Positions 1 through 48,131 of a DNA stretch of 48,131 nt are shown here, one piece after another. Position 1 is the stretch's first letter. Each line of letters begins with the position of its first letter. The notes beneath the pieces were generated by a model, which was given only the letters and a program-made list of their open reading frames with translations, searched no databases and was not told the DNA's origin. The stretch comes from an uncultured Chloroflexota bacterium (GTDB lineage Bacteria > Chloroflexota > Limnocylindria > Limnocylindrales > Limnocylindraceae), in contig CAJABS010000116.1 in the NCBI GenBank assembly GCA_903938075.1, forward strand, positions 1 to 48,131, in the 5' to 3' direction. Made by a program: the position numbers and the translations under genes.

Positions 1-714
1 GGCAATAGAGGAGACGCCCGTAAAGTCTGTTTGCGGATCAGTCTTCCGTAAGACCTCTTGTGCATAAGCCACGGTGTCTGAATAATCACCGCGTCCCGCC
101 TGCGAAACGTTGTACGAAGCTGACGACTTGTCCATACGAATCCAGCCAGGGACTTTCACGAATTCAACGTTCAACTTGCCGTATGACATCTCCTTGTAAT
201 CGGCAATTACCTTGGCAGAGATACGGTCAAAATATGAGTCGGAGCTCCCCTGCTTTGGTGCATTTGAGAAGTCTACGAAGATGATTGCAATACGGACCTT
301 TCCAGTGGTTGCCGATGAGGCAGATTCGGTGATTGGGAAACCGCTAGGGAAGTCCAAGCCTTTGCCGTTGGCAATCTTGCAGGCCTCAATCGGTAGGCGA
401 CCAGCGATAGGTGGGGTTGGCGGTGCGGTTGGGGTGGGCGTAGGCGATGGCGTCGGCGTTGGTGTGACTGATCCATCGGTGGGCGTCGGGGTCGGTGACT
501 CGATCGCGACCCCCGGCTCGCCAGGGACACGAATGAAGCCGGCCCGGTGAGCGCCTCCGACAAGTCCAACAAACAATACGCAGGCAGTGATGAGGGCGAG
601 GAACCGGGTGAGGCCTGAGCCTGGGCGTGGGAGATTGCGAGGCGAGGGTCCCGAGGTTGCTGGGGGTAGGTCTTCTCCGTCGAACCAAGCTTCGAATCGA
701 TCACGTGGCGGCAT
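1..714 (-). CDS. Partial CDS (first 238 codons; the gene runs off the left edge). Membrane-anchored secreted protein with a Pro/Thr linker, possibly an M6/InhA-like metallopeptidase-type domain.
   Basis: The minus frame is open from ATG (complement of 712-714) to position 1. It is absent from the supplied track because there is no stop in the window. My translation reads MPPRDRFEAWFDGEDL..RFLALITACVLFVGLVGG (TM anchor), then the linker SPTPTPTDGSVTPTPTPSPTPTPTAPPTPP, then KVRIAIIFVDFSNAPKQGSSDSYFDRISAKVIADYKEMSYGKLNVEFVKVPGW. Confidence 0.55.
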   Translation of the reverse strand, partial: MPPRDRFEAWFDGEDLPPATSGPSPRNLPRPGSGLTRFLALITACVLFVGLVGGAHRAGFIRVPGEPGVAIESPTPTPTDGSVTPTPTPSPTPTPTAPPTPPIAGRLPIEACKIANGKGLDFPSGFPITESASSATTGKVRIAIIFVDFSNAPKQGSSDSYFDRISAKVIADYKEMSYGKLNVEFVKVPGWIRMDKSSASYNVSQAGRGDYSDTVAYAQEVLRKTDPQTDFTGVSSIA

Positions 715-814
715 TGGGATCCTTTCTGATGAAACCTCATCTTGCCTTGTGCGAGGCGTCGCTGCAATGTGGGTTCCCTTGGGTTGAGCTGCACCCCTCC
801 GCTACCCTTACCCC

Positions 815-1888
815 ATGGCAGAGCAGACGGGTTGGCAGGGCGAACGGCTCACGATCGGGCTCCTTGGTGGGGGCACGGTCGGGGCGGCAGTTGCGCGCGG
901 GCTGGCGAGCCGAGCTGAAGAGTGGGGGATCGGCATCGCGGGGATCGCGGTGCGCGACCTGGCCAAGGCGCAGGCCGCTGGGCTCGATCGCATTGCACCA
1001 CTAACTACCGACCCTGCGGCGCTTGCCGCCTCTGATGATGTTGATGTTGTCGTTGAGCTCATGGGCGGGCTTGACCCAGCCATGCCGATCGTTGAGGCCG
1101 CGCTCAAGGCGGGCCGTCCGGTCGTTACTGCGAACAAGCTGCTGCTGGCAACCTTCGGTGCGCGACTCGAATCGTTGGCGCGATCAACCGATACGGCGCT
1201 GCGCTTTGAGTCGGCGGTGGCTGCCGGTGTGCCAGTGATTGGTGTGTTGGCTCGGGACATGTCGGCGAATGAGATCACCTCAATTCGCGGCATCATCAAT
1301 GGCACCACCAACTACATCCTCACCAAGATGGAGAGCGAGGGCTGGTCGTACGACCAGGCGCTCGCCGAGGCACAGAAGATCGGCTACGCCGAGGCGAACC
1401 CAAAGAGCGACGTCGAGGGCGAAGATGCCGCAGCAAAGCTTGTGGTGTTGGCGCGACTCGCTGCGGGCGCATGGCCAGCACTCTCGCACGTGCAGTTCGA
1501 CGATGCCCCTGGTATTACCGGCGTCACTGCTGCGGCGATTGCCGATGCGGCAACGCGCGGTGCGCGACTGCGCATGATTGCGGAGTGGCGGAACGGTGGC
1601 GACGATGCGTCAAAGGATTCGCTATCGGTGCGCGTCACCGAAGTGCCGGCTGACTCGCGACTCGGTACCACCGTTGGTGGAGGGAATCTGATTGTGATCT
1701 CGGGTGATCTGATTGGTGATCTCACCATGGCGGGCGCGGGTGCTGGCCCAGGGTCGACCGCTTCGGGTGTGTTGAACGATCTGTTGGCGATTGCGCGCGG
1801 TGAGGGTTCGTCGTGGGGCGATCTCCCTGCGGCGATCGCGGCACCAGCGCCGGCATGGATCAAGGCAGCAAAGCGCGGTGCAAAGTGA
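815..1888 (+). CDS. hom: Homoserine dehydrogenase, short form without a C-terminal ACT domain
   Basis: 357 aa. N-terminal NAD-binding GLLGGGTVGAAV, catalytic-region motifs (VVTANK, GIINGTTNYILTKM, GYAEANP..DVEG.DAA.KL), and operon context with thrC/thrB. Confidence 0.9.
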   Translation: MAEQTGWQGERLTIGLLGGGTVGAAVARGLASRAEEWGIGIAGIAVRDLAKAQAAGLDRIAPLTTDPAALAASDDVDVVVELMGGLDPAMPIVEAALKAGRPVVTANKLLLATFGARLESLARSTDTALRFESAVAAGVPVIGVLARDMSANEITSIRGIINGTTNYILTKMESEGWSYDQALAEAQKIGYAEANPKSDVEGEDAAAKLVVLARLAAGAWPALSHVQFDDAPGITGVTAAAIADAATRGARLRMIAEWRNGGDDASKDSLSVRVTEVPADSRLGTTVGGGNLIVISGDLIGDLTMAGAGAGPGSTASGVLNDLLAIARGEGSSWGDLPAAIAAPAPAWIKAAKRGAK

Positions 1889-2316
1889 GCGCGCCGCTGC
1901 GCATTACGTATCCCACCGGTTGGCTGCTTGCCGTGGCGAACACCGATGCCACTGCCGAGCGCGGCCGAAAGCACGCCGAGGCCACGGGTGTTGCCGATGT
2001 GCTGCTGCTCGATGTTGCAGGGCCAAGTGTTGCCACCCTGGCGAAGCCGGGCCTATTCGGTCGCTTCATGAACCTGCTCCGCCACTTGAGCACCGACCAG
2101 GCGGCCGACTTGATTGTGTATGAAGGGGCGCGTGTGGCTGGGCGCACCGTGCTCGCCGTGCGTGGCTTGAGCGAAGCACAGCGTCGTGAGCTCGCTACCG
2201 CTTGGAAGAGCGAGGGGCTGCACTTCATTAACTACTTCGGCGGCGTCACCAGCGAAGACTGGGGAATCTGGCAGGGGCCGGTCCTGCCGGAACTACCGAG
2301 CTGGGTGTGGCGATGA
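1885..2316 (+). CDS. Hypothetical protein (about 143 aa) embedded in the threonine operon
   Basis: The in-frame GTG at 1885 overlaps the hom stop (GTGA). Its TGA at 2314-2316 overlaps the thrC ATG at 2313 (ATGA). The product contains two similar segments, LLAVANTDATAERGRKHAEATGV.. and VLAVRGLSEAQRRELATAWKSEGL... I recognise no family. Confidence 0.55.
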   Translation: MSAPLRITYPTGWLLAVANTDATAERGRKHAEATGVADVLLLDVAGPSVATLAKPGLFGRFMNLLRHLSTDQAADLIVYEGARVAGRTVLAVRGLSEAQRRELATAWKSEGLHFINYFGGVTSEDWGIWQGPVLPELPSWVWR

Positions 2317-3383
2317 GCGGCTCATTTGGCGCACGCCCAGTGCTGCTGGAGCGCTTCCGCGACCTGCTCCCCGTTACGAGTGCTACCCCGCTGCTGACGC
2401 TTGGTGAGGGCGCAACCCCTCTAGTACGAGTGCCGCGCCTCGGTGCGGACATTGGTGCGTCAGACCTCTGGTTGAAGGTTGAGGGGGCGAATCCGACCGG
2501 ATCGTTCAAGGATCGCGGCATGGTCGTGGCGGTTGCCAAGGCGGCAGAGTCTGGCGCGCGCGCCATTGTGTGTGCAAGTACCGGCAACACCTCGGCATCG
2601 GCCGCTGCGTACGCCGCCGCCGCGGGGCTCGAAGCGATCGTACTGTTGCCCGCGGGCAAGATCGCCGCGGGGAAGTTGCTGCAGGCGTTTGCCGCTGGCG
2701 CGAAAGTCATCTCTATTGATGGCAACTTTGATGACGCGCTCGAGATCGTTCGCGAGCTCGGCACCGGGGGTGGTGGGGTAGAGATCGTGAACTCGATCAA
2801 TCCGCATCGCATTGCTGGCCAGGCTACGGCGGCGCACGAGATCATTGCCGATCTTGGCGACGCCCCCGATGTGTTGGCGCTCCCCGTTGGCAACGCCGGC
2901 AACATCAGCGCCTACTGGCGCGGCTTCACTGACGCGGTGCGCATTGGCAGCACCAAGCGACGACCGCGCATGGCCGGCTTCCAGGCCGCCGGTGCCGCGC
3001 CATTTGTCTCTGGTGCGCCGATTGCGAACCCTGAGACCGTCGCCACCGCTATTCGCATCGGCAAGCCCGCGTCGTGGGATCTGGCGATTGCCGCGCGCGA
3101 CGAGTCGGGTGGCTTCATTCGGGCTGTCACTGACGACGAGATTCTGCGCGCGCAGGCCGACATCATTCAACTGGGTGGCATCTTCGTAGAGCCAGCCTGC
3201 GCCGCGCCGATTGCCGGCCTGCGCAACGCCATCGCCGACGGTTCTATTGACGGGTCGCAACGCATCGTTGCGGTGATGACGGGCTTCGGCCTGAAAGACC
3301 CCGACACCGCGTCGCGCCTTATTGGTGAGATTCGGCAGTCAGATGCAACGGTCGCCGGCGTTCGCCGTGCGCTCGGTTGGTAG
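2307..3383 (+). CDS. thrC: Threonine synthase
   Basis: 358 aa. PLP-lysine motif NPTGSFKDRG, and ASTGNTSASAAAYAA. The start is GTG 2307 or ATG 2313. Confidence 0.92.
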   Translation: MAMSGSFGARPVLLERFRDLLPVTSATPLLTLGEGATPLVRVPRLGADIGASDLWLKVEGANPTGSFKDRGMVVAVAKAAESGARAIVCASTGNTSASAAAYAAAAGLEAIVLLPAGKIAAGKLLQAFAAGAKVISIDGNFDDALEIVRELGTGGGGVEIVNSINPHRIAGQATAAHEIIADLGDAPDVLALPVGNAGNISAYWRGFTDAVRIGSTKRRPRMAGFQAAGAAPFVSGAPIANPETVATAIRIGKPASWDLAIAARDESGGFIRAVTDDEILRAQADIIQLGGIFVEPACAAPIAGLRNAIADGSIDGSQRIVAVMTGFGLKDPDTASRLIGEIRQSDATVAGVRRALGW

Positions 3384-3403
3384 CGAGTAGCGAAGGAGGC
3401 GTC

Positions 3404-4432
3404 ATGAAGGCAGAGGCTCTGGTCGGTCGTTCCGTCACCGTAGCGGTGCCCGCCACCGTGGCGAACCTTGGCGCCGGCTACGACGTGCTCGGCCTCGCCC
3501 TCGAGATGACCAACGAACTCACCGTGCAGGTCACGGGCATTGCCGCCTCAGGGAAAGGCACGGTTACCTACGGCGCTTCGGGCGAGGGCGCAGAGGAGCT
3601 GGCGCCCAACCGCACGAACATGGCGCTCGACGCGGTGTACCGCGGCCTCTCGATTGCGGGCGTCACCGGCGCCGATGCGCTCGACCTTGCCGTCACTGCG
3701 GTCAATACGATTCCCCTCTCGCGTGGCTTGGGCTCATCAGCCGCGGCCATTGTGGGCGGGTTGTTTGCTGGTGCTGCGCTTGCGGGTACGCAGGCGGGCG
3801 CCTCGGGGGCGAGCGGCGCCTGCTTCGAGTCATTTAGCGATCCGCTCACCGACAAGCTGTTTGCCGCCGCCGATGAGATTGAGGGGCACCCAGATAACGT
3901 TGCCGCCGCCATCTTTGGCGGCTGTGTCGCGAGTGGTCGCGCCAACGGTGTGCTCACCGCGCGCATCATTCATGTGCCGCACGACGCAATCCCCGTGGTG
4001 CTGATCCCCGACGTGCGTTTCGAGACGAGCGTCATGCGCGCCGTGTTGCCGAAGATCGTTCCGATTGACGACGCGGTGCACAACGCCTCGCGACTCGCCC
4101 TCGGCATCACCGCCCTCGAGGCGGGCGAAGTCTCGGGCTTTGCGATCCTCTCCGACGATCGCGTGCACCAGCCGTATCGCATCAAGCGCTACGCCGCGCT
4201 GCCGCAGCTCTTCGCCGCGGCGCTGAACGCGGGTGCAACGAGCGCCTGCCTCGCGGGCTCCGGCTCTTCGGTATTGGCGATCGTCGACGACGAGCGCGGC
4301 GACGACGGGATCGCCGCCGTGATTGCGGCGCTTGATGCTGCAGCTGCGACAGCGGGCGTGGGCGGACACGCTGAACAGATTGAGGTCGACCAAGAGGGGG
4401 TACGCATCCTTCGTTCGGTCGGAGTGAAGTGA
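3404..4432 (+). CDS. thrB: Homoserine kinase
   Basis: GHMP-kinase motif PLSRGLGSSAAAIVGG. ATG at 3404 is preceded by GAAGGAGG (3392-3399). The track ORF begins earlier, at TTG 3377. Confidence 0.9.
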   Translation: MKAEALVGRSVTVAVPATVANLGAGYDVLGLALEMTNELTVQVTGIAASGKGTVTYGASGEGAEELAPNRTNMALDAVYRGLSIAGVTGADALDLAVTAVNTIPLSRGLGSSAAAIVGGLFAGAALAGTQAGASGASGACFESFSDPLTDKLFAAADEIEGHPDNVAAAIFGGCVASGRANGVLTARIIHVPHDAIPVVLIPDVRFETSVMRAVLPKIVPIDDAVHNASRLALGITALEAGEVSGFAILSDDRVHQPYRIKRYAALPQLFAAALNAGATSACLAGSGSSVLAIVDDERGDDGIAAVIAALDAAAATAGVGGHAEQIEVDQEGVRILRSVGVK

Positions 4433-5682
4433 CCGCCTCGTCGAAGCTGCTCGTTCAGAAGTACGGCGGGAGCTCGGTCGGCTCCGTTGAGCGCATTGCC
4501 GCCGTTGTGGCGCGCATCGCGCGCGATCGCGCCGCAGGTCGCGATGTTGTTGTAGTTGTTTCCGCGATGGGCGACACCACCGACGACTTGCTCGCGTTGG
4601 CGTCGTCGGTCACTGGCGGCGCACTGCCAAACGCGCGCGAGCAAGATGCGCTGCTCGCCACTGGCGAGATTCAGTCGGCCGCGTTACTGGCCATGGCCCT
4701 TATTGCGCGCGGCACCGATGCCATCTCGCTGAGTGGTGCCCAGGCGGGGATCAGCGCCGACGGCACCTACGGCAAGGGGCGCATCGCTGGCATTGAGCCG
4801 AAGCGCGTGCGCGCCGAACTCGACGCTGGTCGGGTCGTGATCGTGGCGGGATTCCAGGGGGTGAGCGAGGGCTCCGAAACGACGACCCTAGGCCGTGGCG
4901 GCTCCGACACCTCGGCGGTCGCGTTGGCGGCAGCCCTGGGGGCGGATCGCTGCCAGATCTTTACCGACGTGCGTGGCGTCTACACCGCCGACCCCCGCGC
5001 CGTGCCCGCCGCCCGCCAACTCTCGGTCGTGGGGTACGAGGAGATGCTCGAGCTCGCCAACCAGGGGGCCCAGGTCATGCAGACCCGCGCCGTGGAGCTC
5101 GGCTGGGTCAATAACGTAGCCATTGAAGTACTCAGTTCATTTGAGGAGCAGCCAGGGACAGTAATCAAGGAGGATACGCAGGTGGAGAAGCGCAATAAGG
5201 TTCGCGGCCTGGCGGCCGATACGAAGGTGGCGAAGGTGACCATGGTTGCCGTGCCCGACAAGCCCGGTATCGCGCGCTCGGTGTTCGATCCGCTCTCGGC
5301 GTCAAACATCAACGTCGACATGATCGTGCAGAACATCTCGCATGACGGCACTACCGACCTCTCGTTCACCACCTCGCGCGCAGATCTTGCCGCGGCACGC
5401 CCCGTGCTCGAAAAGATTCGCGCCGAGATTGGTGCGCGCGCACTTGAGATCGACGAGAACGTGGCAAAGGTGTCGATCGTTGGTGCCGGTATTCAGAATG
5501 CGCCAGGCTACGCCGCGCGCATGTTCGGCACACTCGCCGATGCGAAGATCAACATTCAGATGATCTCAACATCCGAGATTCGCATCACCTGCATTGTTAG
5601 CGAGTCTGACGCGCCACGCGCACTGCAGGCGTTGCACGATGCGTTTGATTTGGCAACGCCCGACGCCGTCGACACGGAGTAG
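4429..5682 (+). CDS. lysC: Aspartate kinase with C-terminal ACT domains
   Basis: 417 aa. VQKYGGSSVGS and LGRGGSDTSAVALAAAL motifs, with two ACT-like repeats at the C-terminus. The GTG start overlaps the thrB stop (GTGA). Confidence 0.92.
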   Translation: MTASSKLLVQKYGGSSVGSVERIAAVVARIARDRAAGRDVVVVVSAMGDTTDDLLALASSVTGGALPNAREQDALLATGEIQSAALLAMALIARGTDAISLSGAQAGISADGTYGKGRIAGIEPKRVRAELDAGRVVIVAGFQGVSEGSETTTLGRGGSDTSAVALAAALGADRCQIFTDVRGVYTADPRAVPAARQLSVVGYEEMLELANQGAQVMQTRAVELGWVNNVAIEVLSSFEEQPGTVIKEDTQVEKRNKVRGLAADTKVAKVTMVAVPDKPGIARSVFDPLSASNINVDMIVQNISHDGTTDLSFTTSRADLAAARPVLEKIRAEIGARALEIDENVAKVSIVGAGIQNAPGYAARMFGTLADAKINIQMISTSEIRITCIVSESDAPRALQALHDAFDLATPDAVDTE

Positions 5683-5687
5683 TTGCT

Positions 5688-6506
5688 CTGACGAAGATCG
5701 CCGTTGAACGGCTCGATGCCGTTGACTCCACTAATGATGTAGCTCGTGCCCGACTTCTCGCCGGTGCCGTTGCTACCGATACGCCGCTGCTGATCCGCGC
5801 CGAGACGCAGAGCGCCGGTCGCGGCCGTCGCGGACGCACCTGGCTCGATGCACCAGGCACTGGTCTCTTGATGAGCCTTGCACTGCGCGCTGGCGCTGGT
5901 TCGCCACTTCCTGCTGACGCAGATCGCTGGTGGCGCGTTGCCGCCGAGTTCTCACTGGCGGTTGCCGACGCAATCGAAGATGCCGCGGGGATGCAGATCG
6001 GCACCGTTGGGTTGAAGTGGCCAAATGATTTGGTCGTTCGCAACATTGAGGGGGGCGTGACGCGCAGCTTTCGCAAGGTAGGCGGCGTACTGGCCGAGGC
6101 GGGTGACGCCGGGAGTGACTCTGCCTGGTTAGTTGTTGGCCTCGGGTTGAATGTGCGCGGCGATGTGTCGAAACTTGATCCGACCCTGGCGGCAACGGCG
6201 ACAAGTTTGGAGATCGCCACCGGGCGACCCATTGATCGTGAGGCGCTCTTTACCGACGCCGTCGCACGACTTGAGGGGCGACTCGGTGCCCTGGCCGAGG
6301 GGCGCTTCGACGTGGCGAACTGGCGCTCCCGCCAGCTCCTTGAGGGGTGCGAGGTAGAGCTTGAGGGCGGGGCAGGGGAGGCGATCAGTGGGCGCGTCGT
6401 GGGGCACGACGGTGCCTCGGGGGCCCTGATTCTGAGCGTGGACGGCACGGAGCGTGCCATTTTGGCGGGCGAGGTGACCAAGGTCGTGCGGATCGCCATC
6501 CCGTAG
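5688..6506 (+). CDS. birA: Biotin--[acetyl-CoA-carboxylase] ligase, group I (no HTH). The start codon is non-canonical or unresolved.
   Basis: The frame opens after TGA 5646-5648. My translation from 5688 reads (L/M)TKIAVERLDAVDSTNDVARARLL..AETQSAGRGRRGRTWLDAPG, and continues into the track ORF (KWPNDL). The first canonical start (TTG 5865/ATG 5868) lies after the GRGRRGRTW biotin-binding loop. CTG 5688 sits 8 nt after GGAG. Confidence 0.75.
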   Translation: MTKIAVERLDAVDSTNDVARARLLAGAVATDTPLLIRAETQSAGRGRRGRTWLDAPGTGLLMSLALRAGAGSPLPADADRWWRVAAEFSLAVADAIEDAAGMQIGTVGLKWPNDLVVRNIEGGVTRSFRKVGGVLAEAGDAGSDSAWLVVGLGLNVRGDVSKLDPTLAATATSLEIATGRPIDREALFTDAVARLEGRLGALAEGRFDVANWRSRQLLEGCEVELEGGAGEAISGRVVGHDGASGALILSVDGTERAILAGEVTKVVRIAIP

Positions 6507-6536
6507 CGGGTACCATCTCCATCTAAGGGAGGGGTA

Positions 6537-8516
6537 ATGCCCAGCTTTCGGAACCCGTTCAAACGCCGCAAGGCGACCCCCGGAGCCGAGCCCGATTTGT
6601 GGGTCCGGTGCCCCGGGTGCTCGGAGCTCCTCTTCAAGAAGACCTTGGAGAAGAGCCTTCGGGTCTGCTCGGCGTGCGGCCACCACTTCCGTGTTCCTGC
6701 CCGCGAGCGCATTGCGCAGCTGGTCGACGAGGGCACCTTCGTTGAGGCCGACGCCAGCCTGATCTCGCTCGACCCGATCGTCTTCACTGACTCCAAGGGG
6801 TACCCCGAGCGGGCCGCCGCCGCCCGCGCCGCCACCGGCGAGCGCGACGCCGCCATCCGCGGCACCGCCCTGATTGGCGGCATTGAGGTCTCCCTCGTCG
6901 CCATGGACTTCTTCTTCATGGGTGGCTCGATGGGTTCCGTCGTGGGCGAGAAGGTCGCCCGCGCCGCCGAACTCGCCACTGCCCGCCGCCTCCCACTGGT
7001 GATCGTCTCGGCATCGGGCGGCGCCCGAATGCAAGAGGGGACCTACGCCCTGATGCAGCTGCCAAAGACGCTCGCCGCCATCGCGCGACTGAAGTTGAGC
7101 GGCGGCACCTTCATTAGCGTGTTGACCGACCCAACCACTGGCGGAACCATCGCCTCGTTCGGCGCCCTCGGCGACCTGAACGTTGCCGAACCGAATGCAC
7201 TGATTGGCTTCAGTGGCGCGCGTGTCTCTGCCGGCACCATTGGCGACGAACTCCCGGTTGGCTTCCAGCGCAGCGAGTTCTTACTGGAGACCGGCTTCAT
7301 CGATGCGATCGTGCCGCGCGGCAATCTGCGCGGTTGGCTCACGCGCGCACTCGGACTCCTGCAGCCACTCCCCGCACCAGCGGTGCCGCTCTATCGCCAG
7401 ATTCCGATTCCTGGTGTGGGCCTGATTGGTGGGATGGTCACTGGTGTCGCGCAGGGTGCTGGCGCAATGATTGGTTCCGTTCTTTCGCCCGTTGCCGACG
7501 CCGCTTCGAAAGTGGCGAATCGTGCCGACCAGATTCTCGAGAACCAGCGCGACCGACACCTGGCGCCAGAGCTTGGGCCACACCTTGATGAGTCTGAGGC
7601 GTGGAGTCATGTGCAGCGCGCGCGCGAGGTAAATCGACCACGTACCGCCGAACTGCTGGAGGCGCTTGGCGCTGAATTTGTAGAACTGCGCGGCGATCGT
7701 CGCGCCGGTGATGACGGGGCAATTATTGCGGGCATTGCGCGCATTGATGGTCGTCGCATTGTGGTGGTCGGCACCCAGAAGGGGACCGACACCGAGAGCA
7801 ACATTCGTCGCGGATTCGGCATGCCGCACCCCGAGGGGTATCGGAAGGCGATGCGCGCCTTTGAGCTTGCTGAGCGCCTGCACCTGCCGGTGCTCACCCT
7901 GGTGGACACCCCTGGTGCGCACCCGGGCCCTGAGTCGGAGCAGCACGGCATCGCCGAAGCGATCGCCGCCGCTATCAGCAAGATGACCGAATTGCGCACC
8001 CCGATCGTCACGGTCGTCACCGGCGAGGGCGGCTCGGGTGGCGCGCTCGCCATTGCCGCCGCCGATCGTGTCTTCGCCTTTGAGCACGCCTACTACTCGG
8101 TGATCAGCCCCGAAGGGTGCGCCGCCATCTTGTTCCGCACCTCCGATAAGGCTCCCGCCGCGGCACGCGCCCTGCGCATCACTGCACCAGAGCAGGTCGC
8201 CCTCGGCGTGGTCGACGGCATCATCGCCGAGCCAGAGACGCTCTCCGCCGAATCAACCGTCACCTTGGCCCGCGCGATGTGGGAGAAGGTTTCTGCAACG
8301 TTCGATGAGCTGGAATCTATGAGCGACTTGAACGCGCTGCTCGATGCGCGCTATGCGCGCTATCGCGCCTACGGCGCATTCGATGAAGCCGCTCCAACGA
8401 AGAAGGGCCTTGTTGGTGCGATTCGTTCCATCCTCGGCATGGATCGCGAGAAGGTGCCAGCCGGTATCAACGACGAGTGGCTCGATGAGATCGAGCGCAA
8501 TAGTGCGGGGGCGTAG
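6537..8516 (+). CDS. accD/accA: Acetyl-CoA carboxylase carboxyltransferase, fused beta (AccD) and alpha (AccA) subunits
   Basis: 659 aa. N-terminal AccD zinc ribbon CPGCSELLF..CSACGHHFR and GGSMGSVVGEK. The C-terminal half aligns to AccA (GFGMPHPEGYRKA, TLVDTPGAHPG, GEGGSGGALAI, SVISPEGCAAI). A hydrophobic Gly-rich linker joins the two halves. Confidence 0.9.
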   Translation: MPSFRNPFKRRKATPGAEPDLWVRCPGCSELLFKKTLEKSLRVCSACGHHFRVPARERIAQLVDEGTFVEADASLISLDPIVFTDSKGYPERAAAARAATGERDAAIRGTALIGGIEVSLVAMDFFFMGGSMGSVVGEKVARAAELATARRLPLVIVSASGGARMQEGTYALMQLPKTLAAIARLKLSGGTFISVLTDPTTGGTIASFGALGDLNVAEPNALIGFSGARVSAGTIGDELPVGFQRSEFLLETGFIDAIVPRGNLRGWLTRALGLLQPLPAPAVPLYRQIPIPGVGLIGGMVTGVAQGAGAMIGSVLSPVADAASKVANRADQILENQRDRHLAPELGPHLDESEAWSHVQRAREVNRPRTAELLEALGAEFVELRGDRRAGDDGAIIAGIARIDGRRIVVVGTQKGTDTESNIRRGFGMPHPEGYRKAMRAFELAERLHLPVLTLVDTPGAHPGPESEQHGIAEAIAAAISKMTELRTPIVTVVTGEGGSGGALAIAAADRVFAFEHAYYSVISPEGCAAILFRTSDKAPAAARALRITAPEQVALGVVDGIIAEPETLSAESTVTLARAMWEKVSATFDELESMSDLNALLDARYARYRAYGAFDEAAPTKKGLVGAIRSILGMDREKVPAGINDEWLDEIERNSAGA

Positions 8517-8519
8517 CTG

Positions 8520-8987
8520 ATGCCACACAACACTGAACGACTCGGGGACCTGCTCGACTCACTGCTCCCCGTTCTGGTGGAGCGACTGCATGAGACCGGG
8601 CTCGGCGAGATTGAGATTGAGCGCGACGGCGCAATCGTGCGCGTGCGCGCCGAAGATCGTGGCGCGCCCATTGCCTCCACACCTGCGCCAGCCGCCCCGC
8701 GCGGGGGAACGCCTGCCGCTGCTGCGGCACCGAGTGTTGCCGATGATCGCCGCCACCCCGTGCGCTCGACCGCCGTTGGCTTTGTGAAGCTCGCCCCTGA
8801 CATTCACGTTGGCGGCAAGGTCGCCAAGGGCTCACTGGTTGCGACCGTTGATGTGCTCGGTGTTGCCGTTGAGGTGCGCGCCGACCATGGCGGCATCGTC
8901 GCCAAGCTGCGTTGCGCTACTGGCGATCCAGTGGAGTACGGCCAGGAGCTCTTCTTGGTCGAATCCGTTGGCGAGGTGAAGGCGTGA
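8520..8987 (+). CDS. BCCP-like protein lacking the biotinylatable lysine
   Basis: 155 aa and collinear with AccB: N-domain LVERLHETGLGEIEIERDGAIVRVR, a Pro/Ala linker, and a lipoyl/biotinyl-type fold VRSTAVGFVKL..GSLVATVDVLGVAVEVRADHGGIV. The E-A-M-K-M motif is replaced by D-V-L-G-V. The stop overlaps the accC GTG. Confidence 0.8.
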   Translation: MPHNTERLGDLLDSLLPVLVERLHETGLGEIEIERDGAIVRVRAEDRGAPIASTPAPAAPRGGTPAAAAAPSVADDRRHPVRSTAVGFVKLAPDIHVGGKVAKGSLVATVDVLGVAVEVRADHGGIVAKLRCATGDPVEYGQELFLVESVGEVKA

Positions 8988-10360
8988 TCAAGCGCGTGTT
9001 GATTGCCAACCGTGGCGAAATTGCGCTGCGAATCTTGCGCGCCTGCCGCCAGCTCGGCATCGAGGCGGTGGTCGCCTATAGCGAGGCCGACCGCGAGTCG
9101 CGCGCCGTGCTGGTTGCCGACGAGGCGATCTGCATCGGCCCGGCCGACGCCAAGCGAAGCTACCTCTCGGCCCCCGCGGTGATCTCGGCGGCACTCGCCA
9201 CCGGCTGCGATGCCATTCACCCGGGGTACGGCTTCCTCTCCGAGAACGCCGCCTTCGCCGAGGCGGCCGCAGCACACGGCATCACCTTTATTGGCCCCTC
9301 GGCCGAGGTGCTCGAGCGCTTTGAGAGCAAGGCGGCGGTACGCGCCCTGCTGGCCAAGCACGGCCTCCCCACGATTCCTGGCTCTGACGGCGTGGTCGCC
9401 GACGAGGCTGCAGCAGCAAAGGCTGCAGAGAAGATTGGCTACCCAGTCATCTTGAAGGCGTCGGCAGGCGGCGGTGGTCGCGGCATGCGCGTGATCCAAA
9501 GTGCCGACGATCTGACGCAGCTCTTCTCACTCTGCACCCAAGAGGCGCAGGCGGCGTTCGGTGACGGCTCCCTCTACATCGAGAAGTACCTGATTGATAC
9601 GCACCATGTAGAGGTGCAGATCGCCGTTGACAAGAGCGGCACTGCGCTGCACTTCGGTGAGCGCGACTGCTCTGTGCAACGACGACATCAGAAGCTCGTC
9701 GAAGAGTCGCCTTCAACGGCACTCACCCCAAAGGTGCGCGAAGAGTTCTTGGTACGCGCCGCGAAGGCGATCGGCGCTGCGGGGTATCGCAACCTTGGCA
9801 CGCTCGAGTTCTTGGTCGGCCCCGACGGGAAGCCGTACTTCATCGAAATTAACTGCCGCATTCAGGTCGAGCATCCGGTCACCGAGATGGTGACGGGCGT
9901 CGATTTGGTCGCGCTGCAGATTCGCCTCGCCGCTGGCGAGCTGATGCCAATGACGCAGGCCGAGGTGGAGCGCCGCGGTCACGCGATCGAGTTCCGCCTC
10001 ACCGCCGAAGATCCGGCAATGGAGTTCCGCCCGCAGGCGGGTGAGATCACCACCTTCCGCTCACCGAGCGGCCCATGGGTGCGTTTCGATTCGCATCTCT
10101 ACGCCGGCTACGAGGTGCCGCCGTATTACGACAGCCTGCTCGCCAAGTTGATCGTGTGGGGGAACACGCGCGAAGAGGCGATCGCACGATCGCGCGCGGC
10201 GCTCCTTGAAGTAGAGATCGATGGCGTGGCTACCACGCGCGACTTCTTCCTTGGCCGCCTTGAGACGCCATCGTTCTTGAACGGCACCGCCACCACCGGC
10301 ATGCTCGACGCAATCGGCACCGCCGACATCTTGGCCGCCGCGCCAAAGGCCCGCGCATGA
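8984..10360 (+). CDS. accC: Biotin carboxylase
   Basis: GTG at 8984 (GTGA overlap) gives [27 protein letters not shown]. ATP-grasp motif GGGGRGMRV, and [14 protein letters not shown]. The track ORF start at 8912 is an upstream extension. Confidence 0.93.
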   Translation: [458 protein letters not shown]

Positions 10361-10833
10361 CCGCCCCACTGCTCGACCAGGCCGGCATTGAGGCGCTGAT
10401 CCCGCATCGCGCCCCGTTCTTGCTGCTCGATCGCATCGTCTCCGAAGACCGCGAGACGCAGACCCTGATTGCCGAGCTCGACGTACGCCCCGACGCCTTC
10501 TGGACTCCTGGGCACTTCCCTGGCATGCCGATCATGCCCGGCGTGCTGCAGGTTGAGGCGCTCGCCCAGGCGATGGGCGTCTACGTGGCGCGCACCGAAG
10601 GGTTCGGCAACCGCCTCGGCGTCTTCGCCAAGATCGAGGAGTGCCGCTTCACCCGCATGGTCGTGCCAGGCGAAACGCTACGACTCGAGATTCAGATGCA
10701 GAAGCTTGGCTCACGCATGGGCACCGCCAAGGGGACGGCGAGCGTCGATGGTGCCGCCGCCTGTACCGTCACGATTACGTTTGTGATTCCACCCGAGTCG
10801 GCGCTTCCGCGCCCGGCCGGTTCAGCCGAATAG
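10357..10833 (+). CDS. fabZ: 3-hydroxyacyl-ACP dehydratase
   Basis: 158 aa. LIPHRAPFLLLDRIV and GHFPGMPIMPGVLQVEALAQ. ATGA overlap with accC. Confidence 0.9.
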   Translation: MTAPLLDQAGIEALIPHRAPFLLLDRIVSEDRETQTLIAELDVRPDAFWTPGHFPGMPIMPGVLQVEALAQAMGVYVARTEGFGNRLGVFAKIEECRFTRMVVPGETLRLEIQMQKLGSRMGTAKGTASVDGAAACTVTITFVIPPESALPRPAGSAE

Positions 10834-10846
10834 CGAAGGGATAGAT

Positions 10847-11596
10847 ATGAAGCGCGTCGTCGTTCTCTCAGACATTCACGGCAACCTCGCCGCACTCGAG
10901 GCCGTCGTCGCGCGCCTCCCGGCCCTGAAGCCTGACCAGGTCGCAATCCTTGGCGATCACGCCCTCTTCGGGCCGCAGCCGTCGGAAACGATCGACCTGA
11001 TTCAGCAGCTGCAGAAGAAGGGTGCGCTTGTGACTGGGGGTACGGGCGACATCGCTGTGGCCGACCTCGACTACGCCGCCTCGTTCCCAAGCCTCGCCGG
11101 TGGCCTACCACCCGGACTGAAGGCTGCAGTGGAGTGGGCATCGGATGCGCTTGATGACGATCGCATCGAATGGCTGCGCTCCCTTCCAAGTGAGCGACGC
11201 ATTCGTTACGGCGAAATTGCCGTCACCTTCTGCCACGCCTCACCCGGCTCGCGCACGATTCCGTTGAGTGCCGACCTTGACCCGTCGACCACGTTGGAGT
11301 TGCTCGGCCAGACCGACTCGCGCGTTGTCTGCGTGGGCTTCACGCATACCGCGCGCGTGAAGGATTACGGCTGGAAGGTGCTCGTCGACGCGGGCTCCGT
11401 TGGCATGCCGTACGACGGCGACGCCACCGCCGCCTTTACCGTGATCGATATTGATCCCGAGGAGAAGACCATCAACGCCGAGGTCTATCGCGCCAGCTAC
11501 GACACCGAAAAGGTCGCCGACGCGATTAGCGCGCGTGGCCTGACGGGCGATACCTATCGCGCCGCAACGCTCCGCTCCGGGAAGCTGGTGCGATGA
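10847..11596 (+). CDS. Metallophosphoesterase (YfcE/MJ0936-like calcineurin-fold)
   Basis: 249 aa. VVVLSDIHGN, ILGDH, and later His motifs (FCHASP, GFTHT). The stop overlaps the fabF ATG (ATGA). Confidence 0.7.
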   Translation: MKRVVVLSDIHGNLAALEAVVARLPALKPDQVAILGDHALFGPQPSETIDLIQQLQKKGALVTGGTGDIAVADLDYAASFPSLAGGLPPGLKAAVEWASDALDDDRIEWLRSLPSERRIRYGEIAVTFCHASPGSRTIPLSADLDPSTTLELLGQTDSRVVCVGFTHTARVKDYGWKVLVDAGSVGMPYDGDATAAFTVIDIDPEEKTINAEVYRASYDTEKVADAISARGLTGDTYRAATLRSGKLVR

Positions 11597-12867
11597 ACAA
11601 CGAGCAGCGCGTCGTCGTAACGGGGATGGGGGCGGTCTCACCGCTCGGCCGTGGCGTTGCCGCGCTTTGGGACGGCCTTCTCGCCGGACGCTCCGGCGTT
11701 CGCGCGTTGCAGGGCCTCGACCTCACCGGCCAAGAGGTCGACTTCGGCGGGCAGGCGATCGACTTCGATCCTTCTGATGTGCTCGAGCCGAAGCAGATCA
11801 AGCGCCTCGATCGCTTCACGCACTTCGCCATCGCCGCTGCCGCTGAGGCACTCGCCTCCGCCGGGTTGCCACCACGATTTGAAGCGGGCGAATCATCCGA
11901 AGGGGTCGCCACAATCATCGGCTCTGGGCTTGGTGGCGCGACTACCTTGTTTGAACAGGCCGCCGTCTTCGCCGAGCGCGGCGCCGGTCGCATCTCGCCC
12001 TTCTTGGTTCCCGCCGCCATTGGCAACATGGCCTCGGGCGAAGTGGCGATTCACGTTGGCGCACAGGGCCCGTCGTTCGGCGCGGTGAGCGCCTGCGCCA
12101 CCGCCGGTCACGCGATTGGTGAGGCGTACGAGATGATTCGCCGCGGCGACGCGACTATCGCACTCGCCGGCGGCACCGAGGCGGCGCTCCACCCAGTGGT
12201 GATCGCGGGATTCAACAACATGCGTGCCCTCTCGCGCAGCGGTGCATCGTCCACCGGTGGCAATCCTGCCGCCGCATCACGACCGTTCGATAGCGGTCGC
12301 GATGGATTCGTGATGGCCGAAGGAGCTGGCATCCTGCTGTTGGAGCGACTCGATGTGGCACTCGCCCGCGGCGCAACGCCGCTCGCTGAGCTGGTGGGCT
12401 ACGGCGCCACCGCCGACGCGTTGCACATCACCCTGCCAGCACCTGGCGGCTCAGGTGCCGTTCGCGCCGCGCGCCGCGCACTCGCCAAGGCGGGTCGCAC
12501 CGGTGCAGAGATCGATCATGTCAATGCGCATGCCACCTCAACGCCCGAGGGCGATAAGGCAGAGCTCGAAGCGATTCGCACGATCCTCGGCGAGGGATCC
12601 CGCGCGAGTGTCACCGCCACGAAGGGCGCTATCGGCCACACCCTTGGCGCCGCGGGCGGACTCGGTTCCATCGCCACAATCTGCGCCATGCGCGATGGAC
12701 GTGTGCATCCAACGTTGAATCTCACCGCACCAGATCCAGCCTCCGTTGGCCTGAACATCGTCACCGGCGCACCAGCTGCGCAGCAGGTGAACCTGGCACT
12801 GGTGAATGCCTTCGGCTTCGGCGGGCAGAACTCGGCCCTCCTCTTTGCGAAGTGGGAGGGGAAGTAA
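11593..12867 (+). CDS. fabF: Beta-ketoacyl-ACP synthase II
   Basis: 424 aa. VVVTGMGAVSPLG, active-site ACATAGHAIG, HATSTPEGD, GHTLGAAG. Confidence 0.92.
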   Translation: MNNEQRVVVTGMGAVSPLGRGVAALWDGLLAGRSGVRALQGLDLTGQEVDFGGQAIDFDPSDVLEPKQIKRLDRFTHFAIAAAAEALASAGLPPRFEAGESSEGVATIIGSGLGGATTLFEQAAVFAERGAGRISPFLVPAAIGNMASGEVAIHVGAQGPSFGAVSACATAGHAIGEAYEMIRRGDATIALAGGTEAALHPVVIAGFNNMRALSRSGASSTGGNPAAASRPFDSGRDGFVMAEGAGILLLERLDVALARGATPLAELVGYGATADALHITLPAPGGSGAVRAARRALAKAGRTGAEIDHVNAHATSTPEGDKAELEAIRTILGEGSRASVTATKGAIGHTLGAAGGLGSIATICAMRDGRVHPTLNLTAPDPASVGLNIVTGAPAAQQVNLALVNAFGFGGQNSALLFAKWEGK

Positions 12868-13637
12868 TGGCCGAGAAGCGTCGCGTTCGACTGCAGAAGA
12901 GCGCTCGCCGCGCACTCGAGGCGGCACGCGATGCGGCGCGACGCGCGCGCGGTGACGCACCAGAAGTTGTGCCATCGAGCGACGTAACGACACCGTCGAC
13001 GCCAGCCATTGAGCGACTCGCGCCGCGAAATCCATCGCGCCTCATTGAGAGCGCACTGCCAGCGGCGGCCTCTGCAGCGCAGAGCACCCCACCACGACCG
13101 CGGAAGGGGGAGAGCCGCAGCGGCGCGCGACTCCCAGCAAACCTGCCACTCACGACCGACGACGCCGCCTTGATTGAGATCATTGACCGCCTCGCCGTTG
13201 TTGCCGACGGGAGCGGCCTTGCCGAGGTTGAACTCTCGTCTGGTGGCACGCGCGTGGTGGTGCGCAGCCGCAGTGCCGTACAGGGGAGCCACGTGGTGGT
13301 GACTGGCGCCGCCGTACCGCCAACCACTGCAAGCGCCGCGCCGGTGCCACTCCCAACAGGGGCAAAGCCAGCGCCAGCCAGCGCAACCGCACCAGCTGGA
13401 CCCGTGGTGAGCGCGCCGCTTACCGGCATCTTCTACGCCGCCCCATCACCAGGTGCACCCGCATTCATCTCGGTCGGATCGATCGTGGCGGTCGGTCAGC
13501 CGATCGGTCTCATTGAGGCGATGAAGCTCTTCAACGAGATCAAGAGCGATAAGGCGGGTCGCGTGGTGCGCATCATTGCGCAGGATGGCCTCTTGGTGAA
13601 GGCGAAGTCGCCGATCATTGAGGTGGAGCCAGCATGA
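12867..13637 (+). CDS. accB: Biotin carboxyl carrier protein with a roughly 100-aa basic N-terminal extension
   Basis: ATG at 12867 overlaps the fabF TAA and follows GGGAGGGG. Canonical IGLIEAMKLFNEIKSD biotinylation motif. A BCCP N-domain (IEIIDRLAVVADGSGLAEVELSSGG) is preceded by an Arg-rich region. Confidence 0.88.
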   Translation: MAEKRRVRLQKSARRALEAARDAARRARGDAPEVVPSSDVTTPSTPAIERLAPRNPSRLIESALPAAASAAQSTPPRPRKGESRSGARLPANLPLTTDDAALIEIIDRLAVVADGSGLAEVELSSGGTRVVVRSRSAVQGSHVVVTGAAVPPTTASAAPVPLPTGAKPAPASATAPAGPVVSAPLTGIFYAAPSPGAPAFISVGSIVAVGQPIGLIEAMKLFNEIKSDKAGRVVRIIAQDGLLVKAKSPIIEVEPA

Positions 13638-14815
13638 GCGGCCCGCTCACCAACGGTGACGCAACGCGTATCGGCGGCGAATCAGGGCTCGCGGCGCTCC
13701 CGAATCGTACGACTCACATCGTGGGATGGGGGCACGAGGTGCCGAAGGCGGTCATCACCAACGCCGATCTTGAGAAGATCGTGGAGACGAGCGACGAGTG
13801 GATCAGTACGCGCACCGGCATTCGCGAGCGACACATCGCTGGCACTGGTGAGACCACCGCATCGATGGGGGCGATTGCCGCCGCCCGTGCACTGGCCGTT
13901 GCCGGTGTCTCTGCCGACTCGGTTGACCTGATCGTTGTTGCAACCCTCACACCAGATCACCCGATGCCGAGCACTGCGGTGCTGGTGAAGGAGGCGATCG
14001 GCAGCCATCGCGCCGCCGCCTTCGATCTGTCGGCCGCCTGCTCCGGGTTTGCCTACGCATACGCCGTCGCGCACGGCTTCCTCACCGCTGGCCTTGGTCA
14101 GCGCGCACTCGTGATTGGCGCCGAGTCACTCTCGCGCGTGGTCGACTGGAGCGATCGTTCCACCTGTGTGCTCTTTGGCGATGGCGCTGGTGCGATCGTG
14201 CTTGATGCACTTGATCTGCACGACGACCAGAACATTGCAACACGACCAGGCACCCTGAGCTTCGAGCTCTCTGCAGATCCGTCGGGTGCATTCGCGCTCT
14301 GGATCCCTGGCGGCTCAGGAGACGACGCTGATCCGTTGATCAAGATGGATGGGGCGAAGACGTACGTGTATGCAACGCGGACCATGGCTGCGGTCGCGAC
14401 GGCGGCGATCGAACGCGCCGGCCTCACCATTCCCGAGGTGGATCTGGTGATCCCACATCAGGCGAACCTGCGCATTATCGAACACGTCTCCAAGGCGATC
14501 GGCTACCCAATGGAGAAGATCTTCGTGAATCTCGACCGCTACGGAAACACCTCGGCGGCGAGCATCCCGATCGCCCTCTCCGAGGCGGTCGCTGCAGGTC
14601 GACTGAAGCCGGGCGATGTCTTCTGCACGGTGGCCTTCGGTGGCGGCTACACCTCAGGCGCCTTCGTCACCCGCTGGGATGCCGACCCCGCCAACGGCGC
14701 ACGCGCCGCGGCGGTCGATCCGAGCACGATCACGGTTCGACGCCCCGAGGGGGGAGCGAAGGCGGCCGAGGTACCTGCGGCGCTGAAGGCGCTGCTAGAC
14801 GCAAAGCGCCGCTAG
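13634..14815 (+). CDS. fabH: Beta-ketoacyl-ACP synthase III with N- and C-terminal extensions
   Basis: 393 aa. SDEWISTRTGIRERH, AACSGFAYA (Cys), HQANLRI, GNTSAASIP. ATGA overlap with accB. Confidence 0.9.
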   Translation: MSGPLTNGDATRIGGESGLAALPNRTTHIVGWGHEVPKAVITNADLEKIVETSDEWISTRTGIRERHIAGTGETTASMGAIAAARALAVAGVSADSVDLIVVATLTPDHPMPSTAVLVKEAIGSHRAAAFDLSAACSGFAYAYAVAHGFLTAGLGQRALVIGAESLSRVVDWSDRSTCVLFGDGAGAIVLDALDLHDDQNIATRPGTLSFELSADPSGAFALWIPGGSGDDADPLIKMDGAKTYVYATRTMAAVATAAIERAGLTIPEVDLVIPHQANLRIIEHVSKAIGYPMEKIFVNLDRYGNTSAASIPIALSEAVAAGRLKPGDVFCTVAFGGGYTSGAFVTRWDADPANGARAAAVDPSTITVRRPEGGAKAAEVPAALKALLDAKRR

Positions 14816-14857
14816 GCGCGACACTACGCACAACAGCCCCAACAGAGGAGGTTTCAC

Positions 14858-15607
14858 ATGTTTGAACTCAACGGATACGCCGCCATCGTCACCGGTGGTG
14901 CTCGCGGCATTGGCCGCGCGATCGCCGTCGCCCTCGCCGATGCTGGCGCCGACGTGCTGATCACTTATAAGGGGAACACCGCCGCCGCCGATGCCGTGGT
15001 CGCCGAGATCACCGCCAAGGGTCGCAAGGCGATTGCCATGCAGGCCGACGCCGCCGATCCCGACGCCGCCGTTACCGTGGTGGCGAAGGCGATCGAAGTG
15101 TTCGGCAAGCTCGACCTGCTCGTGAACAACGCGGGCATCACCCGCGACACGCTCATCTTGCGCATGACGCCAGAGCAGTGGCGCGAGGTCATCGACACGA
15201 ATCTTTCGGGCGCCTTCTACATGACGAAGGCCGCGGTGAAGGAGATGCTGCGCGCCAAGAGTGGCCGCATCGTCAACATCACCAGCGTCTCGGGTCAGGC
15301 GGGGAACGCCGGCCAGGCGAACTACAGCTCGGCGAAGGCCGGCATGATCGGCCTCACCAAGGCAACGGCGCGCGAGGTGGCGAGCCGCGGCATTACCGTG
15401 AACGCGGTCGCGCCAGGCTTCATCGTCACCGAGCTCACCACCGATCTTCCTGAAGCGATTAAAGAGGGCGTGAAGTCAGCAACCCCGCTCGGCCGCTTCG
15501 GTGAGCCGAACGAGATCGCCGCCGCCGTGATCTACCTTGCATCGCGCGAGGCTTCGTACGTGACCGGACAGGTGCTCGGCGTCGACGGCGGACTGGTGAT
15601 GATGTAG
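14858..15607 (+). CDS. fabG: 3-oxoacyl-ACP reductase
   Basis: 249 aa SDR. TGGARGIGRAIA, NNAGI, YSSAKAG. RBS GAGGAGG upstream. Confidence 0.88.
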   Translation: MFELNGYAAIVTGGARGIGRAIAVALADAGADVLITYKGNTAAADAVVAEITAKGRKAIAMQADAADPDAAVTVVAKAIEVFGKLDLLVNNAGITRDTLILRMTPEQWREVIDTNLSGAFYMTKAAVKEMLRAKSGRIVNITSVSGQAGNAGQANYSSAKAGMIGLTKATAREVASRGITVNAVAPGFIVTELTTDLPEAIKEGVKSATPLGRFGEPNEIAAAVIYLASREASYVTGQVLGVDGGLVMM

Positions 15608-17112
15608 TGATTCGCACCGCCCGCCCATACGTGCTCGCCGTCACCCTACTGGCAACAATCTTCACCGCAACGGTCATCTGGGCGAGCACGCCCCCGAACG
15701 CTGCAACCGCGACACCGGCGAACATTCTCGGAACCGATGGGCGCTACACGCTGCTCTTCCTGGGTAGTGATAAGCGCTGCGCCAAACGGGTGGGGAAGAA
15801 GATGATCATGACGGAGCGCTGCGACACAGGAACAGTCGAAGCCACCGAGTGGAACTGGTCCCCAAGAAATGACAAGGCATACGGTGTGCCCAAAAGCCAG
15901 ATTGGCTCGGAGCGCACCGATGTCATCTTGCTCCTCACGGTTGATCCATTCAGCGGCCAGACCGCTGCGTACAGCATTCCGCGAGACCTTTATGGCTTCC
16001 CGCTGAAGCCCTCGATTGCGAAATCCTTCGGCCGCGCCGGCTCAAAGATCTTCAACGACAAGATCAACGCACTCTTCGTCCGCGCCCAGCAATACGCTCG
16101 AACAAACATGACGAAGAGCCAGGCGAAGGCCTGGGACAGCATGCTCGCCTGGGAGCGCAGTGTCGTCGCGGGGAACCTCGTTGCAGAGAACATCGCGTTT
16201 GGCCTCGGCATAGAGATCGACGACTGGACCCTGACGACGTTCGGTACCGCTGACATTATGGGGGCGACTCTTGATCGTCTTGATGGCAGCGTCCCTGCCG
16301 ACACCATCGTGCAGCTTGACGATAAGACCCGGTTCGCCGCCTGCCGCGCCAACACACTGCGCAAGATTCGAGGGAGCGGCTCAAGCTACCTCGATCGAAA
16401 CCTCGCATCGAATGCAAAATATGGCGACCTGCTCTTCTTACGACCAGGCCGTGCCGATAACTTCCCGAGCAGCAAGGTGTACGGCTGGTTATACGCCAAC
16501 TGCAAAGAGCCAGGTACCACCAAAACAGTGCGCACGACGAGTCCTTACTTTGTTGAGGGTTCCTGTGACATCACTGCTCTGCTGACTGCCAAAACAAATG
16601 AGAGCTGCTCGTTCCGCGTGCCATCTACTCTTTGGACGGGCTTTGGACGATCCAGAAAGTTTGATGGAGCGATAGAGCGGGCGAATCGTCACCCCCGTTT
16701 AGTGGCGGGCATTACCCTGCGCGTGCTTGAGGCGGGGCGATTCCGCGCTGCCACACTCGCCTCGCTGATGAATCTGCGTTGGTATAAGAAGGGCCCGCCG
16801 CTCGTGCGTGGCACGATCACGCCGGCAAACGTCGAGGCAATCTTCAATGTCATTGAGTTCGCAAAGCCAGCGTTGCTGCTCGGACCCGATGTGGCGGGCG
16901 GCTGGAAGTCGCTCATTATGTCCGGCGGAACTGACAAGGCAAAGAAGTGCACGATTGCTGGCGGCGGCATGCGCTTCTCTGCGAACGGTTCGAACTCAAA
17001 GGCCACGTTGAAAATTCTTGACAACACGATGAAGTGCACGACGGCGTGGCTTGCCCCCTACTTCGGGCCCGTTGCCGGTCACCTCAACGAAGGGCCGCCA
17101 GTCGCGCCGTAG
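15607..17112 (+). CDS. LCP (LytR-CpsA-Psr) family protein with an N-terminal TM anchor and a long Cys-containing C-terminal region
   Basis: 501 aa. TM VLAVTLLATIFTATVIW, LCP-type motifs LLFLGSDKR and ERTDVILLLTVDPFSGQTAAYSIPRDL. The GTG start overlaps the fabG TAG by 1 nt. Confidence 0.7.
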   Translation: MIRTARPYVLAVTLLATIFTATVIWASTPPNAATATPANILGTDGRYTLLFLGSDKRCAKRVGKKMIMTERCDTGTVEATEWNWSPRNDKAYGVPKSQIGSERTDVILLLTVDPFSGQTAAYSIPRDLYGFPLKPSIAKSFGRAGSKIFNDKINALFVRAQQYARTNMTKSQAKAWDSMLAWERSVVAGNLVAENIAFGLGIEIDDWTLTTFGTADIMGATLDRLDGSVPADTIVQLDDKTRFAACRANTLRKIRGSGSSYLDRNLASNAKYGDLLFLRPGRADNFPSSKVYGWLYANCKEPGTTKTVRTTSPYFVEGSCDITALLTAKTNESCSFRVPSTLWTGFGRSRKFDGAIERANRHPRLVAGITLRVLEAGRFRAATLASLMNLRWYKKGPPLVRGTITPANVEAIFNVIEFAKPALLLGPDVAGGWKSLIMSGGTDKAKKCTIAGGGMRFSANGSNSKATLKILDNTMKCTTAWLAPYFGPVAGHLNEGPPVAP

Positions 17113-17125
17113 CGCGGGCTGCTCG

Positions 17126-18391
17126 CTAGGCGGCGAGGCCGAGGATGTTTACCAGAACGATCCCCACGTTCAAGACGGCGAGGATTGCCACAGAGCTCCA
17201 GCCAACGAGGCGCAACCAGCGCGGCGAGACGTGCTCGCCGAGGAGCGACTTACTGCTCGTGAGCTTCACAATGAAGGCGAGCACGATCGGCAGGAAGAGC
17301 CCCTGAAGGTACTGGCTGCTGATGATTGCGCCGATCGGGTTCAACCCGGGGAGCATCACCACGATGGCGCCAATCGCCAAGATCGCAGTGAAGATGCCGT
17401 AGAAGATCGGTGCCTCGCTCAGGCGCTTGTCGACACCTGACTCAAAGCCGAACGCTTCGGAGAGGGCGAAGGCGGTGGTGAGTGGCATGATCGCCATCGC
17501 CAGCAGGCTTGCACCAAAGAGGCCAGCACCAAAGAGGATCTTCGAGAACTCGCCAGCGAGCGGCTCGAGGGCGACCGCCGCCTCTGCCGCCGAACCGATC
17601 GGCTTGCCGAGTGAACCGAGGGCGACCGCCGTGGCGATCACCACACAGGCGGCGATGAAGTTCGTCCAGATAGAGCCAAGGATCGCGTCGGCGCGAGCGG
17701 CGCCGAGCCGCTCAACGCCGATCCCTTTCTCGGCGACCGCAGACTGCAGATAGAACTGCATGTACGGCGTCACGGTTGTTCCGACGACCGCCACCAGCAG
17801 GAGCATCTCTGCCCCCGAAACGCCGGCAAGGCTTGGTGTCGTGAGTGAAGAGGCGACCGCCGCCCAGTTTGGATTCGCCAAGAGTGCAGCGGCGATGTAG
17901 GCCAAGAAGACGGCGGTGAGCGCCAAGAAGATTCGCTCCACACTGCGGTAACTGCCGTAGACCACGAGCAGCCAAACGATCAGGGCGGAGAAAGGTGCCG
18001 TAAGCAGGATCGGCACGTTGAAGATCGCCATGGCGGATGCGGCGCCCGCAACGTTTGCCACGGTGTTGGCGAGGTTCGCGAGCAGCAAGACCACCATGGC
18101 AAAGAGCGCCCAGCGCACGCCGAAGCGCTCACGGATCAGGTCGGAGAGCCCTTGACCAGTAACGACGCCGAGCCGCGCCACCGACTCTTGGACAAGGGCG
18201 AGGAGCAGCGCCGTGAGCGGCAGAATCCACAAGAAGCGCAGTCCGGTCTGCGAGCCGAGGGTGGCGTAGGTGGTGATACCGCCGGCATCGTTTCCGGCGA
18301 CGCCTGCGATGAGGCCAGGCCCAACGACCGCCAAGAAGGCGAGTGGTCCGCGGCGACGGCGAAAGAGATCACGCAGGCCGAGGCTAGCCAC
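17126..18391 (-). CDS. Nramp/SLC11-family transporter with NRMT-like (Mg2+-type) substitutions in the metal site
   Basis: 421 aa and polytopic. The TM1 region GPGLIAGVAGNDAGGITTY corresponds to the canonical DPGN. The TM6 region VGTTVTPYMQFYLQSA corresponds to the canonical MPHN segment. GTG start. Confidence 0.8.
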   Translation of the reverse strand: MASLGLRDLFRRRRGPLAFLAVVGPGLIAGVAGNDAGGITTYATLGSQTGLRFLWILPLTALLLALVQESVARLGVVTGQGLSDLIRERFGVRWALFAMVVLLLANLANTVANVAGAASAMAIFNVPILLTAPFSALIVWLLVVYGSYRSVERIFLALTAVFLAYIAAALLANPNWAAVASSLTTPSLAGVSGAEMLLLVAVVGTTVTPYMQFYLQSAVAEKGIGVERLGAARADAILGSIWTNFIAACVVIATAVALGSLGKPIGSAAEAAVALEPLAGEFSKILFGAGLFGASLLAMAIMPLTTAFALSEAFGFESGVDKRLSEAPIFYGIFTAILAIGAIVVMLPGLNPIGAIISSQYLQGLFLPIVLAFIVKLTSSKSLLGEHVSPRWLRLVGWSSVAILAVLNVGIVLVNILGLAA

Positions 18392-19772
18392 GCTTCACCG
18401 AGCTCTTCTTTCGCGCCTGCGACTTGCGTGGTTTTGCTGGCGCCTTTGCGCCACGCTTTGCTGTGGTGCGTGCGGGTACCTCTTGTGGTCCGGCCGCGGC
18501 GATGCTGTCGGCATGGAGGCGGCGTGGCATCTCGCGGCGCCACTCTTCAGGGAGCACATCCCAGAGCGCGTCGCTCACGGTGATCACCCCCATGAGTCGA
18601 TGGTTGGCATCAACGACTGGAACGGCGACAAGGCCGTAGCGCGTAACGACGCGGGCAACCTCATCGGAGTGCGCCAACAGCTCAACGGCGACCGGATCGT
18701 CTTCCATGAGTTCACCGACCGTGGTGTTGGGTGCGGCAAGCACCAGGTCACGCAGCGTCACCTCGCCCAAGAGTCGTCGCTTGCCGTCGACCACATACAC
18801 GGCGAAGGCCACCTCGGCATCGGGCTCGTGACGGCGAATTGCGGAGAGCGCCTCAGCTACAGTCGCCTGCGGACGCAACGCAACATGCTCCGTAGTCATC
18901 AGACCGCCGGCGCTCTTCTCTGGGTGCGCGAGCAGCTCCTGCACATCATCGCGCTCCTCTTTTGTCATCAGGCGCAAGATCTCTTTACGGCTTAGTGGTG
19001 AGAGTTCGGCGACAGCGTCAGCCGCCTCGTCCGGGCTCATCTCTTCCAAGAGGTCAGCGGCGCGCTCTGGCTCCAAGTCTTCGAGCAGGTCGGTGCGTGT
19101 CTCTGGCTCCAACTCCTCGAGCGCCTCGGCGGCAACCTCTTCGTCAAGGGTGCTGAAGATGTCGGCGCGGTCGCGCGGCGTCAGCTGGTCAACAATGGTC
19201 GCAAGATCGGCCGGGTGCAGCTCAGAGAGGCCGGCGTGCGGAACGCGCAGCCGTACGCTCGCAATGGTGGATCCGAGTGGGTCAACATCCTCCCAATCAA
19301 TGTACGAGGCGACGCGCGACTGCTCGCCCGAGAGTCGATTGATCCAGGTGTCAGGGAGGCCGAGTCGGCGCAGCAGTCCGGCGGTGCCAACATCAACGGC
19401 AACCAGGCGCATCGCCCCCTCAACAAAGTCGAGGATCACGTCGTTGGCGCGCACGACCTTGCGGCCGTCGATATCAACGATCTGCTTATCAAGGAGGTCG
19501 CCCTTCAGGAGGATCTCGTCTTCGCGTCGTCGGAAGCGGCTGATGTTGACGCGCGTCGCCAAAATTGTGGCCCCTGCGGCATCCATACGCTCCACGCTGC
19601 TCCAGCCGAGATAGATGCGACGGCGCCCTGTTCGAACGACGAGCCCGGTGATTGGGGGGTGGCTCGTACCAACGGCGGCAATGAGGTCGTCGATGACGCC
19701 GATCGTGTCGGCGCTGCTGTCGCGCACGGGTTGCCCAATGAGTCGTGAGAGGTGGAGCATACTGCCCTCCAA
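18384..19772 (-). CDS. Soluble PRC-barrel / MgtE N-domain / tandem CBS protein (MgtE cytosolic sensor module without the MgtE membrane domain)
   Basis: 462 aa. PRC-like LIGQPVRDSSADTIGVIDDLI, acidic MgtE_N-like repeats (EELEPETRTDLLEDLEPERAADLLEEMSPDEAADAVAEL), CBS pair (MTTEHVALRPQATVAEAL.., VVDANHRLMGVITVSD). It ends in a Lys/Arg-rich tail with no TM segments. Its stop overlaps the downstream transporter start by 8 nt. Confidence 0.8.
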   Translation of the reverse strand: MEGSMLHLSRLIGQPVRDSSADTIGVIDDLIAAVGTSHPPITGLVVRTGRRRIYLGWSSVERMDAAGATILATRVNISRFRRREDEILLKGDLLDKQIVDIDGRKVVRANDVILDFVEGAMRLVAVDVGTAGLLRRLGLPDTWINRLSGEQSRVASYIDWEDVDPLGSTIASVRLRVPHAGLSELHPADLATIVDQLTPRDRADIFSTLDEEVAAEALEELEPETRTDLLEDLEPERAADLLEEMSPDEAADAVAELSPLSRKEILRLMTKEERDDVQELLAHPEKSAGGLMTTEHVALRPQATVAEALSAIRRHEPDAEVAFAVYVVDGKRRLLGEVTLRDLVLAAPNTTVGELMEDDPVAVELLAHSDEVARVVTRYGLVAVPVVDANHRLMGVITVSDALWDVLPEEWRREMPRRLHADSIAAAGPQEVPARTTAKRGAKAPAKPRKSQARKKSSVKRG

Positions 19773-19841
19773 TGCTGTGCGCCGGCTCCTGCGGTCACGA
19801 GGAGTCTACGCGGGAGCCCCCGCTCGCGCTACCCTGACCCT

Positions 19842-20738
19842 ATGCCTGAATCACCATCGGCCCGCCGACGCACCCGCTCCCTCGCCACGGCGCGCCTTGC
19901 CGCCCTCACCGATACGGCGGCAGAGATTGGCGAAGTCGAGGTTTCGCGCCCCTGGGCTGAGACGATCGTTGCCGTTGCCGTCGCTGCAGGCGTCGCCCAC
20001 TTCGCGACCGGCCCAGGAACCGTCTTGGCTGGCGCTGGCGCCGCCCTGCTCGGTGCGGTCGGGGTGAATGCCGTCCGCCGTGCCGAGGTCCGCGACCTAC
20101 CAATGGGTACGGAGGTGGTGCTCGGTGGTTTAATCGCCCTCTCCATTGCCGGGGTAGTGCGCCTCGTCCCAACGGGGATTGGCGCCGTGATTGCGATCAC
20201 CGCAGGGATCGGCATCCTTCGCGCCGTTATTGAGTGGCAGCTACGCCTGCGCCGCAGCAGCAACGGCTCACTGCATCGCGATCGAGTGGTCAGCTTGGCC
20301 GTCTTTACCCTGGTCCTCTTCGCCGCCTCCATCGGCATCTCCGCCCTCGTGCCAGGGGTCGTGACGCTCCCTGGCACCCCGTCGGCGCGTCCAGATCCTG
20401 TGGGACCCCTCGCCGTCCTGGCCGTTGGCATCGGGAGCGCCGCAGTGGCCGCCACTCTTGCCGCGGGAATGTCGAGCCTTCGACGCGAGCGAACCTCTGC
20501 GATCGTGCGCGATGCCCTCGGCGCTGCGGCGCTGAACGGCGCCGCCTCCATCCTCTTCGCCTCGGTCGGCGTCGCACGGCTCGCTGGCCCGGCGGGTCTC
20601 GCCGTCCTCTTCTATGCCCGTGAGATTTGGGCGGCAACCCCCGAGGGGGAGCGCCGCGACCCACGCCTCATCTTCGAAATCATCGCCCTCACGCTCGCCA
20701 CGGGGGTGGCTCTCCTCTGGATCGGGGTCGGTCGCTAA
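19842..20738 (+). CDS. Hypothetical polytopic membrane protein
   Basis: In-frame ATG at 19842 (MPESPSARRR..). Multiple Ala/Gly/Val/Leu-rich predicted TM stretches. No recognised family. Confidence 0.5.
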   Translation: MPESPSARRRTRSLATARLAALTDTAAEIGEVEVSRPWAETIVAVAVAAGVAHFATGPGTVLAGAGAALLGAVGVNAVRRAEVRDLPMGTEVVLGGLIALSIAGVVRLVPTGIGAVIAITAGIGILRAVIEWQLRLRRSSNGSLHRDRVVSLAVFTLVLFAASIGISALVPGVVTLPGTPSARPDPVGPLAVLAVGIGSAAVAATLAAGMSSLRRERTSAIVRDALGAAALNGAASILFASVGVARLAGPAGLAVLFYAREIWAATPEGERRDPRLIFEIIALTLATGVALLWIGVGR

Positions 20739-20809
20739 CGATCGGCTATCCTTCCCCAACGTCATAGCGGGGGGCATCAGCCCGCATGCACTGAATTGAG
20801 GAGGCGCCC

Positions 20810-21688
20810 GTGACCCTCGCCAACGAGACCCCAACCACCCAGAAGCCGAGCCGCACCGCTAAGGAGCAGGCCGACATCGCCTTGAAGGCAGCAGCCGCCG
20901 GTCGTTGGCAGGAGGCGAGCGAGGCGAACAACGCGATTCTCGCCCTTGGTGACGCCATCAAGGTGGAGGAGCGCATCGAAGCGCAGAATCGTCTCGCCAA
21001 GTGCCTCTGGGAGCAGGGCGACCTCGCCGGCTCCAAGAAGGAGTACCAGGCAACGCTCGCCCTTGATCCACTCAATCGCATCGCCGAGCGCAACCTTGAG
21101 CGCCTGAAGGGCCTCATTAAGCAGGTTGGCAAGAAGACCACCGCGAGCACCGAAGGCGCAACGACGCCCGCAGGCATCTTTATTCAAGAGGCGGGGACCA
21201 CTGGGTTCGCCGCACTCACCCATGTAGCCGATGCGGGAACCCTTGCGCAGGTAAACCCTGGCGACTCGGTTGAGCTAATCGTTCTCGGCAATCGACTGAT
21301 CGCCAAGGCGAACGGCATTGAGATCGGTCGCGTTGAGCCGCGCATCGCTGCACGACTCGTTAAGTTGATCGGCGATGGGAATAGCTACACCTCGGGGATC
21401 ACCTCGATTAGTGGTGGCGACATTCGCATCATCATTCGCGAAGAGCATGTGAGCGCCGGCAATGTGGGCAAGGTCTCCTTCCCAACCGCCACGCGCACCA
21501 GCGATGAGCGACCGTATACGAAGGGCTCGTTCTTCCGCGATGACGAGGGCTTCGCCGACGATGACGAGGATACGTACGAAGAGGAGACGCCAGTCGCAGA
21601 GCGACCAAGCGTTGAGCCGCCAGAGAAGACCTCTGACGACGCATTCCTTCCCGAGAGCGAAGAGGCTGGCGGCAACAACGACGATTAG
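20810..21688 (+). CDS. Hypothetical protein: N-terminal TPR-like repeat, central HIRAN-like segment, strongly acidic C-terminal tail
   Basis: 292 aa, GTG start. TPR-like WQEASEANNAILALGD..AKCLWEQGDLAGSKKEYQATLALDPLN. Central GDSVELIVLGNRLIAKANGIEIGRVEPRIAARLVKLIGDG. Tail DDEGFADDDEDTYEEE..ESEEAGGNNDD. Confidence 0.55.
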   Translation: MTLANETPTTQKPSRTAKEQADIALKAAAAGRWQEASEANNAILALGDAIKVEERIEAQNRLAKCLWEQGDLAGSKKEYQATLALDPLNRIAERNLERLKGLIKQVGKKTTASTEGATTPAGIFIQEAGTTGFAALTHVADAGTLAQVNPGDSVELIVLGNRLIAKANGIEIGRVEPRIAARLVKLIGDGNSYTSGITSISGGDIRIIIREEHVSAGNVGKVSFPTATRTSDERPYTKGSFFRDDEGFADDDEDTYEEETPVAERPSVEPPEKTSDDAFLPESEEAGGNNDD

Positions 21689-21713
21689 TCGAAAGTAGGC
21701 GGAGGGCGTTCAC

Positions 21714-24053
21714 GTGGATCGCAGCGCCGCCCGACTCACCGCCGCGCTCGCGCCATCCGCAACGAGCCCCGTCGCAACAACGCAGGATCACCTGACGGTT
21801 GATCTCACTGCGCGCTCTGGTGCCTTGGCCTTGGCGAGTGCGCATCGTCAGCTCCGCAGCGCCCTTCATGCGCGTGACGCGATGGATGAGTGGACGATTG
21901 CAGCCGAGCTTCGGCCACCCACAGTGCGCGCCTATGAGGCGGCCGCAGCAGAGCTGTTGGCCACAGCATCAGAGGCGCTTGATGCCGGATGGCAGAGCAG
22001 CTGTGCCGCCTGTGGGCAGGCGGTACGCGTTGCCGCCTGGCGCTGGGAGGAGGCGCTCGATGCCGACCAGGAGCGCGGGCAGCCTACGGCGCGCCGCGCC
22101 ACCTGTGCCGCCTGCCGCGCACTCGGGCGACGCGGTGGTGATGCCGCGACCATGCTCCCTAACGAGGTCCCCTCTGCTGGGCTCCTTGAGCCAGCGGTTC
22201 GTGCCCGAGTCGATGCCCGCTTTGCTGGCGCGGTAGACGGGGCTGCGGCGCGCTGGAGCACCCGACAGCTGCGCTCCCTTGATGCGCTGAGCAGCGCACT
22301 GGAGCGCTCAAGCGAGAGCGCCGTGATGCTAGGGGCGCTGCGCCTCACGCTGTCCGAAGCGGCGGCGGCGATGGCTCGACCGCAGCGCGCCGGCCGAACG
22401 TGGTGGGAGGTCGCTCCGTGGCAGGCACTCCTCGACGCTATCGATGCGCGGCGGCGGATCTACCTAACGGTGCAGCCTGTTCCGTCGCAGCTCACCATGA
22501 GTAGCGATCTCTCTGCGCTCACCTACCCAGGTGGTGGCGCAGTTGTCGTGCGTGGTGGTGTGACCGCGCGCACCTCGCTCGCAACGCTCATCACGCGCAC
22601 CCCAGCGATCCGTGTCGCACTTCTGCGCGTCACCGTGGGCGGCAGTGCCGACGAACTCAGTGATCGAGCAATCGCCGCGCGATGGTCAGGCGAACAGAGT
22701 GACGCCGACCCACTCCTCGTTGCGCTGCAATCAAACGATGCGGTGACCATCGCTTCTGCGCTGGCGCGCCTCCTCGTTGCGATGAATCCACTGATGCGCC
22801 ACGATCCTCTCGTTGTGATCGACCTTGACGATCACCCTGAACAGCTGGCCGGCGTCTTGACCGCGATCAGTCTTGCCGGTGCAACAGGGAGCGTTCTCCG
22901 TCGCTTCGACGACGACCGCACCCCTGGGCTCACGGTAACGGCGCGATTGAGTGAGCCACCTGCGATTGGTCTGCAACCACGCAGCCAGATTTCGCTGATG
23001 AGCGACCTTGTGGTGGCCCATGGTGAGCCCGTTACGCCGCGGCAGCTCCTCCCGGCGTATGCCGCCGCCCGCGCTCGCGCAGCCCACGCCTCGGGCGAAC
23101 TCCTTGATGCGGCGGCATTTGCAGATGAGTTGCGCGACGTTGCTGATCTCCACGCGAAGCTCCGCCCCGCTGGATCGTTCGATCAACTTATCGCTCTTGC
23201 TGAAGGACGCATCTTTGTAGAGGGTCGGGCCGAGCGTGAACGGCTGGCAACCCCAGCCGCTGATCGCGCCGATGCCGCCGCATTCGCGCTTGTTGGCGCC
23301 ACCGAGGCAGGGGAGGGGGTAGACGAGGCACTCGTGGCACTCGATGCCGATCCGATCGGCATGAGCCCAGAGCTGCGCAGCGCGATGCTCGATGCGTATA
23401 CCAGCGTGACCGACGGGGTGCGACACCCACTCCGCACGGTGGCCGCTCTGGAAGAGGAGCGCCTCGCCATCGCTGCTGGGCTCTTGGAGCTGGGCCCACG
23501 GATGGGCCTGCACGTTTCTGTTGCGCCCGCGCTGGCATCCACCGCCGTTGCGGGGCGCACCCTTGGCGCGCGCACCACCGTTGATCCGATTGATTCGTCG
23601 CCACCACTACGCCTTCGCTCTGATCGCGCGGCGTACGACGCTGTAGACGCCGTTCTCTATCGCCGTGGGCGTGCCGTACTTTTCTGCGAAGTCGTGACTG
23701 GTCCGCTTCCCATCGGCGAGCTGCTCTTGCAGCGTCATGCGCTGATCGCGAGTGACCGCGAAGTCGTTCGACTCCTTGTTCTTGCGCCCGCGCTGGTGCC
23801 ACTATTGCAGCTCCGACTCGCGCGCGATGAGCGACTGAGCGCGGCGTGGGAGTCGGGGAACTGGCACCTCCTCGCTGCAGATCGTGTCGCCGCACTCTCC
23901 CGGCTGGCAGCGCCGCGACTCACCGATCTCGAAGGGCACCTCGGCGCCGAGCCGCCCGCCCGAGATGCGGCACAACTTGACCTCGGCTCGATGGGCTGGG
24001 GCGTAGAACGTGGCGAAACGCCAGAAGGAGTGAATCGTGAACCTCTCAGCTGA
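21714..24053 (+). CDS. Large hypothetical protein (779 aa) with a CxxC..CxxC zinc-ribbon-like motif and a possible C-terminal restriction-endonuclease-like region
   Basis: GTG start after GGCGGAGGG. CAACGQAV..(36 aa)..CAACRALG. C-terminal pattern YDAVDAVLYRRGRAVLFCEVVTG..VVRLLVLAP. No Walker A and no methylase DPPY/NPPY motif seen. The only long ORF on this strand, though it is Ala/Arg-rich. Confidence 0.5.
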   Translation: MDRSAARLTAALAPSATSPVATTQDHLTVDLTARSGALALASAHRQLRSALHARDAMDEWTIAAELRPPTVRAYEAAAAELLATASEALDAGWQSSCAACGQAVRVAAWRWEEALDADQERGQPTARRATCAACRALGRRGGDAATMLPNEVPSAGLLEPAVRARVDARFAGAVDGAAARWSTRQLRSLDALSSALERSSESAVMLGALRLTLSEAAAAMARPQRAGRTWWEVAPWQALLDAIDARRRIYLTVQPVPSQLTMSSDLSALTYPGGGAVVVRGGVTARTSLATLITRTPAIRVALLRVTVGGSADELSDRAIAARWSGEQSDADPLLVALQSNDAVTIASALARLLVAMNPLMRHDPLVVIDLDDHPEQLAGVLTAISLAGATGSVLRRFDDDRTPGLTVTARLSEPPAIGLQPRSQISLMSDLVVAHGEPVTPRQLLPAYAAARARAAHASGELLDAAAFADELRDVADLHAKLRPAGSFDQLIALAEGRIFVEGRAERERLATPAADRADAAAFALVGATEAGEGVDEALVALDADPIGMSPELRSAMLDAYTSVTDGVRHPLRTVAALEEERLAIAAGLLELGPRMGLHVSVAPALASTAVAGRTLGARTTVDPIDSSPPLRLRSDRAAYDAVDAVLYRRGRAVLFCEVVTGPLPIGELLLQRHALIASDREVVRLLVLAPALVPLLQLRLARDERLSAAWESGNWHLLAADRVAALSRLAAPRLTDLEGHLGAEPPARDAAQLDLGSMGWGVERGETPEGVNREPLS

Positions 24054-24492
24054 TGTGCTCAGCGCACTCTTCCTCGTTGCAACGATTGGCGTTGGGCCAT
24101 TCTGGTTCTTGATGGCCGTACGTCCAAACGCCGAGGTCACTCGGCGCTCCATGATGACCCCGTGGCCCGTCGTTGCTGTTGGACTCATCTATGCAGCCCT
24201 GGTGATTCCCAGCGCCGGTGCGATTCTTGAGACCCTGCTCAACCCAACGCTGAGTGCAATCTCCGCCTCACTTGCGACCCCAGAGGGGAGCCTTGCCGTG
24301 TGGCTGCACGTGCTCGCCTTTGACCTCATCGCGGGGCGATTCATTTGGCTCGATGGCCTCAGCCGAGGCGTCGGCGCGCCGCTCCGCATTGCGGCGCTCA
24401 CGCTCGCCCTCATGTTCGGGCCACTCGGACTCCTCCTGCACCTCGCCCTGCGCCCCCGCCACCCCCGAGAAGGGGCGCAAGCCGTATCCTGA
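24037..24492 (+). CDS. ABA4-like (DUF4281) family membrane protein
   Basis: 151 aa. GTG start 6 nt after GAAGGAG, overlapping the previous gene by 17 nt. Family-like blocks are GPFWFLMAVRPNAEVTRRSMMT and LAVWLHVLAFDLIAGRFIWLDGL...LALMFGPLGLLLHL. Confidence 0.75.
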   Translation: MNLSADVLSALFLVATIGVGPFWFLMAVRPNAEVTRRSMMTPWPVVAVGLIYAALVIPSAGAILETLLNPTLSAISASLATPEGSLAVWLHVLAFDLIAGRFIWLDGLSRGVGAPLRIAALTLALMFGPLGLLLHLALRPRHPREGAQAVS

Positions 24493-24552
24493 GCGGAACG
24501 CGCTCACCCCTTGAGCGCAGGAGTCCCGGAACCCCGGGGAGGAGCCCAGATC

Positions 24553-26241
24553 GTGTCGAAGCCACTCTCAGCGAACGACCAGGCCGTTAAGACCCTCGCC
24601 GATGACCTCTGGAAGGAGATGCTCTCGCACTCTCCAATCTGGGGGACCTTCCTCGGCATTGAGGTGAACGACGGCGCCCTCGACGACACCTCTGATGCTG
24701 CGCGCCTGCGCGACCGCGCCATGTGGGAGAAGTATTCGAAGGCGGCGAAGGCCATTGGCGACGAGGGGCTCGACATTGAGTGGAAGATCACGCGCGACCT
24801 GATCGCCGTCGGTGGCTCAATCGCCATTGAGAAGGACGACCACCGTATGGATCTCCTCTCCTCGGTCGACCACATGGATGGGGTGCAGACACTCTTGCCG
24901 CAGATTGTGACCTTCCAAGATGCAACGACTCCGGAGAAGTTCGCCAAGCTGGTGAGCCGACTCAAGGCCTTCCCGAAGTTCATGGACGAGGCGATCGAGC
25001 GCGTGCATGAGGCGGAGAAGCGCGGCCTTGTCGCCTCAAAGATTTCAACCGAGCGACTGATCGTTCAGCTCAATGGCCTGATGGCAATTCCGGCTGACCA
25101 GTCGCCGATCGTCACCGCCGCCAATGTTGCGGGCGATGCCGAGCGGGCTGAACTGGTCAAGATCGTTGCGGAGTACGTTGACCCACAGATCAAGCGCTAC
25201 TACGAGGCGGTCAGCGGTAGCTACCGCACCAAGGCGCGCGAAGTGCCGGGCCTTTGCTCCGCACCAAATGGTGCCGAGCTCTACAAGGTGGCGATTCGCA
25301 GCTGGACCGGACTAGAGCTTGACCCGAAGGAGCTCCACGAGATCGGACTCCAGGAGTGGGCCGACATTCAAGAGGAGATGAAGGTCATCTCGACAAAGCT
25401 TGGCTTCGGCGGCTCCATTGAGAAGCTGCGCGATGCGGCCGAGAGCGATCCAACGAACGTCGCCGCGTCGAAAGAGGCGCTCATCGTTCGCATCAAGGAA
25501 GACATCGAGCGCGGTTATGCCGAAGCCGGAAAGGTCTTTGGGCGATTCCCGAAGGCTGGCTGCGATGTGAAGGCGGTCGAAGACTTCAAGGAGAAGGACG
25601 CACCCGCCGCCTACTACTTCAGCCCTGCGGCTGATGGTTCGCGCCCAGGGACGTACTACGTGAACGGCTACGACCTGCCGTCGCGCTTCTTGCACGCCCT
25701 TGCGCCAACCACGTATCACGAGGCCATTCCGGGCCACCACTTCCAGATCGCGCTAGAGATGGAGCTGGAGTTCTTGCCAGACCTGCGCAAGCACGCCTCG
25801 CACCTTGCGGGGAACGCCTACGTTGAGGGTTGGGGCCTCTACTCGGAGCGACTCGCCGACGAGCTCGGCCTCTACCGCAACGAGATGGAGCGCTTCGGCA
25901 TGCTTCAGGGGCAGGCGCACCGCGCGGCGCGCCTCGTCGTTGACACCGGCCTCCACGCCTTTGGCTGGGACCGAGATAAGGGTGTGGCGTTCATGGAGTC
26001 CGTTGGGCTGCCACGAACCGACGCCGAGATCGAGACCGACCGCTACATCGCCTGGCCAGCCCAGGCGCTCTGCTACAAGGTTGGGCAGCGTGCCATTGAG
26101 CGCACGCGTGCCGCAATCGAGAAGCGCGACGGCGACAAGTTCGATATCAAGTCGTTCCACGACCACGCCATTGGCCACGGCCAGATTCCGCTCCCGGTCT
26201 TTGAGGCCGAGATGCCGAACTGGGTTAAGCCGAAGGCATGA
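24553..26241 (+). CDS. DUF885 family protein (metallopeptidase-like HExxxH-type motif)
   Basis: Motif TTYHEAIPGHHFQ. GTG at 24553 follows GGGGAGGAG. The track ORF begins at TTG 24511. Confidence 0.75.
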   Translation: MSKPLSANDQAVKTLADDLWKEMLSHSPIWGTFLGIEVNDGALDDTSDAARLRDRAMWEKYSKAAKAIGDEGLDIEWKITRDLIAVGGSIAIEKDDHRMDLLSSVDHMDGVQTLLPQIVTFQDATTPEKFAKLVSRLKAFPKFMDEAIERVHEAEKRGLVASKISTERLIVQLNGLMAIPADQSPIVTAANVAGDAERAELVKIVAEYVDPQIKRYYEAVSGSYRTKAREVPGLCSAPNGAELYKVAIRSWTGLELDPKELHEIGLQEWADIQEEMKVISTKLGFGGSIEKLRDAAESDPTNVAASKEALIVRIKEDIERGYAEAGKVFGRFPKAGCDVKAVEDFKEKDAPAAYYFSPAADGSRPGTYYVNGYDLPSRFLHALAPTTYHEAIPGHHFQIALEMELEFLPDLRKHASHLAGNAYVEGWGLYSERLADELGLYRNEMERFGMLQGQAHRAARLVVDTGLHAFGWDRDKGVAFMESVGLPRTDAEIETDRYIAWPAQALCYKVGQRAIERTRAAIEKRDGDKFDIKSFHDHAIGHGQIPLPVFEAEMPNWVKPKA

Positions 26242-27170
26242 GTAACGCTGGGAGGACCGCGGGCGCGGCTCGCGGAACCTCTCGGCGGACGGTCGGCATC
26301 CTCGCCGCGATCGGCGCCTCACTCGCGTGGGGCTTCGGATCGACGACTTCGGATTACGCGTTGTCTGCTGGGATCGGGAATGACACCTTCTTGGTTGTTG
26401 AGCTCGGCATTGGCTTCCTCGCACTGGTGCTGATTGCAGCGGTTCGCGGCGAACTTGCGGCGTTCCGCTTCCCTGGGCTGCTACGCGCATCACGCACCGG
26501 GCTCATTGAGCCGTGGGGGGCATACACGCTCGGCAATATCGGCATCATCTTCTCGAGCGGTGCCTTTGTCGCCTTGGTCTCATCGCTCAACCCGGTCCTG
26601 ATCGGCCTCCTCGCTGCGCCGTACCTCGGTGAGAAGGTGAGCCGACCCGCTGCCATTCTCATGGCCGTCTCAATTGGTGGCGTGGCACTCGTTGTTGGTG
26701 GCGCTGGATTTGACGGCACGCTTCACCCGTTCGGAATCATCTTTGCCCTCTGCGGTCTGGTTTGTGCAGCGACGTATGGCCTCATGTCATCAAAGCTCGT
26801 GCGCACCGTCCCCGTACTCCCGCTGGTCGCGCTCCAACTCTTGGTCGCCACCGTCGCCTCGGCGATCGTCTGGTTCATTCGAGTGGTGATCCTTAGCGGC
26901 GATCCGCAGCTCCCTGCAAACGACATTCAGTGGGCGGTAACGATCGCCACCGGCATCTTCGGCGGGGCAGCCCCCTTCATCTTGTACCTCGAGGCAACGC
27001 GCAGGATTCCAACCACAACGGTGAGCCAATTTGGAACGCTCGTACCCGTGGTGGCGCTGATCGGTGGCGTGGTCTTCCTCAATGATGTGACCACGCCGAT
27101 CCAGCTGCTTGGCACCGCGATCGTCGTGGTCTCGCTCTCGCTCCTCGCGCGCTACACCCGCGCGCACTGA
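26238..27170 (+). CDS. DMT-superfamily (EamA-like) transporter
   Basis: 310 aa with about 10 hydrophobic segments in two similar halves. ATGA overlap with the upstream gene. Confidence 0.7.
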   Translation: MSNAGRTAGAARGTSRRTVGILAAIGASLAWGFGSTTSDYALSAGIGNDTFLVVELGIGFLALVLIAAVRGELAAFRFPGLLRASRTGLIEPWGAYTLGNIGIIFSSGAFVALVSSLNPVLIGLLAAPYLGEKVSRPAAILMAVSIGGVALVVGGAGFDGTLHPFGIIFALCGLVCAATYGLMSSKLVRTVPVLPLVALQLLVATVASAIVWFIRVVILSGDPQLPANDIQWAVTIATGIFGGAAPFILYLEATRRIPTTTVSQFGTLVPVVALIGGVVFLNDVTTPIQLLGTAIVVVSLSLLARYTRAH

Positions 27171-27184
27171 GGTAACGAGACCCC

Positions 27185-28078
27185 TTACGCCGCCCCCATC
27201 GCGCGCAAGAGCGCAGCGGCCTTGCGCACTCGCCCCACCACTGGTCGATGCGGCCGTCGCACGCCGAAGCCATCGCGCTCAATCTGCCGCAGGATCTCGC
27301 GATAGAGGTTCGCCGCCACGCGAATGGAGCGGCCGCCGTTCTGCAGGTGGCGGATCCCAGCAGCACCAACCTCGTACTCGGCATCGGCGCGAGCGATCTC
27401 TGCTGCATAGAGGGCGCGTCGATCACCGTCGCGAAGCGACGTTGGGCCACTCACGGCTGCAGGGTCAAGACCAACTCGTCGCAGCGATGTGGCGGGAAGG
27501 TAGACCCGCCCGTTCGCGAGATCCTCATCAATGTCGCGCAAGATGTTCGTACGCTGCATCGCCGCCCCAAGGGCGCGGGCAGCGCGATCTGCCACTGCTG
27601 CGTCGCTTGCGCGCACCCCAAGGAGCGCCGCCATGAGGCGACCGACGGTGCCTGCCACCTGATAGCAGTAGAGATCAAGATCGGCATCACTCTCCATTAC
27701 CGGCCCGGCGAGGTCACCCTCCATGCCGTCGAGGAAGGCGCCGATCGCATCGATCGGGAGCGCTGGGATACGCCGCTGCAGATCGACGAAGATCGCCAGT
27801 TCATCGCCGCCAGCCTGGTCGATTGCTCCTGTGTTGATCCAGGTGCGAATTGCCACGAGACGCTGCTGGGCGTCGGCACGTTGCACCGAACCACTCGGTG
27901 CCTCAAGGTCAACCAGATCATCAAGTCGGCGGAGCGCCAAGTAGAGCAGGTTGATGTCGTCGCGAACCTCGCGCGGCAGGAAGCGAGCCGCAAGGGCGAA
28001 GCTACGCGCAACACGATCAATGGTCGCCTGCGCCTCGGGGAGGAGAGCCGCCACGCGCGGATCGCGCTGGGGGGTCAT
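27185..28078 (-). CDS. crtB: Phytoene (or dehydrosqualene) synthase
   Basis: 297 aa. Asp-rich LRRLDDLVD, YCYQVAGTVGRLMAALLG, NILRDIDEDLANGRVYLP. Confidence 0.85.
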   Translation of the reverse strand: MTPQRDPRVAALLPEAQATIDRVARSFALAARFLPREVRDDINLLYLALRRLDDLVDLEAPSGSVQRADAQQRLVAIRTWINTGAIDQAGGDELAIFVDLQRRIPALPIDAIGAFLDGMEGDLAGPVMESDADLDLYCYQVAGTVGRLMAALLGVRASDAAVADRAARALGAAMQRTNILRDIDEDLANGRVYLPATSLRRVGLDPAAVSGPTSLRDGDRRALYAAEIARADAEYEVGAAGIRHLQNGGRSIRVAANLYREILRQIERDGFGVRRPHRPVVGRVRKAAALLRAMGAA

Positions 28079-28082
28079 GCGG

Positions 28083-29615
28083 TTACGGGCGAACGAGATT
28101 TCCGGTCGGCCCGGTGGCGTGCGAGGCGAATGGGGCAGGGTAGTCGCCGCGAATCAGATCCTGGGTGACCTGCGAGGTCATGAGCGCCCCTGGCATCCCC
28201 GCGCCTGGGTGCGTGCCGCCGCCAACGTAGTAGAGGCCGGCGATGGCACGGTCGCGGTTCGGCTGGCGGAAGTAGGCCGACTGCTGCAGCGACGGCTCGA
28301 CGGCGAAGGCGTTGCCGTCTGGGGCAAGGAGCTCGTCGCGGAAGGTAAGCGGCGTCCACGAGCGCTCCACCACGATCGAATCGCGCAGGCCCGGAAGCCC
28401 CCAGTTCTCCAGCCACTCCAGGGTGCGATCACGCATGCGCGGCTCCGCCTCGGTCCAGTCGTCGCCGGAGGCCAGGTTCGGCACGGGGAGCAGGATCGCA
28501 ATCGAATCGCCGCCTGGCGGCGCCATCTCGGGCTCCGTGCGCGACGGCGCATGGATGTAGACGGCGTTGCTGCGTGGCATGCGACGCTCGCGGGTGACGT
28601 CCTTGATGAAGCCGTGATAGTCATCGCCTACCACGAGGGTGTGGTGCAAACGCTTCTCGAACTTCTTGTTGGTGCCCAAATACATCATGTGGGCCGACAT
28701 GGTGGTGCGCAGTGGACGGAAGCGCCATGGGAAGGCATCAGGAGCGTCGGGGAGGAGCGCGTTGCGCGCCGTGACATCGCCGTTGTAGATCACAAGATCG
28801 GCGTTGTGTACGACACCATCAGAGGTGCGTACGCCGGTGGCGCGCCCGTTGCGGTGCAAGATCTGGTCAACCTTGCTGTTGGTTTGAATCGTGCCGCCCA
28901 TCTTGGCGATGATCTTTCCGAACGACTGAATGATGCTGTACACGCCGCCTTCCGTGTACCAGATCCCGTCGGCAATCTGCAGATAGGCGAGCGCCGAATA
29001 GATGGCCGGCACGCGCGATGGATCGCCACCGATGAAGAGTGAGTGGAAGCCGAACGCCTGCTGCACATGCGGCTCCTTGAAGAACTTGCCGACCCATCCC
29101 TCAAGGAAGCGGATCGCATCAAGTCGCGCCATGGTTGGGAGGAGCTTCACGAAGTCCTTCAGGTTCAAGAAGTTCTGGCGACCAGAGACGAGGATCCCTT
29201 CACGGTGGATCGCACCCGATGCGGCCAAGAACGCCTCGAGCTGATTGGCGTCGTCGTTCGAGAACTTGCGCATCTCGGCGAGCAGCTGCTCGCGGTCGCT
29301 GCCAAAGTCGAAGTGGCGATCTTCGCCCGTCCAGAAGATGCGATAACCCGGCTGGAGCTGGCGCAGGGTGACGTGATCCGACATCTTCTCGCCCGCTGCC
29401 GCGTAGACCTCTTCAAAGAGCCAAGGCATGGTGATAAGCGACGGGCCAGTGTCGAAGGTGTAGCCGCCCTCTTGGATGCGCGAGGCGCGGCCGCCAATCT
29501 CAGGGCGGGCCTCCAGGATGGTGACCTTCCAGCCATCGGAGAGGAGGCGGATGGCCGTGGAGAGGCCGCCGAAGCCGCTCCCCACGATGATCGCCGTTCG
29601 ACCCCCCTGCGCCAT
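28083..29615 (-). CDS. crtI: Phytoene desaturase family FAD oxidoreductase
   Basis: ATG at complement 29613-29615 follows GAGGGGGG and gives MAQGGRTAIIVGSGFGGLSTAIRL (FAD fold). C-terminal signature LYYVGGGTHPGAGMPGALMTSQ. The upstream 117 codons of the track ORF are rejected. Confidence 0.85.
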   Translation of the reverse strand: MAQGGRTAIIVGSGFGGLSTAIRLLSDGWKVTILEARPEIGGRASRIQEGGYTFDTGPSLITMPWLFEEVYAAAGEKMSDHVTLRQLQPGYRIFWTGEDRHFDFGSDREQLLAEMRKFSNDDANQLEAFLAASGAIHREGILVSGRQNFLNLKDFVKLLPTMARLDAIRFLEGWVGKFFKEPHVQQAFGFHSLFIGGDPSRVPAIYSALAYLQIADGIWYTEGGVYSIIQSFGKIIAKMGGTIQTNSKVDQILHRNGRATGVRTSDGVVHNADLVIYNGDVTARNALLPDAPDAFPWRFRPLRTTMSAHMMYLGTNKKFEKRLHHTLVVGDDYHGFIKDVTRERRMPRSNAVYIHAPSRTEPEMAPPGGDSIAILLPVPNLASGDDWTEAEPRMRDRTLEWLENWGLPGLRDSIVVERSWTPLTFRDELLAPDGNAFAVEPSLQQSAYFRQPNRDRAIAGLYYVGGGTHPGAGMPGALMTSQVTQDLIRGDYPAPFASHATGPTGNLVRP

Positions 29616-29638
29616 GGACCCCCCTCGCTGCTCGCCGC

Positions 29639-29653
29639 GGGGGCAGTGCCCCC
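29639..29653. promoter_or_regulatory. Perfect 7-1-7 palindrome GGGGGCAgTGCCCCC in the crtI/iclR divergent intergenic region. Candidate operator.
   Basis: Read directly from the sequence. It lies 24 bp upstream of the crtI start and 115 bp upstream of the iclR start. Confidence 0.3.
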
Positions 29654-29768
29654 TGTGAGCACCATCGTAGGGGTGCCGCGCGCGGCGCGCTGAGCACGAA
29701 TCGGGGCTCCCATTGACGAGAGCGCCCTGCGGGCGGATCATCCGCCCCCAAGGGAGGAGCACCATCCG

Positions 29769-30709
29769 ATGAGTAGTGAACAGGCACGCGGTCGCGCCGC
29801 CCAGAGCCCCGAAGAGAGCCTTGACCATGCCAGTGTCGCTGGAGCGCATGGGGCTGATGACGCCGCCGTACGATCCGTCGATCGCGCCGCTGCGCTCTTG
29901 GTCTGCCTCTCTGAAGCCGATGGCTCCGCCTCGGTCACCGACCTCTCCCACTCCCTCGACCTTCACAAGTCAACGGTGAGCCGACTCCTCTCCACCCTCG
30001 AGCGCCGCGGCCTCGTCGAGCAGGATCGCGAGACCGGTCACTTCCGCCTCGGCGTCGGCATCATTCGACTCGCGCAATCCGCCGAGCGCACCCTCGACCT
30101 GCGCGCGATCGCCCTCCCCGAGATGGAGGCGCTTGCAAAGGCAACCCACGAGACGGTCAGCCTTGAAGTATTTGATGGTGTCGCCGCCGCGGTAGCCATC
30201 TGCCAGATCGACGGGCCGAACCTCACGCCAATGCCCGACATCACAGGTCGCCCTGTTGCCATGCACGCCATCGCCTCAGGGAAGGTGCTCCTCGCCTCGC
30301 TCCCAGAGCGCACCGTTCTCTCCATTGCACGACGCGGTCTGGTTCGCTATACGCCACGCACCATCACCGATCCGCGAGCGCTCCTCGAAGAGCTCGCTAC
30401 GATTCGCCGCCGTGGCTACGCCGTAGCGATCGGCGAGTGGGACGATCGCATCACCGCAGCCGCTGTGCCGATCTGTGATGCGCGCGGCACCGTCATCGCG
30501 ACCGTTGTCGTGTGGGGCGCCGCTACCCGAGTCACTCCTGGCACTCTTCCTGCACTGGTGACTGCGGCGCGAGACGCCGCCCAGCAGATCAGCACGAAGT
30601 TGGGTTGGAGTGGCAACCAGCGCCGCGCCGGCATCGTGCCGCACCTCAAGGACGACGATGTGGAGGAGCAAGAACACGAGGTAGCCGACGACGAAGAGGC
30701 CGCTGGATA

Positions 30710-30710
<1 letters not shown>
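29769..30710 (+). CDS. IclR-family transcriptional regulator with an acidic C-terminal tail
   Basis: 313 aa. Winged-HTH VTDLSHSLDLHKSTVSRLLSTLERRGLVEQD..FRLG, and an IclR effector-domain-like remainder. The stop overlaps the acs GTG. Confidence 0.85.
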
Positions 30711-32680
<1,970 letters not shown>

Positions 32681-32689
32681 GTCGGACTT

Positions 32690-33065
32690 TTCCACACTCA
32701 TGGCCGAAACCACCGGATCGGTGGACAAATCTCTCTCCGTAACCCGATAAGTCGTTGATAAGTGCCTTCTGTAGAAAGGCTCCGACCGCGATGCTACTCG
32801 TAGCCCGAAGGGGCCAGCGGTGAACCCGCCGACCGAGCAATCGGCCAGGCGGCACGAACTGTGGCGATGACGGGATCGAACCGACAGGCAACTGACGGTG
32901 CTGGTGAATGACCACCAAAGCGCGGGGCAACTCGCAGCGGCGGAGCGGAGGGTCACCTGGGAGCTTCGGCTTTACGGCTGGAGCGACTCGATCCGATCTC
33001 ACAGCGGAGGGGAACCGGCGTGAAAGCGTCGCCCCCAACATCGGATGGCCTCTCGGGCGAACTCT
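32690..33065 (+). ncRNA. Candidate structured non-coding RNA of unknown class (strand tentative)
   Basis: 390-nt gap between convergent acs and LCP genes with no credible ORF. There are at least 9 local hairpins: 32710-32724, 32764-32780, 32803-32814, 32828-32845, 32885-32894 (GCAA loop), 32902-32917, 32961-32972 (UUCG loop) and 33017-33030 (GAAA loop). The stable tetraloop sequences appear only when read on the plus strand. Confidence 0.4.
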
Positions 33066-33070
33066 TCCCC

Positions 33071-34594
33071 CTACGGACTAGCGCTCTCTGGCGCGCCGCT
33101 CTCTGGAGCGCTCGGCGACGCGTCAGGACTGATCGATGGCGAATCCGTTGGGCTTGGTGAAGGCGTTGCCACCACAGGGAACGCGCTCGCAATCACGTTG
33201 CGAATCTTGGCGATCGTTGCTGGGGTGAGGTAGGCCGGATAGGCGCTTGGGGCGAAGCGGTAGAGGCGCACTGGCGCCGTTGCTGCACGCGAGAAGAGAT
33301 CCACCAGATTCGGCAGGGAGCTGCGCGGCAGGTCCGTCCACACGTACCCCTTCGCCGCGGCTGCGAGTGCCGGCGCATTCAAGATCGTTGCCGCGCCAAG
33401 TTGGTCACGAATCGCGAGCAAGAGTGCCTGCTGTCGTCGCATGCGGCCGTAGTCGGAATCTTGGTGGCGGCTCCGCGCATAGGCCAGTGCGAGCCGCCCA
33501 TCGAAGTGTTGCAGCCCAGAGCCAATACGCAACTGGATCGAGCCGAGCACTGGGTCCGGATAGTTCTTGTCGTAGATCGGCTCCGTGACGTTCATGTCGA
33601 TACCGCCCATTGCATCCACCACCTTGATGACGCCCCAAAGATCGGCAACGAGCACGGCATCAATCGGCCGCTGTGTGAGTTCCGAGATAGTGGCGCGTAC
33701 CGCGGCGATCCCCGAGACGCTCCCCTCGCCAGGCCAGAGCTGCGGATAGTAGAAGGTGGCGTCGGTATAGAGCTCGTTCAAGAGTTTCTTGAAGCAGCCA
33801 CATGGGCTCGCGTTTCGGGCGGCACCAGGGGGGAGCGGCACGTTCACCATATTGCGTGGGAAGCCGAACATCGCCACGCGCCCAGTGGCGACATCAACCT
33901 CAACGAGCAGCATCACATCCATGCGTCGACTCCATCGATCAGCGCCCGCGTCGGAGCCGAGCAAGAGCAGATCAAACTTTCCGTCATCACCCCACGGGAT
34001 TGCGCCGGGCCGTGCCCACGGCGTGGTGACGGTGAGCGAGGGGAGGGTCCCAGTACCGCCACCGCGGGGCGGCACGGTTCCAGGACTGGCGGCGATCGAG
34101 CTGCCAGGAGATGGTGAGATATCTGGAGAGCCTGGGTCGGAGGCACTCGGCTGCGCGCTTGGCGAAACTTCGGCGAACGTTTCATTCAGGAGTTCGTCAA
34201 AGGCGATCAGCGAGCGACCAACGGCAACGTGCGGCGCCACGATGAGGAGGAGTGCCGCGATCACCACCACAGCGCGGTCACGTGTTGGCAGCCGCGACCC
34301 ACGCACGACGTGTGCTGTTGCGCCAAGACGCCATCCGCCGATGACGAGGTTCAACAGCCCAAGTGCAAGGAGCGCTCCCGGAGTGACCAAAATGATGAGG
34401 AGCTGTGTTGTGCCGCCGACCAGCGCTACGAGGAGTGCTGCAGCGAGGAGGGAGAGGAGCGGCGCAGCGAAGAGCACTGCCTGTCGACGATTGCCACGGA
34501 GCCAGTGCCCCGCACCAGTGAGCAGCGTGGTCAGTAGAGCGGCACGCACGGGTGAGATTGCGGTGCGGGTCCGATTGGGGCTGGCAGGCTTCAC
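33071..34594 (-). CDS. LCP (LytR-CpsA-Psr) family protein with multiple N-terminal TM segments and a Ser/Pro-rich tail
   Basis: Motifs FDLLLLGSDAGADRWSRRMDVMLLVEVDVATGRVAMFGFPRNMVNVPL. I prefer the GTG at complement 34592-34594, which follows GGGAGGATGAGGGG. The track ATG at 34699 would overlap thyX by 58 nt. Confidence 0.75.
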   Translation of the reverse strand: MKPASPNRTRTAISPVRAALLTTLLTGAGHWLRGNRRQAVLFAAPLLSLLAAALLVALVGGTTQLLIILVTPGALLALGLLNLVIGGWRLGATAHVVRGSRLPTRDRAVVVIAALLLIVAPHVAVGRSLIAFDELLNETFAEVSPSAQPSASDPGSPDISPSPGSSIAASPGTVPPRGGGTGTLPSLTVTTPWARPGAIPWGDDGKFDLLLLGSDAGADRWSRRMDVMLLVEVDVATGRVAMFGFPRNMVNVPLPPGAARNASPCGCFKKLLNELYTDATFYYPQLWPGEGSVSGIAAVRATISELTQRPIDAVLVADLWGVIKVVDAMGGIDMNVTEPIYDKNYPDPVLGSIQLRIGSGLQHFDGRLALAYARSRHQDSDYGRMRRQQALLLAIRDQLGAATILNAPALAAAAKGYVWTDLPRSSLPNLVDLFSRAATAPVRLYRFAPSAYPAYLTPATIAKIRNVIASAFPVVATPSPSPTDSPSISPDASPSAPESGAPESASP

Positions 34595-34641
34595 CCCCTC
34601 ATCCTCCCTGATCTCGGGGAATTGTGGGGAGCCCTCAGTTG

Positions 34642-35484
34642 TTATGCGAGAGGTAGTGCACGCCCTTTTGCCTTCGCTTCGGCAGCCTTGGCCGCCCATG
34701 CGCCGAGAACCTCATCTTTGTGCGGGCGGATTGGGCAGTGGCCATCCTTATTGCCCGCCTCGTCGCAGTAGCCGAGCGGCACGCACTTGGGTGCCAAGAA
34801 GCTGCCGAGGAACGGGCTCACCGCAAACACCTCGTGGCGGATCAGCTGGAAGAGGCGGCGGATCTCCCACTGCGCCATGGTGCAGAGGCGCAGGCCTGAC
34901 ATATGGATGAGTGCACGCAGGTTGACCGTCATGATCAGGTTGGTGCGCGTTGCGTTCGGGAAGACGAAGCGTGCATCTTCGGCGGGGATGCCTGCTGATA
35001 CGAGGTCGCCGTAGAGGCCGAGCGCACCCTGGGTCGCCTCTTCAAATCGCGCACGCACGGTTTCATCGGCTTCGGCAACAGAGCCAGGGAGCATCGTGGC
35101 CGCCTTCTTGAAGGTGACGTAGCGCTGCGACTGCTGATCAAAGGCGACACCTGCGCGATGGCGCACGAGCTGGTGGCTAAGCGTTCGGGTGACGCCGGTG
35201 ATGGCGAAGGTGAAGACGATGTGCTCAATGGTGCTGCCGTGGCCCGACTCAATGACGCGGCTGACCAGCTCGCGCTGCTTCGCTGGGTCGATCTCGCCCG
35301 CCTCAGCGCGGCGATAGATCTCCTCTGGCGGCAGCTCGGAGTAGCAGGTGCGGCAGGCGGTGTAGATGATCGGCACATAGGAGCGCTCGACGATCTCGCG
35401 ATCGGGGAAGAGCATCGTCGCCTTCATGCCAAGGTCGTGACGACCTGGGTTCTTTGGAATCCCGCTCTTCTGCTTCTCGCTCAT
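34642..35484 (-). CDS. thyX: FAD-dependent thymidylate synthase
   Basis: 280 aa. ThyX signature QLVRHRAGVAFDQQSQRY (RHRxxSxxxxSxR). Confidence 0.92.
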   Translation of the reverse strand: MSEKQKSGIPKNPGRHDLGMKATMLFPDREIVERSYVPIIYTACRTCYSELPPEEIYRRAEAGEIDPAKQRELVSRVIESGHGSTIEHIVFTFAITGVTRTLSHQLVRHRAGVAFDQQSQRYVTFKKAATMLPGSVAEADETVRARFEEATQGALGLYGDLVSAGIPAEDARFVFPNATRTNLIMTVNLRALIHMSGLRLCTMAQWEIRRLFQLIRHEVFAVSPFLGSFLAPKCVPLGYCDEAGNKDGHCPIRPHKDEVLGAWAAKAAEAKAKGRALPLA

Positions 35485-35485
35485 C

Positions 35486-35686
35486 TCAGTAGTAGTCCGA
35501 GCAGGAGAGGAAGTAGCCGCACTCGCAGATCATCTTGCACTTGCGATCAATCATCTGCGCGCCGCAGTTGGCGCAGCAGGTCATCACCAGGCCAGGATCA
35601 ATCTCAGCCAAGGGCGTTGGCGCCACCGACACCGTGGCGTTTTCGTCACTTGTCGGGGCTGGAGCGGGCTGATTCAACATCTGCAA
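35486..35686 (-). CDS. Small Cys-rich protein resembling the C-terminal Cys-rich tail of class II RNR (TSCPD-like module)
   Basis: 64-66 aa (TTG 35686 or ATG 35680). CCANCGAQMIDRKCKMICECGYFLSCSDYY aligns Cys-for-Cys with the NrdJ tail CMECGAIMVRNAACYKCMTCGTTSGCS encoded in the same window. Its stop lies 1 nt before the thyX ATG. Confidence 0.6.
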   Translation of the reverse strand: MQMLNQPAPAPTSDENATVSVAPTPLAEIDPGLVMTCCANCGAQMIDRKCKMICECGYFLSCSDYY

Positions 35687-35690
35687 GATC

Positions 35691-36290
35691 CTACCGCTCC
35701 GCGGAGGAGGGTGCGTTGCGCGATGCCTCCCAGGGAGCCCCTAGGCCGAGCCGCGCCCCCATCAGGAGTTGGGCCTCGGCCAGCACCATGCTCGCGGGGG
35801 TCCCGCTCGGCAGCACGTGCACAACCTCAAGGTCGGCGGGGCCAACCACTAGGCGGCGTCGCACGAAATCCACGAGCTCTACCCAGGCATCGCCAACAAG
35901 CAGGAGTGGCCGCGCGTCACTCACCTGCAGCAGGTTCCAGGCGACGGCGATCTCGGCAAGGGTGCCAATGCCGCCGTCAAGGCCAATCAGCAAATCCGCC
36001 TCCGAGAATAGGCGCAGTCGGTCGAAGAGATCAGCTGAATCAATGCGGCGAGTCACCGCCTCATTCGCGGGGAGGCCATCCCACGAGGTGACGGTGTACC
36101 CAAGCACCTCGCCACCTTTCGACTTCGCCCCGCGCGATGCCGCGCCCATGACCCCCTCGTAGCCGCCGGTGGCGACGGTGTACCCGGCCTCGGCGAGTGC
36201 CGCCCCTAGTTCGAACGCTGCGACCCATCGCGGGTCACTCTCGGGTAGACGCGCCGACCCGTAGACGCCCACGATGAGGCGCTCAGTCAT
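35691..36290 (-). CDS. LOG/TIGR00730-family protein (Rossmann-fold nucleotide-binding, lysine-decarboxylase-like)
   Basis: MTERLIVGVYGSARL, GGYEGVMGAASRGA, GLDGGIGTLAEI. ATG at 36290 overlaps the upstream gene stop by 8 nt. Confidence 0.75.
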   Translation of the reverse strand: MTERLIVGVYGSARLPESDPRWVAAFELGAALAEAGYTVATGGYEGVMGAASRGAKSKGGEVLGYTVTSWDGLPANEAVTRRIDSADLFDRLRLFSEADLLIGLDGGIGTLAEIAVAWNLLQVSDARPLLLVGDAWVELVDFVRRRLVVGPADLEVVHVLPSGTPASMVLAEAQLLMGARLGLGAPWEASRNAPSSAER

Positions 36291-37821
36291 TACAGCGCGT
36301 GCCTTCAGGTGGGAGCGTGCCACTCACCAAGAAGTTGATGGCGGCATCGTCAATGCAGGCGCTCTTCCCGCCAACGCCGGTGTGCCCCTCGCCAACGAAC
36401 GTCAGCAGGTGGCCACTCTCGAGAAGGTCTGCCATGCGCTCGGACCAGGCATACGGGGTTGCGGGATCGCCGGTCGTGCCCACCACCAAGATCGGCGCAG
36501 CGCCCGCCCCATTCACGACGGTTGGTAGTGGGTCGGCGCTCTTGTAGGGCCACACGCCGCAGAGCAGCCCGCCAGAGGCCTGGCCGGCGGCAAAGTCCGG
36601 CGCCTTGCTGACGAACTTCTCGTAGATCGCCTTGTAGCGCGCAATCGACGGCGTTGTTGGCGAGTCGATACAGCTGATCGCAGGGAAGGCTTCCATGATG
36701 TTTGACTTGTAGGTGCCATCTTCCGCTCGATCGAGATACGCATCGGCGAGGAGGCTCAACAGGTATCCGTCTCCCTCGCTCGCACCTGCGAGCCCCTGCA
36801 CGGCGTAGTCCCAGTAGTCGCGGTTGTAGAGCGTCATCACCACGCCGGTCCAGGCCATCCCAGAGTTCAGCTTGCGCCCATCTTCAAGTTCGATCGGTTT
36901 GTCATCGAGGCTGTTCATCAGTGTGTCGAAAGCGGCGCGCGATTTGCCCGCGCCGAATGGGCAGGCGGTATCCGCATCGCACCAGGCGAAGAGGCGATTG
37001 AGTGCCCCCTGAATAGAGACGCCCTGCTCGCCGTACTCCGACTCATCGGTCGGTGCCATGTCAACAGCGCCGTCAAGAATGAGGTTGCCAGTTGAAGCGG
37101 GGAAGAGGGTGGCGTAGACGGCGCCGAGGGCGGTGCCGTAACTGAATCCGAGGTAATCAAGCTTCGGCACGCCAAGGCCGACCCGGATGCTCTCCATGTC
37201 GCGCGCCGATGCTGTGGTGCCGATGTAGGCGAGCATCTCGCCGGTGCCCGCCTTGCACTTGTCGGCGAACCACTGCGCGTCGTTCAGTGCCGCCGTCCAA
37301 TCCGTTGCAGTTGGTCGATCTGGGATGCCAGGGGTGACGGCCCAATCGTCCATCTCTGAGTCGCTGAGGCACTCGACGGGTGCGCTGCGATTGACGCCGC
37401 GCGGATCCCACGACACAAGGTCGAAGCGATTACCGATCTCAGCCGGCACAACGCCACGTCCCGATTCAGCAAGGATGTTGATACCAGAAGAGCCAGGGCC
37501 ACCGAAGTTCAGGAGGAGTGGACCAACCTTGTTTGCCTGATCGGCGGCGGGGAGGAGGGCGACGGCAAGTTCAATCGTCGGCCCATCAGGGGTCAGGTAG
37601 TCGCGCGGCACGGTGATGGTGGCGCAGAGGAGCTCTGTGTTGCCGCCAGTAACGGGATCGGTGACGGGGCAGCTCTGCCAGTCGATGGTGCCGCTCGGAA
37701 CGAAGCTGGCGGTCGGGCTCGGTGAGCTGCTGACGAGGCCCTCACACGCACTGGTTGCAATGGCGACGATGAGGAGCGCGACGATCGCGAGACGGGTGCG
37801 GCTCTCTGTGACCGTGCGCAT
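36283..37821 (-). CDS. Secreted alpha/beta-hydrolase lipoprotein, S33 tripeptidyl-aminopeptidase-like
   Basis: ATG at complement 37819-37821 follows AGAGGAGG. Signal plus lipobox LLIVAIATSAC, oxyanion NFGGPGSSG, nucleophile elbow GFSYGT. Confidence 0.75.
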   Translation of the reverse strand: MRTVTESRTRLAIVALLIVAIATSACEGLVSSSPSPTASFVPSGTIDWQSCPVTDPVTGGNTELLCATITVPRDYLTPDGPTIELAVALLPAADQANKVGPLLLNFGGPGSSGINILAESGRGVVPAEIGNRFDLVSWDPRGVNRSAPVECLSDSEMDDWAVTPGIPDRPTATDWTAALNDAQWFADKCKAGTGEMLAYIGTTASARDMESIRVGLGVPKLDYLGFSYGTALGAVYATLFPASTGNLILDGAVDMAPTDESEYGEQGVSIQGALNRLFAWCDADTACPFGAGKSRAAFDTLMNSLDDKPIELEDGRKLNSGMAWTGVVMTLYNRDYWDYAVQGLAGASEGDGYLLSLLADAYLDRAEDGTYKSNIMEAFPAISCIDSPTTPSIARYKAIYEKFVSKAPDFAAGQASGGLLCGVWPYKSADPLPTVVNGAGAAPILVVGTTGDPATPYAWSERMADLLESGHLLTFVGEGHTGVGGKSACIDDAAINFLVSGTLPPEGTRCND

Positions 37822-37866
37822 TGGTGGCCTCCTCTTTGTTTCGCCTCTTTGCTCAGTTGTAGCAGA

Positions 37867-37897
37867 ACGCCCCAGCCGCCAAAGGCGACCGGGGCGT
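37867..37897 (-). terminator. Strong GC hairpin (about 14-bp stem) downstream of nrdJ. Candidate intrinsic terminator or attenuator without a clear U-tract.
   Basis: The minus strand reads ACGCCCCGGTCGCC-TTT-GGCGGCTGGGGCGT, 26 nt after the nrdJ TGA and 46 nt before the peptidase ATG. Confidence 0.45.
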
Positions 37898-37922
37898 GAC
37901 CTGCACAAGGTTCCGCGTTAGA

Positions 37923-40847
37923 TCAGCTGCAGCCGCTCGTCGTGCCGCAGGTCATGCACTTGTAGCAGGCTGCATTGCGCACCATGATCGCGCCGCACTC
38001 CATGCACGCAGGTGCATCGGACTGATTCTGGAATCCGAGTCCAGCGACTGCCAGCACACCACCCGTGGCCGCTGGTGCGGCTGGGGCAGCTACTGGTGCT
38101 GGGGTGGTGATCGCTACGGGAGCCGAGACCGACCCCGTTGCGCTGCCGCCCTTGCCGCAGGTGCAGTTCGGACCGCACGACTCCACCGCACCCACGCGAA
38201 CCGTGGCTGGGAGGGCGCCGAGGACCGGACCGCCATCGGTGCGCTCCTGCAGACCGAGGATCTCGCGATCGCCGGCTGGCAGGAAGCGGCTTCCGAGGTA
38301 ACGGAAGACGTAGTCCACGATCGACTTCGCCAGTGGGATCTCGGCGTTGCCGGTGAATCCGCTTGGCTCGAATCGCACGTGAGCAAACTTGTTGACCAGG
38401 TCACGGAGTGGCACGCCGTACTGGAGCGCCACGCTGACGGAGGTCGCGAAGCTGTCGACGAGGCCGCTCACGGTGGAGCCCTCCTTCGCCATCTTCAAGA
38501 AGATCTCGCCTGGCTGACCATCCTCATAGAGGCCGACGGTGAGGTAACCCTCCTGCCCGGCGATCTCGAAGCGATGGGTGATTGCCGTGCGCTCCTTTGG
38601 CAGGCGTCGTCGCGCTGCACCGGCACCAGGCAAGATCGCAGAGGCGACTTCGGCGATTGCCGCTTCGTCCTTCTTCTTGCTGGTGTTGAGCGGCTGCGAG
38701 CGCTTCGAGCCGTCGCGATAGATCGCGATCGCCTTGAGGCCAAGCTTCCAGCCCTGCAGATAGACGCTCTCAATCTCTTCGGCGGTGGCAGCCTCTGGCA
38801 TGTTCACCGTCTTGGAGATTGCGCCGGACAGGAACGGCTGCGCCGCCGCCATCATGCGCACGTGGCCCATGTACTGGATGGAGCGCTGGCCGTTCTTCGC
38901 CTTGAAGGCGCAGTCGAAGACTGAGAGGTGCTCGTCCTTGAGGCCTGGGGCACCCTCGATCGTCTCCTGCTCGTCGATGTACTTGAGGATCGCGGCGACC
39001 TGCTCGGCGTTGTAGCCGAGCTTGACGAGCGCCTCTGGGACCGTCTGGTTGACGATCTTGAGGAAGCCCTCACCGACGAGCTTCTTGTACTTGATCAGGG
39101 CGATGTCTGGCTCAATGCCGGTCGTGTCGCAGTCCATCATGAACGCGATCGTTCCGGTTGGGGCCAACACCGATACCTGGGCGTTGCGGAAGCCGTGCTT
39201 CGTGCCGAGATCGAGTGCTCGATCCCAGGCATCGGTTGCCGCCTTGGCCAGGTCCTTCGGCAGCGTTGCCGTTGGGATCTGGTACGAGGCGTCACGGTGC
39301 TTGCCGATCACGCGAAGGAACGGCTTCTCGTTCTTCTTGTACTCAATGAACGGTCCGCCGTGTGCCGCCGCCGTCTCGGCTGACTGCACGTAGGCCTCGC
39401 CGGTCATGATCGAGGTGATCGCGCCAGCGTAGGCTCGTCCCTCGTCGGAGTCGTACGCCAAACCGCGGCTCATCAAGAGCGCGCCGAGGTTCGCGTAGCC
39501 GAGCCCGAGTGGGCGGAAACGGTGGCTGTTCTCGTCGATCATCGGCGTTGGGTACGACGAGTTGTCCACGAGGATCTCCTGCGCGAGCAGGGTCAGCCGC
39601 GAGGCGTACTTGAAGGACTCCACGTCGAACTCGCCATCTGGGCGCACGAACTTCATGAGGTTCAGTGAGGCCAGGTTGCAGGCGGTGTCGTTGAGGAACA
39701 TGTACTCCGAGCACGGGTTCGACGCATAGATGCGGTCCGTGTTCGACGACGTGTGCCAGTCATTGATCGCCGTGTCGTACTGAATGCCAGGGTCGCCGCA
39801 GACCCACGCCGCCTCCGCCATCTTGCGGAAGACTTCGCGTGCCTTGAGCGTCTCTACCGGCTCGCCGCCAACAACGGCGCGTGTCTGCCACGTGCCATCG
39901 CTCTCAACAGCCTGCATGAACTCGTCGGTGACGCGCACCGAGTGATTCCCGTTCTGGAAGAAGATCGAACCGTAGGCCTCACCGGTGAAGCTGGCGTCGT
40001 AGCCGGCCTCAATGAGTGCCCAGGCCTTCTTCTCTTCGCTGACCTTGGAGTCGATGAACTGCTCGATGTCAGGGTGCTGCACATCGAGGATCACCATCTT
40101 CGCGGCGCGGCGCGTCTTGCCACCGGACTTCACAACACCAGCGAAGGCGTCAAAGCCCTTCATGAACGAGACAGGGCCAGAGGCGGTGCCGCCACCGCTC
40201 ATCTTCTCTTTAGCGCTGCGGATTGGGGAGAGGTTGGAACCTGCACCCGAACCGAACTTGAAGAGCATCGCCTCGGTCTTCGCGAGGTCCATGATCGATG
40301 ACATCGAATCCTGCACACCATTGATGAAGCAGGCCGAGCACTGTGGGCGCTTCTCAACGCCAACGTTGAACCAGACTGGTGAGTTGAAGGCCATCTTCTG
40401 ATTGACGAGCAGGTGGGTCAGCTCGGCAATGAAGGCGGCGCGATCCTCATCGGACTTGAAGTAGTGCTGCTGTTCAGCCCATGCATCAATCTGACCGGCT
40501 ACACGACCGATCAGCTGGCGAACGCTTGTCTCGCGCTCTGGGCTGCCAATGTGGCCACGGAAATACTTCGAGACCACAACGTTGGTGGCGAGCTGTGACC
40601 ATGAGGCGGGCACCTCAACGTCCTTCTGCTCGAAGACGCTCTTACCGCTCTCGTTACCGATGGATGCGGTGCGGGTCTCCCACTGAATTTCGTCGTATGG
40701 ATGAACGCCGGCGGTGGTCCAACGTCGATCCCAGGCAAGGCCCTTTGTGCCCTTGCCATCAAAGCTCAACGGTGGCAGCGGCTGCGCCGTCGCCTTCTCA
40801 ATCGTTGCCTTTGTTGCCGCCTTCGCGGCGTCTACCAAGCCCGCCAT
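37923..40847 (-). CDS. nrdJ: Adenosylcobalamin-dependent (class II) ribonucleotide reductase with a C-terminal Cys-rich tail
   Basis: 974 aa. NPCSEYMFLNDTACNLASLNL, VSVLAPTGTIAF, and a C-terminal linker followed by CMECGAIMVRNAACYKCMTCGTTSGCS. RBS GAGGGAG. Confidence 0.9.
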   Translation of the reverse strand: MAGLVDAAKAATKATIEKATAQPLPPLSFDGKGTKGLAWDRRWTTAGVHPYDEIQWETRTASIGNESGKSVFEQKDVEVPASWSQLATNVVVSKYFRGHIGSPERETSVRQLIGRVAGQIDAWAEQQHYFKSDEDRAAFIAELTHLLVNQKMAFNSPVWFNVGVEKRPQCSACFINGVQDSMSSIMDLAKTEAMLFKFGSGAGSNLSPIRSAKEKMSGGGTASGPVSFMKGFDAFAGVVKSGGKTRRAAKMVILDVQHPDIEQFIDSKVSEEKKAWALIEAGYDASFTGEAYGSIFFQNGNHSVRVTDEFMQAVESDGTWQTRAVVGGEPVETLKAREVFRKMAEAAWVCGDPGIQYDTAINDWHTSSNTDRIYASNPCSEYMFLNDTACNLASLNLMKFVRPDGEFDVESFKYASRLTLLAQEILVDNSSYPTPMIDENSHRFRPLGLGYANLGALLMSRGLAYDSDEGRAYAGAITSIMTGEAYVQSAETAAAHGGPFIEYKKNEKPFLRVIGKHRDASYQIPTATLPKDLAKAATDAWDRALDLGTKHGFRNAQVSVLAPTGTIAFMMDCDTTGIEPDIALIKYKKLVGEGFLKIVNQTVPEALVKLGYNAEQVAAILKYIDEQETIEGAPGLKDEHLSVFDCAFKAKNGQRSIQYMGHVRMMAAAQPFLSGAISKTVNMPEAATAEEIESVYLQGWKLGLKAIAIYRDGSKRSQPLNTSKKKDEAAIAEVASAILPGAGAARRRLPKERTAITHRFEIAGQEGYLTVGLYEDGQPGEIFLKMAKEGSTVSGLVDSFATSVSVALQYGVPLRDLVNKFAHVRFEPSGFTGNAEIPLAKSIVDYVFRYLGSRFLPAGDREILGLQERTDGGPVLGALPATVRVGAVESCGPNCTCGKGGSATGSVSAPVAITTPAPVAAPAAPAATGGVLAVAGLGFQNQSDAPACMECGAIMVRNAACYKCMTCGTTSGCS

Positions 40848-40948
40848 GTTCTACTCCCTCTTCTGCCTCGAAATGTGAGGCCCACCATCTCTGTTCCCAA
40901 TCAACGATTGGGCGCACAAAGCCCCTGCCGTGTAGCAGCGGGAGACGA

Positions 40949-40977
40949 ATCCTATGTCCCCTGTGGTGTGGCGTCAA
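40949..40977 (-). promoter_or_regulatory. Candidate sigma-A type promoter for nrdJ (TTGACG, 17 bp spacer, TAGGAT)
   Basis: The minus strand reads TTGACG (complement of 40972-40977), then a 17-nt spacer, then TAGGAT (complement of 40949-40954). This would give a 5' UTR of about 95 nt. Confidence 0.3.
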
Positions 40978-40985
40978 TCCCCCAA

Positions 40986-41001
40986 CCACAACATATGGTG
41001 G
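40986..41001 (-). promoter_or_regulatory. Candidate NrdR box 1
   Basis: The imperfect palindrome CCACCATATGTTGTGG (minus strand) matches 12/16 positions of the NrdR-box consensus as I recall it (acaCwAtATaTwGtgt). It lies 9 bp upstream of the putative -35. Confidence 0.35.
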
Positions 41002-41133
41002 TGTTACAGGCAAGTGTTACCGCACATGTTGTGGTTTGGCTGCATTTCGCCTTTGTTACAGAATTTGCCGCACGGCGGGAGCCCGGCCCACGCTCAACCG
41101 AGGCGATTGGGTAGGGGAGGGGGTTTGTTACAG
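41002..41133. repeat. Four copies of TGTTAC(A/C)G in the nrdJ-ccsA intergenic region
   Basis: Copies at 41002-41009, 41015-41022, 41054-41061 and 41126-41133. The last two share the 10-mer TTGTTACAGA. Confidence 0.6.
41019..41034 (-). promoter_or_regulatory. Candidate NrdR box 2 (weak)
   Basis: CCACAACATGTGCGGT (minus strand), about 10/16 to the consensus. It lies 33 bp from box 1, close to the three-helical-turn spacing typical of tandem NrdR boxes. Confidence 0.2.
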
Positions 41134-42045
41134 ACCCGAGTAGGTGTGGAGTCCAGTGAACCAGAGGTTCCCGGAGTAGGTCAGCAGTACGGCGATAAAG
41201 CCGATTACCAAGAGGAGGGCGGCGGGCCGACCCTGCCAGCCGCGCTGGCTGCGGGCGTGCAGGTAGACGGCGTAGATCAGCCAGGTAGCGAGGGCCGAGG
41301 TCTCCTTTGGATCCCACCCCCCGAAGCGACTCCAGGCGATGGAGGCCCAGATCGACCCAAGGATGAGCATTCCGGCAAAGAGCGGGAAGGCAACAGTGAC
41401 GGCGCGGAAGGCAACCAGATCAAGGCGCTTTGCCGGTGGCAGCCAACTGTATCGATCGGTGTCGCCTTGGAGCAAGTAGGCGACACCTGCCGCAAAGGCG
41501 AAGGCGAAGATGCCGTAGCTCAGCATCGCCATGCCGACATGGATGGTGAGCAGCAGTGGATGTTGCAGTGCGGGCACCAAGTCAACCACCACATTCGGCA
41601 GCGTTGCCGCATAGGCGAGTAGTGCAAGCGCAACGCCGTAGGCGATGGTGCTGAGTGCGGTGAATCGCTGCTTGCGATCAAAGACGATCGCTGCAGCGCA
41701 GATACCGAAAGCGAAGGAGATGGTGAACTCGTAGAGGTTCCCCCATGGCCCGCGGCCGACGACGATGGCGCGGGCGATCAGCGCAACGCCGAGCGAACTC
41801 GTTGCAGCGATTGCGAGTGCGCCAGCGATCCCACTGATCGGGCTCGACGATTCGGCGGGGGTTGGCGCGCCACCATCGAGTTGCTCAGCGAGGTTGCCGC
41901 GCATCGATGCAGCAGCGGTCGCGAGTCGTGGCGTGACGGCGCGGTCGCCTTGAGCTACGAGGACAAGGTGCACGACATAGAGGGCGAAAGCGCCGACGAG
42001 GGCAATGGCTCCAACGACGACGAGGTAGAAGGAGAGGGTTGCCAC
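41128..42045 (-). CDS. ccsA: Cytochrome c biogenesis protein CcsA/ResC family
   Basis: 305 aa and polytopic. Trp-rich heme-handling motif WSRFGGWDPKETSAL followed by a conserved His region (YLHAR). GTG start. Confidence 0.85.
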   Translation of the reverse strand: MATLSFYLVVVGAIALVGAFALYVVHLVLVAQGDRAVTPRLATAAASMRGNLAEQLDGGAPTPAESSSPISGIAGALAIAATSSLGVALIARAIVVGRGPWGNLYEFTISFAFGICAAAIVFDRKQRFTALSTIAYGVALALLAYAATLPNVVVDLVPALQHPLLLTIHVGMAMLSYGIFAFAFAAGVAYLLQGDTDRYSWLPPAKRLDLVAFRAVTVAFPLFAGMLILGSIWASIAWSRFGGWDPKETSALATWLIYAVYLHARSQRGWQGRPAALLLVIGFIAVLLTYSGNLWFTGLHTYSGL

Positions 42046-42525
42046 TTAGGCGCGAGCCGCGCCGCCAGGAGGCGGTGCAGCGGGGCGCTCCAAGGCGATC
42101 GGCGTTCGGGCGCGGAGCTCAAGGCCGCAGGCGTCGCAGGTGCTGCGCTCTGCGATACGAACCGCGAGACAGCTAGGGCAGGCGATCAGGAGCAGCTCGC
42201 CGCGGAGCGAGCGGGTGCTCCCATTTGGATAGATCGCCGCCTCACTGGCGGCATAGGGGCGCCCGGCGGGGAACTGCGGTCGCCCATCGGCACCGATCGG
42301 GGCGGGGGTGGGGAGGGGTGCGCCAACCTTCAGCTGCGCGCCACGCTTGGTGATGCCGACCAGGGTCCAAATGCCACCTGTGGAGAGGAGCCAGAGCAGC
42401 ACAAGCGGGGCGATAAAGACGGGGAGGAGGCCGATCAGGGCGGCCCAGTCCGGCGTCACAAGGGCGGGGACGAACGTGCTGATCCAGGCGAAGAACTCGG
42501 CAATACCTGCGGCAATCTCGCTCAT
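42046..42525 (-). CDS. Hypothetical membrane protein with a C-terminal zinc-ribbon (CPSC..CDAC)
   Basis: 159 aa. Two N-terminal hydrophobic segments, a Pro-rich linker, then CPSCLAVRIAERSTCDACG. Its TAA is directly adjacent to the ccsA GTG. Confidence 0.55.
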   Translation of the reverse strand: MSEIAAGIAEFFAWISTFVPALVTPDWAALIGLLPVFIAPLVLLWLLSTGGIWTLVGITKRGAQLKVGAPLPTPAPIGADGRPQFPAGRPYAASEAAIYPNGSTRSLRGELLLIACPSCLAVRIAERSTCDACGLELRARTPIALERPAAPPPGGAARA

Positions 42526-42534
42526 GCTTTGATC

Positions 42535-43038
42535 CTAGCGGGGGCGCGGCGGACGCGTTGCGGGGCCGCGTTTCGCGGTCGCCCCGCGCCCTGGTCGCCA
42601 GCGTCGCTCGGAGTCACCCTCATCTTTGTTCGGCGCGGCACGTCGTGGGCCAGATCCGCCAATGCTTGGCGGGCGCCCGCCGCTTCCAGCGATTGGGGTG
42701 CGTGGCGGGCCGCCAATGGCGTCGCGGAAGTAGCGGGCGCTGACCACGGAGGTACCGAGCGCCGTGCACCGTGCGGCAAGGCCGCGGTCATCGGTCACAA
42801 CAACGATGCGGTCAGCTGAGCCAGGATCGGGTGTGCCAATCGCCTCGACGATCTTGTCGTCAGCGGAACGCGCCCCACCATCGCGGAAGACCTCGATCGC
42901 GACCCCGGGGGTAATGGTCCGGCGCAGCGTCGCCTCGAGGTTGTTGAGGCGCCCCTCATCTCGGCCACCGACGAGGTTGTTGCCGTCCACCAGCAGGCGC
43001 TTCGCGTTGCGTAGGGTGACGCGCTCCTGATCTACCAT
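42535..43038 (-). CDS. NYN/PIN-like domain protein (YacP-like)
   Basis: 167 aa. LLVDGNNLVGG near the N-terminus and IVVVTDDRGL. Basic C-terminal tail. Confidence 0.6.
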   Translation of the reverse strand: MVDQERVTLRNAKRLLVDGNNLVGGRDEGRLNNLEATLRRTITPGVAIEVFRDGGARSADDKIVEAIGTPDPGSADRIVVVTDDRGLAARCTALGTSVVSARYFRDAIGGPPRTPIAGSGGRPPSIGGSGPRRAAPNKDEGDSERRWRPGRGATAKRGPATRPPRPR

Positions 43039-43044
43039 CGCCGC

Positions 43045-43884
43045 ATGCTCCTTTGTGTTGATCTTGACGGGGTTGTCTACCGCGGCAGCGAGCCGGTGCC
43101 TGGTGTCGGCCCGCTCCTCACGGAACGCGTTGCTGGTGGCGATCGCGTGATCTACGTCACCAACAACAGTTTCCTGCGCCGCGTTGAGTATCGCTCACGC
43201 ATCGAAGCGTGTGGTGCACCGCTCTCAACACACGGCATCGTCACTGCCGCATCGGCCGTGGCGCAGCACTTTGTCGAGAAGGGGTATCGCCACATCTTGG
43301 TGTACGGAGCGGAGGGTCTCGCCGCCGAGCTGCGCGACGCTGGGCTCGACGCCTGCCGCACCGCCGAGTTTGATGGGCCAGAGTCACTCGCGGTGTGGGG
43401 GGTTGATGCGGTCACAGTCGGCCTCGACCGCGAGGCCGATTGGCACGACCTTGCCGTCGCCACCGACGCCGTGCGCGCCGGAGCGCCGCTCATCGTGCCG
43501 AACCGCGACGCCAACTACCCCGATCCGGGTCGGCTGGTGCCAGGCACTGGTGCCGCCGTCGCAGCGCTGGAGGCGGCTACTGGGGTGCGCGCAACCGCGA
43601 TCGGTAAGCCAGCCCCCGATCTGCTGTTGCAGGCGGCGGCACTCGACGGGAGCGACATTCGCGACGCGATCATGATTGGCGACTCTCCCGCGACCGACAT
43701 CGCTGCGGCGAATGCGGCGGGGTGTCGCTCCATTCTGTTGATGACCGGCGTTGGCGCAGGCGTTGGTGCGGTGCAGATCGGCGACCTGCCCGAGGCGCAG
43801 CGCCCAACCTGGGTTGCGCGTGATGCGGCGGAGATGGCGGGCATCCTTGCTACCGCCACAGCGAATGGGTCTGCACGTGGCTAA
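43045..43884 (+). CDS. HAD-superfamily hydrolase, subfamily IIA (NagD-like)
   Basis: 279 aa. LLCVDLDGVVYRG, VTNNS, IGDSPATDIAAANAAG. Confidence 0.8.
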   Translation: MLLCVDLDGVVYRGSEPVPGVGPLLTERVAGGDRVIYVTNNSFLRRVEYRSRIEACGAPLSTHGIVTAASAVAQHFVEKGYRHILVYGAEGLAAELRDAGLDACRTAEFDGPESLAVWGVDAVTVGLDREADWHDLAVATDAVRAGAPLIVPNRDANYPDPGRLVPGTGAAVAALEAATGVRATAIGKPAPDLLLQAAALDGSDIRDAIMIGDSPATDIAAANAAGCRSILLMTGVGAGVGAVQIGDLPEAQRPTWVARDAAEMAGILATATANGSARG

Positions 43885-44878
43885 CAGCTTCCTCGACCTA
43901 TGGCGCGCGTCGGGGCGAGACCACGAGCTCGGCAAGACAGGCTCACTGCCAGCCCCGCTTGATCGCCTCAACGGCGAGACACTCGCCGCGCGCGATGGCG
44001 CACACCCACTCGCGTTCCTCACCGGCGCTGAACTCCTGACACCCTGTACGGGCGGCCTTACCGGCGACATCGAGATTCGCGCAGGGAGCCTCGTTGGTGG
44101 TGAGATTCATGCCCGTCTCCGTGTTCGTGCAGCCAAAGAGATCAAGGCGCGCGGAACGCGCGTTGCCCTCAAGGGGTATCTCGTCCGCGAGGTCACGCAA
44201 TCGCACACAGAGAAGGTGGGCGATCAAGAAAACACCACAACATGGATCGAGGTGCTTGCCACCGAGATTGCCAACGTGCCACTGATTGAGATCGCCGTGC
44301 CAGCAACACTCGCCCCAAATGATGAGATTGATCTCGCGATGCTTGCACCCGCGCCAAAACTTGGACCACCCTCCGTGCATCTCGGTGCCTATATGGTGGT
44401 CTGGACGCTGCAGGTGGAGTGGGACATCGCCGCGGGCGCCGACGAGCGGGTGGCCGCCGTCATTGACGTTGCGCAGAACCCAGACCTGCTGCGATCGGGT
44501 GTCCTTTCGCTCGGTCCGTCGGCGATGATGGCCGCCTGGTCTGAAGGGGAAGTCTCTATGGATGTGGATCCAGCACCACCCATCGCACCAGGCAGCACCT
44601 TGAAGGTCAACGTTCGTTGGCCGAGCGCCTCTGGTGGCCGTGGCGCCCGCGTGGAGCTCTACGCCGACCTAAAGATGGCGCTGCCGGTGCGCATTGCTGC
44701 CGCTGCATTAGCAACGAGCGACCTTGCGAAAGGGAGCGAGATTACGTTTGAGATCCCAAACGACGCACCGCCCGTGTTTGACGGCGCGGGCCTCTCGCTT
44801 CGCTATCGCATTCGCGTGCTGATTGATCGCCCGCTGCGCAGCGATCTTGCTGCAGAGCGCAACGTGGTGATCGGCTAA
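43865..44878 (+). CDS. Hypothetical protein, possibly a two-lobed beta-sandwich (arrestin/Spo0M-like)
   Basis: In-frame ATG at 43865 (or GTG at 43877) overlapping the HAD gene end. Beta-rich alternating pattern (GEIHARLRVRA..VALKGYLVREV.., LKVNVRWPS..VELYADL..LRYRIRVLIDRP). The family assignment is a guess. Confidence 0.4.
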   Translation: MGLHVANSFLDLWRASGRDHELGKTGSLPAPLDRLNGETLAARDGAHPLAFLTGAELLTPCTGGLTGDIEIRAGSLVGGEIHARLRVRAAKEIKARGTRVALKGYLVREVTQSHTEKVGDQENTTTWIEVLATEIANVPLIEIAVPATLAPNDEIDLAMLAPAPKLGPPSVHLGAYMVVWTLQVEWDIAAGADERVAAVIDVAQNPDLLRSGVLSLGPSAMMAAWSEGEVSMDVDPAPPIAPGSTLKVNVRWPSASGGRGARVELYADLKMALPVRIAAAALATSDLAKGSEITFEIPNDAPPVFDGAGLSLRYRIRVLIDRPLRSDLAAERNVVIG

Positions 44879-45510
44879 GCGACGCTGCGCAGAGCCGTTG
44901 CGGCAATGCTCGTACCGAATCCAATAATGAGCATCTGACCAACGATGCGTGTTGCGGTGACCGCGCGCTCTGGAAGGATGCGACCCGCCGCCGCGCCAAT
45001 CCCTCCCAACAAGAGTTGCCACGAGAGGCTTGCCCCCGCGGCGCCAAGGGTGAAGGCGACGGCGTTCATCGGGTCGCTCCCGAGTCCTGGGAGCCCGATG
45101 GCGAGCGCCAAGAAGTAGAGGATCGTTGCGGGGTTAATGGCGGTGAGGGCGATGAAGCGCAGGTAGAGCTCCCGCGCACTCCCGCGCACCCGCGGATCGG
45201 TGGCGGCATCAGCCCTGGTGCTTGAAGCGCGGAGCGAGAGGAGCCCGCGGACTCCGATTGAGATCAGAATGCCACCAGAAAGGACCTGGAGCGGCACGAG
45301 CGCGACGGCGAGGAGCTGGTTGAGGAGGCCCCCCACCACGAGCGCCAGCGAGCAGAAGAGCAGGTCGACCGTCGCCGCACCAGCACCAGCGGCAAAGCCG
45401 CGGCGGAGGCCACCCATCATCCCCGTCTCAATGATGAGTACGGCGATCACGCCAACAGGGACAGCGATTGCGTAGCCTGCGAATACACCCGCGAGCAGTG
45501 CGTCAAACAT
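44875..45510 (-). CDS. LysE/RhtB-family amino-acid exporter
   Basis: ATG at complement 45508-45510 gives MFDALLAGVFAGYAIAVPVGVIAVLIIETG. About 6 TM segments. The upstream 76 codons of the track ORF are rejected. Confidence 0.7.
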   Translation of the reverse strand: MFDALLAGVFAGYAIAVPVGVIAVLIIETGMMGGLRRGFAAGAGAATVDLLFCSLALVVGGLLNQLLAVALVPLQVLSGGILISIGVRGLLSLRASSTRADAATDPRVRGSARELYLRFIALTAINPATILYFLALAIGLPGLGSDPMNAVAFTLGAAGASLSWQLLLGGIGAAAGRILPERAVTATRIVGQMLIIGFGTSIAATALRSVA

Positions 45511-45571
45511 CGGCGCATCATAGAGTAGAGCGGCGACCCTAAGAGGTCCTCGAAGCGAATTGGGAGGTTGT

Positions 45572-46504
45572 ATGGCACGAGTCTTTCTCACCGGTGCAAC
45601 GGGATTCGTTGGGAGCCACGTGCTGCCAGCACTGCTGAACGCAGGACACTCCGTTACCGCTCTTGTACGCAGCGATGCACGTGCGACGGCGCTGCTCGCG
45701 CGCGTAGCCGCCTCCCCAGGCAAACTCGAAACGCGCATTGGTCATGTCAACGATCGCGCCTCGCTCGACGCGGCGATGGTCGGCTGCGATGCGGTAGTGC
45801 ATCTTGTTGCTCTGCCACGCGACTGGAACGATGGCGCCGACCTTGAACGCGTCAACGCCGTAGGCACCGCCACAGTCGTCGCCGCGGCCGAGGCGGCTGG
45901 CATCAAGCGCTTCATTCACCTCGGTGCGCTCGGCGTACAGGAGCGACCGGAGTTGCACTACGCCAGCTCCAAGGCGCGTGGCGAGGGCTTTGTTCGCGCC
46001 TCATCACTGGACTGGACGATCCTCAAGCCGAGCCTGATTTGGGGCGAGCGCGACGGCTTCTTCAACATCGTCGCGGCGCTCGTCAAGATTCCAGCCCCCG
46101 CTGTGCCAGTTCCTGGCAACGGGAAGAGCCGCTTCCAGCCGGTCTGGGTTGGCGATGTTGCCCGCGCCATCGTGCAGGTGCTCGACACGCCGAAGGGGAG
46201 CATCAAGGCATCGTTCGAACTAGGCGGTCCGCGCTACTGGACCTACGCCGAGATCACCCGGGAGGTGGCGCGTGCCCTTGGGAAGCGCCGCATCATCATT
46301 CCAATGCCGGTGCCGCTCATCACCCTCGTGGCGCGTATCTCTGAGGCGATTCGTCTCCCGTTCCCTGTTGCAACAGATCAGTTGCGCCAGTTGGCACTAG
46401 ATAACATCGGCGCGACGGATGCGGTCGAGCGCGAGCTTGGCTTTGCCCCAGTCGACATGGGTGGCCGACTCGGCTACCTCAAGCGGAAGATCAGCAAGCA
46501 GTAG
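45572..46504 (+). CDS. NAD(P)-dependent epimerase/dehydratase-type SDR (NDUFA9/NmrA-like)
   Basis: MARVFLTGATGFVGSHVLPALL, Rossmann TGxxGxxG motif. Confidence 0.7.
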   Translation: MARVFLTGATGFVGSHVLPALLNAGHSVTALVRSDARATALLARVAASPGKLETRIGHVNDRASLDAAMVGCDAVVHLVALPRDWNDGADLERVNAVGTATVVAAAEAAGIKRFIHLGALGVQERPELHYASSKARGEGFVRASSLDWTILKPSLIWGERDGFFNIVAALVKIPAPAVPVPGNGKSRFQPVWVGDVARAIVQVLDTPKGSIKASFELGGPRYWTYAEITREVARALGKRRIIIPMPVPLITLVARISEAIRLPFPVATDQLRQLALDNIGATDAVERELGFAPVDMGGRLGYLKRKISKQ

Positions 46505-46529
46505 GCGTCGCCGCCGCGAGGAGGATCAG

Positions 46530-48122
46530 ATGAAGATCATCATCACAGCCAAGAGCGCTGCGGCCAAGGCGGGCGTCTTGGTCACCCCAGTCTTTAGTGA
46601 TCAGCTCGACGCGCCGCATCTTCGTGAAGCTGACAGCAAGAGCGGCGGACGCATTGCTGCACTTCGTGCCATCGGCGAGGGGACAGGGAGCCGCTATAGC
46701 TGCACCCTCACCAGCGCTGGCCGACTCCCTGCCGAGCACCTCCTCTTGGTCGGCGCTGGCACTCGCGCCGACTTCGGACGACAGGAGCTGCAGCGTTGGG
46801 CGGCAGCTGCAACACGTCGCCTCGCCGGGCGTAAGGTCACCCGACTCGCCATCGATGCCACCGGCATCGTTGCTGCGCTGACCAGTACCTCGCCTGCACT
46901 ACGCGCCGAGGGTGGCGCGGCATTCGGCGCAGGGCTCTCCGCGAGCGCCACAAAGCAGAGCGATGCCGTGGTGATCGCCGTCGACTTCATTGTGCGCGGT
47001 GTCATTGATGGATCGTTCCATGAAGGTGTCGGCGGGAAGAGCGTGATTGAGGCGCAACCTGCCGCACTTACGGTGCTTGAGATCATCGTGCCAAGTGGAA
47101 GCGATCTCACGGCTGTACATGAGGGCGCACGTCGCGCAGAAATCATTGCGAGCGGCGTCGTGCGCACACGACGCTGGTCAAACTATCCGGCGAACGAGAT
47201 GCCGCCACTCGGCATTGCAGAGGAGGCGCGCGACCGCGCACGTGCCGTTGGGCTTCGAGCCACCATCATCACCGCCGCACAACTGCAGCGCATGGGCGCA
47301 GGCATGTTGGTCGCCGTCGGCAAGGGATCGAAGAATCCACCCTGCCTCGTCGTGCTCTCAGGCGGTAAGCCCGGCGCGAAAGACCCACTCGGCCGCCGCC
47401 TCGCCATGGTCGGCAAGGGCGTCTGCTTTGATACGGGTGGCATTTCGCTAAAGCCACCCGCCGAGATGGAGGAGATGAAGCACGACAAGAACGGTGCCAT
47501 TGCGGTCCTTGAAGCTGCGGCAACAATTGCGCAACTCGATCCGGGTCGACCAATTCATGCCGTTGCGGCGTGCGTCGAGAACATGCCGGGCGGAAACGCC
47601 ACGCGACCTGGTGACGTCGTCACCGCCCTTAACGGGAAGCGTGTCGAGATCACCAACACCGACGCCGAAGGGCGCCTCATCCTTGGCGACGCGCTGCACT
47701 ACGCGGAGCGAGAGCTCGGCGCAACACACCTTGTTGATGTCGCAACGTTGACCGGCATCGCCTATGCCGCATACGGTGGCGAGATCGCTGCCACCTGCGG
47801 CACCGATGCAGGATTCCTCGATGAGTTCCACCTCGCCGCACGCCGTGCAGGAGAGGTCTACTGGCCGTATCCGCTGGCAGAGGCCTACGTGAAGAACATG
47901 TCGACCTGGTCGGCTGACTTCCAGAACTCGGGCTCACGTGAGGCGTCACTGGTTCGTAGCGGCCTCTTCCTGCGTGAGTTCGTGACCGTGCCATGGGTGC
48001 ATCTCGATATTGCAGGGACCGCCTATCGCCGCAGCGTTGCCCCATTCGCTGGGCGCGGCTCCACGGGGGCGGCACACACCTCTCTCGTTGAGCTGGCCAT
48101 GGGGGGTGGCGTCCGTCGCTGA
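46530..48122 (+). CDS. pepA: Leucyl aminopeptidase (M17)
   Basis: ATG at 46530 follows GAGGAGGA. VGKGVCFDTGGISLKP and NTDAEGRLILGDAL motifs. The track ORF start at 46419 is an upstream extension. Confidence 0.88.
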   Translation: MKIIITAKSAAAKAGVLVTPVFSDQLDAPHLREADSKSGGRIAALRAIGEGTGSRYSCTLTSAGRLPAEHLLLVGAGTRADFGRQELQRWAAAATRRLAGRKVTRLAIDATGIVAALTSTSPALRAEGGAAFGAGLSASATKQSDAVVIAVDFIVRGVIDGSFHEGVGGKSVIEAQPAALTVLEIIVPSGSDLTAVHEGARRAEIIASGVVRTRRWSNYPANEMPPLGIAEEARDRARAVGLRATIITAAQLQRMGAGMLVAVGKGSKNPPCLVVLSGGKPGAKDPLGRRLAMVGKGVCFDTGGISLKPPAEMEEMKHDKNGAIAVLEAAATIAQLDPGRPIHAVAACVENMPGGNATRPGDVVTALNGKRVEITNTDAEGRLILGDALHYAERELGATHLVDVATLTGIAYAAYGGEIAATCGTDAGFLDEFHLAARRAGEVYWPYPLAEAYVKNMSTWSADFQNSGSREASLVRSGLFLREFVTVPWVHLDIAGTAYRRSVAPFAGRGSTGAAHTSLVELAMGGGVRR

Positions 48123-48131
48123 GGCTGATAC

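Follow-up and report, generated by a model that had tools for sequence, protein, structure and literature searches.

A pore-less MgtE-like protein encoded next to an NRMT-type SLC11 transporter in "Ca. Limnocylindrus": a candidate regulator acting in trans

Nramp-related magnesium transporters (NRMTs) make up the fourth class of Mg2+ importers in bacteria. MgtE and CorA have negative feedback built in; since transport by NRMTs is uncoupled, what limits their activity is a real question. Shin et al. reported in 2014 that an ancillary gene for an MgtE cytosolic domain adjoins most nrmT genes and proposed that its product exerts feedback regulation (PMC4072509), and this conserved MgtE-like neighbour (hereafter, the partner) has been an obvious candidate for limiting NRMT ever since. 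A split homolog of the MgtE-like fragment was described in the CA_C0685 operon in the same study (PMC4072509). NRMTs function without a partner in B. subtilis and in proteoliposomes (PMC4072509, PMC8806188). The NrmT of A. capsulatum, which is partner-linked and riboswitch-less, fully rescued Mn2+ uptake and partially rescued Mg2+ uptake, and co-expression of Acp2976 with Acp2977 did not change the rescue of a Mg2+-uptake mutant (PMC4072509). Since the assay scored better growth at low Mg2+, it would not reveal an inhibitor.

Beyond Shin et al. 2014, full-text literature searches found no later characterisation of the partner, and the partner is mentioned neither in Cellier 2022 nor in a 2026 Nramp preprint. 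The gene pairing and the regulatory idea are thus known since 2014, and the first-pass annotation of the locus described here, which was aware of no characterisation of the pairing, has to be corrected on this point. Our analysis adds a universal CdpB-like PRC module, a pattern of ligand retention and loss, the distribution of M-box riboswitches and the existence of pore-containing NRMT-linked sisters of the partner; the locus itself contributes no more than a further ortholog, from a Chloroflexota lineage that is abundant in freshwater.

The gene pair and its transporter

The window, i.e., the whole stretch of DNA that was analysed, comprises 48,131 nucleotides of a contig from an uncultured Chloroflexota bacterium. 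Both ORFs were found on the minus strand where the first-pass annotation had placed them: the partner gene at 18384..19772 (maximal ORF of 462 aa, counted from the first TTG) and the gene of the NRMT-type Nramp/SLC11 transporter at 17126..18391 (421 aa, GTG start). The overlap of 8 nt at 18384..18391 (minus strand), also recorded earlier, reads GTGGCTAG and contains the GTG start of the NRMT gene and the TAG stop of the partner gene, which suggests translational coupling of the two proteins. The true partner start is probably not the first TTG but the ATG at 19760, which yields a protein of 458 aa and has a GGAGGG Shine-Dalgarno sequence 5 nt upstream; the closest partner homolog (P0001) is also 458 aa long, in agreement with this start. 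The genes flanking the pair are unrelated and lie on the opposite strand. A related locus (L001) from a MAG of "Ca. Limnocylindrus" shows 98% identity. Thus, the pair is a bicistronic operon of "Ca. Limnocylindrus", a freshwater member of Chloroflexota, and an ortholog of the published pair of an MgtE-like fragment and nrmT.

Inspection of the ORFs, Pfam domains, gene overlap and hydrophobicity revealed neither a frameshift nor an overlooked MgtE membrane domain in the window, and correction of starts and stops did not fuse the partner to a membrane domain. Since the Nramp gene begins within the partner stop codon, there is no room for a membrane domain after the partner. The name "split MgtE" given in the first pass is therefore a misnomer; as no separate gene for an MgtE membrane domain is present, the partner is better described as a pore-less MgtE-like protein. 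The window was also searched for riboswitches. No Rfam match, the M-box (RF00380) included, was obtained at the gathering threshold or, for positions 19500-21000, at E<=5, and a search with an nhmmer M-box profile was also negative.

The transporter matches the Nramp family (Pfam PF01566, E=1.8e-78) and contains 12 hydrophobic segments (19-aa Kyte-Doolittle). Its best PDB match is EleNRMT (7qia, E=2.5e-98, 333 bits; 42% identity in alignment A1), against 105 bits or less for each canonical Nramp structure. The TM1 metal-site motif, N34-D35-A36-G37-G38 (18278-18292, minus strand), is identical to NDAGG of EleNRMT, and G38 replaces the canonical Asn of D-P-G-N, as G58 of EleNRMT does. The TM6 motif G-T-T-V-T-P-Y-M, which starts at G204 (17759-17782, minus strand), aligns with G-A-T-V-M-P-H of DraNramp, so that T208 replaces the canonical Met and Y210 the canonical His; T205, at the position of the canonical Ala, is the counterpart of T224 in EleNRMT, a residue required there for Mg2+ (PMC8806188). 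In TM6b, P-Y-M-Q-F-Y-L-Q-S aligns with P-H-V-I-Y-L-H-S of DraNramp, the two histidines being changed to Tyr210 and Gln216; EleNRMT has Trp and Asn at these positions (PMC8806188). Translation and alignment thus bear out the Asn to Gly and Met to Thr replacements that had been read in N-D-A-G-G and T-T-V-T-P-Y-M, and the earlier assignment to the NRMT type holds both by score and by site, since all site residues tested are NRMT-type and do not align as canonical Mn2+-type.

The same site recurs in related transporters. Among 80 NRMT loci, N-D-A-G-G is found in 70 and the wider pattern (N/Q)D(A/S/T)GG in 79, and the position of the canonical Met is occupied by Thr (40 loci), Ala (37) or Ser (3). 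The T-P-Y-M form of TM6 is common to the window and to M-box-controlled clostridial loci, and clostridial NrmTs of this group transport Mg2+ (PMC4072509). As judged from its residues, the window transporter is an NRMT-clade SLC11 carrier with a predicted hydrated-Mg2+-type site (D35, G38, T205 and T208) and without the TM6b histidines of H+ coupling. By its likeness to EleNRMT, which also transports Mn2+ and shows no H+ coupling (PMC8806188), it should import Mg2+, and Mn2+ as well, without coupling.

Architecture and ligand positions of the partner

Pfam domains of the partner are PRC (PF05239), MgtE_N (PF03448) and two CBS (PF00571); the MgtE membrane domain PF01769 was not found by Pfam. 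The full-length MgtE profile TIGR00400 gave 170.4 bits, below its cutoff of 232.75, and covered profile positions 27-254 only. No hydrophobic segment is present (maximum 19-aa Kyte-Doolittle mean of 1.34), and the cytosolic domain of T. thermophilus MgtE (TtMgtE, 2yvy) matches the partner both by sequence (E=1e-40) and by fold (Foldseek, E=2.7e-21). The domain composition proposed in the first pass, including the absence of a membrane domain, is therefore correct. All features of the partner lie on the minus strand. PRC-barrel 1 spans residues 6-67 (19572..19757; 35.2 bits against a PF05239 cutoff of 21.2; AF2 pLDDT about 84-95), MgtE_N residues 185-286 (18915..19220; E=8e-26; pLDDT about 90; 31 D/E in 102 residues) and the CBS pair residues 289-405 (18558..18908; two PF00571 stretches, E=1e-16; pLDDT about 87).

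A second PRC-like barrel, missed earlier, occupies residues ~86-165 (19278..19517), where a sub-threshold PRC match is seen (E=0.0011, 19.3 bits). With a shallow alignment, AF2 confidence was low at residues 76-180; a more diverse alignment raised it and gave a pLDDT of 82.9 and a pTM of 0.82 for the N-terminal tandem PRC module. Barrel 2 holds the most invariant residues of the partner family: D95, Q97, D100, G103, K105, R108, N110, D111, G129, G132, R135, R136 and W160. The module is universal in the family, and its full-length fold match is CdpB1/CdpB2 (8qzo, E=4e-7); other PRC barrels also match.

The Lys/Arg-rich tail noted in the first pass is present at residues 419-462 (18387..18518; 12 K/R against 2 D/E in the C-terminal 44 residues) and is predicted to be disordered (pLDDT <40). 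It is restricted to the Limnocylindrus clade; partners from other lineages end 2-13 residues past the CBS pair, except L001 and L009, and homologs that share about 58% identity have lengths of 418-423 aa. The partner ends at or within the position of the would-be plug helix. It thus comprises the whole cytosolic half of a channel of the PRC-MgtE type, without the pore: tandem PRC barrels, an acidic N domain and a CBS pair. The comparison sharpens the design of experiments in four respects: the partner is a tandem-PRC protein of ~420 aa rather than a "small" fragment, it has kept the Mg2+ ligands of the N domain but neither the ATP site nor the plug, its pore-containing sisters are also linked to NRMT, and the negative co-expression test in the literature was not set up to reveal an inhibitor.

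In TtMgtE, we take the Mg2+ ligands at the interfaces of the N domain, CBS domains and plug helix to be E59, D91, D95, D226, D247 and D250, together with D214, E216, E255, E258 and D259. These positions were set in part by offset from the lists for CbMgtE and ChMgtE (PMC10200709); sites built from these acidic regions gate MgtE (PMC10200709). The window partner keeps acidic residues at E216, D248 and D252, which correspond to TtMgtE E59, D91 and D95, and at D401, D405, E410 and E414 (for D259), and is changed at H368 (for D214), G380 (for D226) and R413 (for E258). Across 63 partners, the equivalents conserved are those of E59 (E/D in 63/63), D91 (D in 49/63), D95 (D in 60/63) and D247 (48/63), and of all Mg2+ ligands only these four are conserved family-wide. 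At the D226 equivalent, 47 of the 63 have Asn and the window partner has Gly, and in the family the plug-helix ligands E255, E258 and D259 are either missing or changed to R/K.

The ATP-site positions Y170, R187, D188, N203 and F227 correspond to A324, R341, D342, E357 and L381 of the window partner. F227 is the ATP-stacking Phe of MgtE, where F227A abolishes ATP binding, and its equivalent is Leu in 54 of the 63 partners. Non-conservation of key residues speaks against MgtE-like ATP regulation of the partner, and ATP modulation of the MgtE kind has probably been lost.

Conservation of the pairing

A partner gene lies within 5 kb of the NRMT gene in 72 of the 80 NRMT loci, which represent at least 10 phyla, so the pairing, for which genome-neighbourhood statistics had been called for, is conserved well outside Chloroflexota. 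In 59 of 78 informative loci, the partner gene immediately precedes NRMT on the same strand; the two genes often overlap or nearly abut, with overlap estimated in 12 loci. The distance is 0.8-3.8 kb in 10 loci, the orientation is different in 3, and NRMT is solo in two (L016 and L019). Intact partner ORFs of 410-460 aa with dozens of invariant residues are present in 63 loci across phyla, and at E<=1e-10 partner-like proteins fall into 783 representative clusters. The window partner can be aligned with the full length of orthologs from Clostridium and Acidobacteriaceae. When the search was reversed, Nramp adjoined the module-bearing protein in three of four look-ups, the remaining case being a 163-aa fragment away from Nramp. 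No other conserved neighbour was seen beside the partner at the loci examined, and no natural partner-Nramp fusion was found among the 80 loci or the 120 best module matches. M-boxes were detected in 8 related loci, and they lie directly upstream of the partner-NRMT pair in Firmicutes (L015, L023, L026 and L036), Dormibacterota (L029 and L038) and Acidobacteriota (L049).

Complete PRC-MgtE channels of about 600 aa were also retrieved (P0391, P0433, P0448, P0454, P0478 and P0504). They are 40-44% identical to the partner over residues 5-410, both PRC barrels included, and keep an acidic plug helix and the membrane domain PF01769. An NRMT gene is directly downstream in three of these six representative clusters; the gene downstream of P0504 is truncated by the end of the contig, and its 36 remaining residues are without N-terminal features of NRMT. 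Since the invariant motif of barrel 2 is also present in the complete channels, it is not a dedicated NRMT-docking signature. In a neighbour-joining tree with one outgroup and no support values, full-length forms are interleaved with soluble ones, and the loss or gain of the pore is not polarised.

A proposed brake, its alternatives and known systems

We propose that the partner is a Mg2+-dependent brake acting in trans on the NRMT carrier, and put the probability of this reading at roughly one half. With stop and start codons that overlap, synthesis of the partner would keep pace with that of the carrier, and the partner would probably form dimers via its CBS pairs, like MgtE. It could sense cytosolic Mg2+ through the acidic clusters kept at the interface of the N domain and CBS domains: at high Mg2+ a compact state would restrain the carrier from the cytosolic side, and at low Mg2+ the carrier would be released. 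Such a partner would provide an uncoupled, potential-driven importer with negative feedback, and, because there is no M-box, control in the window organism would be purely post-translational. That NRMTs are active alone and that solo NRMTs exist is more in keeping with a modulator than with a core subunit. In favour of the brake, the pairing is conserved across phyla, M-boxes upstream of pairs in other phyla and the T-P-Y-M form shared with M-box-controlled clostridial loci tie the pair to Mg2+, the equivalents of E59, D91, D95 and D247 are conserved in most partners, and the role is the one put forward by Shin et al. (PMC4072509). Against it, the Mg2+-ligand set of MgtE is partly missing (the D226 equivalent and the plug-helix ligands), and co-expression of Acp2976 with Acp2977 had no effect, the same A. 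capsulatum transporter being mainly a Mn2+ importer (PMC4072509).

The partner may instead have a target other than NRMT, as a free-standing Mg2+-responsive module that might heterodimerise with a full-length MgtE encoded elsewhere or signal to other proteins via its PRC barrels, its adjacency to nrmT being inherited from an mgtE-nrmT operon and a shared regulon. Complete PRC-MgtE channels also precede NRMT genes, so the adjacency needs no pore-less sensor; the barrel 2 motif occurs with and without the pore, PRC barrels, CdpB and RimM among them, have a wide range of binding partners, and some partner genes are distant from NRMT or differently oriented. We nevertheless consider this unlikely, since the pore-less form is kept under selection beside NRMT in many phyla, with order and strand preserved in 59/78 loci, the single look-up away from Nramp returned a fragment, and no other neighbour is conserved. 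It is somewhat harder to accept that the transporter primarily imports Mn2+ or a broader set of divalent cations, with Mn2+ or some signal other than Mg2+ acting on the partner. The uptake phenotype of the A. capsulatum NrmT (PMC4072509), Mn2+ transport by EleNRMT (PMC8806188), the lack of an M-box in the window and Thr rather than the Ala of EleNRMT at the canonical-Met position speak for it; however, the EleNRMT Mg2+ residues T224 and G58 are present as T205 and G38, T-P-Y-M is shared with M-box-regulated clostridial loci whose NrmT group transports Mg2+, and the acidic clusters that partners conserve serve as Mg2+ sites in MgtE.

Shin et al. also considered that the protein might act as a metal chaperone (PMC4072509), and a role as metal chaperone or metal buffer, or as a factor that activates, stabilises or assembles NRMT, would suit the very acidic N domain (31 D/E in 102 residues) and the matched synthesis implied by contiguous or overlapping genes. 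This appears improbable, given that NRMTs need no partner for activity either in vivo or in vitro, that rescue was not improved by co-expression, and that every homologous module of known function, i.e., that of MgtE, is an inhibitory gate. Finally, the upstream gene corresponds to a truncated PRC-MgtE, and its calls are fragmented in some MAGs (L005, L059 and L082-L084), as would be expected of a decaying, functionless mgtE remnant. The fragmented cases stem from error-prone assemblies, however, and the window ORF is unbroken and preceded by a good Shine-Dalgarno sequence; with intact ORFs in 63 loci and 783 representative clusters, conservation effectively refutes decay.

Tentatively, PRC-bearing MgtE cytosolic modules, with or without a pore, might be dedicated NRMT partners in general, the pore-less form being an exapted sensor that docks as a trans gate on a LeuT-fold uniporter and the operons of ~600-aa PRC-MgtE and NRMT being an ancestral or intermediate state. 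On this reading, which we hold to be less likely than not, the partner would be the first MgtE sensor controlling another transporter family and would explain how an uncoupled Mg2+ importer avoids overload.

Same-operon, ligand-sensing cytosolic proteins are known to control membrane transporters, as KtrA/TrkA RCK rings do on KtrB/TrkH and GlnK on AmtB. The likeness of the partner to KtrA/TrkA and GlnK is a functional analogy only: folds and ligands are unrelated, and the interaction of the partner with NRMT is a proposal. The MgtE-like fragment of Shin et al. (Acp2976 upstream of Acp2977) has the same immediately upstream, co-directional position and the same homology to the N-terminal cytosolic part of MgtE; in that paper it is termed a "small protein", with no mention of the PRC module (the first ~180 residues) or of a basic tail. 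Clostridial NrmTs (CA_C0685 and CA_C3329 of C. acetobutylicum; Shin et al. 2014) and EleNRMT (Eggerthella lenta, PDB 7QIA; Ramanadane et al. 2022) belong by sequence to the same clade as the window transporter and share with it D-A-G-G in TM1, Thr at the T224 position, and the absence of the Met soft ligand and of TM6b histidines. Unlike EleNRMT, the window transporter has Thr, not Ala, at the canonical-Met position, and, unlike the clostridial nrmT genes, the window pair has no M-box riboswitch.

The best fold match of the N-terminal module, the archaeal cell-division PRC-barrel proteins CdpB1/CdpB2 (PDB 8QZO; bioRxiv 10.1101/2023.03.28.534520), superimposes with a TM score of about 0.6 over about 185 aligned columns; identity is 14-17%, the biological context is different, and CdpB1/CdpB2 have no MgtE_N or CBS domains. 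The MgtE_N domain and CBS pair are like those of T. thermophilus MgtE (PDB 2YVX, 2YVY), with about 40% identity and the equivalents of E59, D91, D95 and D247 kept, whereas the partner lacks the membrane domain and the acidic cluster of the plug helix, has Leu for Phe227 and carries the tandem PRC module as an N-terminal addition. The uncharacterised complete PRC-MgtE channels resemble the partner in both this module and their linkage to NRMT, and the window partner ends where their plug helix starts.

A two-gene unit encoding an MgtE-like protein and an NRMT

Two ORFs on the minus strand of the window overlap by 8 nt (GTGGCTAG, read directly from the sequence). The upstream ORF, whose soluble product is referred to below as the partner, extends at most over 18384..19772 (462 aa if counted from the first TTG); the downstream ORF (17126..18391, GTG start) codes for a 421-aa transporter. 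Pfam matches of the partner were a PRC domain (residues 6-67), MgtE_N (185-286) and two CBS domains, with no match to the MgtE membrane domain. The full-length NCBIfam mgtE model matched the cytosolic part alone (profile positions 27-254), scoring 170 bits, under the cutoff of 232.75. The transporter is an Nramp by Pfam (E=1.8e-78) and has 12 hydrophobic segments; the partner has none. The identities of the two genes are almost certain.

Since a GGAGGG Shine-Dalgarno sequence is located 5 nt ahead of an ATG at 19760 and the nearest partner homolog is 458 aa long, this ATG is probably the true start. The longer ORF from TTG 19772 shares positions 19752-19772 with the 5′ end of a divergent ORF (19752..20738). 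This ORF codes for a hydrophobic product of 328 aa without a Pfam match and probably starts further in. Genes flanking the pair (SDR/FabG-like, weakly LCP-like, an unknown hydrophobic ORF and a TPR protein) are unrelated and lie on the other strand; partner and transporter form a two-gene operon. The nearest genome record is a "Ca. Limnocylindrus sp." MAG (98% identity). Near the pair, on the opposite strand (10847-15607), is a cluster for fatty-acid synthesis with ketoacyl synthases and a FabG-like SDR; in a relative (L084:1-3713), the same-strand genes immediately preceding the partner are fabF, a biotin-lipoyl gene, fabH and fabG.

The top solved-structure match of the transporter was the Eggerthella lenta Nramp-related magnesium transporter, EleNRMT (PDB 7qia; E=2.5e-98, 333 bits), while all canonical Nramp structures scored 105 bits or less. 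TM1 reads N-D-A-G-G, as in EleNRMT, and TM6 reads G-T-T-V-T-P-Y-M, which aligns with G-T-T-I-A-P-W-M of EleNRMT and G-A-T-V-M-P-H of the canonical DraNramp. Three changes define the Mg2+ site of EleNRMT: a Thr at the first position of TM6 (T224, needed for Mg2+), the TM1 Asn-to-Gly change (G58) and loss of the Met; its transport is not coupled to H+, and the TM6b histidines are replaced (PMC8806188). The window equivalents are T205, G38 and, at the Met position, T208, with Y210 and Q216 in place of the histidines. Judged by the structure match and these residues, the transporter is an NRMT. The Met-to-Thr substitution noted in the first-pass annotation is a normal NRMT variant, since Thr occupies this position in 40 of 80 NRMT loci (Ala in 37, Ser in 3).

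Conservation and riboswitch context of the pair

Species-representative genomes were scanned with an NRMT alignment. The scan retrieved at least 550 relatives, and the best 80 loci were analyzed. These come from Chloroflexota, Clostridia and other Bacillota, Nitrospirota, Acidobacteriota, Syntrophia/Desulfobacterota, Dormibacterota, Armatimonadota, NC10, Myxococcota and others. When six-frame ORFs of these loci were searched by phmmer with the window partner as a query, a partner-like ORF was found in 72 of 80, bearing out the expectation that the pair is conserved in other genomes. The partner is directly upstream of the NRMT gene on the same strand in 59 loci (overlap estimated in 12 of them), upstream at 0.8-3.8 kb in 10, on the opposite strand in 2 and downstream in 1; it was not found near NRMT in 6, and in 2 loci NRMT lies at a contig edge, which makes them uninformative. 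Since nearly all matches start at query residue 4-9, the PRC region is part of the conserved architecture. No partner match from the 80 loci contains a membrane domain. Partners beyond the Limnocylindrus clade stop 2-13 residues past the CBS pair, and the Lys/Arg-rich tail is therefore a local addition.

In a reverse look-up of four short proteins that bear the partner's N-terminal module (both PRC-type barrels) and are encoded on long contigs, an Nramp gene adjoined three, and in these three, gene calls suggestive of frameshifts interrupt the partner. The fourth is an orphan 163-aa fragment. In several long-read MAGs (L005, L059 and L082-L084), the partner is divided between 2-3 adjacent ORFs. 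These splits look like frameshift errors and resemble the C. acetobutylicum case reported as two smaller genes. A 311-aa gene call annotated as DUF4337 plus PRC (P0282) is 100% identical to the N-terminal module of the window partner and probably reflects a frameshift or an alternative gene call in a sister assembly. A typical pair was also present in a MAG labelled Nanoarchaeota (L020, JAZDHH010000023.1), as a result of horizontal transfer or else of misbinning.

An Rfam search of the window gave no match. M-box riboswitches immediately precede the partner gene in four Bacillota loci (L015, L023, L026 and L036) and the pair in two Dormibacterota MAGs (L029:3545-3713; L038:3242-3411) and an Acidobacteriota MAG (L049:3426-3610), so the combination of M-box and pair is not confined to Firmicutes. 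These data reproduce and extend the observation of Shin et al. 2014, and the association links the pair as a whole with Mg2+ homeostasis. The T-P-Y-M form of TM6 seen in the window is that of the M-box-regulated clostridial loci. In Clostridium pascui (L019), a solo NRMT gene has its own M-box, with two fluoride riboswitches further upstream (elements at 1552-1610, 2329-2388 and 4650-4815) and no partner within 5 kb. T-box leaders were seen ca. 1 kb downstream of clostridial NRMT genes (L015:4876-5111; L026:7215-7450).

Relationship of the partner to pore-containing channels

When the N-terminal module served as query in an exhaustive search, 783 representative clusters matched at E<=1e-10. 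Among the top 150 are six ~600-aa proteins that combine PRC, MgtE_N and two CBS domains with the MgtE membrane domain (4-6 C-terminal hydrophobic segments, acidic plug helix intact). Since the window partner shares 40-44% identity with these PRC-MgtE proteins over the stretch from residue 5 through CBS2, the 'invariant' PRC2 motif included, it corresponds, on this alignment, to the cytosolic half of a channel of the PRC-MgtE type. An NRMT-type Nramp gene directly follows the PRC-MgtE gene in three of the six clusters; two clusters have no following NRMT, and one ends at a contig edge. The linked Nramps carry NDAGG and T/C-T-x-A/T-P-W-M and are 43-50% identical to the window transporter. Complete PRC-MgtE genes followed by an NRMT-type gene are found at L085:611-3389, L087:5001-8259, L088:1189-4447 and L089:1752-4802. 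Linkage to NRMT thus applies to pore-containing and pore-less forms alike. The two forms interleave in a crude NJ tree, from which no direction of change can be read. The pore-containing arrangement was not found in the text of Shin et al. 2014 or in the other literature searched.

The AF2 model of the whole partner is confident for the first PRC barrel, MgtE_N and the CBS pair, and the tail is predicted to be disordered. Compared with the PDB, this model is closest to MgtE cytosolic domains (2yvy, E=2.7e-21). When a more diverse alignment was used, residues 1-182 gave a confident fold (pLDDT 82.9, pTM 0.82) that matches the archaeal PRC-barrel proteins CdpB1/CdpB2 over its full length (8qzo, E=4e-7). 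Next in rank were single PRC barrels, among them RimM, CdvA and the reaction-centre H subunit. The second barrel (PRC2, residues ~86-165) carries the most invariant residues of the family: D95, Q97, D100, G103, K105, R108, N110, D111, G129, G132, R135, R136 and W160.

Residues of T. thermophilus MgtE (TtMgtE) were mapped through its alignment with the partner, where an offset of 3 gives all 16 residue identities, and counted over 63 full-length partners. The Mg2+ ligands are partially retained: the equivalent of E59 is E/D in 63/63, and Asp is kept at D91 in 49, at D95 in 60 and at D247 in 48. The D226 equivalent is Asn in 47/63 and Gly in the window, and those of plug-helix E255, E258 and D259 are absent or Arg/Lys. 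Based on these residue states, the N-domain/CBS interface could plausibly sense Mg2+. Modulation by ATP as in MgtE is not plausible: the equivalent of ATP-stacking F227, whose replacement by Ala abolishes ATP binding in MgtE (PMC5529423), is Leu in 54/63.

Proposed regulatory role of the partner

The best-supported reading, to which we give a probability of about 0.5, is that the partner is a Mg2+-responsive negative regulator acting in trans on an uncoupled importer. The partner would dimerise, bind Mg2+, dock physically on NRMT and inhibit it. According to the literature, the partner is dispensable for transport. Co-expression of the A. capsulatum pair Acp2976/2977 in Mg2+-uptake-deficient B. 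subtilis gave no extra rescue (PMC4072509). This does not refute inhibition, because the assay scored improved growth at low Mg2+ only. One rival reading is a partner that acts as a chaperone or positive factor.

A serious possibility is that the partner senses Mg2+ on behalf of a target other than NRMT, its adjacency being inherited from an mgtE-nrmT operon, since operons of full-length PRC-MgtE and NRMT exist. A system directed mainly at Mn2+ is a further rival: the transporter of the A. capsulatum pair restored uptake of Mn2+ more effectively than that of Mg2+ (PMC4072509). A decaying relic is excluded by conservation of the partner.

The first-pass annotation had proposed a regulated pair that it did not know to have been characterized. 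The observation was correct and the functional reading is reasonable, but the system was described, and NrmT named, by Shin et al. 2014 (PLoS Genet, PMC4072509). These authors noted a gene for the MgtE cytosolic domain beside most nrmT genes and suggested that it serves feedback regulation. Our searches found no characterization of the partner after that work, and it is absent from the EleNRMT paper, the Cellier 2022 analysis and a 2026 Nramp preprint. What remains of value is the putative regulatory mechanism of the partner and the relationship between PRC-MgtE and NRMT. To a system already known since 2014, the window adds an unremarkable ortholog that lacks a riboswitch and carries a basic tail specific to its lineage.
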